Shown here: in pieces, positions 1 through 38,284 of the stretch
How positions within the stretch are numbered: the first letter of the stretch is position 1
Layout of the letters: each line of letters opens with the position of its first letter
Source of the DNA: a virus
Strand: one strand, 5' to 3'
Virus record (IMG/VR): IMGVR_UViG_3300000277_000007
Coordinates: 1 to 38,284 of that record
DNA length: 38,284 bases
Made by a program: the position numbers and the translations under genes
Notes under the pieces: model-generated
Database searches by the model: none
What the model was told of the DNA's origin: nothing
Seen by the model: the letters and a program-made list of their open reading frames with translations, nothing else

Positions 1-34
1 GCACTTTTGGAAACCGCCAGAGATGGCGGTTTTC
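1..34. repeat. Left copy of 34-bp terminal direct repeat (att core / attL, or circular-assembly overlap)
   Basis: gcacttttggaaaccgccagagatggcggttttc is identical at 1-34 and 38251-38284. Confidence 0.85.
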
Positions 35-110
35 CTTTATTCTCCAACGGTTTTCAGACTTTCCTAATTCACTCCAATTCACTCCAAATCACGTCATTTC
101 TCTATAAAAC

Positions 111-128
111 GTGGGCAAAATGTGGGCA
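111..128. promoter_or_regulatory. Candidate integrase arm-type site (GTGGGCA aaat GTGGGCA), right of att core
   Basis: The 18-bp gtgggcaaaatgtgggca also occurs at 38151-38168. The two copies flank the att core at about 75-85 bp on each side in the circular form. Confidence 0.45.
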
Positions 129-133
129 CGGAA

Positions 134-634
134 TCACCAGACCATCGGCAGTCCGAGGCATTGGCGCGCCCACTGTTCCACGGCACGATTCTCCTCGTCG
201 TCGCCAAGCAGCAATAAGTATCCGGCGGGTTTTCCGTTCTTCGCATGTTCCAGCTGCTTGATTACGCCCCAGTCCTTCAAGGTGGTGATTGAGCGTTTGA
301 ATTCTTGGTTTGCAGCGCCTTTCCGCTTTTCGATGTATTCCTGGGCGTCTTCGCTCATGGCCTGCTCTGGCGATATGCCTAGCTTGCCGTAGTCGTATGC
401 GAATGTTTCGGCTCCGCGCTTGTAGTATCGGCATGGGTAGCCCTTGGCTTTTGCGTCAGGGGTTGGGCAGTTGCGCTCCGTGTCCCAGTCGTAGGTGACG
501 CTGGCCATGTAGGTGAGCAGCAGCAGTGCCGAGTTGCTTGTGGAGAGAGTGCCGTCAGCCCTCATCTTGGAGAACTTGCCCATTTGACCGAGCTGACGGA
601 TTGCGTTGAAGTTGCGGTAGCCCATTTCTTCCAT
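134..634 (-). CDS. Hypothetical protein (166 aa) in the accessory region next to attL
   Basis: ORF 134..667. The internal ATG (MEEMGYRNF...) is preceded by GGGAGGAAAG, so the likely start is 634. No recognisable motif. Confidence 0.5.
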   Translation of the reverse strand: MEEMGYRNFNAIRQLGQMGKFSKMRADGTLSTSNSALLLLTYMASVTYDWDTERNCPTPDAKAKGYPCRYYKRGAETFAYDYGKLGISPEQAMSEDAQEYIEKRKGAANQEFKRSITTLKDWGVIKQLEHAKNGKPAGYLLLLGDDEENRAVEQWARQCLGLPMVW

Positions 635-679
635 GTCTTTCCTCCCCACCTGCTGGTAAATTGGCAAGTGGAGAAATGC

Positions 680-945
680 TCGCGCTTTTCTTCATCCCCT
701 TCGGTGTGACAGCGCCGGAGGGGCTTTTCTTTACCCGTACTTATTTGTACCATTGGTAGTAGACAAATAAGTACCAACTGGCAGTACGTATAAATACTGC
801 AACCAATACTTATATGTACCATCTGTATAAGTAATATATAGATTAGTAACATTCTTTTTATAGGGGCAATGTGCAAAAAAAGAAAAAATCAGCATGTCCA
901 ACCCCCATCTGCGGTAGCTTGAAGCAAGGAGAAGGAAGGGGAAAA
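680..945. promoter_or_regulatory. AT-rich (about 30% GC) divergent intergenic island with three direct repeats of TTAT(T/A)TGTACCA
   Basis: acttatttgtacca / caaataagtacca / atacttatatgtacca in a genome that is otherwise about 60% GC. Lies between divergent genes. Confidence 0.5.
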
Positions 946-1731
946 ATGAAGAAACTGATTTACCTCGTGCTATCCGTGCTGTGCGGAATCTCCGGTATCT
1001 ACGGCATATACGACACCATCACCACGCCGAAGTACGATCTGGCCACAAGCATCATGACGGTTCTGCTCCTCGCATTCCTCGCATGGTTCTTCTGGCATCT
1101 CTTCCTCAAGCCTGAGCCACGCCATAAGCATCAAGCGACGAATGCGCCTGAATCATCGCCGGAAGCCACCTCAGACGCTCCAACAGTGGAAACGGCACCA
1201 ATCACCCACGTCAATGCGAATAGTGGCGTGGAGGACGATTACGTGGCTGTGGATATTGAGACCACCGGCCTAGGTCGTGACGCTCGAATCATCGAATTGG
1301 GAGCCGTGAGAATCAGGCACGGACGCAAGGTCGCGTCATACAGCCAGCTCGTCAACCCGCAGATTCCGATACCGGCCAAGGTCACGCAGATCACCGGCAT
1401 CACCGACCGGAACGTCAAAGGCAAACCCACCATCGACAAAGCGCTACCCAAGTTCTACGCTTTCTGTGGGCGTGACACTTGGATAGGCCACAATATCCGA
1501 CGCTTCGACATTCCGGTGATCGCCAGGGAGGCGCAGAGGGTCGGCGCCGGAATGCCGGACGTGAGCTTCTACGACACGATGGAATTATCCCAGGCATTGC
1601 TGCCGCAGCTTGACCACCATCGCGTAGTGGACCTCATTCGATATTTCGGCATCGCCAAGACCGAGCGGCATCGCGCCGCCGACGATGCTGCACAGACAGC
1701 GCAAATCTTCGAGCATTTGAAGCAGATATAA
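946..1731 (+). CDS. Membrane-anchored DnaQ-like DEDDh 3'-5' exonuclease (2 N-terminal TM helices, low-complexity linker, exonuclease domain)
   Basis: ATG at 946 follows GGAGAAGGAAGGGG. TM segments MKKLIYLVLSVLCGISGIYGIY and IMTVLLLAFLAWFFWHLFL. Exo I motif DIETTGL, Exo II GHNIRRFDIPVI, Exo III HRAADDAAQTAQIF. Confidence 0.8.
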   Translation: MKKLIYLVLSVLCGISGIYGIYDTITTPKYDLATSIMTVLLLAFLAWFFWHLFLKPEPRHKHQATNAPESSPEATSDAPTVETAPITHVNANSGVEDDYVAVDIETTGLGRDARIIELGAVRIRHGRKVASYSQLVNPQIPIPAKVTQITGITDRNVKGKPTIDKALPKFYAFCGRDTWIGHNIRRFDIPVIAREAQRVGAGMPDVSFYDTMELSQALLPQLDHHRVVDLIRYFGIAKTERHRAADDAAQTAQIFEHLKQI

Positions 1732-1733
1732 GC

Positions 1734-1762
1734 TTTATAAAGACTTATAAAGACTTATAACC
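1734..1762. repeat. 10-bp tandem repeat TTATAAAGAC x about 2.8 between convergent genes
   Basis: ctttataaagacttataaagacttataacc. Confidence 0.6.
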
Positions 1763-1763
1763 G

Positions 1764-2351
1764 CTAGCTGATTTTCGCGTCGAGAAACGCATGATCGCCA
1801 TCGACATAAGCCCGCTCGATTAGCTTATGCGTCGCGGCGTAAATAAGATCATTGGACGGATACTCCTTCGCCATCTGACTTTGGATGTCCTGATCGGAAA
1901 TCGACGGGTCAAGAATCTTCGCCATGATGGGGAATACGCTGCTGATCTCGTCATGCGGCCCATCGACGTAGACGCGGAGCATGTCGTTTTTCCCGTATCC
2001 GAGCACTGCCCCGTAGACCAGCACGTCCACTGACGATTGGCCGAGTCTTCCGTGGAGAGCGTCTGCGGTGGAGAAAGCGCCGGTGCGATACTCCGCCCGG
2101 TAATAGGGGCCGTTCGAATCGCTCGGCGTGAATTTCTCGACGTCGGTTATCGGCGTGGATGAGTTCGCGTTGAACTCGTCCACAAAGCTCTGCGCCGTCT
2201 TCTCGGCTGCCTGTTGTTGTGGCTTCTCCTGCTGTGCGCTGACGTCCGGCGTCTTGGCCGGCGTGGAATCCGGCTCCTGCTGGCTTCCGCAGCCACAGGC
2301 CGTCGCCAGGAGAAGCGTCGCAGCTGTGATGGCAATGATTTTCTTACGCAT
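1764..2351 (-). CDS. Prophage lipoprotein (signal peptide plus lipobox LLLATAC), candidate superinfection-exclusion protein
   Basis: MRKKIIAITAATLLLATACGCG. Last gene of the leftward repressor operon. Confidence 0.7.
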   Translation of the reverse strand: MRKKIIAITAATLLLATACGCGSQQEPDSTPAKTPDVSAQQEKPQQQAAEKTAQSFVDEFNANSSTPITDVEKFTPSDSNGPYYRAEYRTGAFSTADALHGRLGQSSVDVLVYGAVLGYGKNDMLRVYVDGPHDEISSVFPIMAKILDPSISDQDIQSQMAKEYPSNDLIYAATHKLIERAYVDGDHAFLDAKIS

Positions 2352-2814
2352 TGAAAAACCTTTCTTTGATTCTATTTGGCGATGTGTTGAGCATGGCTCG
2401 GTAGTCCGTGAGCACCTGCGTTGTCACGTTCAGTTCCTCGGCTATCGACCATAGGTCATCGTCGTACATGCGTTCCGCCAATGCTAGTTCTGCCGGATCG
2501 ATGAGCAGGCGCGCGGTCTGCCGCCGTGTACGGATCTCTACTTTCGAACTATTGTTCGCACAGCCGGTGTCGCCATGCCGCCAATGCAAGAGCTCGTGCG
2601 CGAGAGTGCACCGTTTGGCCGTGTATGTGAGCCTGCGGTCGATCAGTATCACCTCGGTCGCGGCGTCGTAGCAACCCCAAAGGCCATCGGGGAGAATGGC
2701 GCTGGATACGGTGACCGGCAGTCCGACAATCGCGCGGCGCATGGCGCCGTATGTCATGCGCCGGTCGATAGGCAGGTCAGGCAGGCTCGTCGTAATCCGG
2801 CCCAGCCTCTCCAT
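2344..2814 (-). CDS. ImmA/IrrE-family zinc metallopeptidase (HEXXH)
   Basis: LAHELLHWRHGD motif. ORF 2344..2901; start chosen at Met30 (2814), which follows GGAGG. Overlaps the 3' end of the repressor gene. Confidence 0.7.
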   Translation of the reverse strand: MERLGRITTSLPDLPIDRRMTYGAMRRAIVGLPVTVSSAILPDGLWGCYDAATEVILIDRRLTYTAKRCTLAHELLHWRHGDTGCANNSSKVEIRTRRQTARLLIDPAELALAERMYDDDLWSIAEELNVTTQVLTDYRAMLNTSPNRIKERFFNA

Positions 2815-3139
2815 TGATGGCCTCCTGCTTGCCAGCGGCGTCATAGGCGGCAAGACCATAACCGCCTGCCTGCGCTTTCCTCTCGGCGGCTTCGACCGCA
2901 TGGCGCTTGGAGTCCATCACGATGTCTCCGATGGATACGCCGGTCACTTCGCTGATGCGTTCCAGGTCGCTCAGGTTGAGCGGGAGGCTGTAGTTTGCCC
3001 TCGTGTACCAGTAGACCTCGCCGAAGCCGCAGGCCTTGGCGAATTCCTTGATGGTCATGCCGCTTTGCTTTTGGAGTCTGACGCATTCGTCCATGACCTG
3101 CTTGGCGAAATGCGTGACCTCCTGTGCTTTTCTTCCCAT
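2777..3139 (-). CDS. XRE-family HTH repressor (CI-like)
   Basis: HTH segment GMTIKEFAKACGFGEVYWYTRANYSLP. Divergent from a Cro-like gene and upstream of ImmA. Confidence 0.8.
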   Translation of the reverse strand: MGRKAQEVTHFAKQVMDECVRLQKQSGMTIKEFAKACGFGEVYWYTRANYSLPLNLSDLERISEVTGVSIGDIVMDSKRHAVEAAERKAQAGGYGLAAYDAAGKQEAINGEAGPDYDEPA

Positions 3140-3190
3140 GCTTCAAATTATAGCTAATTGCGTAGTCATATGTGCATAAATCGTGAAGAC

Positions 3191-3228
3191 TACGTAATTA
3201 CGAATACGAGAAACTTCGTAATTACGTA
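3191..3228. promoter_or_regulatory. Operator: 13-bp perfect inverted repeat ACGTAATTACGAA N10 TTCGTAATTACGT with nested CGTAATTACG palindromes
   Basis: Read directly in the repressor/cro divergent intergenic region. Confidence 0.7.
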
Positions 3229-3256
3229 TATTAAAAACCGTCGAAAGGAAAACCGA

Positions 3257-3385
3257 GATGTTGAGCACCAAGAAGACCAAGACCCCCGACCACTACCCGT
3301 GCGGCCACATGCGCGGCCCCGGCTGGCACGACTGGCGCGCCTGCCTCACCAAGCAGGGAATCGAGGAGGATGAATGGCCGGTCTG
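3257..3385 (+). CDS. Small Cys/His-rich ORF (42 aa) overlapping the start of the cro-like gene
   Basis: MLSTKKTKTPDHYPCGHMRGPGWHDWRACLTKQGIEEDEWPV. GAAAGGAAAACC sits before the ATG. GC3-rich codon usage. Confidence 0.3.
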
Positions 3386-3622
3386 ACGGAAACAGCCACC
3401 AGAAACCTCAAAGCGGAACTCGCAAGACACGACAAGACACCGAAAGACCTAGCAAAAGCATGGGGCCTCGAAATCAGAGCCGTAAACAACAGGCTCAAAG
3501 GCCACACGCCACTCTCGACAGACGAAATCGAAAAAGCGGCATCCATGCTCGACATGGAACCAGAAAACCTCATCATGCTCCTCATCCAGCCGATCGACAG
3601 CATCAAACAATTCAAAGCCTGA
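3374..3622 (+). CDS. Cro-like HTH regulator
   Basis: TPKDLAKAWGLEIRAVNNRLKG HTH. First rightward gene after the operators. Confidence 0.7.
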   Translation: MAGLTETATRNLKAELARHDKTPKDLAKAWGLEIRAVNNRLKGHTPLSTDEIEKAASMLDMEPENLIMLLIQPIDSIKQFKA

Positions 3623-3646
3623 AATCCACAACCAAAGGAGCGTCCG

Positions 3647-3871
3647 ATGGACAGCAAGACCTACACCCGAGAACTGCGCAAAGCCTGCGTGAAAGCCGTC
3701 TTCGACGAATTCGCCGAGCATGGCGACATGATTCGCCCGCAATACGCGGGACAGTGGGATGAAATCGACGCTAGCCGATTCCTGGGCCACATCACCGGAC
3801 CGATGGACATCGACGTGACCGGCCTCGTGGACGTCATCATCGACACGATCGTCAAGGAAGCACAGAAATGA
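3647..3871 (+). CDS. Hypothetical early protein
   Basis: ORF track; RBS GGAG before ATG. Confidence 0.5.
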   Translation: MDSKTYTRELRKACVKAVFDEFAEHGDMIRPQYAGQWDEIDASRFLGHITGPMDIDVTGLVDVIIDTIVKEAQK

Positions 3872-4098
3872 GCGGACAACTGCTTAACCCGCCGGCACCG
3901 CCGGAATCAAGGAAAACCATGAAACCACGAATCGAACTCATCGGCACCACCGGCTACGCCATCCGCATCCAGGAAGACAAGAGCGGCCAACTCATCGAGC
4001 TCCACGCGGACGGCGAGGAAGTCCTTGCGGACATCCCTGAAAGCACCCTCGACAACTTCGCCTACAGCCTCAACGACGACTTGGGAAACATGCGATGA
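3868..4098 (+). CDS. Hypothetical early protein
   Basis: ATGA start/stop overlap with the previous ORF. An alternative start at 3919 has an AAGGAAAACC RBS. Confidence 0.45.
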   Translation: MSGQLLNPPAPPESRKTMKPRIELIGTTGYAIRIQEDKSGQLIELHADGEEVLADIPESTLDNFAYSLNDDLGNMR

Positions 4099-4289
4099 GC
4101 CAATCATTCGAACTGCGAATCATCGAGGACGGCACCACTCGCAGCGACCATTCAGCCGTCATCCAGCTCGCCATCGACACGTGCGACAGCCACGCGCGAT
4201 ACCTGCTCACGCAGACAGACCTGGCGAACATCCGCCGCGACTGCAACCGCATCTTGAAGGAACTATCCGAAAGGAGGATGGCGAAATGA
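4095..4289 (+). CDS. Hypothetical early protein
   Basis: ATGA coupling. Confidence 0.45.
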   Translation: MSQSFELRIIEDGTTRSDHSAVIQLAIDTCDSHARYLLTQTDLANIRRDCNRILKELSERRMAK

Positions 4290-4510
4290 CCGACCACAAC
4301 TACTGGCTCGAAGACCAGCGGGAGAAGACGCGGAAGCCGAACTACACGCGCCGCCGCATCAAATTCGCCATCGCGGTGGTCGCCCTCATCTCCAGCCTGA
4401 CCATCATGCTCACATGGCATGGCGGCAGCACCACCGCCGCGCTCATGGTGGAAGGCGTGTACATCGCCGCCGCATTGTGGCTGATCGTCAGATTCGCGCC
4501 ACGCGACTAA
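4286..4510 (+). CDS. Small membrane protein (2 TM)
   Basis: AGGAGG before ATG 4286. IKFAIAVVALISSLTIMLTW and VEGVYIAAALWLIV. Confidence 0.5.
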   Translation: MTDHNYWLEDQREKTRKPNYTRRRIKFAIAVVALISSLTIMLTWHGGSTTAALMVEGVYIAAALWLIVRFAPRD

Positions 4511-4949
4511 AGACTTCCCACCAGCCGACAGTCCAACGAAACAAACCAAATCTGGGATGTTTTCGCGGACACCCACGTTCACTCATGCCGGCTGGCGGGA
4601 ACCATAACTGAATATCGATTATTATCCACGCGCCGACCACATTCTGCTTTCACATACACTGTCGGCGCATTCGGCTGGGCGACGGTTCGCCCGTCCACGG
4701 ATTCCAATCTCTTCTCTCTAACTATCAAGAAGCAGGCATTCCGGTGCTTGCAAACCCTTTCAAGCCCGCCTGACGGCTTCCATCACCGTCGGCCACGCCA
4801 CCGGCCGCGAACGCGTTCAGGTCGCGTTCCAACAGTCAAAGGGGCGTTCGGAATCCAAGGACGGCATCGGTTCGACACCGACGCCAGCCACTCAGCCCCA
4901 TCCACTCGTCATGGTGGGGCACACAACGTCAACAAGCAAAGGAAAGTCA

Positions 4950-5714
4950 ATGAGCAATGAAATCCAACAGTTCTACTTCAATAACGCTGCGTTGCGTACC
5001 CTGACCGACGAGGCGGGGGAGCCCTGGTTCGTCGCCAAGGACGTATGCGACATCCTCGAAATCAGCAATCCATCCGATGCGTTGAAAAGGCTTGACGATG
5101 ATGAACGGTCTAGGTTCAATCTAGGGCGTCAGGGTGAGACCAACATCGTCAACGAAGCCGGCCTGTACGCGCTCGTGCTCGGCTCCCGCAAGCCCGAGGC
5201 TCACGAGTTCAAACGTTGGGTGACTCACGAGGTGCTGCCGCAGATCCGCAGGACCGGCGGCTACATTCCAGCCAGCGAGACCGACGATGACATGACCATC
5301 CTGGCGAAGGCCGTGATGATCGGCCAACGCACCATGGAGGAGCAGAAGCGTCGCATCGCCGCGCAGGAATCACACATCAATGAATTGGAGCCGAAAGCCC
5401 GGTTCGCGGACGCCGTGGCCGCGTCGGACGGCACCTGCCTGATCGGAGAACTGGCGAAGATGCTACGCCAGAACGGTTTGGACATCGGCCAGAACTGCCT
5501 TTTCGAGATTCTCCGACAGGACGGCTACTTGGGCAAGACCGGCTCGAACCGCAACGTGCCGACCCAGAAGGCCATGGACTTGGGACTGTTCCGAATCAAG
5601 GAAACCGCCATCACCCATTCGGACGGCCACGTGACCATCAACCGCACCGCGAAGGTCACCGGCAAAGGCCAGACATACTTCATCAGCCGCTACTGCCCAG
5701 ACGACCATGAGTGA
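4950..5714 (+). CDS. Antirepressor (Bro-N domain plus KilA-C/Ant C-terminal domain)
   Basis: N-terminal FNNAALRTLTDEAGEPWFVAKDVCDILEI (Bro-N). C-terminal ARFADAVAASDGTCLIGELAKML (KilA-C). Confidence 0.75.
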   Translation: MSNEIQQFYFNNAALRTLTDEAGEPWFVAKDVCDILEISNPSDALKRLDDDERSRFNLGRQGETNIVNEAGLYALVLGSRKPEAHEFKRWVTHEVLPQIRRTGGYIPASETDDDMTILAKAVMIGQRTMEEQKRRIAAQESHINELEPKARFADAVAASDGTCLIGELAKMLRQNGLDIGQNCLFEILRQDGYLGKTGSNRNVPTQKAMDLGLFRIKETAITHSDGHVTINRTAKVTGKGQTYFISRYCPDDHE

Positions 5715-5928
5715 CGATCTGCTTACGCCAGCCGAACTGGCCGCCATGCTCGGCATGAGCGTGCGCACGCTCGCCAACTGGCGGAGCACCGGCAAGGGCC
5801 CGCCATATTTGAAAATCGGCGTGGAACCGCCGGAAGGCCATCAGGACAGGCGAAAAGTCCGCTACCAGCGTCAAATCGCTGAACGGTGGGCTCTGGCGCA
5901 CGAATACCGAAGGACGGTGGCGAGATGA
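5707..5928 (+). CDS. HTH_17 (MerR/excisionase-like) DNA-binding protein
   Basis: TPAELAAMLGMSVRTLANWR. Confidence 0.6.
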   Translation: MSDDLLTPAELAAMLGMSVRTLANWRSTGKGPPYLKIGVEPPEGHQDRRKVRYQRQIAERWALAHEYRRTVAR

Positions 5929-6104
5929 AAAACGGCACGTTCATTCCAGTGACACGGGTCCAAAGCCGCTCAGATGTCAAAAGCGATGGGAAAGCACGCT
6001 TCGGCGACAACAATCCGACCCTCACGCAGCAAGGAATCGACGTGGACAAGTTCATCAGCGACAACCACGCGCTCATCGAAAACTTAAGGAAAGGAACACG
6101 TTGA
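5925..6104 (+). CDS. Hypothetical protein
   Basis: ATGA coupling. Confidence 0.4.
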   Translation: MKNGTFIPVTRVQSRSDVKSDGKARFGDNNPTLTQQGIDVDKFISDNHALIENLRKGTR

Positions 6105-6736
6105 AACACGAATACACGGACGGCGAACTCGCCGAACTGAAGAAAATCTATGACGAGTCAGGCGAAGCCGGACTCCAGATCGGCGAAATGCGGGCGTTAC
6201 GCAAGGCCGGACTCCTCGCACATGACCTGCCGCCGGAACATGAGGACACCCTTGCCGACTATCAGGCCATCAGCAAGCCCACGACGGAACCGGCGGAACC
6301 GTCGAAACGTGACCTCATTCTCGCGCACTGCAGAAACCGCATCGACCAAGGCCAACCATTCGACGGCAAGGAAACCGCCGAAGCGCTCAACCTAAGCCAG
6401 AAAACGGCAGGCAACATCATCGGCCAACTCCGCAAGGAAGGACTACTACCGGCCTTCGACCAGCATTCACCCCGCAAAACAACACGGAAAAACGCCACAA
6501 CCGGAAAGAAGAAAGAAACCATGACCACCACAGTCCAGGAACAGAAGCAGGAAGCCGAGCCGGAAGAGCCGCGCACCATCATCGCAAACGCCTTGGTCGG
6601 CATCTTCGACGCGGTGAGCACATTGCAGCGCACCGCATTCCAAGCCAACGACAAGGTGGTCTACGGCTTCGCTACGAAACTGCTCACCGGCGAACTCATG
6701 GACATTAAAGCCAACTACAGCAAGGACGCAAAATGA
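6101..6736 (+). CDS. Hypothetical protein with a possible winged-helix segment
   Basis: GKETAEALNLSQKTAGNIIGQLRKEGLL. Confidence 0.5.
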   Translation: MKHEYTDGELAELKKIYDESGEAGLQIGEMRALRKAGLLAHDLPPEHEDTLADYQAISKPTTEPAEPSKRDLILAHCRNRIDQGQPFDGKETAEALNLSQKTAGNIIGQLRKEGLLPAFDQHSPRKTTRKNATTGKKKETMTTTVQEQKQEAEPEEPRTIIANALVGIFDAVSTLQRTAFQANDKVVYGFATKLLTGELMDIKANYSKDAK

Positions 6737-6909
6737 AGCTCAAATTCGATAGCGAGAGTGGCGTTTTCACCATCAAGCCAGAGTCATTGGCGGAAACCGT
6801 CAAGCTCAGGACGTCCGCGTTGGACATCGCCAATCTGCTGGTCGATTATTTCGACGCCGACGTCATCAAAGCAGACATAAACAAGCCAAGCAATCAGCAG
6901 GGAGCCTGA
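6733..6909 (+). CDS. Small hypothetical protein (58 aa)
   Basis: ATGA coupling; fills the gap exactly up to the next gene. Confidence 0.4.
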   Translation: MKLKFDSESGVFTIKPESLAETVKLRTSALDIANLLVDYFDADVIKADINKPSNQQGA

Positions 6910-6910
6910 A

Positions 6911-7873
6911 ATGAAGCGTATTCCACTCAAGGACACGGAACGCTACACGGTCGAACGGTTCAAGCAGGGCAAGAAGACGGAACGTCATCTCGCCTGGCTG
7001 AAGAGCCGTAAGGCCGGTGTGGGCGGTTCCGACATGAGCACGATTCTCGGCCTGAATTCCTTCAAGACGCCTTATGAGCTTTGGCTTGAGAAGACCGGCC
7101 GCGTGGAGCCGGAGGACATTTCGGACAAGTGGGCGGTGGTCAGGGGCAATGCCCTGGAAAACGAATTGCGCAAGCGATTCCGCGCCCAGCATTCCGAACT
7201 GCTGGTCACTGACGGTACGGACAAGCAGTTCATCAGCCGCGAAAAGCCCTATCTGAGGGCTTCCCTTGACGGCATCCTGCAGAAAGAGAACGGCGATTTT
7301 GGAATCCTCGAAATCAAAACGGCGAGCGGCCGTCGAGCGGGGGACTGGCATGACGAGGATGGCAACCTCCGAATCCCGCCATACTACTTGGCTCAAGTCG
7401 AATTCTACGCGCTCGTCACCGGCTGGACGTGGGGCTATGTCTACGCGGCCATCGGGGACGACGAGCCGGTAGAGATTCCCTTCGAGGCGGACGTGGAGGA
7501 TATGGCCGCGATCGACAAGGCCGCCACCGACTTCTGGCATTTCGTCACCACAGGCACGCCACCGCAATTGACCGGCGGGGACGTGCAGAAGGCGTTCCCA
7601 GAGCCCACGCCGGACATTGTGGACGAAAGCGACGATGACGACCTGTACGACCTGCTCGCAAGATACGAGAGCGCCACCGGAATGCTGAATGACATGAAGT
7701 CCGCTCAGAAGGAATTGCAGGAGCAGATCATTCTGCGCATCGGCTCGCACACCGGCATCAAGTGCGGGAATTTGCAAGCCACCTACAAGCCGATGACCCG
7801 CAAGGAATACACCGTCAAAGCCACCACATACCGCAAATTCACACTCAAAACCATCGAAGAAAAGGAGCAATAA
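6911..7873 (+). CDS. YqaJ-like viral recombinase exonuclease (lambda Exo/RecE-like PD-(D/E)xK)
   Basis: GGSDMSTILGLNSFKTPYELWLEKTG ... ILEIKT. Lies upstream of recT. Confidence 0.8.
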   Translation: MKRIPLKDTERYTVERFKQGKKTERHLAWLKSRKAGVGGSDMSTILGLNSFKTPYELWLEKTGRVEPEDISDKWAVVRGNALENELRKRFRAQHSELLVTDGTDKQFISREKPYLRASLDGILQKENGDFGILEIKTASGRRAGDWHDEDGNLRIPPYYLAQVEFYALVTGWTWGYVYAAIGDDEPVEIPFEADVEDMAAIDKAATDFWHFVTTGTPPQLTGGDVQKAFPEPTPDIVDESDDDDLYDLLARYESATGMLNDMKSAQKELQEQIILRIGSHTGIKCGNLQATYKPMTRKEYTVKATTYRKFTLKTIEEKEQ

Positions 7874-7876
7874 AAA

Positions 7877-8740
7877 ATGGGAGCAATCGCACAGCAGGCG
7901 CAAGGGCAGCAGTTGCAGCCGCTCAATCCGAAGGGCAAGCTCAAGCAGCTTGTGGAGCATTCGTGGCCGCAGATCGCGCGTGTCATCGGCGGCAACCTCG
8001 ACAGCGAGGCGCTGTTGCAGATGTGCATCAGCAGCATCAACCGCACACCCGCCTTGGCCGACTGCACGCCGGTCAGCGTCCTTTCCTGCTTCATGCAGTG
8101 CGCGGCACTTGGCTTGCGCCCATCCGACGTGGATGGATTGGGACAGGCGTACATCCTGCCCTATGGCAACAAGAACTATGCCACGGGGGAGAAGCAGGCC
8201 ACCTTCGTCATCGGCTACAAGGGCATGCTGAAACTGTTGGAGAACAGCGGCATCTACGCGCAGCCGAGAGCCGTCTACGAGGATGACAACATCAAGCTCA
8301 AGCTTGACGAAAATGGCGTGCCGACCATCGAATGCCCGGACGAGGTGAACGTGGACGCCGACCACAGCGAGGACAAGCTGAAATTCGTGTACCTCTCTGT
8401 CCAGCTGCCGAATGGCGGACGCTACGCCGACTACATGTCGAAACGCGACCTGCTCGAATACCGCGAGAAGTACGCGCCACGCAATCGCAGCCGTCAGATC
8501 ACCGGACCGTGGGTGAAGAATTTCGTGGAGATGGCGAAGAAGACCATCATCCGTCGCAGTTTCAAATATCTGCCGGTCAACATCGAGGCGAAGAAGGCCG
8601 CGAGCGTGGACGAGACCACACCGGATTACAGCGACGTGTTCCAGCCGGTAATCACCGATTCGACTGATGACGTGACCGCCGAAGTCATGGAAGCGGATAC
8701 GCCGGAGGATACAGAAGCCGACGTGAAGGAGGCTGAGTGA
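7877..8740 (+). CDS. recT: RecT-family ssDNA-annealing protein
   Basis: RecT-like core ([11 protein letters not shown] ... IGYKG), following the exonuclease gene. Confidence 0.75.
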
Positions 8741-9228
8741 TGGCCGGAGAAACCGTTATCACAATCGTCGGGAATCTGACCGCCGATCCGGAATTGCGCA
8801 CGACGTCCGCTGGCGCGCAGGTCGCGTCGTTCACGATCGCCAGCACGCCGCGCTCCTGGAACCGCAGCACGAACCAGTTCGAAGACGGTCAGGCTTTGTT
8901 CATGCGCTGCAGCGCGTGGCGCGACCTCGCCGAACATTGCGCGCAGAGCCTCGCGAAGGGCATGCGTGTGATCGCGCAGGGCCGTTTGCAGCAGCGTTCC
9001 TATCAGGCGAACGATGGTTCCCAGCGCACGGTCATCGAGTTGCAGGTGGATGAAATCGGCCCGTCCCTGCGGTATGCGACGGCTCAGGTGCAGAAGATGC
9101 AGTCAGGCGGATACCAGGGCGGCAACGCCAACGGTGGCGGCTATCAGCAGCCGCAGCAGGCACAACAGCAGTCGCAGGCTCCGGCCGATAATCCGTGGGG
9201 CGCTCCGGCTGGAGAGCCTGACTTCTGA
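8740..9228 (+). CDS. ssb: Single-stranded DNA-binding protein
   Basis: [16 protein letters not shown]-fold start. Gly/Gln-rich tail ending in DF. Confidence 0.85.
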
Positions 9229-9395
9229 TGATGCGTGAGTGGATTGAGCCGCCGGACGTGCTGCCGGTATGTCCCAAACATGGGTGCGCGCTGTATCCGG
9301 CGCGCCCCATACCATGCCCCGAATGTGAGGCCGAAAGCGAAGACCATTACGCGGACATTGGCGATGCCGACATTTGGATTTTGGAGGACGAATGA
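9228..9395 (+). CDS. Small zinc-ribbon protein (55 aa)
   Basis: CPKHGC ... CPEC. Overlap coupling with ssb and the next gene. Confidence 0.4.
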   Translation: MMREWIEPPDVLPVCPKHGCALYPARPIPCPECEAESEDHYADIGDADIWILEDE

Positions 9396-9784
9396 CGCAG
9401 GAAACCACCATCGACGTGCTGAAGGCCTACTGGTGGACCCAGAACAAGCGTGGAGACTGGCGGGCGAAATACCGGCGCACCAGCGTCGTGAAAAGGCGCG
9501 CCTACCTCACCTACCGCAGTCTCATCAACAGCGGCAAACTCAAGCCGCCCACCAAATGGCCGGTGCACGTGACCGCCATCATCCACCCCTTGACACACGG
9601 ACGCTTCGACCCGGAGAACGCGGCGCCAATGGTCAAGGCCATCCTGGACGCGATCACCCAGTCAGGCTACTGGCCAGACGACAACGCCGACTATGTGATA
9701 GGCCCCGACTACCGGCTAGGCGAGCCAAGCACCGAAAAAGGCGTCTACCACATCACAATCCGAATCGAAGAAGAGGAGCACTGA
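9392..9784 (+). CDS. rusA: RusA-like Holliday junction resolvase
   Basis: FDPENAAPMVKAILDAITQSGYWPDDNADYVIG pattern (D.DN ... DAL ... DD). Confidence 0.65.
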   Translation: MTQETTIDVLKAYWWTQNKRGDWRAKYRRTSVVKRRAYLTYRSLINSGKLKPPTKWPVHVTAIIHPLTHGRFDPENAAPMVKAILDAITQSGYWPDDNADYVIGPDYRLGEPSTEKGVYHITIRIEEEEH

Positions 9785-9785
9785 C

Positions 9786-10022
9786 ATGGCTACGAACGTG
9801 ACCGAGAAAGACAAGACGCTCAACGAGATCATCGACTGGGCGAAAAGTCGCAGTCATGAAGCCGCACTTTCCAGATTCGACGTTCGCAGAAAGAGCGACC
9901 GAGACTTCTATGACGGCCAAGTTAACGCATTCCATGAAATGCTAGAGCTTTGCCGTTCCATGCTCGGCTATTCCGGCTCCATGCCGTCCGAGGTGCCGAA
10001 TCAAAGCGAGGATGCGAAATGA
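9786..10022 (+). CDS. Hypothetical protein
   Basis: ORF track. Confidence 0.45.
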   Translation: MATNVTEKDKTLNEIIDWAKSRSHEAALSRFDVRRKSDRDFYDGQVNAFHEMLELCRSMLGYSGSMPSEVPNQSEDAK

Positions 10023-10336
10023 GCATCGCTGATGATGAAGCTGAGAAGGTGTATCCGACCCGCTACTGGAATGGAACGCATGTCAAGGAACAGTTTTACT
10101 GCGACACGGACGATTTGCAGGAAGCATACCTGCGTGGCCGCAACGCGCCACCGGCTGACGCCGAAGTGGAGGCCGTGGCGAAGAAACTGTTGTGGTGGGA
10201 CATGGCACCAGCCTGGGAAGACGTCATGCCAAGTGAGGACTGCTTCTGGACTCTGGCCGAGCCGGAGATGCGCGCCAATTACATCAGGGACGCTCGGATA
10301 ATGCTCGAAATCGCACGGAAGGCGGTAACCGAATGA
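10019..10336 (+). CDS. Hypothetical protein
   Basis: ATGA coupling; lies within the frame of ORF 9950..10336. Confidence 0.45.
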   Translation: MSIADDEAEKVYPTRYWNGTHVKEQFYCDTDDLQEAYLRGRNAPPADAEVEAVAKKLLWWDMAPAWEDVMPSEDCFWTLAEPEMRANYIRDARIMLEIARKAVTE

Positions 10337-10545
10337 GCATCGACGACTGGATTGGAAATATCGGCGTCACCGTCTTTGCAATGTTCTGTGCCTTATTCAT
10401 CTACTACATCGGCTATGCCGGCTGGGCGGAAGATGCGGCTGACACCATCATCATCCGTGATGCCGGCCAATCATACGCATGTCAGACCAGCAGAAGCTCA
10501 CCAGCGCCACACAACTGCAAACCGGTCAAGGAGAAACGATCATGA
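10333..10545 (+). CDS. Small membrane protein
   Basis: IGNIGVTVFAMFCALFIYYIGYAGW. Confidence 0.4.
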   Translation: MSIDDWIGNIGVTVFAMFCALFIYYIGYAGWAEDAADTIIIRDAGQSYACQTSRSSPAPHNCKPVKEKRS

Positions 10546-10670
10546 CCATCAGATACGTGGAATGCGCCCACTGCGGAGAGGTTGTCGGCACATATTACGT
10601 GACCTGCCCGTATTGCGGCTACAAGCTGGTGGACGCCATGCAGTCCATCGGCGAGGCATTGCCATGGTGA
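10542..10670 (+). CDS. Small zinc-ribbon protein (42 aa)
   Basis: AAGGAGAAACGATC before the ATG. CAHCGEV ... CPYCGYK. Confidence 0.45.
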   Translation: MTIRYVECAHCGEVVGTYYVTCPYCGYKLVDAMQSIGEALPW

Positions 10671-10843
10671 TGCTCGACCCGCCACCGGACTTGGTGGAGA
10701 TCGCGGAAGCATTGGACATCATGGCCAAGCCGCACGTCGGCAGCGGTTGGGCGAACCTCAACTTCGACGGCCTGCCTTGCACAACGCCACGGCAGGAGGC
10801 CATCTGGATGGAACATAACGGAATCACAAGAGGGGAGGAATGA
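10664..10843 (+). CDS. Hypothetical protein (59 aa)
   Basis: In-frame ATG after the previous stop. ORF 10352..10843 looks like an over-extended frame. Confidence 0.35.
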   Translation: MVMLDPPPDLVEIAEALDIMAKPHVGSGWANLNFDGLPCTTPRQEAIWMEHNGITRGEE

Positions 10844-10846
10844 GCG

Positions 10847-11344
10847 ATGGGCTATTTCCAGATTCCAGTCTCTTGGTATCGGGACGAAACGATGCTGAAC
10901 CTCATGGACAAGAACCCCGCATCCATAGGCATTTACGTGATGATGATCTCTTGGTGCTCAGACAACAAAAGCTACGGAGACATACCATACGTAGACTTCC
11001 GATATGTCCTCGATGGTGAAGATGAAGAGCTTCAGGCGCTCATAGATGCAGGACTCATCACGAAGACCGACAAGATTCGTCTGCGCGAACCCGTCTACCA
11101 CATCAAAAGCTTCAGACGCTTCGACCCGCGATCAAGGGAGCCGATCAGCAAGAAGCTTCGCAAGGCCGTGTATGAGCGTGACCATTACCGTTGCGTCGAA
11201 TGTGGAGCCACCGATCATCTGAGCCTTGACCACATCATCCCGTGGAGTCTTGGCGGCGAGGACACCATGGAGAATCTTCAGACCATGTGCCGTTCATGCA
11301 ATTCAAGGAAGGGGGACAGGGGCGATGTGGTTCAAGGTGGATGA
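10847..11344 (+). CDS. HNH endonuclease
   Basis: HYRCVECG ... LSLDHIIPWSLGGEDTMENLQTMCRSCNSRKGDR. Confidence 0.8.
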   Translation: MGYFQIPVSWYRDETMLNLMDKNPASIGIYVMMISWCSDNKSYGDIPYVDFRYVLDGEDEELQALIDAGLITKTDKIRLREPVYHIKSFRRFDPRSREPISKKLRKAVYERDHYRCVECGATDHLSLDHIIPWSLGGEDTMENLQTMCRSCNSRKGDRGDVVQGG

Positions 11345-12119
11345 TTCGTTCTTCTCGAACCCGAAGACCGCCATGCTGTCGGACGGGGCTACCGCATTGT
11401 GGCTCCGTTCCGGCTCATGGTCGGCACAGCAGTTGACTGGCGGGTTCGTGCCAGCTCGCATGGTGCCGATGTTCCGTGGCTCCGATGATTCCGTGCGCGA
11501 ACTGTGCGATGTCGGATTGTGGGAGCGTGACGATGAACGGGATGGCTATTGGTTCCACGATTGGAGCGACTATCAGCCGGACGGGGAGGAAGTGGACGCT
11601 CTGCGCCGGAAGCGGAGCGAAGCGGGCAAGAGGGGCGCGGACCGTCGGTGGAAACGGAAAACCGTTGACGAAAATGGCAAAAATGGCAAAACCGATGGCA
11701 AGTCGATGGCAAACTCATGCCCCGTTCCCGTACCCGTACCCGATAAGAAAGATGAAGAAGAATATTCTTCTTCTTCATCCAAAGAAATCGGGGTAAGCGA
11801 CTTCGAGCTGGTCAGGGAGAAAGCCCACGCCAATGCCGCCATAATCCGCGATTACCCGAATCTCGACCTGTCGGACGCGTGGAATGCCTTCGCCTCTCGC
11901 CACTACGGCGAAACCCGAACCGTCAACGACTGGTGCCGCCAATGGAAAGGCTGGTGCCAGCGCAGAGCCAAAATGAGCGGCATACCACCGTCGAAACGAC
12001 ACGTGCACACATGGCAGTGCGAACACGTGCTACAGGCGCTCGGACGAAACAAGGAAACCGCCACACCAGACCAACGAGCCTGCCGGATGGCGAAACAACT
12101 CAACAAGGAGAAATCATGA
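11325..12119 (+). CDS. Putative replication/origin-binding protein (lambda O-like arrangement with internal iterons)
   Basis: Start MWFKVDDSFF. The gene contains 4x ATGGCAA iterons plus an AT-rich palindrome internally. Function is inferred from that arrangement only. Confidence 0.45.
   Translation: MWFKVDDSFFSNPKTAMLSDGATALWLRSGSWSAQQLTGGFVPARMVPMFRGSDDSVRELCDVGLWERDDERDGYWFHDWSDYQPDGEEVDALRRKRSEAGKRGADRRWKRKTVDENGKNGKTDGKSMANSCPVPVPVPDKKDEEEYSSSSSKEIGVSDFELVREKAHANAAIIRDYPNLDLSDAWNAFASRHYGETRTVNDWCRQWKGWCQRRAKMSGIPPSKRHVHTWQCEHVLQALGRNKETATPDQRACRMAKQLNKEKS
11671..11780. promoter_or_regulatory. ori-like segment: four ATGGCAA iterons at 9-12 bp spacing, a CCCGT(T/A) hexamer run, and the AT-rich palindrome GATGAAGAAGAATATTCTTCTTCTTCATC
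   Basis: Read directly; embedded in the CDS above. Confidence 0.5.
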
Positions 12120-12274
12120 AACACGACGAACCGGAAACCATGTACAGCCGTGAATGGTTGGAACACGAACGCCGCAAGGCATGGCAGGAAGGTTACGCAG
12201 CCGGGTGGAAAGACCAGGAATGCGACTTCCCGCCACACACAAGCGAAAACCCATATCTGGAGGGCACCAAATGA
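12116..12274 (+). CDS. Small hypothetical protein (52 aa)
   Basis: AAGGAG RBS; ATGA coupling. Confidence 0.4.
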   Translation: MKHDEPETMYSREWLEHERRKAWQEGYAAGWKDQECDFPPHTSENPYLEGTK

Positions 12275-12414
12275 AGAAAATCCTTGAGGAAATGATCCTG
12301 AAATGGCATGAGGACGGTATCACCCTGGAAGAAACCACCAGACTCGTACCGCAAGTGCCAAAAGCCGAAATCGAAGCCATAATCCAGCAGCATGATAAGG
12401 AGGCCCGACTTTGA
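12271..12414 (+). CDS. Small hypothetical protein (47 aa)
   Basis: ATGA coupling. Confidence 0.35.
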   Translation: MKKILEEMILKWHEDGITLEETTRLVPQVPKAEIEAIIQQHDKEARL

Positions 12415-13166
12415 CCGACTGCCAGCACTGCCACAAGCCCATGAAAACGGCGGCGACGAACATGCTCTGCGCAAACTGCCGTGAAGACTACTGGACGCTG
12501 ATCCGCCAGCTCGGACACGTCCAACTGCCCACCCTGCGCAGCATTATGCTCCGCCAGGCGCACATCGGCCCCACAGGCCACACGCCGAACAAAGGCAACG
12601 CGCCACTGCCCATCGACACCCGCGCACAAGACCTCATCAGCGAATCAGAAGCATGGCTCGCCGAACAAGCAGGCAAAATCAGGACGCAATACGGCAACCT
12701 GCCATGGGACAAGGCATGGCAGCGCATCATCGCCAACAAACACACCATATTGACGATGAGCACCGCAGCCGACGACTACACCAGCCTGCAACACATCATC
12801 CGACGCAACGAACAAGCGTTGACACCGGAAGAAGCCATGGTCATCATCGGCACCTGCCCAAAATGCGGCCACCAAGCCGCCAGCACGCCACAAGCCGAAA
12901 CATGGACATGCCCAGACTGCAAATGGCAAGGCGGAGTCCAAGCCATCAAAGCCGAACGCGACAACAAACTCTGGCAGCTCGAATACACCGGAAAACCAGT
13001 CGAAGTAGCACGCTACCTCGCCAAAATGGACATCCACTGCACCAGCGACCAGATCCGCCAATGGCTCAAACGCGGCAAACTGTCGCACGCCACGCCGACG
13101 GAACACAAGCGGCAGTACACGTTCAACCTCGGAGAAATAACCGCCATGCTTGACTGTCACAATTAA
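12411..13166 (+). CDS. Zinc-ribbon-containing protein (two CxxC pairs at each of two sites); candidate regulator at the early/late boundary
   Basis: CQHC ... CANC and CPKCGH ... CPDC. TTG start overlaps the previous stop; first ATG is at 12441. Confidence 0.5.
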   Translation: MTDCQHCHKPMKTAATNMLCANCREDYWTLIRQLGHVQLPTLRSIMLRQAHIGPTGHTPNKGNAPLPIDTRAQDLISESEAWLAEQAGKIRTQYGNLPWDKAWQRIIANKHTILTMSTAADDYTSLQHIIRRNEQALTPEEAMVIIGTCPKCGHQAASTPQAETWTCPDCKWQGGVQAIKAERDNKLWQLEYTGKPVEVARYLAKMDIHCTSDQIRQWLKRGKLSHATPTEHKRQYTFNLGEITAMLDCHN

Positions 13167-13234
13167 AATGCTATACTGTCGTATGTTCGTAGAATGGTTC
13201 AGCCGGAAAATGGTTGGACCATTTTTCATATCCA

Positions 13235-13394
13235 GCTTCGGTAGCTCAGTGGCAGAGCACAAGGGATAGCACAGATACCTAGGACGGATACCTTACCGGC
13301 CATGGCTTCCTACTTCTTTAAATCGAATGCCCGTGATGATAAAAAGACAGTGCACCCCACACAAGCGCTGGTTCGACTCCAGCCCGAAGCACCA
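13235..13394 (+). tRNA. Atypical 160-nt tRNA-like element: canonical acceptor stem (GCTTCGG/CCGAAGC), D-arm (GCTC-AGTGGCA-GAGC), T-arm (GCTGG-TTCGACT-CCAGC) and an encoded ACCA, but about 107 nt with no recognisable anticodon arm in between
   Basis: All four structural elements were read and the base-pairing checked by hand. 17 nt would be expected between the D-arm and T-arm regions. Confidence 0.5.
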
Positions 13395-13409
13395 CAAGGC
13401 GGTGATCGT

Positions 13410-13718
13410 ATGCCAGGAAGAGCACGCAAGACAAGCCGCCAATTCGAGAAAGACAAAGCAACATTCTTCGCACAGTGCAAGGCACAGCATGCAGTCTGCT
13501 GGCTCTGCGGCATGCCGATAGATTATTCAGCACCGAAGAACACAAGCGATGACAGCTTCAACCTCGACCACCTCTACCCAGTCTCGAAGCACCCCGAACT
13601 CCAATTCGACCCGGCAGGCTTCAAACCAAGCCACACCAGCTGCAACCGATTGCGCGGCAACCAAGACCCGCCAGCACCAATCGGAACACTCTCAAGACAA
13701 TGGATAACAACAGCATGA
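13410..13718 (+). CDS. HNH endonuclease (packaging-associated, upstream of the terminase genes)
   Basis: CWLCGMPIDY ... NLDHLYPVSKHPEL ... HTSCNRLRGN. ATG 13410 follows GGCGGTGA. Confidence 0.75.
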   Translation: MPGRARKTSRQFEKDKATFFAQCKAQHAVCWLCGMPIDYSAPKNTSDDSFNLDHLYPVSKHPELQFDPAGFKPSHTSCNRLRGNQDPPAPIGTLSRQWITTA

Positions 13719-13844
13719 GCCCAACACGAGGGGTAGGGGCGGTGAAATCGTAAAAACAGCGAAAGGGTGCAAGACGTCCCGCGTGGTTGCTCTTCCTCTC
13801 CCCGATGATGTTTTTGTTGATGGGTCGCGCGCGAAGGAGGCTCT

Positions 13845-14207
13845 ATGACGGTTAAGAAGGGTGTTTCCGAGCGTCGTTTTCCGCATGAGTCCGTGGCTGA
13901 TGCGTTGGAGAGGTCTTTGCGGAATGCGAAGTCGTTGCGTGCGGAGAATGCGGCTGTCGTGGCTGCTGCGCGTATTCTCGCTGCTCGGATTGATTCGGTT
14001 TGCGAGACTGGTTTCATCGATGAGAATGGGAAATTGGACAATGTGTCGGTTCCGACGTTTTTGAAATACTGCCAGTCGCTTGGTTTGACGTTGGTGGAGC
14101 CTGCCAAGGTTGGGCGCCCTGCGAAGCCGAAGGCCGAGGCGAAGCAGGAGAAGCCGAAGAGCGACAAGGTCGTGCAGATGGCAGATTTCATGAAGCGTTT
14201 CGGCTAG
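13845..14207 (+). CDS. Terminase small subunit (by position and size)
   Basis: 120-aa basic/helical protein directly upstream of TerL. Confidence 0.55.
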   Translation: MTVKKGVSERRFPHESVADALERSLRNAKSLRAENAAVVAAARILAARIDSVCETGFIDENGKLDNVSVPTFLKYCQSLGLTLVEPAKVGRPAKPKAEAKQEKPKSDKVVQMADFMKRFG

Positions 14208-14220
14208 GAGGCGGTGTCCG

Positions 14221-15840
14221 ATGGCGGCGGAGAATCTCACGGTTTTCGGTGCCATCGACGATGAGAGGCATGGCGTGACCTTGCCGCGTATCTTCACGCC
14301 GCCGCTCAGGCCGTTGACCAAGGAGACCTCGAATGGTTTCGCGGTGATCGCGTTCGCGGAGATCATGCTGCACGTCCACCTTTACCCGTGGCAACAATGG
14401 CTTTTAGTGCATGCGCTCGAACTGCTTGATGATGGCAGCTATCGCTTCCGCAAGGTCATCGTGCTTGTGGCCCGCCAGAACGGTAAGACAACGCTTATGG
14501 GCGTTTTGGCCGCATGGTGGCTGTTCGTGGACTCCAACAAGCATCCCGACCGCGTGCCGCCGGTGAAGTTTCTCGTGGTCGGTGCGGCGCAGACGTTGGA
14601 CAATGCGAAAGGCCCTTACAATCAGGTCAAGGAGTGGTGCAATCCTCAGCCTTCTACCGATGAGGAAGCGGATCTGGTGATTCCGGATCTCGCCGCGATG
14701 ACGCAGAAATTCGTGAATACGAACGGCGAGGAAGCGATCATCACCCGCTCGAAGGCGCGGTATATCGTCCGTGCCGACAAGAACATTCGAGCCAAGTCGG
14801 CGGCCCGTGTCGTGTTCGACGAGCTGCGTGAGCAGCATACGGACGATGGGTGGAATGCCGTGTCGCAGACCACGAAGGCCGTCTGGTCGAGCCAATTATG
14901 GGGCATTTCCAACGCTGGCGATTATAGGTCTGTGGCGTTGCGCAAGCAGGTGGACAAGGGCCGCAAGCTTGTTGACGAGTGGACGCGCCTGAGCGCCGAC
15001 GGTGGCAATCCGGCCGACGTGTTCATGTCCGGCGAGCAGGATGGATCGTTCGGCTATTTCGAGTGGAGCGCTCCGGACAAGTGTCCGGTGGATGATGCCG
15101 CCGCTATTCGCCAGGCGAATCCGTCGCTCGGCTATGGGCCGATGACCGTCATGAGCGTCAGATCCGATATCGACGGCATGACCGAGGCCGCATTCCGCAC
15201 CGAAGTCCTGTGTCAGTGGGTCACGGCTGACATCATTCCTTTCATCAACCCGAAAATGTGGGCCAGCGGCATCGACTCGCGTTCCACGATTCCTGACGGT
15301 AATCGCGTCGTGCTGTCCGTGGACACGAGCGCGGACAGGAAGACCACGTATGTGGCCGCAGCTGGAATGCGTGCGGACGGTTTGCCGCATGTGGAGTTGA
15401 TCGCTCGCCGTGACGGCATGCTGTGGGTGCCGCATTATCTCGACCTGCTCCAGGAGCGTTGGCCGCATATCACGGAGATAGCCGTGCAGGGCAAAGGCTG
15501 TCCGGCAGTGGACTTCATCGACCCGCTCACCGAAAAAGGGTGGAACGTCCATCTCATCGAAGGCTTTCGTTTGGGCGCGTGTTGCGGCCGCTTCCTGGAC
15601 CGTGTGCGCGAGGGCAAACTACGGCATCTTCCGCAGCCCGCCATCGAACAGCAGGTTTCCGTGGCCGTGTCACGGCGTCTTGGCGAGGTCGAGGTGTGGG
15701 ACCGCACCAAGTCCGCATTGCAGATTTCCGGCTTGGTGGCCGAATCGCAGGCATTGTACGCCTTGGAGACCATGCAGGCCGTGGATGTCGAACCGGCGAA
15801 GGCTTCCGCCTATTCGGGGCATGGATTGATGATTCTTTGA
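14221..15840 (+). CDS. Terminase large subunit
   Basis: Walker A VARQNGKTT, followed by a nuclease domain. Confidence 0.85.
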   Translation: MAAENLTVFGAIDDERHGVTLPRIFTPPLRPLTKETSNGFAVIAFAEIMLHVHLYPWQQWLLVHALELLDDGSYRFRKVIVLVARQNGKTTLMGVLAAWWLFVDSNKHPDRVPPVKFLVVGAAQTLDNAKGPYNQVKEWCNPQPSTDEEADLVIPDLAAMTQKFVNTNGEEAIITRSKARYIVRADKNIRAKSAARVVFDELREQHTDDGWNAVSQTTKAVWSSQLWGISNAGDYRSVALRKQVDKGRKLVDEWTRLSADGGNPADVFMSGEQDGSFGYFEWSAPDKCPVDDAAAIRQANPSLGYGPMTVMSVRSDIDGMTEAAFRTEVLCQWVTADIIPFINPKMWASGIDSRSTIPDGNRVVLSVDTSADRKTTYVAAAGMRADGLPHVELIARRDGMLWVPHYLDLLQERWPHITEIAVQGKGCPAVDFIDPLTEKGWNVHLIEGFRLGACCGRFLDRVREGKLRHLPQPAIEQQVSVAVSRRLGEVEVWDRTKSALQISGLVAESQALYALETMQAVDVEPAKASAYSGHGLMIL

Positions 15841-15866
15841 TTTTTTGAAGCGATTGGAGGTGCCTT

Positions 15867-17378
15867 ATGGGCCTTTGGAGCGCCTTGAGGAACGTTTTCC
15901 AGCCGCGCTACAGCATTTCCTTTGATTTGTCCGACCAGATGGCCGTGATTCAGGGTCAGACGGAGGCCGAGCTTTTCAAGACACAGCCGCATTTGCGTAC
16001 CGTGATTACTTTCCTGGCGCGGAATGTCGCTCAGGTCGGCTTGAAGGAATTCGAGCGTGTCAGCGATACGGACAGGCAGCGTGTGACCGATGATGTGCTG
16101 ATAAATCTGCTGAAGCAGCCGAACGGCACGATGACGGGCTATGAGTTGATGCGTCAGCTTGTGGCTGACTTGGCGCTTTACGATAACGCCTACTGGGTTG
16201 TCATGCAGACGCCTGATCGGGATGCCGATAAGTTCGGTAGCTGGCAGATTCAGCCGATTCCGCCATGCTGGGTGCAGGCGAAGCGTGATGGCAGTGTGTT
16301 CCAGCCGGCCTATTATCGCGTTTATCCTAATTTGGGCACGTCATACTATGATGTGCCGGCCGACGACATGCTTGTGTTCCACGGGTGGAATCCGGACGAC
16401 CCGACGCAGGGCGTTACTCCCGTGAGGGCCTTGAAGGACATTATCAACGAGCAGATTCAGGCATGGTCGTATCGCACTCAGGTGTGGAAGCGCGGCGGCC
16501 GTATCGGCAGCGTGCTGGTGCGTCCGAAGGATGCGCCGGAATGGAATGACGCCGACCGCGAACGTTTCATGCGCGGGTGGAAGGAATTCACCGACAAGGG
16601 AGCGCAGGCCGGTGCCACGCCATTGCTTGAGGATGGCATGGAGTTGAAGCGTTTGGGCTTCAATGCTCGCGAGGAGGAATTCAGCGAGGTCACGAAGCTT
16701 TCGCTGTCCACCGTCGCAAGCGTCTACCACGTCTCGCCTGTCATGGTCGGCATCCTTGATAACGCAAATTTCTCAAATACCAAGGAATTCCGCAAGATGC
16801 TGTATTCCGAGACGCTTGGTCCGACCATGCGCATGATCGAGGACAGGATAAACACTTTCCTCGCTCCGAAGGTCGGTGCGCCGGACGCGAATTACATCGA
16901 ATTCGACATCCGCAGCAAGCTTTCCGGCGATTTCGAGGAGCAGGCCAGTGTGATGAGTACTTCGGTGGGAGCTCCGTGGATTACGCCGAATGAGGCGCGC
17001 GCCAGTCAGAATCTGCCGCGCGTCGATGGCGGTGACGAACTGGTTGTGCCGCTCAATGTCACCAAGGGCGGCCAGTCAAGTCCGCAGGATGGAGGTGACC
17101 CGTCGCGTCCAGCCGACGGTTCGGCCATTGAATCGGACGACGGCGAGAAAACGGCAGCAATCGTCAATGCTTGGCGCGACCGCCTGGAGAAGAGCGTCAG
17201 ATCACGTTTCGGCGCCGGTATGGGCGTCGATGACATCAAATGGCTCAAATGGCAGAACGAACTGCAGGCCGACCTGACCATCAAGGCCGGTTTGGGGCAA
17301 TTCGATGCCGGTGTGAGGGCATTGCAGGAGACGGAGGACATGCGAACGCATTTCAAGGAGGTGCATGATGCACTTTAA
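15867..17378 (+). CDS. Portal protein
   Basis: 503 aa, between TerL and the prohead protease. Confidence 0.75.
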   Translation: MGLWSALRNVFQPRYSISFDLSDQMAVIQGQTEAELFKTQPHLRTVITFLARNVAQVGLKEFERVSDTDRQRVTDDVLINLLKQPNGTMTGYELMRQLVADLALYDNAYWVVMQTPDRDADKFGSWQIQPIPPCWVQAKRDGSVFQPAYYRVYPNLGTSYYDVPADDMLVFHGWNPDDPTQGVTPVRALKDIINEQIQAWSYRTQVWKRGGRIGSVLVRPKDAPEWNDADRERFMRGWKEFTDKGAQAGATPLLEDGMELKRLGFNAREEEFSEVTKLSLSTVASVYHVSPVMVGILDNANFSNTKEFRKMLYSETLGPTMRMIEDRINTFLAPKVGAPDANYIEFDIRSKLSGDFEEQASVMSTSVGAPWITPNEARASQNLPRVDGGDELVVPLNVTKGGQSSPQDGGDPSRPADGSAIESDDGEKTAAIVNAWRDRLEKSVRSRFGAGMGVDDIKWLKWQNELQADLTIKAGLGQFDAGVRALQETEDMRTHFKEVHDAL

Positions 17379-18168
17379 GGATTTCGATTGCCGATTCAAG
17401 GCAGACGGCGAGGACGCGGCGCTCAAGGACGGCGAATTCATCGCCTACCCTTCCACTTTCACCCGCGAACCCGACTGTTACGGTGACGTGGTGGCGAACG
17501 GCGCGTTCGACAAGACGATCAAGGCATGGCAGGACAGCGGCAACACGCTGCCGGTATTGTATGGGCATCGTATGGATGACCCCGATTACAACATCGGCGG
17601 CGTCGATTCGATGGGCGAGGACGATCACGGCTGGTGGATTAAAGGCCATTTCGACATGGACTCTCCGAAGGCCGCGCAGGTCTACCACCTGATCAAGGAA
17701 AAGCGTCTGACACAACTGTCCTTCGCATTCGACGTGGTGGACGAGGGCGAGGTTGAGCTTGATGACGGCACCAAGGCAAACGAACTGCGCGAATTGAAGG
17801 TGTATGAGGCATCCTTCGTGCCGATCGGCGCGAATCAGGATACCGGCATCGTGGACGTGAAGGACGCGCTGAGCCGGTTGAAGACAGGACGCCCCATCTC
17901 GCAGAAGAATCTAGACATTCTCTCGCAGATCGCCGATGACCTGACAGGTCAGGCGAAGAAGCTCAAAGATTTCGTGGCTGAGAACACCACTCAGTCCGAC
18001 AACAACAATGACAATGACCAGAGTGACGATGCGAAGGCATCGGATGCCGGTGCAGCCAAGAACGAGGAGCCTGAAGGGGCCAAGTCCGAGGAGCCGGACG
18101 GTTTTTCTGAAGCGGAAGCGTTGCAACTCGCAATAAAGATTGCCCAAGTTGGGCGGAAAGGGGAGTGA
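17365..18168 (+). CDS. HK97-family prohead protease (S78/U35) with an acidic C-terminal tail
   Basis: YGH ... ASFVPIGANQDT. Position between portal and capsid. Confidence 0.75.
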   Translation: MMHFKDFDCRFKADGEDAALKDGEFIAYPSTFTREPDCYGDVVANGAFDKTIKAWQDSGNTLPVLYGHRMDDPDYNIGGVDSMGEDDHGWWIKGHFDMDSPKAAQVYHLIKEKRLTQLSFAFDVVDEGEVELDDGTKANELRELKVYEASFVPIGANQDTGIVDVKDALSRLKTGRPISQKNLDILSQIADDLTGQAKKLKDFVAENTTQSDNNNDNDQSDDAKASDAGAAKNEEPEGAKSEEPDGFSEAEALQLAIKIAQVGRKGE

Positions 18169-18173
18169 CCGTA

Positions 18174-19358
18174 ATGGCATCTCTCAAGGAAAAGCGAGCC
18201 GCGCTTGTCAAGCAGCTCGAAGAGAAGCAGGGTCTGCTGGCCGCTGGCAAGGCGGATGGCGACACCATCGCATTCGTGAAGAGCGCGCTGGCTGAGGTCG
18301 AGGGCATCGACCGTCAGATGGACGGTATGAAGCAGACCGATGACCTGCTTACGCAGATCGGACAGCTCAATGCCGAGTCTGGCGTGCAGCATGTCGGTGG
18401 CTCCGATGCCATCCATGCCAAGAGCGTCGGCGAATATTACGTCAAGTCCATGCAGACGGCGGGCTTTGACGTGAAGTCCGCCATCGCTCATGGCTACGAG
18501 GTCGAGTGCAAGGCGAACACCGACACCAATGTCGAGGGTGCGCCGTCTGCCGGTTACACGCCGTATCTGACCCAGACCGATACCGAGCCTGCTCGCCCGT
18601 ATCAGCGTCCGCTGGTCGTGGCCGACCTGTTCTCTACCGGCGCCATCACCGGCACCGTCCTGCAGTATCCGGTTTTCGATGAGCTGGAAGGCAACGCCAA
18701 GATGGTCGAGGAGATCGGCGCCGCCCCGCAGGTCCATTGGAAGGACCCGACTTGGAAGCAGGACAAGATCGGCAAGGTGGCCAGCTTCTTCGGCATCAGC
18801 GAGGACATGATGGATGATCTGTCCTGGGTCATCGGCGAAATCAACGACGCCGCGCAGTATGACCTGAAGCTGCAGGAGGAATCGCAGCTGCTGTCCGGCG
18901 ATGGCAGTGAAAACAATCTTACCGGCCTGTTCAACCGTGGAATTCAGACGATGGATAAGGATGAACTGTCCGACGCCGACCGTCTGTCCAAGGCGGCCCT
19001 GCAGATCACCACCACCACCAACTTCCAAGCCGACGCCTACGTGATGAACCCGCTTGACTTCTGGAAGCTGACCATCGCCAAGGATGCGAACGGCAACTAC
19101 CTCAACCTGACCGATGGGGCCAAGCTTTGGAACATCCCGACCGTGGCCACCGCCGCCATCACCGAAGGCACCGCGCTGGTCGGCGCCTTCAAGAGCGCCA
19201 AGGTGCTGCGCAAGGGCGGTCTGGTCGTGAAGATGACCGACTCCGACACCGACGATTTCCTGCACTTCAAGCAGAAGTGCCGCGTCTCCGAGCGTCTGGG
19301 CCTGCAGGTCAAGTATCCGAAGGCCTTCGTGAAGGTCACTCTCGGTAAGGCGGCCTGA
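18174..19358 (+). CDS. Major capsid protein (HK97 fold)
   Basis: N-terminal coiled coil MASLKEKRAALVKQLEEKQ then HK97-like core; 395 aa. Confidence 0.8.
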   Translation: MASLKEKRAALVKQLEEKQGLLAAGKADGDTIAFVKSALAEVEGIDRQMDGMKQTDDLLTQIGQLNAESGVQHVGGSDAIHAKSVGEYYVKSMQTAGFDVKSAIAHGYEVECKANTDTNVEGAPSAGYTPYLTQTDTEPARPYQRPLVVADLFSTGAITGTVLQYPVFDELEGNAKMVEEIGAAPQVHWKDPTWKQDKIGKVASFFGISEDMMDDLSWVIGEINDAAQYDLKLQEESQLLSGDGSENNLTGLFNRGIQTMDKDELSDADRLSKAALQITTTTNFQADAYVMNPLDFWKLTIAKDANGNYLNLTDGAKLWNIPTVATAAITEGTALVGAFKSAKVLRKGGLVVKMTDSDTDDFLHFKQKCRVSERLGLQVKYPKAFVKVTLGKAA

Positions 19359-19360
19359 TC

Positions 19361-19597
19361 ATGACGCAGAAGTACGTGCGCTTCGCCACTCCGAAAGAGG
19401 CGAACGTCGACAAGACGCAGGATGTGGCGGAGCTTGTGGCGCTTGACGCCAAGGGCAAGCCGGTCACTATCGGCGGTGCCGCCTCTCTTCCGGTGGCGAA
19501 GAATGTGCCAAAGGCGGCTTCTGACGCGCCGACCAAGCAGGAATTCGATGCGCTTATCGATTCTCTGGTGGCCGCTGGCCTGATGGCAGCCAAGTAA
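19361..19597 (+). CDS. Small head-associated hypothetical protein
   Basis: ORF track. Confidence 0.4.
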   Translation: MTQKYVRFATPKEANVDKTQDVAELVALDAKGKPVTIGGAASLPVAKNVPKAASDAPTKQEFDALIDSLVAAGLMAAK

Positions 19598-19614
19598 GTG
19601 ATTGGAGGTGCGGC

Positions 19615-20160
19615 ATGACTGCCGTGATTGGTGATCTGATTCCAAGCGCCGACTCTTTCCAAGTCGATGCCGGTTTCAAGATGAGGGCCGCTCAGGCTGC
19701 GATTCGCAAGTATTGCGGCTGGCATGTCGCGCCTTCCGTCACCCGCACGATTCGCTTGGATGGTCATGGCGGCGACTCGCTGCTCTTGCCATCCAAGCAT
19801 GTGACCGCGCTTTCGAGCCTGAAGCTCGATGGCGTGGAGCACGTGCAGGACGCGCGTTTCGGCGAGGCTGGGAGCCTCGTGCTGGTCAATGGCGTCACCT
19901 TCCCTGATCTGCCGGGGAGTGTGGAAGCGACCATCACTGATGGCTGGGATTTGGAGGATGTGCCGGAAGTGCAGATGATCCTGTTGGACATCGCGTCTCG
20001 TGTGATGCAGGTGCCCGGCACGGTCGCCTCCCAAGCCACGAATGGCTCAAGCGTCACCTACCGGTCGGGTTCCGATGGTGGCGTGCCTAACGTGGCGCTT
20101 TTCGATTCCGAGAAGCGTACGCTGCAGCCTTACCGCTTGTCGTGGGGGGTGAAGCCGTGA
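19615..20160 (+). CDS. Head-tail connector/adaptor protein (positional)
   Basis: Order after the major capsid protein. Confidence 0.4.
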   Translation: MTAVIGDLIPSADSFQVDAGFKMRAAQAAIRKYCGWHVAPSVTRTIRLDGHGGDSLLLPSKHVTALSSLKLDGVEHVQDARFGEAGSLVLVNGVTFPDLPGSVEATITDGWDLEDVPEVQMILLDIASRVMQVPGTVASQATNGSSVTYRSGSDGGVPNVALFDSEKRTLQPYRLSWGVKP

Positions 20161-20555
20161 CTTCCGTGTTGGATTATCTCGGCCATGGTTCGTCCTTCAG
20201 CATGCCGGGCGCTACCAAATGGCGTCGACTGCGTGCCAAACGCAAGGCCAACCCGTACAATCCGGCGCAGAACGAGCCAGACTGGAGCGTGCCTCCGGAC
20301 GAGCTCGCCATCATGGGCGCCCTCTCATCCAGCTCCAGCGCCCGTACGCCGGACACGCTCGACACACAAACCGAATCAACGGCGTACCTCACCATCCCTG
20401 ATCCGACAGCCGACGTGAAAATCGGCGACCGGATCCGCGCAGACCCCGACGACGGACGCTTGTGGGAAGTCGACGGATTCCCCTCGAAGGACGCGAACGC
20501 ATTCACCGGCTGGCGTCCGACCTTGGAATGCCGTCTGACGGAAAGAAAGGGCTGA
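20142..20555 (+). CDS. Head-tail joining / head-closure protein (positional)
   Basis: GTG start at 20142 or 20157 overlapping the previous stop. Confidence 0.4.
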   Translation: MGGEAVTSVLDYLGHGSSFSMPGATKWRRLRAKRKANPYNPAQNEPDWSVPPDELAIMGALSSSSSARTPDTLDTQTESTAYLTIPDPTADVKIGDRIRADPDDGRLWEVDGFPSKDANAFTGWRPTLECRLTERKG

Positions 20556-20559
20556 ACAA

Positions 20560-20847
20560 ATGGCGAAAAGCAGGATATCGGTCAACTTCAACCAGAAATT
20601 CTTCGACGAGATTCTCAATAGCGCCGGAGTCAAGTCGCTCACCACGCTGGCCGCGAACAGGGCACTCGCCTACGCGAAGGCGTCCGCTCCAGTCGATACC
20701 GGCGCATACCGCGACGGCCTTGGAATCGAGGAGGTTAAAAGGGAGCACCGAACGACCGTCATGGTCGTCGGCCACGACCCGAAGACCCTGCTCGTGGAGG
20801 CACAGACCGGCAATCTGGCCAAAGCGTTGAGGAAGGCGAGGGTCTGA
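20560..20847 (+). CDS. HK97 gp10-like tail-component protein (positional/size)
   Basis: 95 aa, immediately upstream of the tail terminator. Confidence 0.4.
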   Translation: MAKSRISVNFNQKFFDEILNSAGVKSLTTLAANRALAYAKASAPVDTGAYRDGLGIEEVKREHRTTVMVVGHDPKTLLVEAQTGNLAKALRKARV

Positions 20848-21278
20848 TGGCAAGCGTCATTCCACCAGACCTCGAACTGTTCCTCACCGGATGGCTGCGC
20901 TCCAACATCACGGACATCCCCGGCCTGCAGGTCGGAAACCGCATTCCGGATGGTTACGGCGGCTCCTATCCGCTCGTGGTCGTGCGTGATGACGGCGGCA
21001 CGCAATCCGCCGACCGCGTGACGTTCGACAGGTCGATAGGCGTCAGCGTGCTCGGATGGACGCGCAACGATACGAAACCATGCCGTGATCTGGCGGCCCG
21101 CGTGTACGGGCTGCTGACCGGCGAGCCCGGCATCCTCATCGGATTCGCCGAAGGCAGCCGCATCTGCGCCGTCGTACCCGACGGCTGCAACGGCCCGTAC
21201 CCGGTCAGCGAGGACGCGGCATGGTGCCGTTACTACATGACCGCCGAATATTCGACGGCCGGAATCAGACAACCATAG
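20847..21278 (+). CDS. Tail terminator / tail completion protein (positional)
   Basis: 143 aa, immediately before the major tail protein. Confidence 0.4.
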   Translation: MASVIPPDLELFLTGWLRSNITDIPGLQVGNRIPDGYGGSYPLVVVRDDGGTQSADRVTFDRSIGVSVLGWTRNDTKPCRDLAARVYGLLTGEPGILIGFAEGSRICAVVPDGCNGPYPVSEDAAWCRYYMTAEYSTAGIRQP

Positions 21279-21290
21279 AAAGGAAACGCC

Positions 21291-21890
21291 ATGGCCAAAG
21301 ACAGTCAGGGCATGGATCTGGGACAGGTGGAGGCGCTCGTCACCGCAGCCATCATGATCGTCCCGTACTCCAACGAAAACAAAATCACGCCGGAGATGAT
21401 CGCATCCAGCAATGCAACGCCGGAACTTCCGGCCGCCTACAATCGGTCGACCGCATGCATCGGACTCGTCAAGTCCGACGGCGGCAACCAGGATTCGCGC
21501 GACGGCGACGACCCGCTCGAGTTTTTGCAGGACGGGTACAAAAAGCTGCCGTTGGCGACCAGCCTCACGCAGACGTTCAGTCCGGCCGAAAACAACGCGC
21601 TGACCCGCAAAATCACCATCGGCGAGCCGGACGCCCAGGGCGTCTACCACGTGGCCGACATCATCCAGGATGCGAAGTGGATGGTGTACGAGGAGGAGAC
21701 GTTCGACACCGGCCGCGTGCACCGTCGCGCCGGCGTCATGCAGGTCACCGGCAACGAGCCGGACCAGCAGGAGCGTGGCTCGGTCACCGGTCGCGCGCTC
21801 ACCGTCGAATGGATGAAGGACCCGCTGTATGTGGATGCGGAGCATCCGAACACCAGGTGGATCGAAAGCTGGTACGACCCAAAAGCGTGA
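21291..21890 (+). CDS. Major tail protein
   Basis: 199 aa; followed by the Ig-like extension and a strong terminator. Confidence 0.65.
   Translation: MAKDSQGMDLGQVEALVTAAIMIVPYSNENKITPEMIASSNATPELPAAYNRSTACIGLVKSDGGNQDSRDGDDPLEFLQDGYKKLPLATSLTQTFSPAENNALTRKITIGEPDAQGVYHVADIIQDAKWMVYEEETFDTGRVHRRAGVMQVTGNEPDQQERGSVTGRALTVEWMKDPLYVDAEHPNTRWIESWYDPKA
21878..21884 (+). promoter_or_regulatory. -1 programmed frameshift slippery heptamer C_CCA_AAA, 4 nt before the major tail protein stop
   Basis: Codon phasing checked: GAC CCA AAA GCG TGA in the 0 frame. The -1 frame continues as PKSVTAVAVTSADGNT... Confidence 0.6.
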
Positions 21891-22162
21891 CGGCGGTGGC
21901 CGTGACCTCGGCTGACGGAAACACGAAGCCGTCGGTCGTCCAAGGCGCGAAGCTCGCGCTCAAGGCCGTCGCCACACATGTGGACAAGACCACCGTGGAC
22001 GTGACCGGACAGGCCACGTTCAAGTCCAAGGATGCAGGCGTGGCGACCGTCGAGGGAGGCACGCTCACCGCCGTCAAGGCCGGAAGCGCGAGAATCAACG
22101 CCACCTATGACGGCGTGACCTCACCCGATCTGACTGTCACCGTCACCGCACGCGCCGCCTGA
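21885..22162 (+). CDS. Ig-like (Big_2) C-terminal extension of the major tail protein, reached by -1 frameshift
   Basis: -1 frame encodes VTSADGNTKPSVVQGAKLALKAVATHV ... ATFKSKDAGVATVEGGTLTAVKAGSARINATYDGVTSPDLTVTV. Confidence 0.6.
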
Positions 22163-22176
22163 CCGGCGGACGAAAA

Positions 22177-22230
22177 TCTTCCCGGACCGTCTATCTCGCC
22201 TGTCTGCGCGGTCCGGGAATCTTCTTTTTT
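22177..22230 (+). terminator. Rho-independent terminator (11-bp perfect stem TTCCCGGACCG/CGGTCCGGGAA followed by TCTTCTTTTTT)
   Basis: Read directly. Confidence 0.75.
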
Positions 22231-22266
22231 CACGGCAGGCAGGCGAAAAGCAGATAGGACAAGACA

Positions 22267-22689
22267 ATGACTTCCACTTCCACCGATTTCAAGCCGACCG
22301 TCGAGGATTTCGACCAGTGGACGGAGAAAAACGATGAGGAGGCGTTCGCCTCCATTGCGCAGAACTACAGGGTGCGCCACATCATCAAGGGCGATGTTTA
22401 TTGGGCGCTCGTGCCCGGCGGACGCACGTACAAGCTTCCACTGTCGATGAGTATCGACGATTTCACGAGACTTTCGAACACGTCCGATGATACGGAGAGC
22501 GTCGAACAGCTCAAACGCATTCTGAGCGCCTTCGCTGGCGACAAGCAGGCGAAGCAGCTGAACGGCGAACCGGTGCAGGTGGTGTTCAACCTCCTGTCCG
22601 ACTATGGCGACGCTGTCGTGCGCGCGCAGGGCGCCTCACTGGGAAAATCCAATGGTTCGCCCGCCAGCTCGCTGACCACGGGAGCGTGA
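22267..22689 (+). CDS. Tail assembly chaperone (gpG-like)
   Basis: Between the major tail protein and the tape measure; carries a slippery site. Confidence 0.65.
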   Translation: MTSTSTDFKPTVEDFDQWTEKNDEEAFASIAQNYRVRHIIKGDVYWALVPGGRTYKLPLSMSIDDFTRLSNTSDDTESVEQLKRILSAFAGDKQAKQLNGEPVQVVFNLLSDYGDAVVRAQGASLGKSNGSPASSLTTGA

Positions 22690-23012
22690 TCCGAGCCGAT
22701 TTCACGATGCATGGGTGGAGTCTGCAGGCCGATCTTGGCGGCAGGCTCCGCTACGGCGACGCGATAGCGCTCCTTGAGCAGATTATCGGCGATCCGTCAT
22801 CCTACACGGGCGCGGAGTTCAACGGCTTGGATTATCCGGCCCGGTGGTGTGAGATACCGGTCGTCTACGCGCTTGGCAGCGACGAGTATCCGAAGCCTTT
22901 CGATTCGCTTGCGAAACGATTGCGGGCGGATAGGGAGAAGGCCGAGCGTGAGCGGCTGCGCGAGCAGACTAAGGGCATGAGCCCGGTATTCCAGACGCTC
23001 TACGAGGACTGA
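22641..23012 (+). CDS. G-T-like -1 frameshift extension of the chaperone; slippery heptamer G_GGA_AAA at 22641-22647
   Basis: Phasing checked: CTG GGA AAA TCC in the 0 frame. The -1 frame reads ...GKIQWFARQLADHGSVIRADFTMHGW, matching ORF 22686..23012. Confidence 0.6.
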   Translation, partial: GKIQWFARQLADHGSVIRADFTMHGWSLQADLGGRLRYGDAIALLEQIIGDPSSYTGAEFNGLDYPARWCEIPVVYALGSDEYPKPFDSLAKRLRADREKAERERLREQTKGMSPVFQTLYED

Positions 23013-23043
23013 TTTGGACAAAACTGAATAGTGGAGGTGCCGC

Positions 23044-25821
23044 ATGGCGTTCGGCAGCGAACTTGGTTCCGCGCACATCAGCGTGTTCCCCTCGATGAAG
23101 GGTTTCCGCAGCGCGGTCAACAAGGAGGTCGGCGCGAGCGGCAAGGCCGCGTCGAAGACCTTCGATTCGAACATGAACGGCGGCAAAAGCGGCGGACTGT
23201 TCGGACGCGCGTTCAAAAACGGCTTCAAGGAGTCGGCGAACGGTCTCGGCACGGACGTGCTGAAATCCTACGAGCGTGACGTGGCGAAATCCACGGCCGC
23301 ATACCGTCAGGCCATGCTCCAGCAGAAGGCGGCGGCGAATCAGGTGCGTGCCGCCGAAGAAAGCGTCGCCAATGCCATCGCCAAGCATGGCGAGGGCAGC
23401 ACGCAGGCCGAGGCCGCGACCATCAGGCTCGAACAGGCCCGGCTGAAGCTGTCCACCATGACCGACCGGGCGACGCAGGCCGAGAACCGGTTGAAGGACG
23501 CGCAGAAGGCGCTCAAGGACGCGCAGGACAATCTCGCCTCCAGTGGTGGTTCGCTCGGAGCGGCGTTCAAGAATCTTGGTTCGGCGATAATCCAGCCAGT
23601 GACCGGCGCGTTCGGACGTGTCAAAAACGCGGCAACGTCGGCGTTCTCCGGCATCGCCACGAAAGCCCGCGACGGCATGAGCGCCGCAGGTACTGCGATG
23701 CAATCCACCGCGTCACGTCTCACCGCACCATTGTCGGCAAAGTTCTCCGCGATGAGCTCGGCCATCGCGGCAAGGATACCAGCACCTTTCAAAAACGTCA
23801 GCAATGCCATCGGCGGCTATCTCGGCAACGTCGGCGGCGCGGTCGGCGGCGTACTGTCGCAGATTCCCGGAGCCGCCGGAAGCGCCGCGTCAGCGATAGG
23901 CTCCAAGCTCAAAAGCGGCGCCGACACCGCATGGAATGCGATCAGCTCCATGTCAGGCAAGGCCGTCGGCGCCCTGAAGGGCGTCGCCACGGTCGGACTT
24001 GCAGGCGTAGGCACCGCCGTCGCTGCTTTGGCCGGCGTCGGCAAGAGCGCTCTCGACGCATACGCCACCTACGAGCAGGCCGTCGGCGGCGTGGACACGC
24101 TGTTCAAGGACGCGTCCGGCACCGTGCAGAAATACGCGGCGGAAGCGTACCGGACGGCCGGAGTGAGCGCCAACGAGTACATGACGCAGGTCACGAGCTT
24201 TTCCGCCTCGCTGATCAGCTCGCTCGGCGGCGACACCGCGAAGGCCGCGGAACTCGGCAACACCGCCATGATCGACATGTCGGACAACGCCAACAAGATG
24301 GGCACCGACATCGAGTCCATCCAACAGACCTACCAGAGTCTGGCGCGCGGCAACTACGCCATGCTTGACAATCTGAAGCTCGGATACGGCGGTACGAAAT
24401 CCGAGATGGAGCGTCTGATCCAGGACGCGAACAAGGTCAAGCAGGCGAACGGTGAGATGGGCGACCTGTCCATCGACAAGTTCTCCGACGTGGTGCAGGC
24501 CATCCACATCATGCAGGAGCAGATGGGCATCAGCGGCACCACCGCCAAGGAGGCCGCGACAACCATCGAGGGCTCCATCGGCATGATGAAGGCCGCATGG
24601 CAGAACTGGCTGGCGGAACTCGGCAAGGACAATGCCGACATCAACGGATTGACCAAGCAGCTGGTAGACTCGGTCGGCACTGTCATCAAGAACGTGGGTC
24701 CGCGCATCGCGCAGATCATCACCGGCATCACCGCCGCACTGCCGCAACTGTTCTCCTCATTGGGGAGCACGCTGCCGGCGTTGGTCATGCAGATACTTCC
24801 GCCGGTGCTCGGAGCGTTGGGACAGCTTGGCACGATGCTGCTGACCAGCGCGACCACATGGATATCGACGAGCCTGCCGCAACTGCTCGCCCAGTTCCAA
24901 TCGTGGGTCACGTCGACCCTGCCGTCGTTCCTGCAATCCGGACTGTCGATGACAACGAACCTGTTGCAGGGCATCGTGCAGGCATTGCCGCAGATCGCTT
25001 CCACGGCGGTGACGGTGCTGACGACGCTGCTGGATGGATTGTCGGCCCAATTGCCGCAGCTCATCCCCATCGGCGTCAACGCCGTCCTTAACCTCGTGCA
25101 AGGCATCCTTAACAACCTGCCGCAGATCATCGACAGCGGTTTGAAGCTTATCCTCGGGCTGGCGCAGGGCCTCATCAACGCCCTGCCCGACTTGGTAGGC
25201 AAGGCTCCGATCCTCATCGGACAGCTGGTCGGCGGCATCATCAATCGTCTCCCGCAGATCCTGCAGGCTGGCGTGCAGCTGCTCGTCGCACTGGCCAACG
25301 GTTTCATTTCGTCGGCTCCGAGGCTTATCTGCGCCGTTCCCGGCATGGTCGGCCAGATCTGGAACGGTTTCACCTCGGTCAACTGGGCGCAGGTCGGGTG
25401 GAACATCATCACCGGCATCGCAGGCGGCATCGCAGGTGCGGCAGGCAGGCTCGTGACTGCCGCCGTCAACGCTGCCAGCAACGCGCTGAATTGGGTGAAA
25501 CGCAGGCTTGGCATCCATTCGCCGTCGCGCGTGTTCCGCGATCAGGTCGGTGAGATGATCGGCGAGGGCATGGCGGTCGGCATCGACGAGAGCGCGTCGA
25601 AGGTGAAGAAGGCTGCCGGACGATTGACTGGCATCCTGCCGTCGCAGGACGCCTCGTATTCCGTCGGCGTCGCCAACGCCTCGCGCGGAGTTAACGCTGC
25701 AGCCTACGGCAATGGTGGGAGCGTGACGAACATCACGCAGACATTCAATTATCCGGCCATCGCGCCGACGTCGATAAGCACGCAGCAGAAGCTGCAGACC
25801 GCGGCCATGCCGCAATGGTAA
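23044..25821 (+). CDS. Tape measure protein
   Basis: 925 aa, Ala/Gly/Leu-rich and helical, downstream of G/GT. Confidence 0.85.
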   Translation: MAFGSELGSAHISVFPSMKGFRSAVNKEVGASGKAASKTFDSNMNGGKSGGLFGRAFKNGFKESANGLGTDVLKSYERDVAKSTAAYRQAMLQQKAAANQVRAAEESVANAIAKHGEGSTQAEAATIRLEQARLKLSTMTDRATQAENRLKDAQKALKDAQDNLASSGGSLGAAFKNLGSAIIQPVTGAFGRVKNAATSAFSGIATKARDGMSAAGTAMQSTASRLTAPLSAKFSAMSSAIAARIPAPFKNVSNAIGGYLGNVGGAVGGVLSQIPGAAGSAASAIGSKLKSGADTAWNAISSMSGKAVGALKGVATVGLAGVGTAVAALAGVGKSALDAYATYEQAVGGVDTLFKDASGTVQKYAAEAYRTAGVSANEYMTQVTSFSASLISSLGGDTAKAAELGNTAMIDMSDNANKMGTDIESIQQTYQSLARGNYAMLDNLKLGYGGTKSEMERLIQDANKVKQANGEMGDLSIDKFSDVVQAIHIMQEQMGISGTTAKEAATTIEGSIGMMKAAWQNWLAELGKDNADINGLTKQLVDSVGTVIKNVGPRIAQIITGITAALPQLFSSLGSTLPALVMQILPPVLGALGQLGTMLLTSATTWISTSLPQLLAQFQSWVTSTLPSFLQSGLSMTTNLLQGIVQALPQIASTAVTVLTTLLDGLSAQLPQLIPIGVNAVLNLVQGILNNLPQIIDSGLKLILGLAQGLINALPDLVGKAPILIGQLVGGIINRLPQILQAGVQLLVALANGFISSAPRLICAVPGMVGQIWNGFTSVNWAQVGWNIITGIAGGIAGAAGRLVTAAVNAASNALNWVKRRLGIHSPSRVFRDQVGEMIGEGMAVGIDESASKVKKAAGRLTGILPSQDASYSVGVANASRGVNAAAYGNGGSVTNITQTFNYPAIAPTSISTQQKLQTAAMPQW

Positions 25822-25836
25822 TCGGAAGGAATCCGG

Positions 25837-26655
25837 ATGAAGGTCAGCTATTCACTCAACGGCCAGCCGCTCGACTCCGAGCGGATGCGCGTCATCGTCG
25901 GCACTACGCATTACACGTCGCTGTCGCCGATCGTTGACATGGTGCAGGTGAGCGGACGCAGCGGCGTCATCGTAGGCTCCTCGATTCCGGTGCTGGACGC
26001 GCCGGAGCTGACAATCAAGGTCGCGGCGTGGGGCGCTGATTCCGATGCGCTGATCTCGCGTTTCCGTGCCCTTTGCCTGCATACGGCGAAGCTCACGATA
26101 GGGAAGACGGAAACCTTGGATGACGGCAGTTCGCGCAGCATGGTCACGAGAACGGTGTGCACGAGCTGCGAGCCGGACGATGATGAGAGGCCGTTCCAAG
26201 ACCTGCGCGTCATGACCGCCGTGTTCCAATTGCCGGACGTGTATTGGCAGGGTGAGCAGTGGATTGAGAAGACGTTGCCGGCGGCTGGCGGAACGTTGGT
26301 TCCCGGTGGGAGCGGCGGACTGGCATGGGGGTCGAACGCGCCACTGCTGAGTCTGGTCATGAGGTTTTCGGGCGTATCGTCGGTACGGGTGTCGTGCGTG
26401 GCGTCCGGCACCGACCTGGAATGGTCCGCCACGGCGTCAGCGAAGAACCTGTATCTCGACGTGCCGAACCGGCGTGCATGGACTTCCAACAAGGCGGACG
26501 CTTGGAATGGTGGCACTGATGTGACGTCCGGCGTCGACTGGACGAGCGAACCATTGCAGGTGTGGCCTGCCGCCGATTCCGGCAGCTACACGCTGCAGGT
26601 CAAACAGTCCAGTACGTCTGCGGTGACGTGCCGTTACAAACCTTCCTGGGAGTGA
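25837..26655 (+). CDS. Distal tail protein (Dit), positional
   Basis: 272 aa, after the tape measure. Confidence 0.5.
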   Translation: MKVSYSLNGQPLDSERMRVIVGTTHYTSLSPIVDMVQVSGRSGVIVGSSIPVLDAPELTIKVAAWGADSDALISRFRALCLHTAKLTIGKTETLDDGSSRSMVTRTVCTSCEPDDDERPFQDLRVMTAVFQLPDVYWQGEQWIEKTLPAAGGTLVPGGSGGLAWGSNAPLLSLVMRFSGVSSVRVSCVASGTDLEWSATASAKNLYLDVPNRRAWTSNKADAWNGGTDVTSGVDWTSEPLQVWPAADSGSYTLQVKQSSTSAVTCRYKPSWE

Positions 26656-26657
26656 TT

Positions 26658-29600
26658 ATGGCTAAATCTTTGCATGCTCGTCTCGTGGCCTACCGGCCTT
26701 TCGGCGCGCGTATCGGCGTATTGGCTGAGCCGGTGAGCTTCAGCGCTTCGATGCTGCACGATGACGATGGCGCGATCAGCATCGAATACTCCATGCTGTC
26801 CGGTGACGCGCAGGCATTCGACCGAGAGCTGACGGACGGCCTAGAAGTGGCCGTGGAAGTGTCGGACGGCATCGGCTATCAGGAGCCTGATAATGCGCGT
26901 TTCGTGATCACCGGCCGTTCCGGCAAGACCGACGACCGGACTCGCACCGTTACCTACAGTGGCCAGTCGATCAGCTGGCTGCTGTCAAAGGCGGAAAACA
27001 ACGATTCTTCGCATCTGCTCACGGATGGCGACAATAAAGGAAAAAGGCCCTTCTACTCGTCGAATCCGGGTGTGATTCTCAAAACGCTGCTTGACGAGAA
27101 CAAGTCGCGTGGCGGCGTGGCCACCGGCCTGACTTTGGGCTTCGACACGGCCAAGGACGCGGCTGGCAGTAATTGGGCAAAAAAGTACACTCTGTACTAT
27201 TCGCTCGGCACTGATTTGCAGACCATCCTGGACGCCCTGGTCAATGGTGGCGGCTGCGACTGGCGCACGTCCGGCAGGACGCTCAAGCTGTGGAATGCGG
27301 ACAGTGCCGCCTTGAGCCGTGATTTGAGCAAAAGTGTCGTGCTGCAATTGGCGCGTGACATCAGCGAGGCGCCATTTGAGGAGTCCATCGCGGATCTGGC
27401 CAGCACCATCCTTGTCGAGGGTGACAATAATCTGCTTTTCCGCATGGATAATCCGGCTGCTCCGACGCCGTGGGGCAAGTGGGAGTCCTACAGCTCGCAG
27501 GGTGGCGTGTCTGATAAGGACACTGCCCAGGCCTTTATGCAGTCCACGCTTGATGATGCGGCTCGTGTGCGTGGTCAGTACACGCGCGACTTGGTGACCG
27601 CGAATGTGGATAATCTGCCGCTCATCGACTATCGCGTCGGTGACTGGATCACCGCGCCCACCGTTTCGCACGGGGAGAAGGTGCGCGTGCAGGAAATCGA
27701 CCTGAGCATGCGCCAGGGCGAGGGACTATCCGTCAGCATCGCACTGAACGACATCAAGTATGATGCCTCGGTCAAGCAGGCAAAGAAGATAAAGGGCATC
27801 ACGGGTGGCGCCGCGTTGGCCGGCAGCGAGGGTGGCACGACCGCCTCTTCGGACCGTGACCATCGCGTGCCGAAGGCTCCGCTTGGGCTTGTGGTGCAGA
27901 CGGACGCTTATATCGGGTCGGACGGGTACGCGCACGGCTTGGCCACGGCCATGTGGTCCGCCGTGACCGAGGCGACCGACAATACGGCAATCGATATCTC
28001 CAATTATTCCGTCGAGTGGAAGTTGCATAAGGATGGCGCGCCCTGGCATTCCGCTGGCACGACGGATAAGACGCAGCTTGGCTTCGGCGGTCTGGACTGT
28101 GGCACACAAATCGAAGTCAGGGTCAGGGCTGTGCCGACGTATTCGGACAAGCTTGGCGAATGGTCAAGCATCGTCGTGGCCACCGTCGAATCGGACACGA
28201 CTCCATGCTCCGTGCCATCCAAGCCCGTCCTCGCGTCCGAGCTTGGCGTGGTGACCGTCCACTGGGATGGGAAGACAGCTTCCGGCACGTCGATGGAATC
28301 GGATTTCGACCATATCGAGGTCGGTGAGGGTGCGACGGCATCCAGCATGAAGGTCGTGTCCGCGACGCAAGCCGGCCAGGGAGACTACATCGTCACCGGC
28401 CTGAGCATAGGCAGCCAACACAGTTACGCGCTACGCTCAGTGGACCATGCCGGCAACAAGTCCGGCTGGTCGTCCATCGCCTCGGTGACCGTGGCCAGTG
28501 CCATCCCGCAGGAGACCTTGGATTCCATAAATCAGGACATCGCCAAGGCCGAGGCCGAGGCGAAAGCCGCGAAGACCACCGCAGACGGAAAAAACAAGGT
28601 GTTCACCCAAACCGCGGAACCCGCGCATACCGGACTGACAAAAGGCGACCTGTGGCAGAAGCTCGACTCCAGCGGACACATCTCGTCCGTCAACGTGTGG
28701 AACGGCACGAAATTCACGGCCTACAGCCTCGTGGCCGACAGTCTGCTCGTCCCAGGAAGCGTCAACGGATCCGTGCTCATCAAGGATGGTACGGTCGAAG
28801 CGAAGAACATCAAAATCGGCAACGGCGAGATTCTGACCGAACTATTGAAAGCTCGGAAGATCGTGACCGACGACGTGGAGGCCGGACAGTTCAAAGGCTA
28901 CGTCTTCACCGGCGCGATATTCCAAAGCTCCGAGGCGGCGAATACCGGCATGAAGCTCAACAGCAACTCGTTGCGGATGTGGGATTCGGCCCATAACCAG
29001 ACCGTCTATCTGGACGGCGAAGGCAAGTCGAATGTGCTGACTGGAACGTTCCAGACCCGCGTGAGCGGGCATAGGCTCCGCATCAGCCCGGATTTTAAGG
29101 CCAGCATCGTCGGCGGCACAGAAACGTTCACCGGCGACGGCTTGGAATTCCTGGCGTACAAGGGGGCGACCGAATATTACAGTCATCCGACGATTTCGTC
29201 GCTTATCCAGTCCAATCAGGTCGGTGAGATGGGCGAATTGGACTTGTGGAGCGGACGCGTCGCCAAGCACGATCCGGCTGCTTTCATGCAGCTCCAGTCC
29301 AAGCCGATCAAGAAGGGCGGTACCGGTAGTGACGGCGTCACATCCGAAGTGTTTGCCACGGCCAACACGGATTACGACGAGCCTGACGCGAGCAAAAAAA
29401 GCAGCGCATCCCTCACCCTGTCCGGTGACAGTCAGAAAGGCTCGAATGTCTGGCTCGAAGCCGCAGACGGGGGCGGTTCGGTCGGAATCGGCGCGAACAT
29501 CCACACTGGATACTTGTATCTCGGCGGCTATCTCGGCGGCATCACAAGCCGTTTCACGTTTCAAAGCACCAATTGGCGCATCTACCAGAACGCGACGCTA

Positions 29601-29822
29601 ACCGCGGACTTCACCGTGCCACAGACCACGTGGTCATGGACGCCGGCGAAATACGGACGCTACTACGGCGTCTGCAATTCCGACCTCAGCTGGGGGTCGA
29701 TCTTCATGCACGTGTGCAACACCGGCGGCGCTGGTTCGATGTGGGTCATGGGATACAACGCCGGAACCGCGACCTTCAAGGGCGACATGTACGTCAACGC
29801 TTTCGCATGGCTCGTCAAATAA
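26658..29822 (+). CDS. Tail-associated lysin / tail fibre-like protein (Tal) with FN3-like domains
   Basis: 1054 aa. ATG 26658 lies just after the Dit stop. Repeated beta-rich modules (e.g. TQIEVRVRAVPTYSDKLGEWSSIVVATV). Confidence 0.65.
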   Translation: MAKSLHARLVAYRPFGARIGVLAEPVSFSASMLHDDDGAISIEYSMLSGDAQAFDRELTDGLEVAVEVSDGIGYQEPDNARFVITGRSGKTDDRTRTVTYSGQSISWLLSKAENNDSSHLLTDGDNKGKRPFYSSNPGVILKTLLDENKSRGGVATGLTLGFDTAKDAAGSNWAKKYTLYYSLGTDLQTILDALVNGGGCDWRTSGRTLKLWNADSAALSRDLSKSVVLQLARDISEAPFEESIADLASTILVEGDNNLLFRMDNPAAPTPWGKWESYSSQGGVSDKDTAQAFMQSTLDDAARVRGQYTRDLVTANVDNLPLIDYRVGDWITAPTVSHGEKVRVQEIDLSMRQGEGLSVSIALNDIKYDASVKQAKKIKGITGGAALAGSEGGTTASSDRDHRVPKAPLGLVVQTDAYIGSDGYAHGLATAMWSAVTEATDNTAIDISNYSVEWKLHKDGAPWHSAGTTDKTQLGFGGLDCGTQIEVRVRAVPTYSDKLGEWSSIVVATVESDTTPCSVPSKPVLASELGVVTVHWDGKTASGTSMESDFDHIEVGEGATASSMKVVSATQAGQGDYIVTGLSIGSQHSYALRSVDHAGNKSGWSSIASVTVASAIPQETLDSINQDIAKAEAEAKAAKTTADGKNKVFTQTAEPAHTGLTKGDLWQKLDSSGHISSVNVWNGTKFTAYSLVADSLLVPGSVNGSVLIKDGTVEAKNIKIGNGEILTELLKARKIVTDDVEAGQFKGYVFTGAIFQSSEAANTGMKLNSNSLRMWDSAHNQTVYLDGEGKSNVLTGTFQTRVSGHRLRISPDFKASIVGGTETFTGDGLEFLAYKGATEYYSHPTISSLIQSNQVGEMGELDLWSGRVAKHDPAAFMQLQSKPIKKGGTGSDGVTSEVFATANTDYDEPDASKKSSASLTLSGDSQKGSNVWLEAADGGGSVGIGANIHTGYLYLGGYLGGITSRFTFQSTNWRIYQNATLTADFTVPQTTWSWTPAKYGRYYGVCNSDLSWGSIFMHVCNTGGAGSMWVMGYNAGTATFKGDMYVNAFAWLVK

Positions 29823-29833
29823 GGAGGCATATT

Positions 29834-30385
29834 TTGCAAACTGTTTTCGAGGACAGGAACCTCATCATCAGAGCGGAAAAGGAAGGCGAGCGGGGGCTTG
29901 TGTGCGGCATGGACGCTATCGCCGCATGGCGGGCGCTGCTCGGCACGACGAGCGTCGCCGAAACGTGCGCGGCCATGATGCAGGCAAGGGAATCGGACGA
30001 CTCGTACGATCCGCAGACAGGACGTAACGCGTACACGACCGCCTATGAGGGCTTGGAGGCGGCCTTGTCGGATACCGCGGCGGAATCCGTGTCCATGATG
30101 TCCGACAGTGGCGAGGTGCAGGACGATCCGATGACGGCCGCCCGCAACCGGACTCGGACGGCTTTGGGACTGCCACCGATCACCAACGATGCGGACGCGG
30201 CCGTCCAGACGGCCATGCTGTCTGGTGAAGCGGCCAATGCGACGCCGACCACCGGCATCGACACGGATTGTGTGGACGCCAAGGCTATCGGAAGGCTTTT
30301 CGACACCGACGAAATGCGTGCCGATTTGGACGAATGCGAGGAGCGATTCTACGAATCGCTCATGCCATCAGCGAAGGAGGAATGA
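29834..30385 (+). CDS. Hypothetical tail-region protein
   Basis: TTG start 5 nt after AGGAGG; an alternative ATG at 29909. Confidence 0.45.
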   Translation: MQTVFEDRNLIIRAEKEGERGLVCGMDAIAAWRALLGTTSVAETCAAMMQARESDDSYDPQTGRNAYTTAYEGLEAALSDTAAESVSMMSDSGEVQDDPMTAARNRTRTALGLPPITNDADAAVQTAMLSGEAANATPTTGIDTDCVDAKAIGRLFDTDEMRADLDECEERFYESLMPSAKEE

Positions 30386-30546
30386 TGCAGCAGATTCCTG
30401 CTGACGCGAACGACGTGATCGACCAGCTTTCCATGCAGGTCGGCCAGTTTTCAAAGGAGATCGCGATTTTGAAAAGTCAATTGTCGGCGGCGATGAAACT
30501 GATTCCAGCCGACGTGCTCGAAGCCATGGGCAAGGAGGAACATTGA
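30382..30546 (+). CDS. Small hypothetical protein (54 aa)
   Basis: AAGGAGGAATGATG; ATGA coupling. Confidence 0.4.
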   Translation: MMQQIPADANDVIDQLSMQVGQFSKEIAILKSQLSAAMKLIPADVLEAMGKEEH

Positions 30547-31196
30547 CGAGGATACGATTCCGTTTCCGCGAACCGGATGGTCTGACTGACGGCGGCTCAT
30601 CTCCACGTGGACTGGTGGTCTGCTCGCCTACGAGCCGCGTCGTCCAAAAGGATGAGAGCATCATGCTGCCGTTGCCGTTCGTGGCGCGTCTGCCGGACGA
30701 CGGGAGCGATCTGGTCGTTGCGTTGCAGCCGACCGGAAGGGACTGGTGTTGGACCATCCGCGAGCAGGTCAGCGGTTACACGCACGTGCGGCGCGTGATC
30801 GTGCCGGACAGCGTGCAGACGTTGGATTACGCGACGCTTGGCGAGGCGTCGTGGGCTTCGTCCGCCACGTCGGGCGGTCTCGTGCACAGCATGCGAGTGT
30901 ATTCCGGCGTCATCACGTCGGGGGCGCACGTGCCCGCCGCCGAATTGAAACCGTCCGACAATGTGACGGTCGGCGACACGTGCGTGGATTCGACCGGCAG
31001 GGTGTGGATGATCACCGGCCTTGTCGATTCGGACGTGGTGTTCGGCGTGGACACCGGGGTTACGCTCGGCGGCAAGGGCGAGCGTGGCGCGAGTTTCCTC
31101 AGCGGCATGGGCAGGCCGTCCGACCTGACGCAAGGCATCGTCGGCGACACTTACATCGACCTTGAGACGGGCGACGTGTATCAGCTCCGGCTCTGA
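30543..31196 (+). CDS. Tail fibre / hypothetical tail protein
   Basis: TTGA coupling after AAGGAGGAACA. Confidence 0.5.
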   Translation: MTRIRFRFREPDGLTDGGSSPRGLVVCSPTSRVVQKDESIMLPLPFVARLPDDGSDLVVALQPTGRDWCWTIREQVSGYTHVRRVIVPDSVQTLDYATLGEASWASSATSGGLVHSMRVYSGVITSGAHVPAAELKPSDNVTVGDTCVDSTGRVWMITGLVDSDVVFGVDTGVTLGGKGERGASFLSGMGRPSDLTQGIVGDTYIDLETGDVYQLRL

Positions 31197-31251
31197 ATTT
31201 TCCCACATCTCACAAAATAAATAATTTGATTTCCAAGGAGGAATTGCGAAA

Positions 31252-31896
31252 ATGGCATGGCAAGCGACAGGCGGCAACCTTAAAGGACCGAAGGGCGATC
31301 CGGGTACGAATGGCGCGAAGGGGGATGCGGGCACGAGCCTGCACGTCGCCAATATTAATATCTCAAGCAACAGCGACGTGGCGACGAGCGTGCTCTCGCC
31401 ATCCGCGCCGATGACGGTCGGAGATCTGATCTCCGACAACAATGGGGACCTGTTCACAATCACTTCCATCGTCAACGAGACGACCGTCCACGTCTCCAAC
31501 ATCATCGACGGCGTGAGCTTCAAGGGGCCGCAGGGCGAGAAGGGCACGGACGGAACGCCCGGCAAGGACGGTACCGGAGTCACCATTCTTGGCTCGTACG
31601 ATTCCATCGAAGCGTTGAAGGCCGAACACGCGACCGGCAATGCGGGCGACGCCTATCTTATCGGAGGCCACCTGTACGTGTGGGATACGGTCGGCGCGGG
31701 CTGGAAGGATGTCGGCGTCATCCAGGGACCGAAAGGCGACAAGGGCGAACCCGGTATCAACGGCAAGGACGGTACGAACGGCGTGAACGGTCTCGGCTGG
31801 ACTTATGGCCACGGCGTTCCGACATCGACCGGCCAGCCGGTCGGCTCACTCTATCTTGACCTCGATACCGGCAACGTGTACGCCTTCAACGCCTAG
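31252..31896 (+). CDS. Collagen-like (G-X-Y repeat) tail fibre protein
   Basis: GPKGDPGTNGAKGDAGT, GPQGEKGTDGTPGKDGTG, GPKGDKGEPGINGKDGTNGVNG. Confidence 0.75.
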   Translation: MAWQATGGNLKGPKGDPGTNGAKGDAGTSLHVANINISSNSDVATSVLSPSAPMTVGDLISDNNGDLFTITSIVNETTVHVSNIIDGVSFKGPQGEKGTDGTPGKDGTGVTILGSYDSIEALKAEHATGNAGDAYLIGGHLYVWDTVGAGWKDVGVIQGPKGDKGEPGINGKDGTNGVNGLGWTYGHGVPTSTGQPVGSLYLDLDTGNVYAFNA

Positions 31897-31908
31897 GAGG
31901 GGTGGAAT

Positions 31909-32058
31909 ATGGCATGGTCCAATGTCGGAAGCTTGAAAGGCCCCAAGGGCGACGACGGTGAGAAAGGCGTCCTCTTGGTCAAGGCGGCGGACGAGGCCGA
32001 AGCGATAACTGCAAGCGCCGCCAATCCAGGCGCATTGTACTATTGGGAGGAATCGTAA
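31909..32058 (+). CDS. Short collagen-like paralogue (49 aa)
   Basis: MAWSNVGSLKGPKGDDGEKG mirrors the N-terminus of the previous gene. AGGAGGGGTGGAAT RBS. Confidence 0.45.
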   Translation: MAWSNVGSLKGPKGDDGEKGVLLVKAADEAEAITASAANPGALYYWEES

Positions 32059-32639
32059 TGGGCGTATGCGTCTCTGGCGTCAAAGTGGCTGGATTCTCGG
32101 TCGGCGGCAAGCCGGTGGCTGGACTCGCCGCGAATGGGATCGTCATCTGGCGCAGACCATCCGCGGAGGATACAGAACTGATCGTCAATGGCGGTTTCGA
32201 GGACGGGACCAATGGCTGGAAGATCGCTGGCGATGGTCAAGTCATCACATCAGACATTACCCCACCACGCGCACCATACGAAGGTTCCTCGTATTTCAAG
32301 TCCACCCGCGATCAAGGTGGTATCCAGCAAAGGGTGGTGGTCGATCCGGGAACAACCTACTATATCAGCTTCGCGTATGGGTGCGCCGCCTCCGGGCGCG
32401 TATGCGAATGTTTGCTCACGAATGGTGACACCGGGGATGTGCTACTATCCAAGAAAACTGGATCCACTAAGGTAGGGTGGAATCTGGTTGAGTTTGATTA
32501 CACAATCCCTAATAAAGTGACGACTCTGGTTTTCAGGCTCTCCGAAAATGCATGGGGACGTTTTGACGCTGTCAGCATGAAGAAGCGAGGAAGAATTGCG
32601 GTTCCAGCATCCCTGAATGTTTTGGAGGACAGTCAGTGA
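32058..32639 (+). CDS. Putative receptor-binding tip with a jelly-roll/carbohydrate-binding-like domain
   Basis: ATG 32058 overlaps the TAA of the previous ORF. LIVNGGFEDGTNGWKIAGDG ... GTTYYISFAYG. The 3' third is AT-richer than the genome. Confidence 0.55.
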   Translation: MGVCVSGVKVAGFSVGGKPVAGLAANGIVIWRRPSAEDTELIVNGGFEDGTNGWKIAGDGQVITSDITPPRAPYEGSSYFKSTRDQGGIQQRVVVDPGTTYYISFAYGCAASGRVCECLLTNGDTGDVLLSKKTGSTKVGWNLVEFDYTIPNKVTTLVFRLSENAWGRFDAVSMKKRGRIAVPASLNVLEDSQ

Positions 32640-32719
32640 CGCATCTCATGATCGCAATCGTAGCGTACCTGCTATTGCTCGCGTTCGTCATCGTGTTCAA
32701 TCATGGCGCGCACAGTTGA
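32636..32719 (+). CDS. Tiny hydrophobic TM peptide (27 aa) ending FNHGAHS
   Basis: GTG 6 nt after GGAGG, overlapping the upstream stop. MTHLMIAIVAYLLLLAFVIVFNHGAHS. Paralogue at 33170. Confidence 0.45.
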   Translation: MTHLMIAIVAYLLLLAFVIVFNHGAHS

Positions 32720-32731
32720 TTTTCACACTTC

Positions 32732-32762
32732 AAGGCCATCCCATTCCGGGATGGCCTTTTCT
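32732..32762 (+). terminator. Rho-independent terminator AAGGCCATCCC-loop-GGGATGGCCTT TTT
   Basis: Read directly; near-identical to 33261-33290. Confidence 0.7.
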
Positions 32763-32783
32763 ATTGCCCTAAGGAGAGGTAAT

Positions 32784-33173
32784 GTGCTGCAGAATTTTCT
32801 AGCCGGTTTCGGGGGTGTGGGCGGCGCGTGCGCGGTAATCACACTATGTCTCAAAATCTGGCCGGGGGCGCTCGAATCGCTCGCGACCGGGCTGTATGCC
32901 CACGTCAATCCCGAGCGCTTGCCCTACGACAGTCCACTTTCCCAGCATTTCGCAAAAACACGACAGCTCGGCGAACGCACCGAGAAATTCGACGATCGTA
33001 TGGACGAGTTGTGTCGTGACACGATAAAAAATACGATCATCAGCCTGATCTACGGCGACAAGGACACCGACCACAGCGAGGCCGTCAGCTACGAGTTGTC
33101 GAAGCTTGAAAAATTGGACGCGCAATGCTGGATAGTTGCTGCTGCCGAAAAATACCTGGAGGACCGGCAATGA
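32784..33173 (+). CDS. Membrane protein (N-terminal TM, 129 aa) between the fibre and lysis genes
   Basis: GTG after AAGGAGAGG. NFLAGFGGVGGACAVITLCLKIW. The 32703 ORF start would overlap the upstream terminator. Confidence 0.5.
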   Translation: MLQNFLAGFGGVGGACAVITLCLKIWPGALESLATGLYAHVNPERLPYDSPLSQHFAKTRQLGERTEKFDDRMDELCRDTIKNTIISLIYGDKDTDHSEAVSYELSKLEKLDAQCWIVAAAEKYLEDRQ

Positions 33174-33253
33174 GCGGGCCAGTCGCGTTGGGCGCGTATC
33201 TCATCCTGCTTGCGCTCATTCTTATCTTCAATCATTCGGCGCACAAGCGCTGA
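33170..33253 (+). CDS. Tiny hydrophobic TM peptide (27 aa) ending FNHSAHKR (paralogue of 32636)
   Basis: ATGA coupling after GGAGG. MSGPVALGAYLILLALILIFNHSAHKR. Confidence 0.45.
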   Translation: MSGPVALGAYLILLALILIFNHSAHKR

Positions 33254-33260
33254 GCATTTT

Positions 33261-33290
33261 TCAACCATAAGGCCATTCGTGATCGGATGG
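33261..33290 (+). terminator. Rho-independent terminator AAGGCCAT ... ATGGCCTTTTT
   Basis: Read directly. Confidence 0.65.
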
Positions 33291-33331
33291 CCTTTTTCAT
33301 GCCCCAAAACGGGGCGGAAGGAGGAAACACC

Positions 33332-33454
33332 ATGGACGAGAACACCGTCATGACACCTGAAATGACACCGCAGGGCGACAGTCTGCCGCCCGAGAGCATT
33401 CAGGTCGTGTCCGAGGAGGATGCGGCCAAGGCCGTGGAAGGATTGGAGGACTAG
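33332..33454 (+). CDS. Small acidic protein (40 aa)
   Basis: GGAAGGAGGAAACACC RBS. Confidence 0.45.
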   Translation: MDENTVMTPEMTPQGDSLPPESIQVVSEEDAAKAVEGLED

Positions 33455-33458
33455 CAGC

Positions 33459-34253
33459 ATGGCAAGCGTCAGCGTTTTGATTAATCGCATGCGCTACTGG
33501 TGCGCGTCTGCGAATATGGGCTATTCGCAGACGGACCGCTGGAACTTCAACCCCTCGGGGGGTAATTGCGATTGTTCCAGTCTGGTGATCCACTGTCTCA
33601 AGGAGGCTGGATTCGATACCGGTTCGGCCACCTACACCGGCAATCTGAGCGGCAATCTGACTCGTCGCGGTTGGACTCGTCTGCCCGCGAACGGCAATCC
33701 GCAGGCTGGTGACATCCTGCTTAACGACGTGCACCACGTGGCCGTGTATCTGGGTGGCGGCAAGCTCGCGCAGGCAAGCATCTCGGAGCGTGGCACCGCA
33801 TACGGCAGGGCGGGCGACCAGACGGGCCGCGAAACCAATATCAGGGGCTACTACAGCTACCCATGGAACTGCTATCTGCGATACGGCGGCAACGCGGGTT
33901 CCACCGCATCCACCGGCGCTCTCGCAGTGGATGGCAATGTCGGCCCGGCCACCGTGCGCCGTTGGCAGCAGGTGATGGGCACTACGGTGGATGGCATCAT
34001 CAGCGGTCAGCAGGTGCCTGACGGCAGGACCTACGCGCGTCCCGCAATCGATTCGAGCGTGGTCCGCTATGGCAATGGCGGCAGTGATCTGATCCGCGCC
34101 GTGCAACGTCGCCTGGGCTGTGGCACTGATGGTCTGCTCGGACCGGCCACCATTCGCGCCATCCAAGCGCATTACGGTCTGGCTCAGGACGCGAGCTTCG
34201 GCCCCGCCACCGCACGCGCCCTGCAGTCGGCGCTCAACCAAGGACGATTCTAA
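33459..34253 (+). CDS. Endolysin: CHAP/NlpC-P60-type Cys-His peptidase plus two PG_binding_1 repeats
   Basis: NCDCSSLV ... DILLNDVHHVAVY. VDGNVGPATVRRWQQVMG and TDGLLGPATIRAIQAHYG. Confidence 0.8.
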   Translation: MASVSVLINRMRYWCASANMGYSQTDRWNFNPSGGNCDCSSLVIHCLKEAGFDTGSATYTGNLSGNLTRRGWTRLPANGNPQAGDILLNDVHHVAVYLGGGKLAQASISERGTAYGRAGDQTGRETNIRGYYSYPWNCYLRYGGNAGSTASTGALAVDGNVGPATVRRWQQVMGTTVDGIISGQQVPDGRTYARPAIDSSVVRYGNGGSDLIRAVQRRLGCGTDGLLGPATIRAIQAHYGLAQDASFGPATARALQSALNQGRF

Positions 34254-34265
34254 GGAGGAGGACAG

Positions 34266-34544
34266 ATGGCTCAACATGCAGCTCCGACGACTTTGGAGAC
34301 CACCGTCAATAATCTGACCAACGAGCGTGAGGATGGTCAGGACAACCAGCCGCCGGACGCGTATACGCCGGTTTTCAGCAAGCAGGTGAGGACCGTGGTC
34401 TACGTGCTTGGCTTGGTCGCCTCTTGCGTCGGCCTCGGCTTCATGACCTTCGGTGACGCGGCCATCGGCGGCTACATTTCGACCGTGGCCGGTTTCATCG
34501 CGTCCGGTCTTGGCGTGGCCTACAATCCGCTGCGCCGTGATTGA
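34266..34544 (+). CDS. Holin (2 TM)
   Basis: VVYVLGLVASCVGLGFMTF and ISTVAGFIASGLGVAY; immediately after the endolysin. Confidence 0.7.
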   Translation: MAQHAAPTTLETTVNNLTNEREDGQDNQPPDAYTPVFSKQVRTVVYVLGLVASCVGLGFMTFGDAAIGGYISTVAGFIASGLGVAYNPLRRD

Positions 34545-34650
34545 TTTTCTAGCGTGAGACTCAAACTCGCGCCAGAAACTCGACCTCGCGTGGAAGAAAA
34601 TTCACGCATTCGGGTGCTTGTGGAAATTCTTGCACCCTGTTTTTAAATCT

Positions 34651-34685
34651 GCCCCTTCTCCATTTGGAGGAGGGGCTTTATTTTT
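34651..34685 (+). terminator. Rho-independent terminator GCCCCTTCTCC-loop-GGAGGAGGGGC TTTATTTTT
   Basis: Read directly. Confidence 0.7.
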
Positions 34686-34697
34686 AGGACTTTTCTA

Positions 34698-35524
34698 ATG
34701 GGCATCAGACAGCAGACGATTGACGATTACGGTGCGTTCGTGGAGAAATTCAAGCCGAAGAAGACCACGGACGACTGCTACACCCCCCCGAAGTATATGA
34801 GGCGATAAAGGACTGGGCATGCCGTGAGTATGGCATCGACCCCAGTAAGGTGGTGCGACCCTTCTATCCGGGCGGCGACTACGAGAGTTTCGACTATTCG
34901 GACGGCAAGGTGGTGGTGGATAATCCGCCGTTCTCGATTCTGTCGAAGATATGCACGTTCTATCGTGACCGTGGTATTCCGTTCTTCCTGTTCGCGCCGA
35001 ACCTCACGATTTTCAGCAGCACGTCGCGCAACGGCGCGCATATGCTGGTCACTGATTGCGCGATCGAATACGCCAACGGCGCCATCGTCAACACCAGCTT
35101 CGTGACGAGTTTCGGCGATGATCTGATTCGCACCGCGCCGGATCTGACGAAGCTGGTCAACGATGCGGTGAAACGAGTCAGGCGCGAAAGCAGGAAACAT
35201 CTGCCGAAGTATGCGTATCCGCCGGAATTGTTGACCGTCACGCGCCTGAACAAGGTCGGCAAGGCTGGCGTGGATTTTCGTGTCAAGGCTTCGGACGTGG
35301 CATTCACGCCTAGGCTCGCTTCGCAGAATGCCGTGAAGAAGGCCATCTTCGGCGGCGGCTATCTGATGAGCGAAGCCAAGGCTGCGGAACTGAAGGCTGC
35401 GGAACTGAAGGCCGCGGAACTAAAGGCCGCAGAACTAAAGGCCGCAGAAGACGTGACAGTCTGGCCTCTCTCCGAAACCGAAAGGCGGATCATCGAAAAC
35501 CTCGCGCAAGAATCGCGCGGTTGA
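34698..35524 (+). CDS. Phage Dam-type N6-adenine DNA methyltransferase, interrupted by a frameshift in a C7 homopolymer (34783-34789): frame 0 from 34698 to 34808, then frame +2 from 34850
   Basis: Joined translation reads ...KTTDDCYTPPEVYEAIKDWACREYGIDPSKVVRPFYPGG ... VVVDNPPFSIL ... AIFGGGY. One extra C restores the frame. Confidence 0.6.
35378..35449 (+). repeat. In-frame 15-bp tandem repeat, about 4.8 copies, (KAAEL)n
   Basis: aaggctgcggaactg x2, aaggccgcggaacta, aaggccgcagaacta, aaggccgcagaa. Confidence 0.8.
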
Positions 35525-35561
35525 ATTCCTGTTGGAATATTTTGCACCCACATGCAACATC

Positions 35562-35608
35562 GCCCCTCTCTCAGCTCTTAAGCTGGGGGAGGGGCTTTTC
35601 GTGTTTTC
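35562..35608 (+). terminator. Terminator GCCCCTCTCTC ... GGGGGAGGGGCTTTTCGTGTTTT (paralogue of 34651)
   Basis: Read directly. Confidence 0.6.
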
Positions 35609-35623
35609 AGGTAGAATCTTCGT

Positions 35624-36325
35624 ATGCTCAGAATCGATGAACGTGAACTCAAGGCGAAACTCAACGAGCATAAAAGCTTGATCGGATGGGGCTCGGTTGG
35701 TGACGGAATCGGCAATCTCGTCGCCGGAGTGTTCTATATATTTACCGTCCGGACGACTTCTGGACTGCGGCAGCCGACACAATGGACTCTTTATGGCCTA
35801 GGCGCTATCATCATTGTTATCGGCGTGGCCGCGTTGTTCTCCAAGAGACTCAGTGCCGCGAAGCTCTACAAGGAAATCGAGACGATGAACAGACGGCCAA
35901 GCTCTCTTATCGCTGTCAGGGATGGCGGGAAACTGTCCAACAGGTATCTAACCTACTATGACGAGCCTTGGGGATGCTGGTTTTTGCCGAATCACAGGTC
36001 GTGCGACTCGTATCCAGAGGACAAGGCCAGAATGTCTGAATACCTTTCCACTGAATTCAAGATACCGGAAGACGATTTCACCCTTGGTTTTCTTGGAACC
36101 ACTACGAGCACGAAATGGTCCACGGCGCATAATGAGGAACGCACTTATGATTACCGGCTGTATATGGCGAAGGTGTCCGTCCTTCCCGCGGATTGGCGGT
36201 TGGATGGCGAGTTCATCGTCGGTTCGAAGCGTTGCCGTTGGATGACTTTGGATGATATGCGGAACGACCCGAAGATTTACGAGATCAACTTCGATGTCAT
36301 TCAGATGCTCGGCGATCGCATCTGA
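35624..36325 (+). CDS. Low-GC accessory protein: N-terminal 2TM plus an about 150-aa C-terminal domain of unknown function
   Basis: TM segments IGNLVAGVFYIFTV and WTLYGLGAIIIVIGVAALF. Composition well below the genome average. Confidence 0.6.
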   Translation: MLRIDERELKAKLNEHKSLIGWGSVGDGIGNLVAGVFYIFTVRTTSGLRQPTQWTLYGLGAIIIVIGVAALFSKRLSAAKLYKEIETMNRRPSSLIAVRDGGKLSNRYLTYYDEPWGCWFLPNHRSCDSYPEDKARMSEYLSTEFKIPEDDFTLGFLGTTTSTKWSTAHNEERTYDYRLYMAKVSVLPADWRLDGEFIVGSKRCRWMTLDDMRNDPKIYEINFDVIQMLGDRI

Positions 36326-36385
36326 TTTGACTGGATGGTTTTAGGGTCTTCGCCTGGAATGTTTTCTGGGTGAAGACCCTTTTCG

Positions 36386-36592
36386 TTACTCTGTTTTGTT
36401 TTTGCGTGGTCTTCCTCCGCCGACGCCGCGTCCTGGGCGGCTGGCGTTCCACCGGTCGATGGTCTCTGGCAGCCAGCCGCGCGTGCGGCCTATTAGGGCG
36501 TCCGGTTGGGGGAGCTTGTAGGCGCTGACGGCGGCTGTGCTGATGCCGAGGCGCTTGGACACATCGGTGACGCTCAGGTATTCGATGGTCAT
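36386..36592 (-). CDS. xis: Excisionase-like HTH (AlpA/Xis family)
   Basis: LSVTDVSKRLGISTAAVSAY; next to the integrase. Confidence 0.6.
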   Translation of the reverse strand: MTIEYLSVTDVSKRLGISTAAVSAYKLPQPDALIGRTRGWLPETIDRWNASRPGRGVGGGRPRKNKTE

Positions 36593-36593
36593 G

Positions 36594-36734
36594 TCAGTCC
36601 TTCCTTCCGGCGATGAGCGCGAAGACGGCGCTGACGATGGCGCATCCGGCGGTGAGCGCGAACGGCCAGCCGAACCATGCGCTGGCGGCGGTTCCGAGCG
36701 CGAACACCGCGCTGACTATCGATTCCGTTCTCAT
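36594..36734 (-). CDS. Small 2TM peptide (46 aa)
   Basis: MRTESIVSAVFALGTAASAWFGWPFALTAGCAIVSAVFALIAGRKD. Ends 1 nt before the xis start. Confidence 0.3.
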   Translation of the reverse strand: MRTESIVSAVFALGTAASAWFGWPFALTAGCAIVSAVFALIAGRKD

Positions 36735-36797
36735 GATGTTCCATGGCATAATCGGAGATGTGGGGTTCCGGCCCCTAGGTCTGGCCGGAACCCTTGC

Positions 36798-36917
36798 TCA
36801 CTTCCTCTTCTTCGGTTTCCGTCTCATCTCTTTGATGAGTCCGGTCACTGCTTTGATGAGGGCCGCGAGGCTCGCGACGAGAAGCGAGATGCTGGTGATT
36901 ATCTCCGATGGTGTCAT
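36798..36917 (-). CDS. Small single-TM peptide (39 aa) with a basic tail
   Basis: Strong RBS GGAAAGGAGGTGAAC. MTPSEIITSISLLVASLAALIKAVTGLIKEMRRKPKKRK. Confidence 0.4.
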   Translation of the reverse strand: MTPSEIITSISLLVASLAALIKAVTGLIKEMRRKPKKRK

Positions 36918-37046
36918 GTTCACCTCCTTTCCTTGATATAAACTATATTAGCGCAGTAAATAAAGTAATGCAAGCCGAAACGCAAAAAACAGAGAAAAAA
37001 ATCAACGGATTGATAGACTTGATGCCACGCAAACGAAGGGGCAAGC

Positions 37047-38216
37047 ATGGCCTACACGATCCGCCAATACCAGACGAAAAGCGGAAAAAGATACGAAGTC
37101 AGATACCGTAAGCCGGACGGCACGGACACCGGCAAACGCGGCTTCAAACGCAAAATGGACGCCGATGCCTGGGGCGCAGCGAACGTGACCACAGCTAAAA
37201 GCGTCGGAGCGTACATCGACCCACAAGCCGGAAGACGCTTGGTCGAAGACTTCTGGGAGCCATGGCTGGCCGCAAAAAAGACCAAGGCCAAACCAAGCTA
37301 CATCAAGTCATTGGAGGATGCTTGGCGCGCGCATGTCATGCCTCAATGGGGAGTACGCGAAGTCCAGTCCATCACAAGGGACGAGGTGCAGCGGTGGGTC
37401 ACCGATCTGGCAGGACGACGCAGTGCGTCAGTGACCATCCGTGCTGAAAACCTCCTGCGCAGTCTCATGGAGAGGGCAAAGGCCGATCGGTGCATCCACG
37501 ACAATCCATGCGACGGCATCGAGCTGCCGCGCAAGCAGGTGCGGAAGCATGTCTATCTGTCGGCCGATGAATTGTCTCGTGTGGCGATGCAGTGCGGGTG
37601 GCGTGAGCCGATCGTGCTGACCTTGGGCCTGTGCGGCATGAGGTGGGGCGAGCTCGTGGCGCTCCGTGTCGAGGATGTCGATCTGCAACGCTGTCGACTG
37701 CATATATATAGGAGCATCACGCGTCTTTCCAGCAGGATGGTGGAGACCGACCCGAAGACCCATGATGGACGCTCGGTGATGTTCCCCCTGGTGTTGCGTC
37801 CGCTGCTCGCCAAGCAATGCGAGGGGCGCGAGCCGTCCGATTTTCTTTTCACCGCTCCCGGCGAGCCTCTGGACGAACCGATGGGCAACGGCTGGAATCC
37901 GACGCGGCACGATGGGTGGTTCGCGGTGGCGCTTCGCCGCGCGGGCGTGGAGCGTGGCCACATGACGATTCACGATCTGCGGCATACCGCCGCTTCGCTC
38001 ATGGTGCAGTCCGGCGCTAATGTCAAGACCGTGCAAAGGCAATTGGGGCACAAGTCCGCCGCCATGACGCTCGACGTGTATGCCGACCTTTTCGACGATG
38101 ATCTGGACGATTTGTCGGAGAGAATGGGCGGTTTGCTCTTTTCGCAGGATGTGGGCAAAATGTGGGCAAAAGCGACGCAAGGCATTGATGGAACCGTTGA
38201 AACGGCAAGTGTCTGA
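37047..38216 (+). CDS. int: Tyrosine integrase
   Basis: LRHTAASLMVQSGANVKTVQRQLGHKSAAMTLDVYADL (R ... HxxR ... Y). Adjacent to att. Confidence 0.9.
   Translation: MAYTIRQYQTKSGKRYEVRYRKPDGTDTGKRGFKRKMDADAWGAANVTTAKSVGAYIDPQAGRRLVEDFWEPWLAAKKTKAKPSYIKSLEDAWRAHVMPQWGVREVQSITRDEVQRWVTDLAGRRSASVTIRAENLLRSLMERAKADRCIHDNPCDGIELPRKQVRKHVYLSADELSRVAMQCGWREPIVLTLGLCGMRWGELVALRVEDVDLQRCRLHIYRSITRLSSRMVETDPKTHDGRSVMFPLVLRPLLAKQCEGREPSDFLFTAPGEPLDEPMGNGWNPTRHDGWFAVALRRAGVERGHMTIHDLRHTAASLMVQSGANVKTVQRQLGHKSAAMTLDVYADLFDDDLDDLSERMGGLLFSQDVGKMWAKATQGIDGTVETASV
38151..38168. promoter_or_regulatory. Candidate integrase arm-type site (second copy), inside the int 3' coding end
   Basis: Identical 18-mer to 111-128. 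Confidence 0.45.
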
Positions 38217-38227
38217 AGCTTTTCTCC

Positions 38228-38253
38228 TGTGGGTTCGAGTCCCGCTGGAGGCA
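38228..38253 (+). other. tRNA 3'-end-like segment (T-arm GTGGG-TTCGAGT-CCCGC plus acceptor strand TGGAGGC-A) abutting the att core; phage-borne attP copy of the target tRNA 3' half
   Basis: Canonical T-loop TTCGAGT flanked by a 5-bp complementary stem and followed by a 7-nt acceptor strand plus discriminator. No matching 5' acceptor strand is found upstream inside the phage. Confidence 0.55.
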
Positions 38254-38284
38254 CTTTTGGAAACCGCCAGAGATGGCGGTTTTC
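38251..38284. repeat. Right copy of 34-bp terminal direct repeat (att core / attR)
   Basis: Identical to 1-34. Immediately preceded by a tRNA 3'-half-like sequence and lies downstream of the integrase. Confidence 0.85.

Follow-up and report, generated by a model that had tools for sequence, protein, structure and literature searches.

TREX1 clears cytosolic DNA, including that of viruses. It has been termed a 'membrane-anchored exonuclease' (PMC10875285). Among bacterial proteins, Mpr (multicopy phage resistance protein) is a membrane-anchored 3′-5′ DNA exonuclease reported to protect M. smegmatis from phage D29 in a manner that depends on nuclease activity (PMC12596739). SNIPE, a membrane-bound nuclease of E. 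coli, cuts lambda DNA during injection, and its transmembrane (TM) segment prevents self-damage (10.1101/2025.11.03.685801). Olg1/Sie1 of Pseudomonas phage Fc02 is encoded by a prophage gene and has a DEDDh exonuclease-family domain, and its expression excludes superinfecting phages (PMC9936078). Here we characterise a prophage gene which encodes a DEDDh exonuclease domain on a predicted two-helix membrane anchor.

The analysed window (the whole stretch of 38,284 nucleotides) comprises one entire Bifidobacterium prophage, with a 34-bp repeat at either end (Table 1). The integrase gene (37047-38216) and a stretch that looks like a tRNA 3′ end precede the right copy of the repeat. The related loci L005 and L085 have the integrase immediately ahead of the 165-aa ORF, an arrangement that corresponds to the circular junction. 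The original prediction placed the exonuclease gene in the accessory region of a prophage, between the att repeat and the repressor genes and next to a prophage lipoprotein, and it described two N-terminal TM helices, a Pro/Ser/Thr/Ala-rich linker and a complete DEDDh domain. All of this was borne out: hydropathy, AlphaFold2 and Pfam agree on the layout of the ORF, the repeat, the integrase and the M78/HTH genes were located, and the adjoining ORF has a lipobox-type N-terminus (MRKKIIAITAATLLLATAC). The three listed exo motifs (DIETTGL, GHNIRRFDIPVI and HRAADDAAQTAQIF) are also found in the translation.

Table 1. Coordinates of the exonuclease gene, its parts and the surrounding features in the window
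Feature	Position	Strand	Remarks
Exact 34-bp terminal repeat (att core/terminator), left copy	1..34	.	Right copy 38251-38284
Divergent neighbour, 165-177 aa, att-proximal	134..667	-	No family match
Terminator-like hairpin followed by T-run	696..723	+	Upstream of exonuclease gene
AT-rich divergent intergenic region with operator-like repeats	725..880	.	31 % GC
Ribosome-binding site AAGGAGAAGGAAGGGG	926..941	+	Strong; ends 4 nt ahead of ATG at 946
Membrane-tethered DEDDh 3′-5′ exonuclease CDS (predicted)	946..1731	+	261 aa plus stop; Pfam, PADLOC and PHROG matches
TM helix 1 (predicted)	955..1011	+	Residues 4-22; Kyte-Doolittle peak 1.97; AlphaFold2 helix 2-26
TM helix 2 (predicted)	1039..1107	+	Residues 32-54; Kyte-Doolittle up to 2.24 (36-54); AlphaFold2 helix 32-54
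Flexible tether	1117..1236	+	Residues 58-97; rich in A, E, P, T, S
DEDDh (DnaQ/PolC-type) exonuclease domain	1237..1728	+	Residues 98-261; AlphaFold2 pLDDT >90
Exo I motif D103-I-E105	1252..1260	+	Invariant in 27-sequence alignment
Exo II motif N183-x4-D188	1492..1509	+	H182, N183, F187, D188 invariant in 27-sequence alignment
Exo III motif (epsilon type) H242-x4-D247	1669..1686	+	H242 invariant in 27-sequence alignment
Convergent neighbour, predicted lipoprotein, 195 aa, optional cargo	1764..2351	-	N-terminus MRKKIIAITAATLLLATAC, lipobox-type
Peptidase_M78 (ImmA-like) + HTH repressor operon	2344..3139	-	Bounds cargo slot; Pfam

Some database entries give a 286-aa ORF starting at GTG 871. We preferred ATG 946 because of the strong ribosome-binding site at 926-941 and because distant relatives begin with M-K/R-K right before the first TM helix. 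This ribosome-binding site falls within a leader (about 860-945) that is kept across 58 unique upstream sequences. The homologues, the full-length copies and the dN/dS values described below show that we are dealing with a real gene and not a chance ORF. The catalytic residues D103, E105, N183, D188, H242 and D247 are present in the translation, and D188, H242 and D247 are identical in 60/60 other alleles of a 61-allele alignment, in which one row is gapped.

Profile searches assigned the C-terminal part of the protein to the DnaQ-like exonucleases. Pfam RNase_T (PF00929) matched residues 100-255 at 6.9e-33 (114.9 bits against a cutoff of 24) over positions 1-164 of the 164-position profile, and further matches came from the PADLOC DEDDh (CRISPR-associated) model (6.4e-37), PHROG 192 (8.7e-49) and the sequence of PDB 2p1j, a PolC-type exonuclease (1e-20). 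Exonuclease families were the only Pfam families matched in the protein, with no match to DUF4041, DUF4352 or Cas2. The top Foldseek matches of the predicted structure were DnaQ, PolC, DinG, epsilon, Cas2-DEDDh and ExoX, with probability 1.00 to the DnaQ, PolC, DinG and epsilon structures and a target-normalised TM-score of 0.83-0.86 to 8h2f/8h18 and to standalone epsilon (2ido_A, 2ido_C, 2gui and 1j53). Taken from these profiles and the structural model, the domain is a complete DEDDh/DnaQ-like exonuclease with an RNase H-like alpha/beta fold and predicted 3′-5′ activity. Its closest solved relatives, which besides the proteins just named include TREX-like structures and, for PolC, the exonuclease domain, are DNA 3′-5′ exonucleases.

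Homology to a housekeeping proofreading subunit free of TM segments, which the original prediction had set against its own reading, was not found. An epsilon subunit was rejected on the scores of NCBIfam dnaQ_proteo (TIGR01406; 57 bits against 222.7), NF004316 (52.1 against 196) and TIGR00573 (67.3 against 71.5). For the PolC polymerase, NF001688 reached 131 of the 873 bits required and matched at profile positions 418-584 alone; the protein has 261 aa compared with about 1400 aa, and the polymerase, PHP and OB domains that flank the exonuclease in PolC are absent from it. The TM helices, the missing C-terminal tail and the occurrence in mobile elements only further counter both identities. 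The tail that binds polymerase alpha or the clamp is absent because the protein stops about 14 residues after D247.

The N-terminal tail carries a charge of +2 to +3 in 24/27 relatives and +1 in the other three, the loop between the helices has a net charge of 0 to -4 (negative in 24/27), and the segment after the second helix is basic in 19/27. Because of this charge distribution around the two helices, the exonuclease domain is placed in the cytoplasm, on a predicted hairpin with both ends inside. An outward-facing nuclease, secreted or attached as a lipoprotein, was rejected: the Cys in the first helix is not conserved and the charges favour the N-in, C-in arrangement. Between anchor and nuclease, residues 58-93 have an AlphaFold2 pLDDT <50 and form a disordered tether, the length of which varies from 23 to 51 residues across relatives. 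In one clade (L085-L088; 68 % identity) the N-terminal sequence differs, yet two hydrophobic helices and a tether are retained. The search for homologues with the same TM-tether-exonuclease layout, proposed in the original prediction, was successful as well, and relatives at 33-57 % identity retain it.

The dN/dS of the whole gene was 0.21 at a dS of 0.43 in the 61-allele alignment, which indicates purifying selection. The exonuclease domain had a value of 0.12, the TM anchor 0.33 and the tether the highest, 0.54. The value for the TM region, the helices kept in the diverged clade, the layout kept in distant relatives and the charge pattern around the helices together argue that the anchor itself is selected for.

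In total, 188 homologues were found, and a full-length copy is present in 73 viral loci. Homologues without TM helices were seen in Clostridium phages. The original prediction would have been weakened by frequent occurrence outside mobile elements, and we found none: all fetched loci are prophages, prophage-like integrative elements or phage contigs, bar one 2.2-kb contig that is too short to assign. The scan of a species-representative genome collection gave no close copy in any Bifidobacterium genome, and its single close match was a fragment at the end of a contig, in a MAG labelled Porphyromonadaceae that is probably mis-binned. Megablast of window positions 1-8000 against sequenced phages gave one partial match, located outside the gene, and in a literature search we found no paper on a TM-DEDDh phage protein, nor any published genome-end chemistry of Bifidobacterium phages by which cohesive 3′ overhangs could be judged as the substrate.

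The exonuclease gene sits in an accessory slot proximal to the integrase and att site, and the slot is variable between related phages. Its distance from the prophage end is about 1 kb in many of the 73 viral loci. Downstream of it, an M78 homologue is found in 69/73 loci and a repressor homologue in 64/73. The 165-177-aa neighbour is present in 45/73 loci, with 50%-identity variants among the rows listed, and it accompanies the gene upstream in the close family only, being missing beside distant relatives. The lipoprotein ORF, which gave weak matches to lipoprotein N-terminal profiles, occurs in only 30/73 loci, and six loci (L001-L006) have a 96-aa ORF instead. We rejected both the 165-aa ORF and the lipoprotein as obligatory partners, as both are missing beside the distant relatives and just those 30 close loci have the lipoprotein. 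Among the lineages at 33-57 % identity, the six whose loci were retrieved (Alloscardovia and others) also have the gene in this slot, with toxin-antitoxin and candidate defence genes next to it. The distant relatives are located right after the integrase and beside Panacea-Fic, HicAB, DUF3800, HIRAN and a second DEDDh protein; another neighbour is a KilA-N protein matching PADLOC PDC-S22 at 9e-107.

Upstream of the gene, the terminator-like hairpin would insulate it from read-through from the att site or integrase. The AT-rich region behind it contains the repeat GTACTTATTTGT at 737-748, which is mirrored at 763-774 and has a third copy at 807-817. The region varies among relatives, with the repeat motif kept in 10/58, and it may act as the promoter; a scan for the sigma-70 consensus gave no promoter match ahead of the exonuclease gene. 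Rfam had no match in window positions 1-4000, so there is no known RNA element in the conserved leader. The AT-rich island had been taken as a mark of horizontal acquisition. This had to be abandoned, as only 725-880 is AT-rich and the composition of the gene (GC 56.2 %, GC3 0.70) equals that of the rest of the prophage (58.6 %, GC3 about 0.71).

As the best explanation, to which we give a probability of roughly 0.45, we propose that the prophage expresses a membrane nuclease which degrades incoming DNA, that is, a superinfection exclusion or defence protein. We infer this function from context and analogy, and the same applies to DNA as the substrate, to expression in the lysogen and to the protective effect. 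In favour of it are the intact and strongly constrained domain, the selection on the anchor, the cargo position kept in several prophage lineages, the dispensability of the gene for the phage (with the genome scan and the deletions as evidence) and the precedents of Mpr, SNIPE and Olg1/Sie1. The gene lies in the lysogeny module and has an upstream region of its own, and the lysogen would make the exonuclease. The two-helix hairpin and the tether of about 40 residues would hold the DnaQ/PolC-type enzyme at the inner face of the membrane, where it would meet the free 3′ ends of linear entering DNA, i.e. phage genomes and possibly transforming DNA. Trimming of these ends would block circularisation or establishment of the incoming DNA, and confinement to the membrane would keep the enzyme off the chromosome, which has no free ends anyway. 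Tentatively, location alone might then be the cue that separates self from non-self in a one-protein immunity, with the tethered DnaQ exonuclease as a wide exclusion cargo in temperate phages of gut Bifidobacteriaceae and probably of other Gram-positives too. With the same reserve, this immunity would be a bacterial counterpart of membrane-anchored TREX1 that arose independently of Mpr and SNIPE.

Several points count against a role in defence. To our knowledge, DEDDh enzymes of this type usually use single-stranded or frayed 3′ ends, and no case is known in which they break down a long duplex genome unaided. The protein has no recognisable targeting or DNA-binding domain, and SNIPE needs DUF4041 and Mpr DUF4352. 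PADLOC gave no full-length model match to it. The sigma-70 scan, which gave no promoter match ahead of the gene, and the relatives next to HNH and terminase genes (described below) count likewise.

It is also thinkable, although unlikely, that the protein serves the life cycle of its own phage, by processing or repairing genome ends on entry, in replication or recombination at the membrane, or as a proofreading partner of the host polymerase. PHROG 192 and the source annotations call such proteins a 'DNA polymerase exonuclease subunit', and the gene is far steadier in the lineage than the lipoprotein (M78 69/73, lipoprotein 30/73). Moreover, some relatives with the TM-exonuclease architecture (P0151 and P0160) adjoin HNH-TerS-TerL genes and not a lysogeny module, and because of them the architecture is not exclusive to lysogeny cargo. 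However, the oppositely oriented repressor operon stands between the gene and the replication module (in relatives RecT and SSB), there is no tail for binding the polymerase or clamp, and every epsilon and PolC equivalog score falls well short of its cutoff. In addition, four prophage contigs of about 40 kb, seemingly otherwise complete, have an in-frame internal deletion in the exonuclease gene, and because of these deletions the gene appears to be dispensable for the phage.

The anchor could instead keep a toxic nuclease away from the nucleoid until infection or membrane damage frees or activates it, e.g. by cleavage of the tether, to attack DNA in the infected cell, which would make the protein an abortive-infection or toxin effector. 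The toxin-antitoxin neighbours of the relatives (Panacea-Fic and HicAB) fit with this, the tether is long, disordered and the least constrained part of the protein, and SNIPE minus its TM segment is toxic (10.1101/2025.11.03.685801). Nevertheless, an exonuclease requires free ends and an intact circular chromosome has none. The neighbours on both sides differ between lineages, and the family has no conserved partner that could act as sensor or protease. We see only a small chance for such an effector.

A barrier directed not at phages but at single-stranded DNA arriving by transformation or conjugation, in which trimming of the 3′ end protects lysogen and prophage from competing mobile elements, would have the same architecture and position as the defence protein that we prefer. 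The same fold in Foldseek is found in structures bound to single-stranded DNA or 3′ overhangs (DinG, ExoI, ExoX and TREX2), and in naturally competent Gram-positives transforming DNA enters 3′ end first. However, we know of no established natural competence in Bifidobacterium, and prophage cargo in such a slot is classically aimed at other phages, which leaves this barrier improbable. Finally, a membrane 3′-5′ RNase, a nanoRNase or a second-messenger degrader with an anti-defence or regulatory role is very improbable. RNase T, Orn and ERI1 do belong to the DEDDh superfamily, Pfam gave a weak match (28.6 bits, cutoff 27) to the Rv2179c-like exoribonuclease family and RNases occur lower in the Foldseek list. 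In both sequence and fold, however, DNA exonucleases are the best matches, and there is no obvious reason why an anti-defence enzyme should need an anchor or be encoded in the lysogeny module.

If the protein does degrade incoming DNA, it would be a very small single-gene defence (261 aa), the selectivity of which comes from the position of the enzyme alone. It would extend the principle of a nuclease at the entry site, as in SNIPE, Mpr and Zorya, to the commonest exonuclease fold and to prophages of key human gut bacteria. It could help to account for the resistance of lysogenic strains to superinfection and perhaps for their poor transformability, and it would add a family that PADLOC v2 and similar annotation tools do not call as a system. 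Should the protein act in the phage's own DNA metabolism instead, it would indicate that actinobacterial phages process DNA ends at the membrane, which would likewise be a novelty but would interest a smaller circle. The original prediction recognised no named defence system in this architecture, and indeed PADLOC v2 matches the exonuclease domain only. It holds in this respect, but the idea of a membrane nuclease that degrades entering DNA has experimental precedents in Mpr (PMC12596739) and SNIPE (10.1101/2025.11.03.685801).

Compared with known systems, the domain has the same fold and the same D-E-D-D-H set as the PolC/DnaQ-like domains (PF00929; 2p1j, 8h18, 2ido and the N-terminal part of DinG, 8zef). 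Those domains are soluble parts of replicases, helicases and CRISPR adaptation proteins, whereas the protein described here stands alone on a two-helix anchor, without polymerase, helicase or Cas2, and comes from a prophage lysogeny module. It differs likewise from Cas2-DEDDh proteins, since it has no Cas2 domain, no cas domain was found in the 14 other ORFs of the window that were scanned, and the neighbours are lysogeny genes. The exonuclease domain matches PADLOC PDC-S48, a candidate single-gene defence, at 2e-28, but the match covers positions 4-166 of a 411-position profile and 19-179 of a 512-position profile, and the long C-terminal part of the PDC-S48 proteins is missing here. Olg1/Sie1 belongs to another phage group and host and has no reported membrane anchor.

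The likeness to the membrane nucleases is one of architecture. Mpr is chromosomal, its nuclease region is unlike known nucleases and its C-terminal DUF4352 is needed for defence, whereas our protein has a canonical DEDDh domain, is without DUF4352 and is phage-borne. With SNIPE it shares an N-terminal membrane anchor and a cytoplasmic nuclease, both predicted in our case. In SNIPE, however, a single TM segment is followed by DUF4041, which binds both DNA and the tape measure protein, and the nuclease is a GIY-YIG endonuclease, in contrast to two TM helices, no middle domain (residues 58-93 being disordered) and a DEDDh exonuclease. TREX1 resembles the protein in combining a DEDDh exonuclease, a flexible linker and a membrane anchor, in this case to the mammalian ER, and TREX-like structures are among the Foldseek matches. 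It is eukaryotic, is anchored by a C-terminal tail and shares 25-26 % identity over the domain, and the resemblance is one of analogy and not of orthology.

The exonuclease gene opens with an ATG located 4 nt past AAGGAGAAGGAAGGGG, and hydropathy places hydrophobic segments at residues 4-22 and 32-54 of its product. Pfam RNase_T matched residues 100-255 over the full profile (6.9e-33), while the PADLOC DEDDh model and PHROG 192 matched at 6.4e-37 and 8.7e-49, respectively. The three exo motifs quoted in the original prediction are all present in the translation, and the catalytic residues are D103, E105, D188, H242 and D247. We modelled the protein with AlphaFold2 using the 27-sequence family alignment A1 as input (mean pLDDT 82; see table). 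Together with hydropathy and RNase_T, the model bears out the proposed architecture of two TM helices, a linker and a DEDDh domain. The top Foldseek matches in PDB were DNA 3'-5' exonucleases without exception, namely the Streptococcus thermophilus DnaQ domain, the Thermotoga PolC-type exonuclease domain, the DinG exonuclease domain, PolC, epsilon, Cas2-DEDDh, a TREX1 homologue and ExoX, and the PDB sequence search was consistent with this (2p1j at 1e-20). All criteria that could be checked place the protein in the DEDDh superfamily, and its identity as a DNA polymerase III epsilon subunit or PolC was excluded.

Features of the exonuclease protein, of the prophage and of the exonuclease slot in other lineages
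Feature	Position	Strand	Remarks
Predicted helices	residues 2-26 and 32-54		AlphaFold2
Low-confidence stretch	residues 58-93		pLDDT <50
Compact domain	residues 98-261		pLDDT >90
Exact 34-bp repeat	1-34 and 38251-38284		repeat itself forms a terminator-like hairpin
ORF, 165-177 aa	134-667	-	att-adjacent
Intergenic region	668-945		upstream of the exonuclease gene, four features
Terminator-like hairpin	696-723	+
AT-rich core	725-880		31% GC
Perfect 12-nt inverted repeat	737-748 and 763-774		GTACTTATTTGT / ACAAATAAGTAC; third copy at 807-817
Exonuclease gene	946-1731	+	261 aa
Predicted lipoprotein	1764-2351	-	N-terminus MRKKIIAITAATLLLATAC; convergent with the exonuclease gene
Two cargo-like ORFs (224 and 233 aa)	34850-36325	+	between the endolysin/holin region and the integrase
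ORFs of 68, 51 and 41 aa	36386-36923	-	upstream of the integrase, divergent
Tyrosine integrase	37047-38216
tRNA-3'-end-like sequence	38220-38253		GGTTCGAGTCCCGCTGGAGGCA; precedes the right repeat copy
Slot in Alloscardovia			integrase, SocA_Panacea, Fic, exonuclease, ..., DUF3800, M78
Slot in second lineage			integrase, Panacea-Fic or DUF3800, exonuclease, ..., SSB, ParB
Slot in third lineage			integrase, exonuclease, HicB, HicA, HIRAN, M78
Slot in fourth lineage			integrase, 71 aa, exonuclease, second 520-aa DEDDh protein, KilA-N protein
Slot in fifth lineage			integrase, Panacea or HicAB, ..., exonuclease, repressor-like genes

Among the 27 aligned family members the N-terminal tail carries a charge of +1 to +3, the loop between the helices is 0 to -4 net (negative in 24/27) and the stretch after helix 2 is basic in 19/27. 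The positive-inside rule therefore predicts a cytoplasmic location for both termini and, with them, for the nuclease. The tether is 23-51 residues long in these members. A, E, P, T and S abound in it in the window, K and R in distant relatives, so its length and flexibility are conserved and its composition is not.

The large protein collection contained 188 homologues, the best 120 of which share 78% identity or more, span 244-303 aa and carry Bifidobacterium as source name; of 77 viral loci in IMG/VR, 73 have the full-length gene. Across 61 distinct alleles (Nei-Gojobori, dS ~0.43), dN/dS was 0.12 for the exonuclease domain, 0.33 for the anchor and 0.54 for the tether, marking this as a genuine gene under selection. 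D188, H242 and D247 are unchanged throughout this set, and D103 and E105 show no variation in alignment A1. In one clade (L085-L088, 68% identity) the N-terminal 95 residues are of quite different sequence, yet two hydrophobic helices and a tether are kept on a nearly identical exonuclease domain, which points to selection for membrane anchoring itself. Four ~40-kb prophage contigs (L092-L095, gene at ~1080-1310) have a common in-frame internal deletion in the exonuclease gene, leaving a 76-aa product in which the first part of TM1 runs straight into the final 60 residues. The phage can therefore do without the gene.

We searched 1.84 billion cluster representatives exhaustively with HMMER and obtained 27,317 DEDDh relatives, only 48 of them at E <= 1e-30. 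Among these and those just below were full-length proteins (33-57% identity, 238-269 aa) that retain the anchor-tether-exonuclease layout and have in common a juxtamembrane motif, K-x-D/E-P-E/D-A-R-F, after helix 2; those of their cluster members that have a name are from Bifidobacterium sp. and Alloscardovia omnicolens. We found a strongly hydrophobic segment in 45 of the best 150 representatives, including proteins of 420-510 aa with extra C-terminal regions, and on inspection of the listing it lay mostly N-terminal to the exonuclease domain. Homologues in Clostridium phages occupy cargo-like positions and have no TM helices. Two soluble DEDDh exonucleases annotated as 'DNA polymerase' were seen there, one as the last gene before attR in phiCT9441A (L104, 3785-4927) and one near ParA and the repressor in phiCDHM11 (L103, 3848-4570). 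Prophages may more widely carry stand-alone DEDDh genes as cargo.

The gene order of the close family runs from host/att through the 165-aa ORF (-), the exonuclease (+), a variable small ORF and/or lipoprotein (-), the Peptidase_M78 (ImmA-like) gene M78 (-) and the HTH repressor (-) to cro-like and early genes (+). Downstream of the full-length gene, an M78 homologue was present in 69/73 viral loci and a repressor homologue in 64/73. The proposed cargo position thus holds, and distant relatives occupy the equivalent slot in other prophage lineages (see table). The fourth-lineage KilA-N protein matched the PADLOC candidate PDC-S22 at 9e-107. In two loci, L107 (7001-10266) and L108, the TM-exonuclease gene is convergent with the 520-aa DEDDh protein (RNase_T and DEDDh_C, partial PDC-S48 match), followed by the PDC-S22-matching KilA-N gene; two different DEDDh exonucleases thus adjoin in a prophage cargo slot. 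The Alloscardovia loci L096-L099 (5525-16744) carry beyond M78 either a restriction-modification pair (MvaI_BcnI and DNA methylase) or a T5orf172/ResIII protein rather than phage structural genes, a picture suggestive of a defence island or of prophage decay. All fetched loci long enough to judge belong to prophages, prophage-like integrative elements or phage contigs. A one-genome-per-species scan gave a single close copy, on a MAG contig (probably mis-binned), which fits a strain-variable mobile gene.

Searches of Pfam, PHROGs, NCBIfam and PADLOC gave no match for the att-adjacent ORF. Its place upstream of the exonuclease gene is conserved across the close family, where ~50%-identity variants occur beside near-identical copies, and the ORF is retained where the exonuclease gene is deleted. 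Its C-terminal part is winged-helix-like by eye, and the product may be a regulator of the divergent region. The adjacent lipoprotein noted in the original prediction is indeed predicted, though as optional cargo (30/73 related loci); elsewhere a 96-98-aa ORF replaces or joins it. It did not match the Ltp family and could be an exclusion protein itself.

Immediately upstream of the gene, a leader of ~85 nt is conserved across 58 distinct upstream sequences. Close relatives differ in the AT-rich repeat part, with the motif retained in 10/58, and the 12-nt repeats look like putative operators. A sigma-70 consensus scan found no promoter in 668-945, and no Rfam family matched the upstream region. 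The layout suggests an independently regulated unit. The AT-rich island had been read as horizontally acquired, but it is no evidence of recent acquisition: the AT-richness is that of the core, and the gene has the GC (56.2%) and GC3 (0.70) of other phage genes.

The 38,284-bp window (58.6% GC) also encodes an antirepressor, a portal protein and an endolysin. Its exact terminal repeat and the tRNA-3'-end-like sequence show that it is a single prophage from att to att, equivalently its circular form, and by the same sequence features its integration site is probably a tRNA gene's 3' end; ARAGORN found no complete tRNA. In relatives L005 and L085 the integrase lies directly upstream of the left-end genes, and the left-end cassette adjoins two different host neighbourhoods (L001 vs L002). 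Beside the integrase, the 68-aa ORF (MTIEYLSVTDVSKRLGIS...) is HTH/excisionase-like by eye and its 51- and 41-aa neighbours are hydrophobic peptides; L005 has ORFs of 68, 51 and 39 aa in matching position and orientation. Of the two cargo-like ORFs, the 224-aa one has an (AELKA)n repeat with a weak sub-threshold Pfam 'Decapeptide' match (20.6 bits vs cutoff 45), the only family match of either, and the 233-aa one has predicted membrane helices.

The protein carries an intact DnaQ/PolC-type active site on a domain predicted to face the cytoplasm, and its gene, judged from the compared loci, has a conserved location among lysogeny cargo, near toxin-antitoxin and candidate defence genes. We put the probability of a defence or exclusion role at roughly 45%. 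A lysogen would produce the enzyme, which at the membrane would encounter the free 3' ends of incoming linear DNA and trim them, stopping circularisation or establishment; the chromosome would be spared because it has no free ends and the enzyme could not leave the membrane. The weak points are that such enzymes typically work on single-stranded or frayed ends and are non-processive on duplex DNA, that a targeting domain such as SNIPE and Mpr require is absent, and that some relatives sit outside lysogeny modules. Two longer relatives adjoin HNH-TerS-TerL genes rather than a lysogeny slot. A role in the phage's own DNA metabolism seems rather unlikely. A sequestered abortive-infection effector, held by the same anchor, is improbable, and we give equally little weight to a barrier against transforming or conjugating DNA. 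An RNA or oligonucleotide substrate, for a domain with such structural matches, is more doubtful still.

The defence reading has parallels in known systems. In mammals, the DEDDh exonuclease TREX1 sits on an ER anchor and clears cytosolic DNA. Mpr, from M. smegmatis, is a 3'-5' DNA exonuclease anchored in the membrane and equipped with a flexible linker; phage D29 resistance depends on its nuclease activity (PMC12596739; 10.64898/2026.03.26.714485). SNIPE, a membrane-bound GIY-YIG nuclease, cuts lambda DNA during injection and is toxic once its TM segment is removed (10.1101/2025.11.03.685801; review PMC12904381), and olg1/sie1, the exclusion gene of Pseudomonas phage Fc02, has a DEDDh domain (PMC9936078). 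As originally suggested, our protein belongs to none of the named systems compared: it lacks the DUF4041 and GIY-YIG of SNIPE and the DUF4352 of Mpr, matches PDC-S48 only over the N-terminal 166 of 411 profile positions, and is not a member of Cas2-DEDDh. Our literature search found no paper on a TM-anchored DEDDh phage protein. The gene is a candidate one-gene defence system with strong comparative support, open to a simple experimental test, and less of a surprise than before Mpr and SNIPE were described. Stationing a nuclease at the membrane to act against DNA that enters is a known strategy, whereas a DEDDh fold in such a role, the minimal architecture and the carriage by Bifidobacteriaceae prophages are undescribed in the literature found.

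Follow-up and report, generated by a model that had tools for sequence, protein, structure and literature searches.

A tRNA-like phage RNA with a three-way junction in place of the anticodon loop

Non-decoding tRNA-shaped RNAs, i.e., tmRNA, Y RNAs, and viral tRNA-like structures, have each exposed new biology. Among phage RNAs, C4 of phages P1 and P7 and CI of P4 depend on RNase P for their maturation, and the tRNA cluster of T4 also encodes two stable RNAs, species 1 and 2. C4 and CI act via antisense pairing. In the lambdoid Stx phage 933W, the tRNA genes ileZ, argN, and argO reportedly lie just downstream of the late promoter and a terminator, before the late genes.

Three further systems are relevant here. 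The tRNA-like module of the M. smegmatis YrlA RNA has a 7-bp acceptor stem; in vivo, RNase P cuts this module and CCA is added to it (PMC4201824). The engineered tRNA scaffold retains the acceptor, T, and D arms and takes its insert at the anticodon stem-loop; the chimeras, when made in E. coli, are processed and protected as tRNAs are (PMC3753655). In plant mitochondria, tRNA-like t-elements are reported to help form mRNA ends (PMC1920247).

Here, we describe an element that belongs with the non-decoding tRNA-like RNAs and is widespread, and apparently unannotated, in gut phages. It is analyzed in the window, i.e., the whole 38,284-nt stretch of IMG/VR virus record IMGVR_UViG_3300000277_000007. 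All features lie on the + strand, coordinates are those of the window, and diversity figures are mean pairwise diversities.

A tRNA chassis that cannot present an anticodon

The RNA gene extends from 13235 to 13394, 160 nt including an encoded CCA. Its ends form a perfect 7-bp acceptor stem, in which GCTTCGG (13235-13241) pairs with CCGAAGC (13384-13390); the 5′ strand has a diversity of 0.031. U8 and A9 (13242-13243) directly follow that strand. The D arm, GCUC-AGUGGCA-GAGC (13244..13258), contains A14, G15, G18, G19, and A21, and its stem has a diversity of 0.008. The T arm, GCUGG-UUCGACU-CCAGC, with the G53-C61 pair, lies at 13367..13383, as read from the sequence and the Rfam alignment. 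The last segment, 13384..13394, holds the acceptor 3′ strand, A73 (13391), and CCA (13392-13394), with diversities of 0.03-0.05 within the window's own subfamily, sub1. The acceptor stem, TA, D arm, T arm, A, and CCA were all recovered where the original prediction had placed them. Between the D arm and the T arm are 107 nt (13260-13366).

In a sensitive scan of the segment 13100-13500, the Rfam tRNA model RF00005 aligned with the element end to end, from 13235 to 13391, at 40.9 bits (gathering score 29, E 2e-7). This match, above the gathering score, covers both halves of the element, and 103 nt stand where the model has its 17 anticodon-arm positions. The tRNA likeness of 13235-13394 is far beyond chance. 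An Rfam E-value scan of the same segment returned tRNA alone, the remaining matches being noise, and the family covariance model R1 gives 163 bits for 13235-13394, which is the only strong copy within the window. Over the whole window, default ARAGORN finds 0 tRNAs and 0 tmRNAs, and Rfam at its gathering threshold gives no match because of its filters. The original prediction was to be abandoned if a tRNA of normal length proved to occupy the site; default ARAGORN sees none there, and RF00005 needs the 103-nt replacement.

The tRNA tertiary nucleotides are kept, according to the sequence and the Rfam alignment: U8, A14, G18-G19, U54U55C56, A58, G53-C61, and the partners G15:C48. Compared with a decoding tRNA, the element has the acceptor stem, A73, and CCA, and it has the D and T arms with their tertiary nucleotides; a 5-bp anticodon stem with a 7-nt loop (U33, anticodon, R37) is not found. 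Base pair 3-70 is U-A. When a core-only construct was compared by BLAST with annotated phages, the matches were weak and mixed (Phe, Lys, Tyr), and no isotype was assigned.

Single-sequence folding and RNAalifold agree on the structure, as follows. The RNA is predicted to be a cloverleaf with a prolonged anticodon stem, H1, leading into a three-way junction from which the hairpins H2 and H3 project. In H1, an AUA/A internal loop separates the lower helix from the upper one, GCAC/GUGC; RNAalifold places the H1 5′ strand at 13260..13272 and its 3′ strand, GUGC-A-CCCCACA, at 13350..13361. J1/2, which is single-stranded and conserved, reads AGAUACC(U)A (13273..13281; diversity 0.089). The candidate hairpin H2 (13282..13301) has the stem GGACGG/CCGGCC and a variable 8-nt loop, with diversities of 0.015 for the stem vs 0.286 for the loop. 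H3 (13302..13334), also predicted, has the stem AUGGCUUC/GAAUGCCCGU with two bulges and a variable, U-rich 15-nt loop; here the stem has a diversity of 0.046 vs 0.431 for the loop. The purine-rich linker J3/1, GAUGAUAAAAAGACA (13335..13349), is variable in length, with indels in the alignment and a diversity of 0.268. The variable loop (13362..13366; diversity 0.352) ends in C48, the Levitt partner of G15; C48 is retained in all sub1 variants, and the other variable-loop bases change. The fold energy of the whole element is not exceptional (z = -1.06).

It had been claimed that the intervening sequence cannot adopt a 5-bp/7-nt anticodon stem-loop and, more broadly, that the anticodon arm is absent. 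The narrower claim holds for the unspliced RNA, for which the intron mode of ARAGORN forces only a 3-bp G-C stem plus two mismatches. The broader one needs amending: the anticodon-stem position is filled by helix H1, although H1 opens into a three-way junction and no 7-nt loop is present. That is, the tRNA chassis is unable to present an anticodon and has a three-way junction in place of the 7-nt loop. The RNA almost certainly does not decode.

Relatives, covariation, and selection

Family members were found by means of the insert core, homologues of the downstream HNH protein, and the family covariance model. The HNH-alignment search gave the closest relatives only; distant forms came from searches with individual distant proteins and from the covariance model. 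More than 120 distinct gut-phage contigs carry the element, and at least four subfamilies are found. The window type, sub1, is present in 92 distinct sequence contexts. The second subfamily, sub2, with 27 distinct contexts, has T stem GCCGG/CCGGC, T loop UCCGACU, and H1 segment GGAA/UUCC, and in place of the AUA bulge and 4-bp helix of the window element it has a bulge of 2 nt and a helix of 3 bp. In sub2, C replaces U55, positions 7 and 66 form an A7.A66 mismatch, and recognition by the Rfam tRNA model is lost. A motif, A(R)AUACC..A(Y)GG, is common to sub1 and sub2. In sub3, the D stem is CGCC/GGCG, H1 is CAAUCC/GGAUUG, the T stem is CAAG/CUUG, and the insert, of ~70 nt, is unrelated. The L335 type is 104 nt long and has one long hairpin at the anticodon-arm position. 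Hybrids and deletion forms were also recovered, the latter in otherwise normal-looking contigs: L122 is without the H3 loop, L381 is without H3, L042 is without the 3′ half, and some forms are 73-75 nt long. ACCA is encoded in most members. The CCA is not conserved across subfamilies, as some relatives have CUA, CAA, CUU, or CUC in its place.

The original prediction called for a search for the insert in homologous phages. The exact 25-nt 5′ half is present in 81 IMG/VR contigs, and 81/81 carry the long form, 147-158 nt to the acceptor end, with 0 having a tRNA of normal length. The insert is constrained inside a subfamily and swapped between subfamilies on the shared chassis. The host is probably Bifidobacterium, according to the names on homologues of the flanking proteins (B. 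breve, B. pseudocatenulatum, and B. catenulatum); the single genome match is a MAG labelled Collinsella. A search for an earlier description in Rfam and in the literature on tRNA-like elements in phages, on Bifidobacterium prophages, and on Collinsella yielded nothing specific. The family appears to be unannotated, and the standard tRNA finders appear to miss all of it.

Covariation was assessed in two alignments. In a MAFFT alignment, A3, of 86 distinct sequences, 87% of the cells are paired vs 26-39% when partners are slid, and 9 pairs are altered on both sides. In A4, a model-guided alignment across subfamilies that is itself fitted to the structural model, 22/41 pairs show compensatory changes, a count reached by 0/500 shuffles, with slid controls at ≤8. 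The changes are found in five of the seven helices, i.e., the acceptor stem, the D stem, the lower and upper helixes of H1, and the T stem. Three acceptor pairs are affected, and the D stem of sub3 contributes three compensatory D pairs. H1 has double changes in 10/11 pairs: GGG/CCC is replaced by GGAA/UUCC and by CAAUCC/GGAUUG, and GCAC/GUGC is replaced by GCG/CGC. In the T stem, pair 51-63 is seen as U-A, G-C, C-G, and A-U, and pair 50-64 as C-G and U-A. In H2, 83% of the cells are paired, and the stem is mostly invariant or changed on one side, so that covariation support is weak. In H3, a U.G pair becomes U-A in sub2. The proposed H2/H3 fold, which is conserved and barely covaries, is drawn from prediction and from the contrast in diversity between stems and loops.

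Selection was studied in 65 distinct loci retrieved via the HNH protein, a sample that is independent of the RNA sequence. The diversity of all stems is 0.065, beside 0.063 for HNH codon positions 1+2; codon position 3 has a diversity of 0.224, with the stems lower (p = 4e-5). The loops and linkers, at 0.34, are above codon position 3. The insert stems plus J1/2 (AGAUACC) have a diversity of 0.042 and the tRNA core 0.063; that is, the insert stems and J1/2 are constrained as strongly as the tRNA core. This stem/loop pattern is the signature of a functional structured RNA.

The slot at the head of the late genes

The upstream neighbor of the element is a gene for a 251-aa protein (12411-13166). 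Downstream are an HNH gene (phrog_338; ATG at 13410) and then TerS, TerL, and the portal gene, so the location, at the early/late boundary and just upstream of HNH-TerS-TerL, is as originally described. The spacer between the RNA end and the HNH start codon is 15 nt in the window and 15-17 nt in most sub1/sub2 loci, on the same strand and with no terminator between. The relatives have the element behind the same promoter and leader hairpin, and in most of them HNH-TerS-TerL likewise follows directly. The predicted promoter (13150..13177), which overlaps the end of the 251-aa gene, is of the sigma-70 type and near consensus, TTGACT-16 nt-(TG)TATACT, with 10/12 matches and an extended -10 TG (TGnTATACT). 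It has a diversity of 0.055 among the 65 HNH-retrieved relatives and is nearly invariant in the alignment; its sequence suggests that it would be active. Between the promoter and the RNA gene is a leader hairpin (13191..13225) of 15 bp with a 5-nt loop, running into a U-run (UUUUUCAUAUCCA). The hairpin folds with -19.8 kcal/mol (z = -3.8; 0/200 shuffles are as stable), and in relatives, where a U-A pair has become C-G, this compensatory change preserves the stem. The hairpin resembles a terminator or an attenuator. Similar hairpins, followed by a UCAUAUCC leader, are found at sub3, L335-type, and tRNA-Trp loci.

The linkage to the HNH-terminase genes is not constant. In phage L420, the upstream gene, the promoter, and the hairpin come before the RNA, a terminator hairpin and convergent genes come after it, and HNH is served by a separate promoter; L424 has the same downstream terminator and sequence. 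In L105, L142, and L422, the HNH gene behind the RNA belongs to another family. Thus, the RNA is encoded by its own gene and is not obligatorily the 5′ UTR of the HNH-terminase mRNA.

The content of the slot also varies among sister phages. One form is a canonical tRNA-Trp(CCA), at 60.7 bits. Other slots hold tRNA-Trp together with a cloverleaf-like RNA, "TLE-2", or an "armless" Trp-like minihelix, and another has a 75-nt tRNA-like RNA in which the anticodon region is a direct repeat. In L286-292 and L303-305, nothing tRNA-like is found in the slot. The slot at the head of the late genes is accessory and mosaic. Since sister phages hold a real tRNA-Trp, other tRNA-like RNAs, or nothing at this position, the function of the RNA is taken to be accessory rather than essential. 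Homology of the insert to TLE-2 was considered and is unproven: there is a 15-nt match to one form only, which 12/1000 shuffles reach, and none to the others.

The neighboring reading frames call for comment. An upstream ATG at 13302 is in frame with HNH, and for this reason HNH is often called as 129-176 aa; many public HNH entries have that length vs 102 aa. A conserved coding extension at the N-terminus of HNH was rejected, as the element lengths of relatives differ by non-multiples of 3. Gene callers run the HNH ORF through the RNA because tRNA finders miss it, and the HNH annotations of these phages are systematically wrong at the element locus. The 251-aa protein has only sub-threshold zinc-ribbon matches in Pfam/NCBIfam and belongs to a PHROGs family of unknown function. 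It has no PDB sequence match, its best Foldseek E-value against PDB is 0.5, and its AlphaFold model is confident solely for a C-terminal zinc ribbon plus a winged-helix-like part. A search of the window for antisense targets of the element gave longest matches of 12 nt, on the minus strand, inside the range of shuffled controls. Among the neighbors, neither a partner gene or other informative neighbor for the RNA nor a linked defense or toxin gene was identified.

Interpretation and comparison with known systems

We propose that the element is probably a functional gene for a stable, non-decoding, tRNA-like small RNA of ~157-160 nt. Of the explanations first offered, a tRNA-like structured RNA is the one supported, by the occurrence in >120 contigs, the stem/loop selection signature, and the compensatory changes. 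The stems covary and are under purifying selection, and the gene stands alone in some phages. The primary transcript would be matured as a tRNA is, with RNase P cutting at G13235, followed by 3′ trimming and/or the action of the CCA enzyme. Maturation by RNase P and the tRNA 3′-end/CCA machinery is suggested by two precedents, the YrlA module and the engineered scaffold. Such maturation would free the RNA from its leader and from the HNH-terminase mRNA and make it nuclease-resistant. The mature RNA might then act in trans, via the inserted domain as a cargo, via the tRNA-shaped half as a mimic for tRNA-binding factors, or both.

Three alternatives would assign the element to a known class. One is a tRNA with a small intron, in which the insert is spliced out, by itself or by proteins, to leave a decoding tRNA of ~77 nt. 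The intron mode of ARAGORN does call "tRNA-Ala(UGC), 83-nt intron at 33/34" in the window, under which U would be the last base of the 5′ exon and G that of the intron. However, the forced anticodon stem is the one of three G-C pairs and two mismatches, and U3-A70 is not the Ala determinant G3.U70. Anticodon and boundaries come out in five different versions among 40 close variants, with Ala-UGC, Thr-AGU, Ala-AGC/GGC, and Phe-GAA as the anticodons and no call in one variant; for sub2, sub3, and the L335 type, the intron mode returns nothing. Known group I introns are far larger than 83-107 nt, and their catalytic core, P3-P9, usually takes 200 nt or more. Neither such a core nor the same restored anticodon arm in all relatives is found, and Rfam gives no intron or ribozyme match at E ≤ 10 in 13100-13500. 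As for a BHB intron, an AUA bulge and a 4-bp helix are present, with a single A on the opposite strand, but the second bulge is absent; to our knowledge, the splicing endonuclease is absent from bacteria, to which the host belongs. With anticodon and boundary calls inconsistent in near-identical relatives, and with no group I, BHB, or ribozyme signature, an intron is highly improbable. A miniature tmRNA-like molecule, in which a tRNA-like part is joined to an internal domain for trans-translation, would have the same topology, i.e., an acceptor stem from both ends, a T arm, ACCA, and a helix in the place of the anticodon stem leading to an internal domain. Yet ARAGORN with -m and with -m -ps is negative, and Rfam gives no tmRNA match, in line with the earlier judgment that this is not a tmRNA. 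The 3-70 pair is U-A rather than G.U; tmRNA is without a full D stem, which the element has; and no tag frame with resume codon and stop, flanked by pseudoknots, is found. The H3 loop, the sole long single-stranded stretch, varies greatly in both sequence and length and is missing from L122, so there is no conserved tag frame. We find a tmRNA-like role scarcely credible. Finally, the element could be a decaying tRNA pseudogene, broken by an insertion and without present function. Deletion variants and mismatches do exist (L042, L122, the 73-75-nt forms, A7.A66 of sub2, and the variable CCA), and the slot also houses clearly degenerate tRNA relatives. Disruption by an insertion, one of the original candidates, may fit a distant origin; it does not fit the present state, in which the insert stems are under purifying selection. 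Decay is disfavored because the stems are conserved like non-synonymous codon positions while the loops drift faster than synonymous sites, and it is also at odds with compensatory changes in 5/7 helices and with maintenance in >120 distinct contexts. Present-day decay is thus very unlikely.

Two other accounts concern what the fold would do. The element could act in cis on the late mRNA, as a signal for its processing or stability, like tRNA punctuation or plant mitochondrial t-elements: RNase P and 3′-end enzymes would cut the fold, drop the leader hairpin, and set the 5′ end of HNH-TerS-TerL, and the RNA itself would be functionless. The short same-strand spacer without a terminator, in the window and most sub1/sub2 loci, favors this account, as does the genuine tRNA-Trp that can occupy the same slot. 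In the window itself, with 15 nt from the RNA end to the HNH start, there may be a cis role. As a general account it is unlikely, in that linkage to an adjacent mRNA end is not obligatory: in L420, and apparently L424, the RNA has its own terminator hairpin and convergent genes, with HNH under a separate promoter. Further, some sister phages (L286-292 and L303-305) have nothing tRNA-like in the slot, and a mere cleavage signal would not need an inserted domain under purifying selection. The second account, a specific version of the trans-acting model, is that the RNA is a tRNA mimic or decoy, whose acceptor/T/D half is bound or attacked by a host factor that does not depend on the anticodon; examples are toxins or defense enzymes acting on the CCA end and tRNA-binding regulators. 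The absent anticodon loop would keep the RNA off the ribosome. In keeping with a decoy, the chassis and tertiary nucleotides are conserved across all subfamilies while inserts swap, no form restores the anticodon loop, and counter-defense genes typically occupy accessory, mosaic slots such as this one. Against it, there is no identified link to a defense or toxin gene, the encoded CCA varies, and sub2, with U55 changed to C and the A7.A66 mismatch, escapes the Rfam tRNA model; moreover, the sub1 insert is itself constrained, which a pure decoy would not need. We regard this account as unlikely.

Returning to the stable, trans-acting RNA that we favor, a further proposal is offered tentatively. 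Gut Bifidobacterium phages might possibly use a natural, modular "tRNA scaffold", in which the chassis recruits host tRNA maturation and protection and interchangeable cargo inserts are the effectors. In this proposal, the effectors may be, for example, decoys or inhibitors of host tRNA-targeting defenses or of other host factors late in infection. If true, this would be a class of small phage RNAs not recognized before, which tRNA finders and Rfam do not see. The element is common in the phages of a key infant-gut genus. With inserts exchanged as modules while the chassis stays constant, the use that phages make of tRNA mimicry at the onset of late expression becomes open to testing.

The known systems with which the element may be compared are as follows. 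With canonical tRNA (RF00005) it shares the acceptor stem, U8/A9, the D arm with G18/G19, the T loop UUCGACU, G53-C61, G15:C48, A73, and CCA; it differs in having ~100 nt, i.e., H1 and the three-way junction, for the 5-bp/7-nt anticodon stem-loop. With the tRNA-like domain of tmRNA it shares an acceptor stem built from the two ends, a T arm, ACCA, and, at the site of the anticodon stem, a long helix from which an internal domain extends. Unlike tmRNA, the element has a normal D stem and no G3.U70, tag frame, or detected pseudoknots, and it is about half the size of the smallest tmRNA. The YrlA Y RNAs (PMC4201824) are also non-decoding tRNA mimics, with a T arm, a D arm, and an acceptor-like stem, and they are also found in phages. 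In YrlA, however, it is the Ro60-binding helix that contains the RNA ends, and rsr (Ro60) is the neighboring gene, whereas the ends of the phage RNA form the acceptor stem and its flanks are HNH and the zinc-ribbon protein. Rfam gives no Y RNA match in 13100-13500, and neither flanking gene is rsr (Ro60/TROVE); the element does not have the YrlA arrangement.

Like C4, CI, and the T4 RNAs, the element would be a phage-encoded stable non-tRNA that uses tRNA-processing enzymes. It differs from C4 and CI in having no above-chance antisense target in the window, and it has no sequence or Rfam relationship to them. The order at the slot is that of 933W, although the tRNAs of 933W are ordinary decoding tRNAs and the element cannot decode. 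The closest architecture is that of the engineered tRNA scaffold of Ponchon and Dardel (PMC3753655), in which the acceptor, T, and D arms are likewise kept and the anticodon stem closes a structured insert. The phage element has this architecture: H1 closes the junction and covaries strongly, and the H2 and H3 stems are conserved with their loops free. The engineered scaffold is man-made, whereas the phage element, which would be its natural counterpart and would presumably be processed in the same manner, is natural, conserved, and selected, with inserts that differ by lineage.

Further tRNA-like RNAs in the slot

In sister phages, the site that holds the RNA gene (the 160-nt tRNA-like element, 13235-13394 on the plus strand) is occupied by other RNAs that resemble tRNAs. 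One of these phages, L222, carries a canonical tRNA-Trp(CCA) at L222:2783-2858 and, after it at L222:2860-2970, a second RNA, cloverleaf-like and roughly 110 nt long, termed TLE-2. The same order, tRNA-Trp(CCA) then TLE-2, is found in the slot of L233, L243, L244, L246, L248, and L275. TLE-2 combines an acceptor stem and a D-like arm with a hairpin whose loop is GNRA-like or 5 nt in size, a long extra arm, and a T arm in which A53.C61 is mismatched. It is not recognized by Rfam.

A 56-nt "armless" element lies about 180-240 nt upstream of the HNH gene in L232 and L247. Its layout is GGGCUGA...UCAGCCC-G-CCA; that is, the 7-bp acceptor stem and G73-CCA are retained, the Trp anticodon CCA sits in the loop of a long hairpin, and neither a D arm nor a T arm is present. 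The element resembles a tRNA-Trp derivative in reduced form. Directly upstream of HNH in L234, L236, and L242, as well as in over 15 further contexts, there is a 75-nt tRNA-like gene, reported by ARAGORN as "tRNA-??? (tcaa)". Its acceptor, D, and T arms are good; the anticodon-arm region is filled by a direct repeat, UCCGAU..UCCGAU, for which pairing is impossible. The 75-nt gene is a further non-decoding tRNA look-alike of the same slot.

Natural variants and the reading of HNH

The RNA gene itself occurs in altered forms. At L042:3501-3644, it has lost its T loop as well as the 3′ strand of the acceptor stem, and at L122:2623-2770, the H3 loop is deleted. L397, L401, and L417 have 73-75-nt forms in which AACGG is fused to the T loop, and L403:8525-8648 is a hybrid between two subfamilies, i.e., versions of the gene with differing inserts. 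These variants could be used as ready-made mutants.

In many public gene calls, HNH is 129-176 aa long and reads through the RNA gene. An in-frame ATG is located at 13302, upstream of the HNH start at 13410 (region 13302-13409). HNH is systematically mis-annotated in these calls because the RNA gene goes undetected.

Host, probable integration site, and other genes

The sole match in a genome collection is L083 (CALBBA010000007.1), a metagenome-assembled genome labelled Collinsella, whereas every named homologue of the flanking proteins comes from Bifidobacterium. Faulty binning or a wider host range may explain the discrepancy.

A tyrosine-recombinase gene (ORF 37047-38216) directly precedes a tRNA 3′ fragment (region 38209-38256) with a T arm (GTGGG-TTCGAGT-CCCGC) and TGGAGGC-A. 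The fragment probably represents the attP core, from a phage whose integration target is a tRNA gene. A terminator-like hairpin follows it. The early region also encodes a second HNH endonuclease (10847-11344, PF01844) and an RNase_T/DEDD-family exonuclease (871-1731, PF00929).

The promoter region and its upstream gene

Immediately upstream of the promoter region lies a 251-aa gene at 12411-13166 (phrog_908), the product of which has a zinc ribbon and a winged-helix-like C-terminus and could be the late regulator. In one sister phage, the homologue of this gene is separated from the tRNA-slot promoter by an inserted Gp49/HI1420 (HigBA-like) toxin-antitoxin pair (L222:2082-2668). Right after the strong predicted promoter of the window, segment 13178-13228 presents a -10-like TAGAAT within the initially transcribed region, then a hairpin and a U-run. 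This layout is similar to that of the Q-dependent pR′/tR′ region of lambdoid phages.

Follow-up and report, generated by a model that had tools for sequence, protein, structure and literature searches.

The window analysed here, a stretch of 38,284 nucleotides (IMG/VR record IMGVR_UViG_3300000277_000007, positions 1 to 38,284), is the complete genome of a temperate Bifidobacterium phage. Positions 34698-35524 represent one gene, which on the basis of predicted fold, motif and architecture would encode an orphan phage DNA amino-methyltransferase of the uncharacterised family PHROG 21498, most likely specific for N6-adenine. The gene is split by a short run of cytosines, and we consider it likely that this run is a hypermutable contingency tract that toggles the methyltransferase, with the copy in the window being OFF. 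The locus displays the comparative hallmarks of a contingency locus, as the homopolymer is 5'-proximal, changes by plus or minus one unit on identical backgrounds and without phylogenetic inertia, and leaves the OFF alleles otherwise intact. Further hallmarks are the locked, interrupted alleles, which never shift, and the recurrence of the arrangement across lineages with different in-frame lengths.

The gene opens with an ATG at position 34698 of the plus strand, 8 nt downstream of an AGGA (34686-34689) that reads as a Shine-Dalgarno-like element. The frame that starts here yields MGIRQQTIDDYGAFVEKFKPKKTTDDCYTPP and then, after the residues KYMRR, terminates at a TAA (34806-34808). The upstream ORF (34698-34808, plus strand) thus comprises codons 1-31, which constitute the true N-terminus, followed by five out-of-frame codons and the stop, and the predicted product of the OFF state is a peptide of 36 amino acids. 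The frame is lost at the poly-C tract (34783-34789, plus strand), which is seven units long (C7) in the window and covers codons 29-31 of 275. The tract lies 85 nt into the gene and encodes the T-P-P of the most conserved N-terminal motif of the family; the codons for this block, T-T-D-D-C-Y-T-P (34764-34787, plus strand), end inside the tract. As is typical of contingency loci, the repeat is situated within the ORF and a change by one unit shifts the reading frame. The rest of the gene (34790-35524, plus strand) is found in the +2 frame, which is fully open, contains codons 32-275 of the restored protein plus a stop (35522-35524), and translates as PPEVYEAIKDW...VVVDNPPFSIL...AIFGGGY. It includes the sequence DNPPF (GAT AAT CCG CCG TTC, 34919-34933, plus strand), which by its near-invariance and the predicted strand VVV(D) in front of it corresponds to catalytic motif IV of the amino-methyltransferases, and, in the C-terminal region, a 15-bp tandem repeat of 4.8 copies (35378-35449, plus strand) that encodes (AAELK)n.

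Insertion of a single C (C8) generates one ORF of 275 amino acids. A tract of five (C5) is likewise in frame, at the cost of Pro31, and was seen in no natural allele. The preliminary description of this region was accurate in its statements on the sequence: frame 0 ends shortly past C7, the +2 frame is then open up to 35524, and both C8 and C5 rejoin the ORF on re-reading. Its proposal of a single gene spanning both frames is supported by the joined protein, for which PHROG 21498, a family of unknown function, gives an end-to-end match (E = 4e-86).

The tract state was inventoried in 87 related loci (set 1). These were drawn from genomes and from IMG/VR by means of peptide patterns downstream of the tract, so that the sampling is blind to the tract state. 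Within the 62 close alleles of this set that constitute lineage A, 26 possess an A followed by C8 and are in frame, 17 possess C7, eight possess C9, and two have either C6 or, where the surrounding sequence requires C9, C7. The other nine are interrupted and in frame (ACCCACCCC, ACACCCCCC, ACTCCACCC and others). In total, 27 of the 62 alleles (44%) are therefore OFF, and in every one of these 27 the downstream frame is open for 217-255 codons. The longest C run counts at most six units in eight of the nine interrupted alleles and none of these eight is out of frame; among the 54 alleles with a long uninterrupted run 27 are. Distant relatives encode the T-P-P as ACG CCG CCG, in frame, and a gene with 44% identity carries a C13 that is out of frame. 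A search of IMG/VR for runs of at least C10 at the motif recovered only the known C13 contig and two unrelated chance matches.

A replicate set of 120 loci (set 2), mostly taken from Illumina/SPAdes assemblies of human gut samples, was obtained by scanning metagenome contigs for the motif together with a run of at least C6, a selection from which the frequency of tract-free alleles is not derivable. Lineage A (n=75, in frame with C8) showed around 37% OFF alleles in this set (C7 in 16, C9 in nine, C6 in two and one other). Lineage B (n=17), with 47-50% identity and with loci of 45-51% GC, is in frame with C7 and contained 35% OFF alleles (C8 in four, C9 in one and C6 in one). Two further lineages carry out-of-frame runs, C9 and C11, at the same codons. 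The distance from DNPPF to the stop was 185-201 codons in most OFF alleles of set 2 that were readable to the stop, the same as in the ON alleles; some OFF alleles (L178, L161, L197 and L091) were shorter, and so were some ON alleles. Hence, as expected of a contingency locus, the OFF variants are otherwise intact, without exception in set 1 and in most cases in set 2.

Homopolymers are the classic sites of indel errors, and it could be argued that the true length of the tract in the window is C8 and that the run was miscounted in sequencing or assembly. Every G/C run of seven or more in the related loci varies, which would fit real slippage and would equally fit a systematic homopolymer artefact. 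G/C runs of six, however, are stable. Moreover, a Logan contig of run ERR3986640, which is an independent assembly, is 100% identical to the window over 6.4 kb, C7 included. On that contig the gene caller split the gene into products of 36 and 224 amino acids, the former being the separate gene expected from the upstream ORF. The contig is recorded in two samples, C7 and C9 recur in IMG/VR, in ENA/JGI metagenomes, in Logan and in RefSeq isolates, and OFF alleles are present on contigs with a coverage of 143x and 282x. With this evidence on either side, we judge an error of this kind to be very improbable.

The preliminary description had put forward length variation of the homopolymer, and this is precisely what the natural alleles display: they differ in both directions, and do so on identical haplotypes. 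Genes that are 100% identical over the 644 nt outside the tract were found with C7 (L059), with C8 (L024 and L025) and with C9 (L056 and L057), and an allele with C8 (L016) and one with C9 (L047) are likewise identical outside the tract. The loci L017 and L047 share at least 99.9% identity over 9.4 kb and the tract is their sole indel. Such length differences among near-identical strains, in both directions, are characteristic of contingency loci. On a neighbour-joining tree of the gene at least 18 ON/OFF changes are needed, compared to a mean of 20.4 for shuffled states, and the state thus lacks phylogenetic inertia. The identical backgrounds and the number of changes on the tree together imply that the tract state changes much faster than the surrounding sequence. 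A rough calculation from these alignments, on basis of at least two tract changes versus no substitution in 644 sites, would make tract change faster than substitution at a single site by around three orders of magnitude. Within a clone, switching may be fast and reversible, a point on which the lack of phylogenetic signal bears indirectly. The (AAELK)n repeat varies in copy number as well, in frame, among the relatives; two phages that are 99.7% identical (L038 and L045) differ by one 15-bp unit.

The main rival of a selected switch is a non-adaptive mutational hotspot, in which the poly-C would be an accident of the GC-rich codons for T-P-P and the OFF alleles would reflect recurrent loss within a dispensable gene. 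Several observations are in line with this explanation. Dinucleotide-preserving shuffles of the window give 5.07 C7/G7 runs on average and the window itself has a single one, so that the C7 run alone is not beyond chance and runs of this kind are, if anything, underrepresented in the phage. The synonymous positions of the tract in lineage A are no more conserved than their neighbours, and selection to keep the tract is thus not demonstrated in this lineage; the nine interrupted alleles that are locked ON indicate that the tract is not obligatory; the methyltransferase function is a prediction; and none of the essential genes in the related loci has a stable G/C run of such length that could serve as a negative control. 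On the other hand, the tract is composed of disfavoured codons in a phage that otherwise avoids G/C homopolymers. CCC makes up 13.7% of the proline codons in 13 phage genes, none of the six other Pro-Pro pairs in the phage genes uses CCC-CCC, and given the phage codon usage the probability that T-P-P is encoded by ACC CCC CCC is about 0.009. Recurrent loss is also hard to reconcile with the around 55 OFF alleles found over the two sets, which are almost without secondary damage, with an ON fraction of about 60% in each set, which gives no sign of drift to loss, and with states that are scattered over the tree and change in both directions on identical haplotypes. Finally, the same arrangement is present in a lineage that shares 48% identity, comes from a host of lower GC and is in frame at another tract length, and long runs (C9, C11 and C13) are found elsewhere at the same codons. 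We therefore hold a hotspot without selected switching to be unlikely, and favour the contingency tract.

A different way out would be that the C7 allele yields the full-length protein after all, via a programmed -1 frameshift or via transcriptional slippage. The tract offers some ground for this: read in the 0 frame, C_CCC_CCG has the formal layout of an X_XXY_YYZ heptamer, and slippage by -1 on it would give exactly the protein encoded by C8. The tRNA-Pro is slippage-prone on runs of C, and low-level leakiness on the tract is plausible. Nevertheless, the 91 nt downstream of the tract contain no stimulatory structure (z = +0.16), most homologues are simply in frame, and the distant relatives with ACG CCG CCG have no slippery site. 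In addition, C7 and C9 need opposite shifts, for which no single programmed signal can account. A programmed -1 frameshift site was consequently rejected: the heptamer is there, the structure is absent and the distribution of the alleles is contrary. Recoding in general we regard as extremely improbable.

The restored protein has more than 8000 homologues, and its family amounts to 1,723 clusters at 50% identity. The intact close homologues are 260-275 amino acids long (260, 265, 270 or 275) and include the upstream segment; the downstream part of the protein in the window is 96% identical to one of the intact homologues (P0001). Within the upstream segment, the residues T23-T24-D25-D26-C27-Y28-T29-P30 are invariant or nearly so in three alignments (A1, A2 and A3). 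The upstream frame is thus conserved, and the possibility that homologues start near 34850, which the preliminary description had named as evidence against a joined gene, is contradicted by the data. On the other side of the tract, D75, N76, F79 and S80 are invariant and P77 and P78 nearly so in 66 members with 38-52% identity. As the best-conserved blocks, T-T-D-D-C-Y-T-P and D-N-P-P-F, lie on either side, a frameshift at the tract would separate two essential parts of the protein.

Predicted fold and architecture point to the function of the protein. The AlphaFold model (mean pLDDT 78; 80-96 in the core) has a predicted Rossmann-like class-I methyltransferase fold. In the model, strand 72-75 precedes helix 79-91, which places DNPPF after a strand, in the way that motif IV, (D/N)PP(Y/F), follows strand beta-4 in amino-methyltransferases. 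With regard to the SAM-binding, glycine-rich motif I, a conserved loop, R54-P55-F56-x-P58-G-G60-D61, follows a short strand and is not a canonical FxGxG. The nearest predicted viral structures are small phage proteins named DNA N-6-adenine-methyltransferase; a Foldseek search against the PDB gave no significant match, with T4 Dam as the weak top match. Longer members of the family contain a ParB_N domain at the N-terminus, and the combination of ParB_N and a methyltransferase is an architecture familiar from phage and plasmid DNA methyltransferases. Considering the predicted fold, the motif and the architecture, the product is very probably a DNA adenine methyltransferase.

At the sequence level the affiliation is less specific. 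Scans of the restored protein against Pfam, NCBIfam and PADLOC gave no methyltransferase match, and the profiles of two family alignments had no match among the PDB sequences. At E <= 1, neither the restored protein nor a single one of 66 diverse relatives matched the Dam families PF05869 (phage Dam) and PF02086 (MethyltransfD12, with E. coli Dam, DpnM and T4 Dam). EcoRI_methylase (PF13651) was the one Pfam family with repeated weak matches, recovered for five of the 66 relatives with a best E-value of 0.004; all these matches remained below the Pfam threshold and the protein of the window itself had none. N6_Mtase was matched by one of the 66 relatives, and the phage GenBank collection returned a single weak, unannotated DNA match. 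The label 'Dam-type' that had been given to the protein does not survive as a family assignment: the layout resembles that of the small phage adenine methyltransferases, and membership of a Dam family is not demonstrable. An alternative reading is that the protein methylates RNA or proteins, or is a Rossmann-fold protein without activity, and that the tract toggles some other function. We find this improbable and retain the DNA adenine methyltransferase as the probable product of the switched gene.

The genomic context is that of a temperate phage. The window has a terminal direct repeat of 34 nt, and the right end of the window carries the 3' portion of a tRNA gene. The gene order is exonuclease, Bro/ANT antirepressor and YqaJ/RecT, followed by the structural genes. 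Further on there are the endolysin (33420-34253), a small holin-like ORF, a terminator, the methyltransferase gene, a second terminator, a gene for a protein of 233 amino acids, a gene on the minus strand for an Xis-like DNA-binding protein and that for a tyrosine integrase (37047-38216). The first of the two terminator-like elements (34651-34676, plus strand) is a hairpin with an 11-bp stem, including eight GC pairs, and a T run; it lies 21 nt upstream of the start codon and its region folds at -40 kcal/mol (z = -2.9). The second (35562-35595, plus strand), with a 15-bp stem and ten GC pairs, closes the unit. With a terminator on either side, the methyltransferase gene forms a cassette that is flanked by the lysis module and the xis/int module; a promoter scan of the stretch from the upstream terminator to the ATG detected no sigma-70-like site.

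In the majority of the related phages, the gene has the holin-like gene as its direct neighbour on one side and xis/int on the other. The 233-aa gene was considered as a partner and discarded, since it has no family match and is missing from all 61 related loci inspected. No similarity to restriction enzymes or defence proteins was seen among the neighbouring genes, so that the qualification 'orphan' stands as far as it is testable: no recognisable restriction partner adjoins the gene. The close relatives point to Bifidobacterium as host (B. ruminantium for L001 and B. adolescentis for WP_368108929.1). The RefSeq entry of the latter is an off-frame fusion that results from C9. Chromosomal contigs larger than 100 kb, which indicate integrated prophages, carry ON as well as OFF alleles. 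The term 'prophage-borne' is appropriate for these relatives and is not supported for the window, which is a complete phage genome. A variable poly-G was also observed in relatives, within a receptor-binding-like cassette.

The mechanism that we consider most likely is that, when the phage or prophage DNA is replicated, slipped-strand mispairing adds or removes a single C. In lineage A, C8 is in frame and would represent the ON state, and C7, C9 and C6 are out of frame and would be OFF. In the OFF alleles the essential N-terminal motif is cut off from the catalytic body, and this is the condition of the window copy with its C7. We infer that the switch is maintained because it is of benefit for phage or lysogen DNA to be methylated at some times and unmethylated at others. 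The epigenetic or anti-restriction role suggested in the preliminary description is likewise an inference. Methylation could protect the DNA from classical restriction, and could at the same time bring a cost in lysogens or an exposure to methyl-dependent restriction. The payoff might also reside in an altered expression of host genes. A wider scenario, which we offer only tentatively, is that temperate phages of gut bacteria, with Bifidobacterium and one or more host groups of lower GC as hosts, practise bet-hedging by means of homopolymers, combining the poly-C of the methyltransferase with, in many relatives, the poly-G of the receptor-binding cassette. The mixed methylation would allow such populations to cross both kinds of restriction barrier and the switch would act on the methylome and the gene expression of the commensal host as a phage-borne 'phasevarion'.

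The gene is carried by a common family of gut temperate phages, and around 40% of its natural alleles are OFF, in more than one lineage. The OFF alleles are annotated by gene callers and in RefSeq as truncated or chimeric 'hypothetical proteins' (e.g. WP_368108929.1), which has kept the family hidden. If the proposed switch is real, it would extend the biology of contingency loci to the phages of gut commensals. It would then also provide a handle on the trade-off that a phage faces between protection from restriction and the cost of methylation, on the differing methylomes of closely related Bifidobacterium strains and on the variation in transformation and phage susceptibility.

In host-adapted pathogens, the switching of methyltransferases by repeats is textbook knowledge; orphan methyltransferases are common in phages and are usually seen as constitutive anti-restriction tools. 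Phasevarions of the Type III mod kind are found in Haemophilus, Neisseria, Moraxella and Streptococcus suis, and a Type IIG example is cj0031 of Campylobacter. In pathogens, repeat-switched methyltransferases are well documented for chromosomal systems of Type III, Type I and Type IIG (PMC5909438, PMC13076061, PMC11868660). These genes and the one in the window have in common that the repeat is near the 5' end of the ORF, that slippage toggles (or, for the window, would toggle) the frame and that ON and OFF alleles coexist naturally. In contrast, the phasevarion genes are chromosomal, reside in host-adapted pathogens and are part of restriction-modification systems, whereas the gene of the window is without restriction partner, represents a small, unannotated family and is carried by a temperate phage that infects a commensal actinobacterium of the gut.

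Homopolymer contingency encoded by phages has a precedent in the genomes of Campylobacter phages, for which hypermutable poly-G tracts in receptor-binding genes are reported (Sorensen et al. 2021, Cell Rep 35:109214, cited in PMC10877375). According to the same account, these tracts give rise to phenotypically mixed populations; they lie in receptor-binding genes of virulent phages, whereas the tract of the window lies in a methyltransferase gene of a temperate phage. The orphan adenine methyltransferases of phages, which are the closest viral structural neighbours, share with the predicted protein the small size, the NPP(Y/F) fold and the lack of an endonuclease; the protein differs from the phage Dam enzymes in having no sequence-level membership of PF05869 or PF02086. 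That a prophage-encoded enzyme of this kind can reprogram host gene expression has been reported for PamA of S. aureus (PMC13076061). With the M.EcoRI-like gamma-class enzymes (PF13651) the family shares the NPPF and the order of elements, i.e. an N-terminal block, a putative SAM loop, NPPF and a variable C-terminal region, but the locus of the window has no paired EcoRI-type endonuclease and the protein itself gives no PF13651 match. In the literature searched, which did not extend to subscription journals, repeat switching is not reported for the known orphan adenine methyltransferases of phages, and neither a repeat-switched phage orphan methyltransferase nor this Bifidobacterium phage gene has been described earlier. 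Repeat switching and phage-borne orphan methyltransferases are each known separately; what would be new here is their combination in one gene.

Long cytosine runs at the Thr-Pro-Pro codons of the methyltransferase gene recurred in some distant homologues, at lengths that put the gene out of frame. The loci L085 and L089 (IMGVR_UViG_3300045988_087156), from a phage of 54% GC with a 44%-identical homologue, carry a C13 run at these same codons (L085:4183-4200), where C11 or C14 would be the in-frame lengths. Out-of-frame runs were likewise found in L174 (66% GC; C11) and L134 (45% GC; C9).

The OFF alleles have entered the public annotation in two forms. For C9 and C10, an alternative upstream frame ('...RTTATPPP') is joined to the methyltransferase body and the product is named hypothetical protein, and for C7 the annotated proteins are truncated N-terminally (MYETIKDW..., MRDWAC..., MVRPFYPGG...). 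Such fusions or truncations are represented by RefSeq WP_368108929.1 (P0074) and by the homologous proteins P0038, P0044, P0059, P0069 and P0075, and one and the same 90% cluster holds both ON and OFF products.

The gene contains a second element of variable length, a 15-bp tandem repeat of 4.8 copies (35378-35449) that encodes (AAELK)n within the C-terminal region. Copy number changes among the relatives stay in frame, giving proteins of 260, 265, 270, 275 and 280 aa, and a difference of one unit was observed between the phages L038 and L045, which are 99.7% identical.

Both intergenic regions that flank the methyltransferase cassette (34618-34650 and 35530-35560) contain similar 'TTGCACCC' elements, each located immediately 5' of a terminator hairpin rich in GC (GCCCCTTCTCC.../GCCCCTCTCTC...). 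These elements may mark a repeated boundary of the cassette, either regulatory or for recombination. Phages with flanks that are only ~90% identical share a cassette of 100% identity. Between the cassette and xis/int lies a gene of 233 aa (35624-36325, + strand), with TAGAAT 9 nt upstream of its ATG and its own terminator at 36343-36380. Searches of Pfam, PHROG and PADLOC gave no match for it, and all 61 related loci lack a homologue, which makes it a variable cargo gene (a moron) that only this one of the sampled phages carries.

The window carries an exact terminal direct repeat of 34 nt (1-34 and 38251-38284), and its right end, adjoining the integrase, holds a tRNA-like 3' fragment (GGTTCGAGTCCCGCTGGAGGCA; ~38225-38255) comprising the T-arm and the 3' part of the acceptor of a tRNA gene, at which ARAGORN found no complete tRNA. 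Repeat and fragment together indicate a tRNA-type attachment site and a complete phage genome (circular, or att-bounded).

Outside the window, its relatives possess a second hypervariable homopolymer, a poly-G tract (L045:3178-3198), found at the same site in L009, L010, L019, L026, L037, L038, L040, L044 and L063; in another 12 loci the flanks are of a different type (ATAAAGCCGT-Gn-CTTCCGGGCT). The tract, 7-11 nt long, lies in a tail-fibre/receptor-binding-like cassette, close to its 3' end ('...AALGGGLPGFFTGDTMPRD*'); only G9 keeps the C-terminal motif common to the downstream paralogous cassettes. L045 has G9, whereas the near-identical L038 has G7. The tract resembles those of poly-G in the receptor-binding genes of Campylobacter phages.
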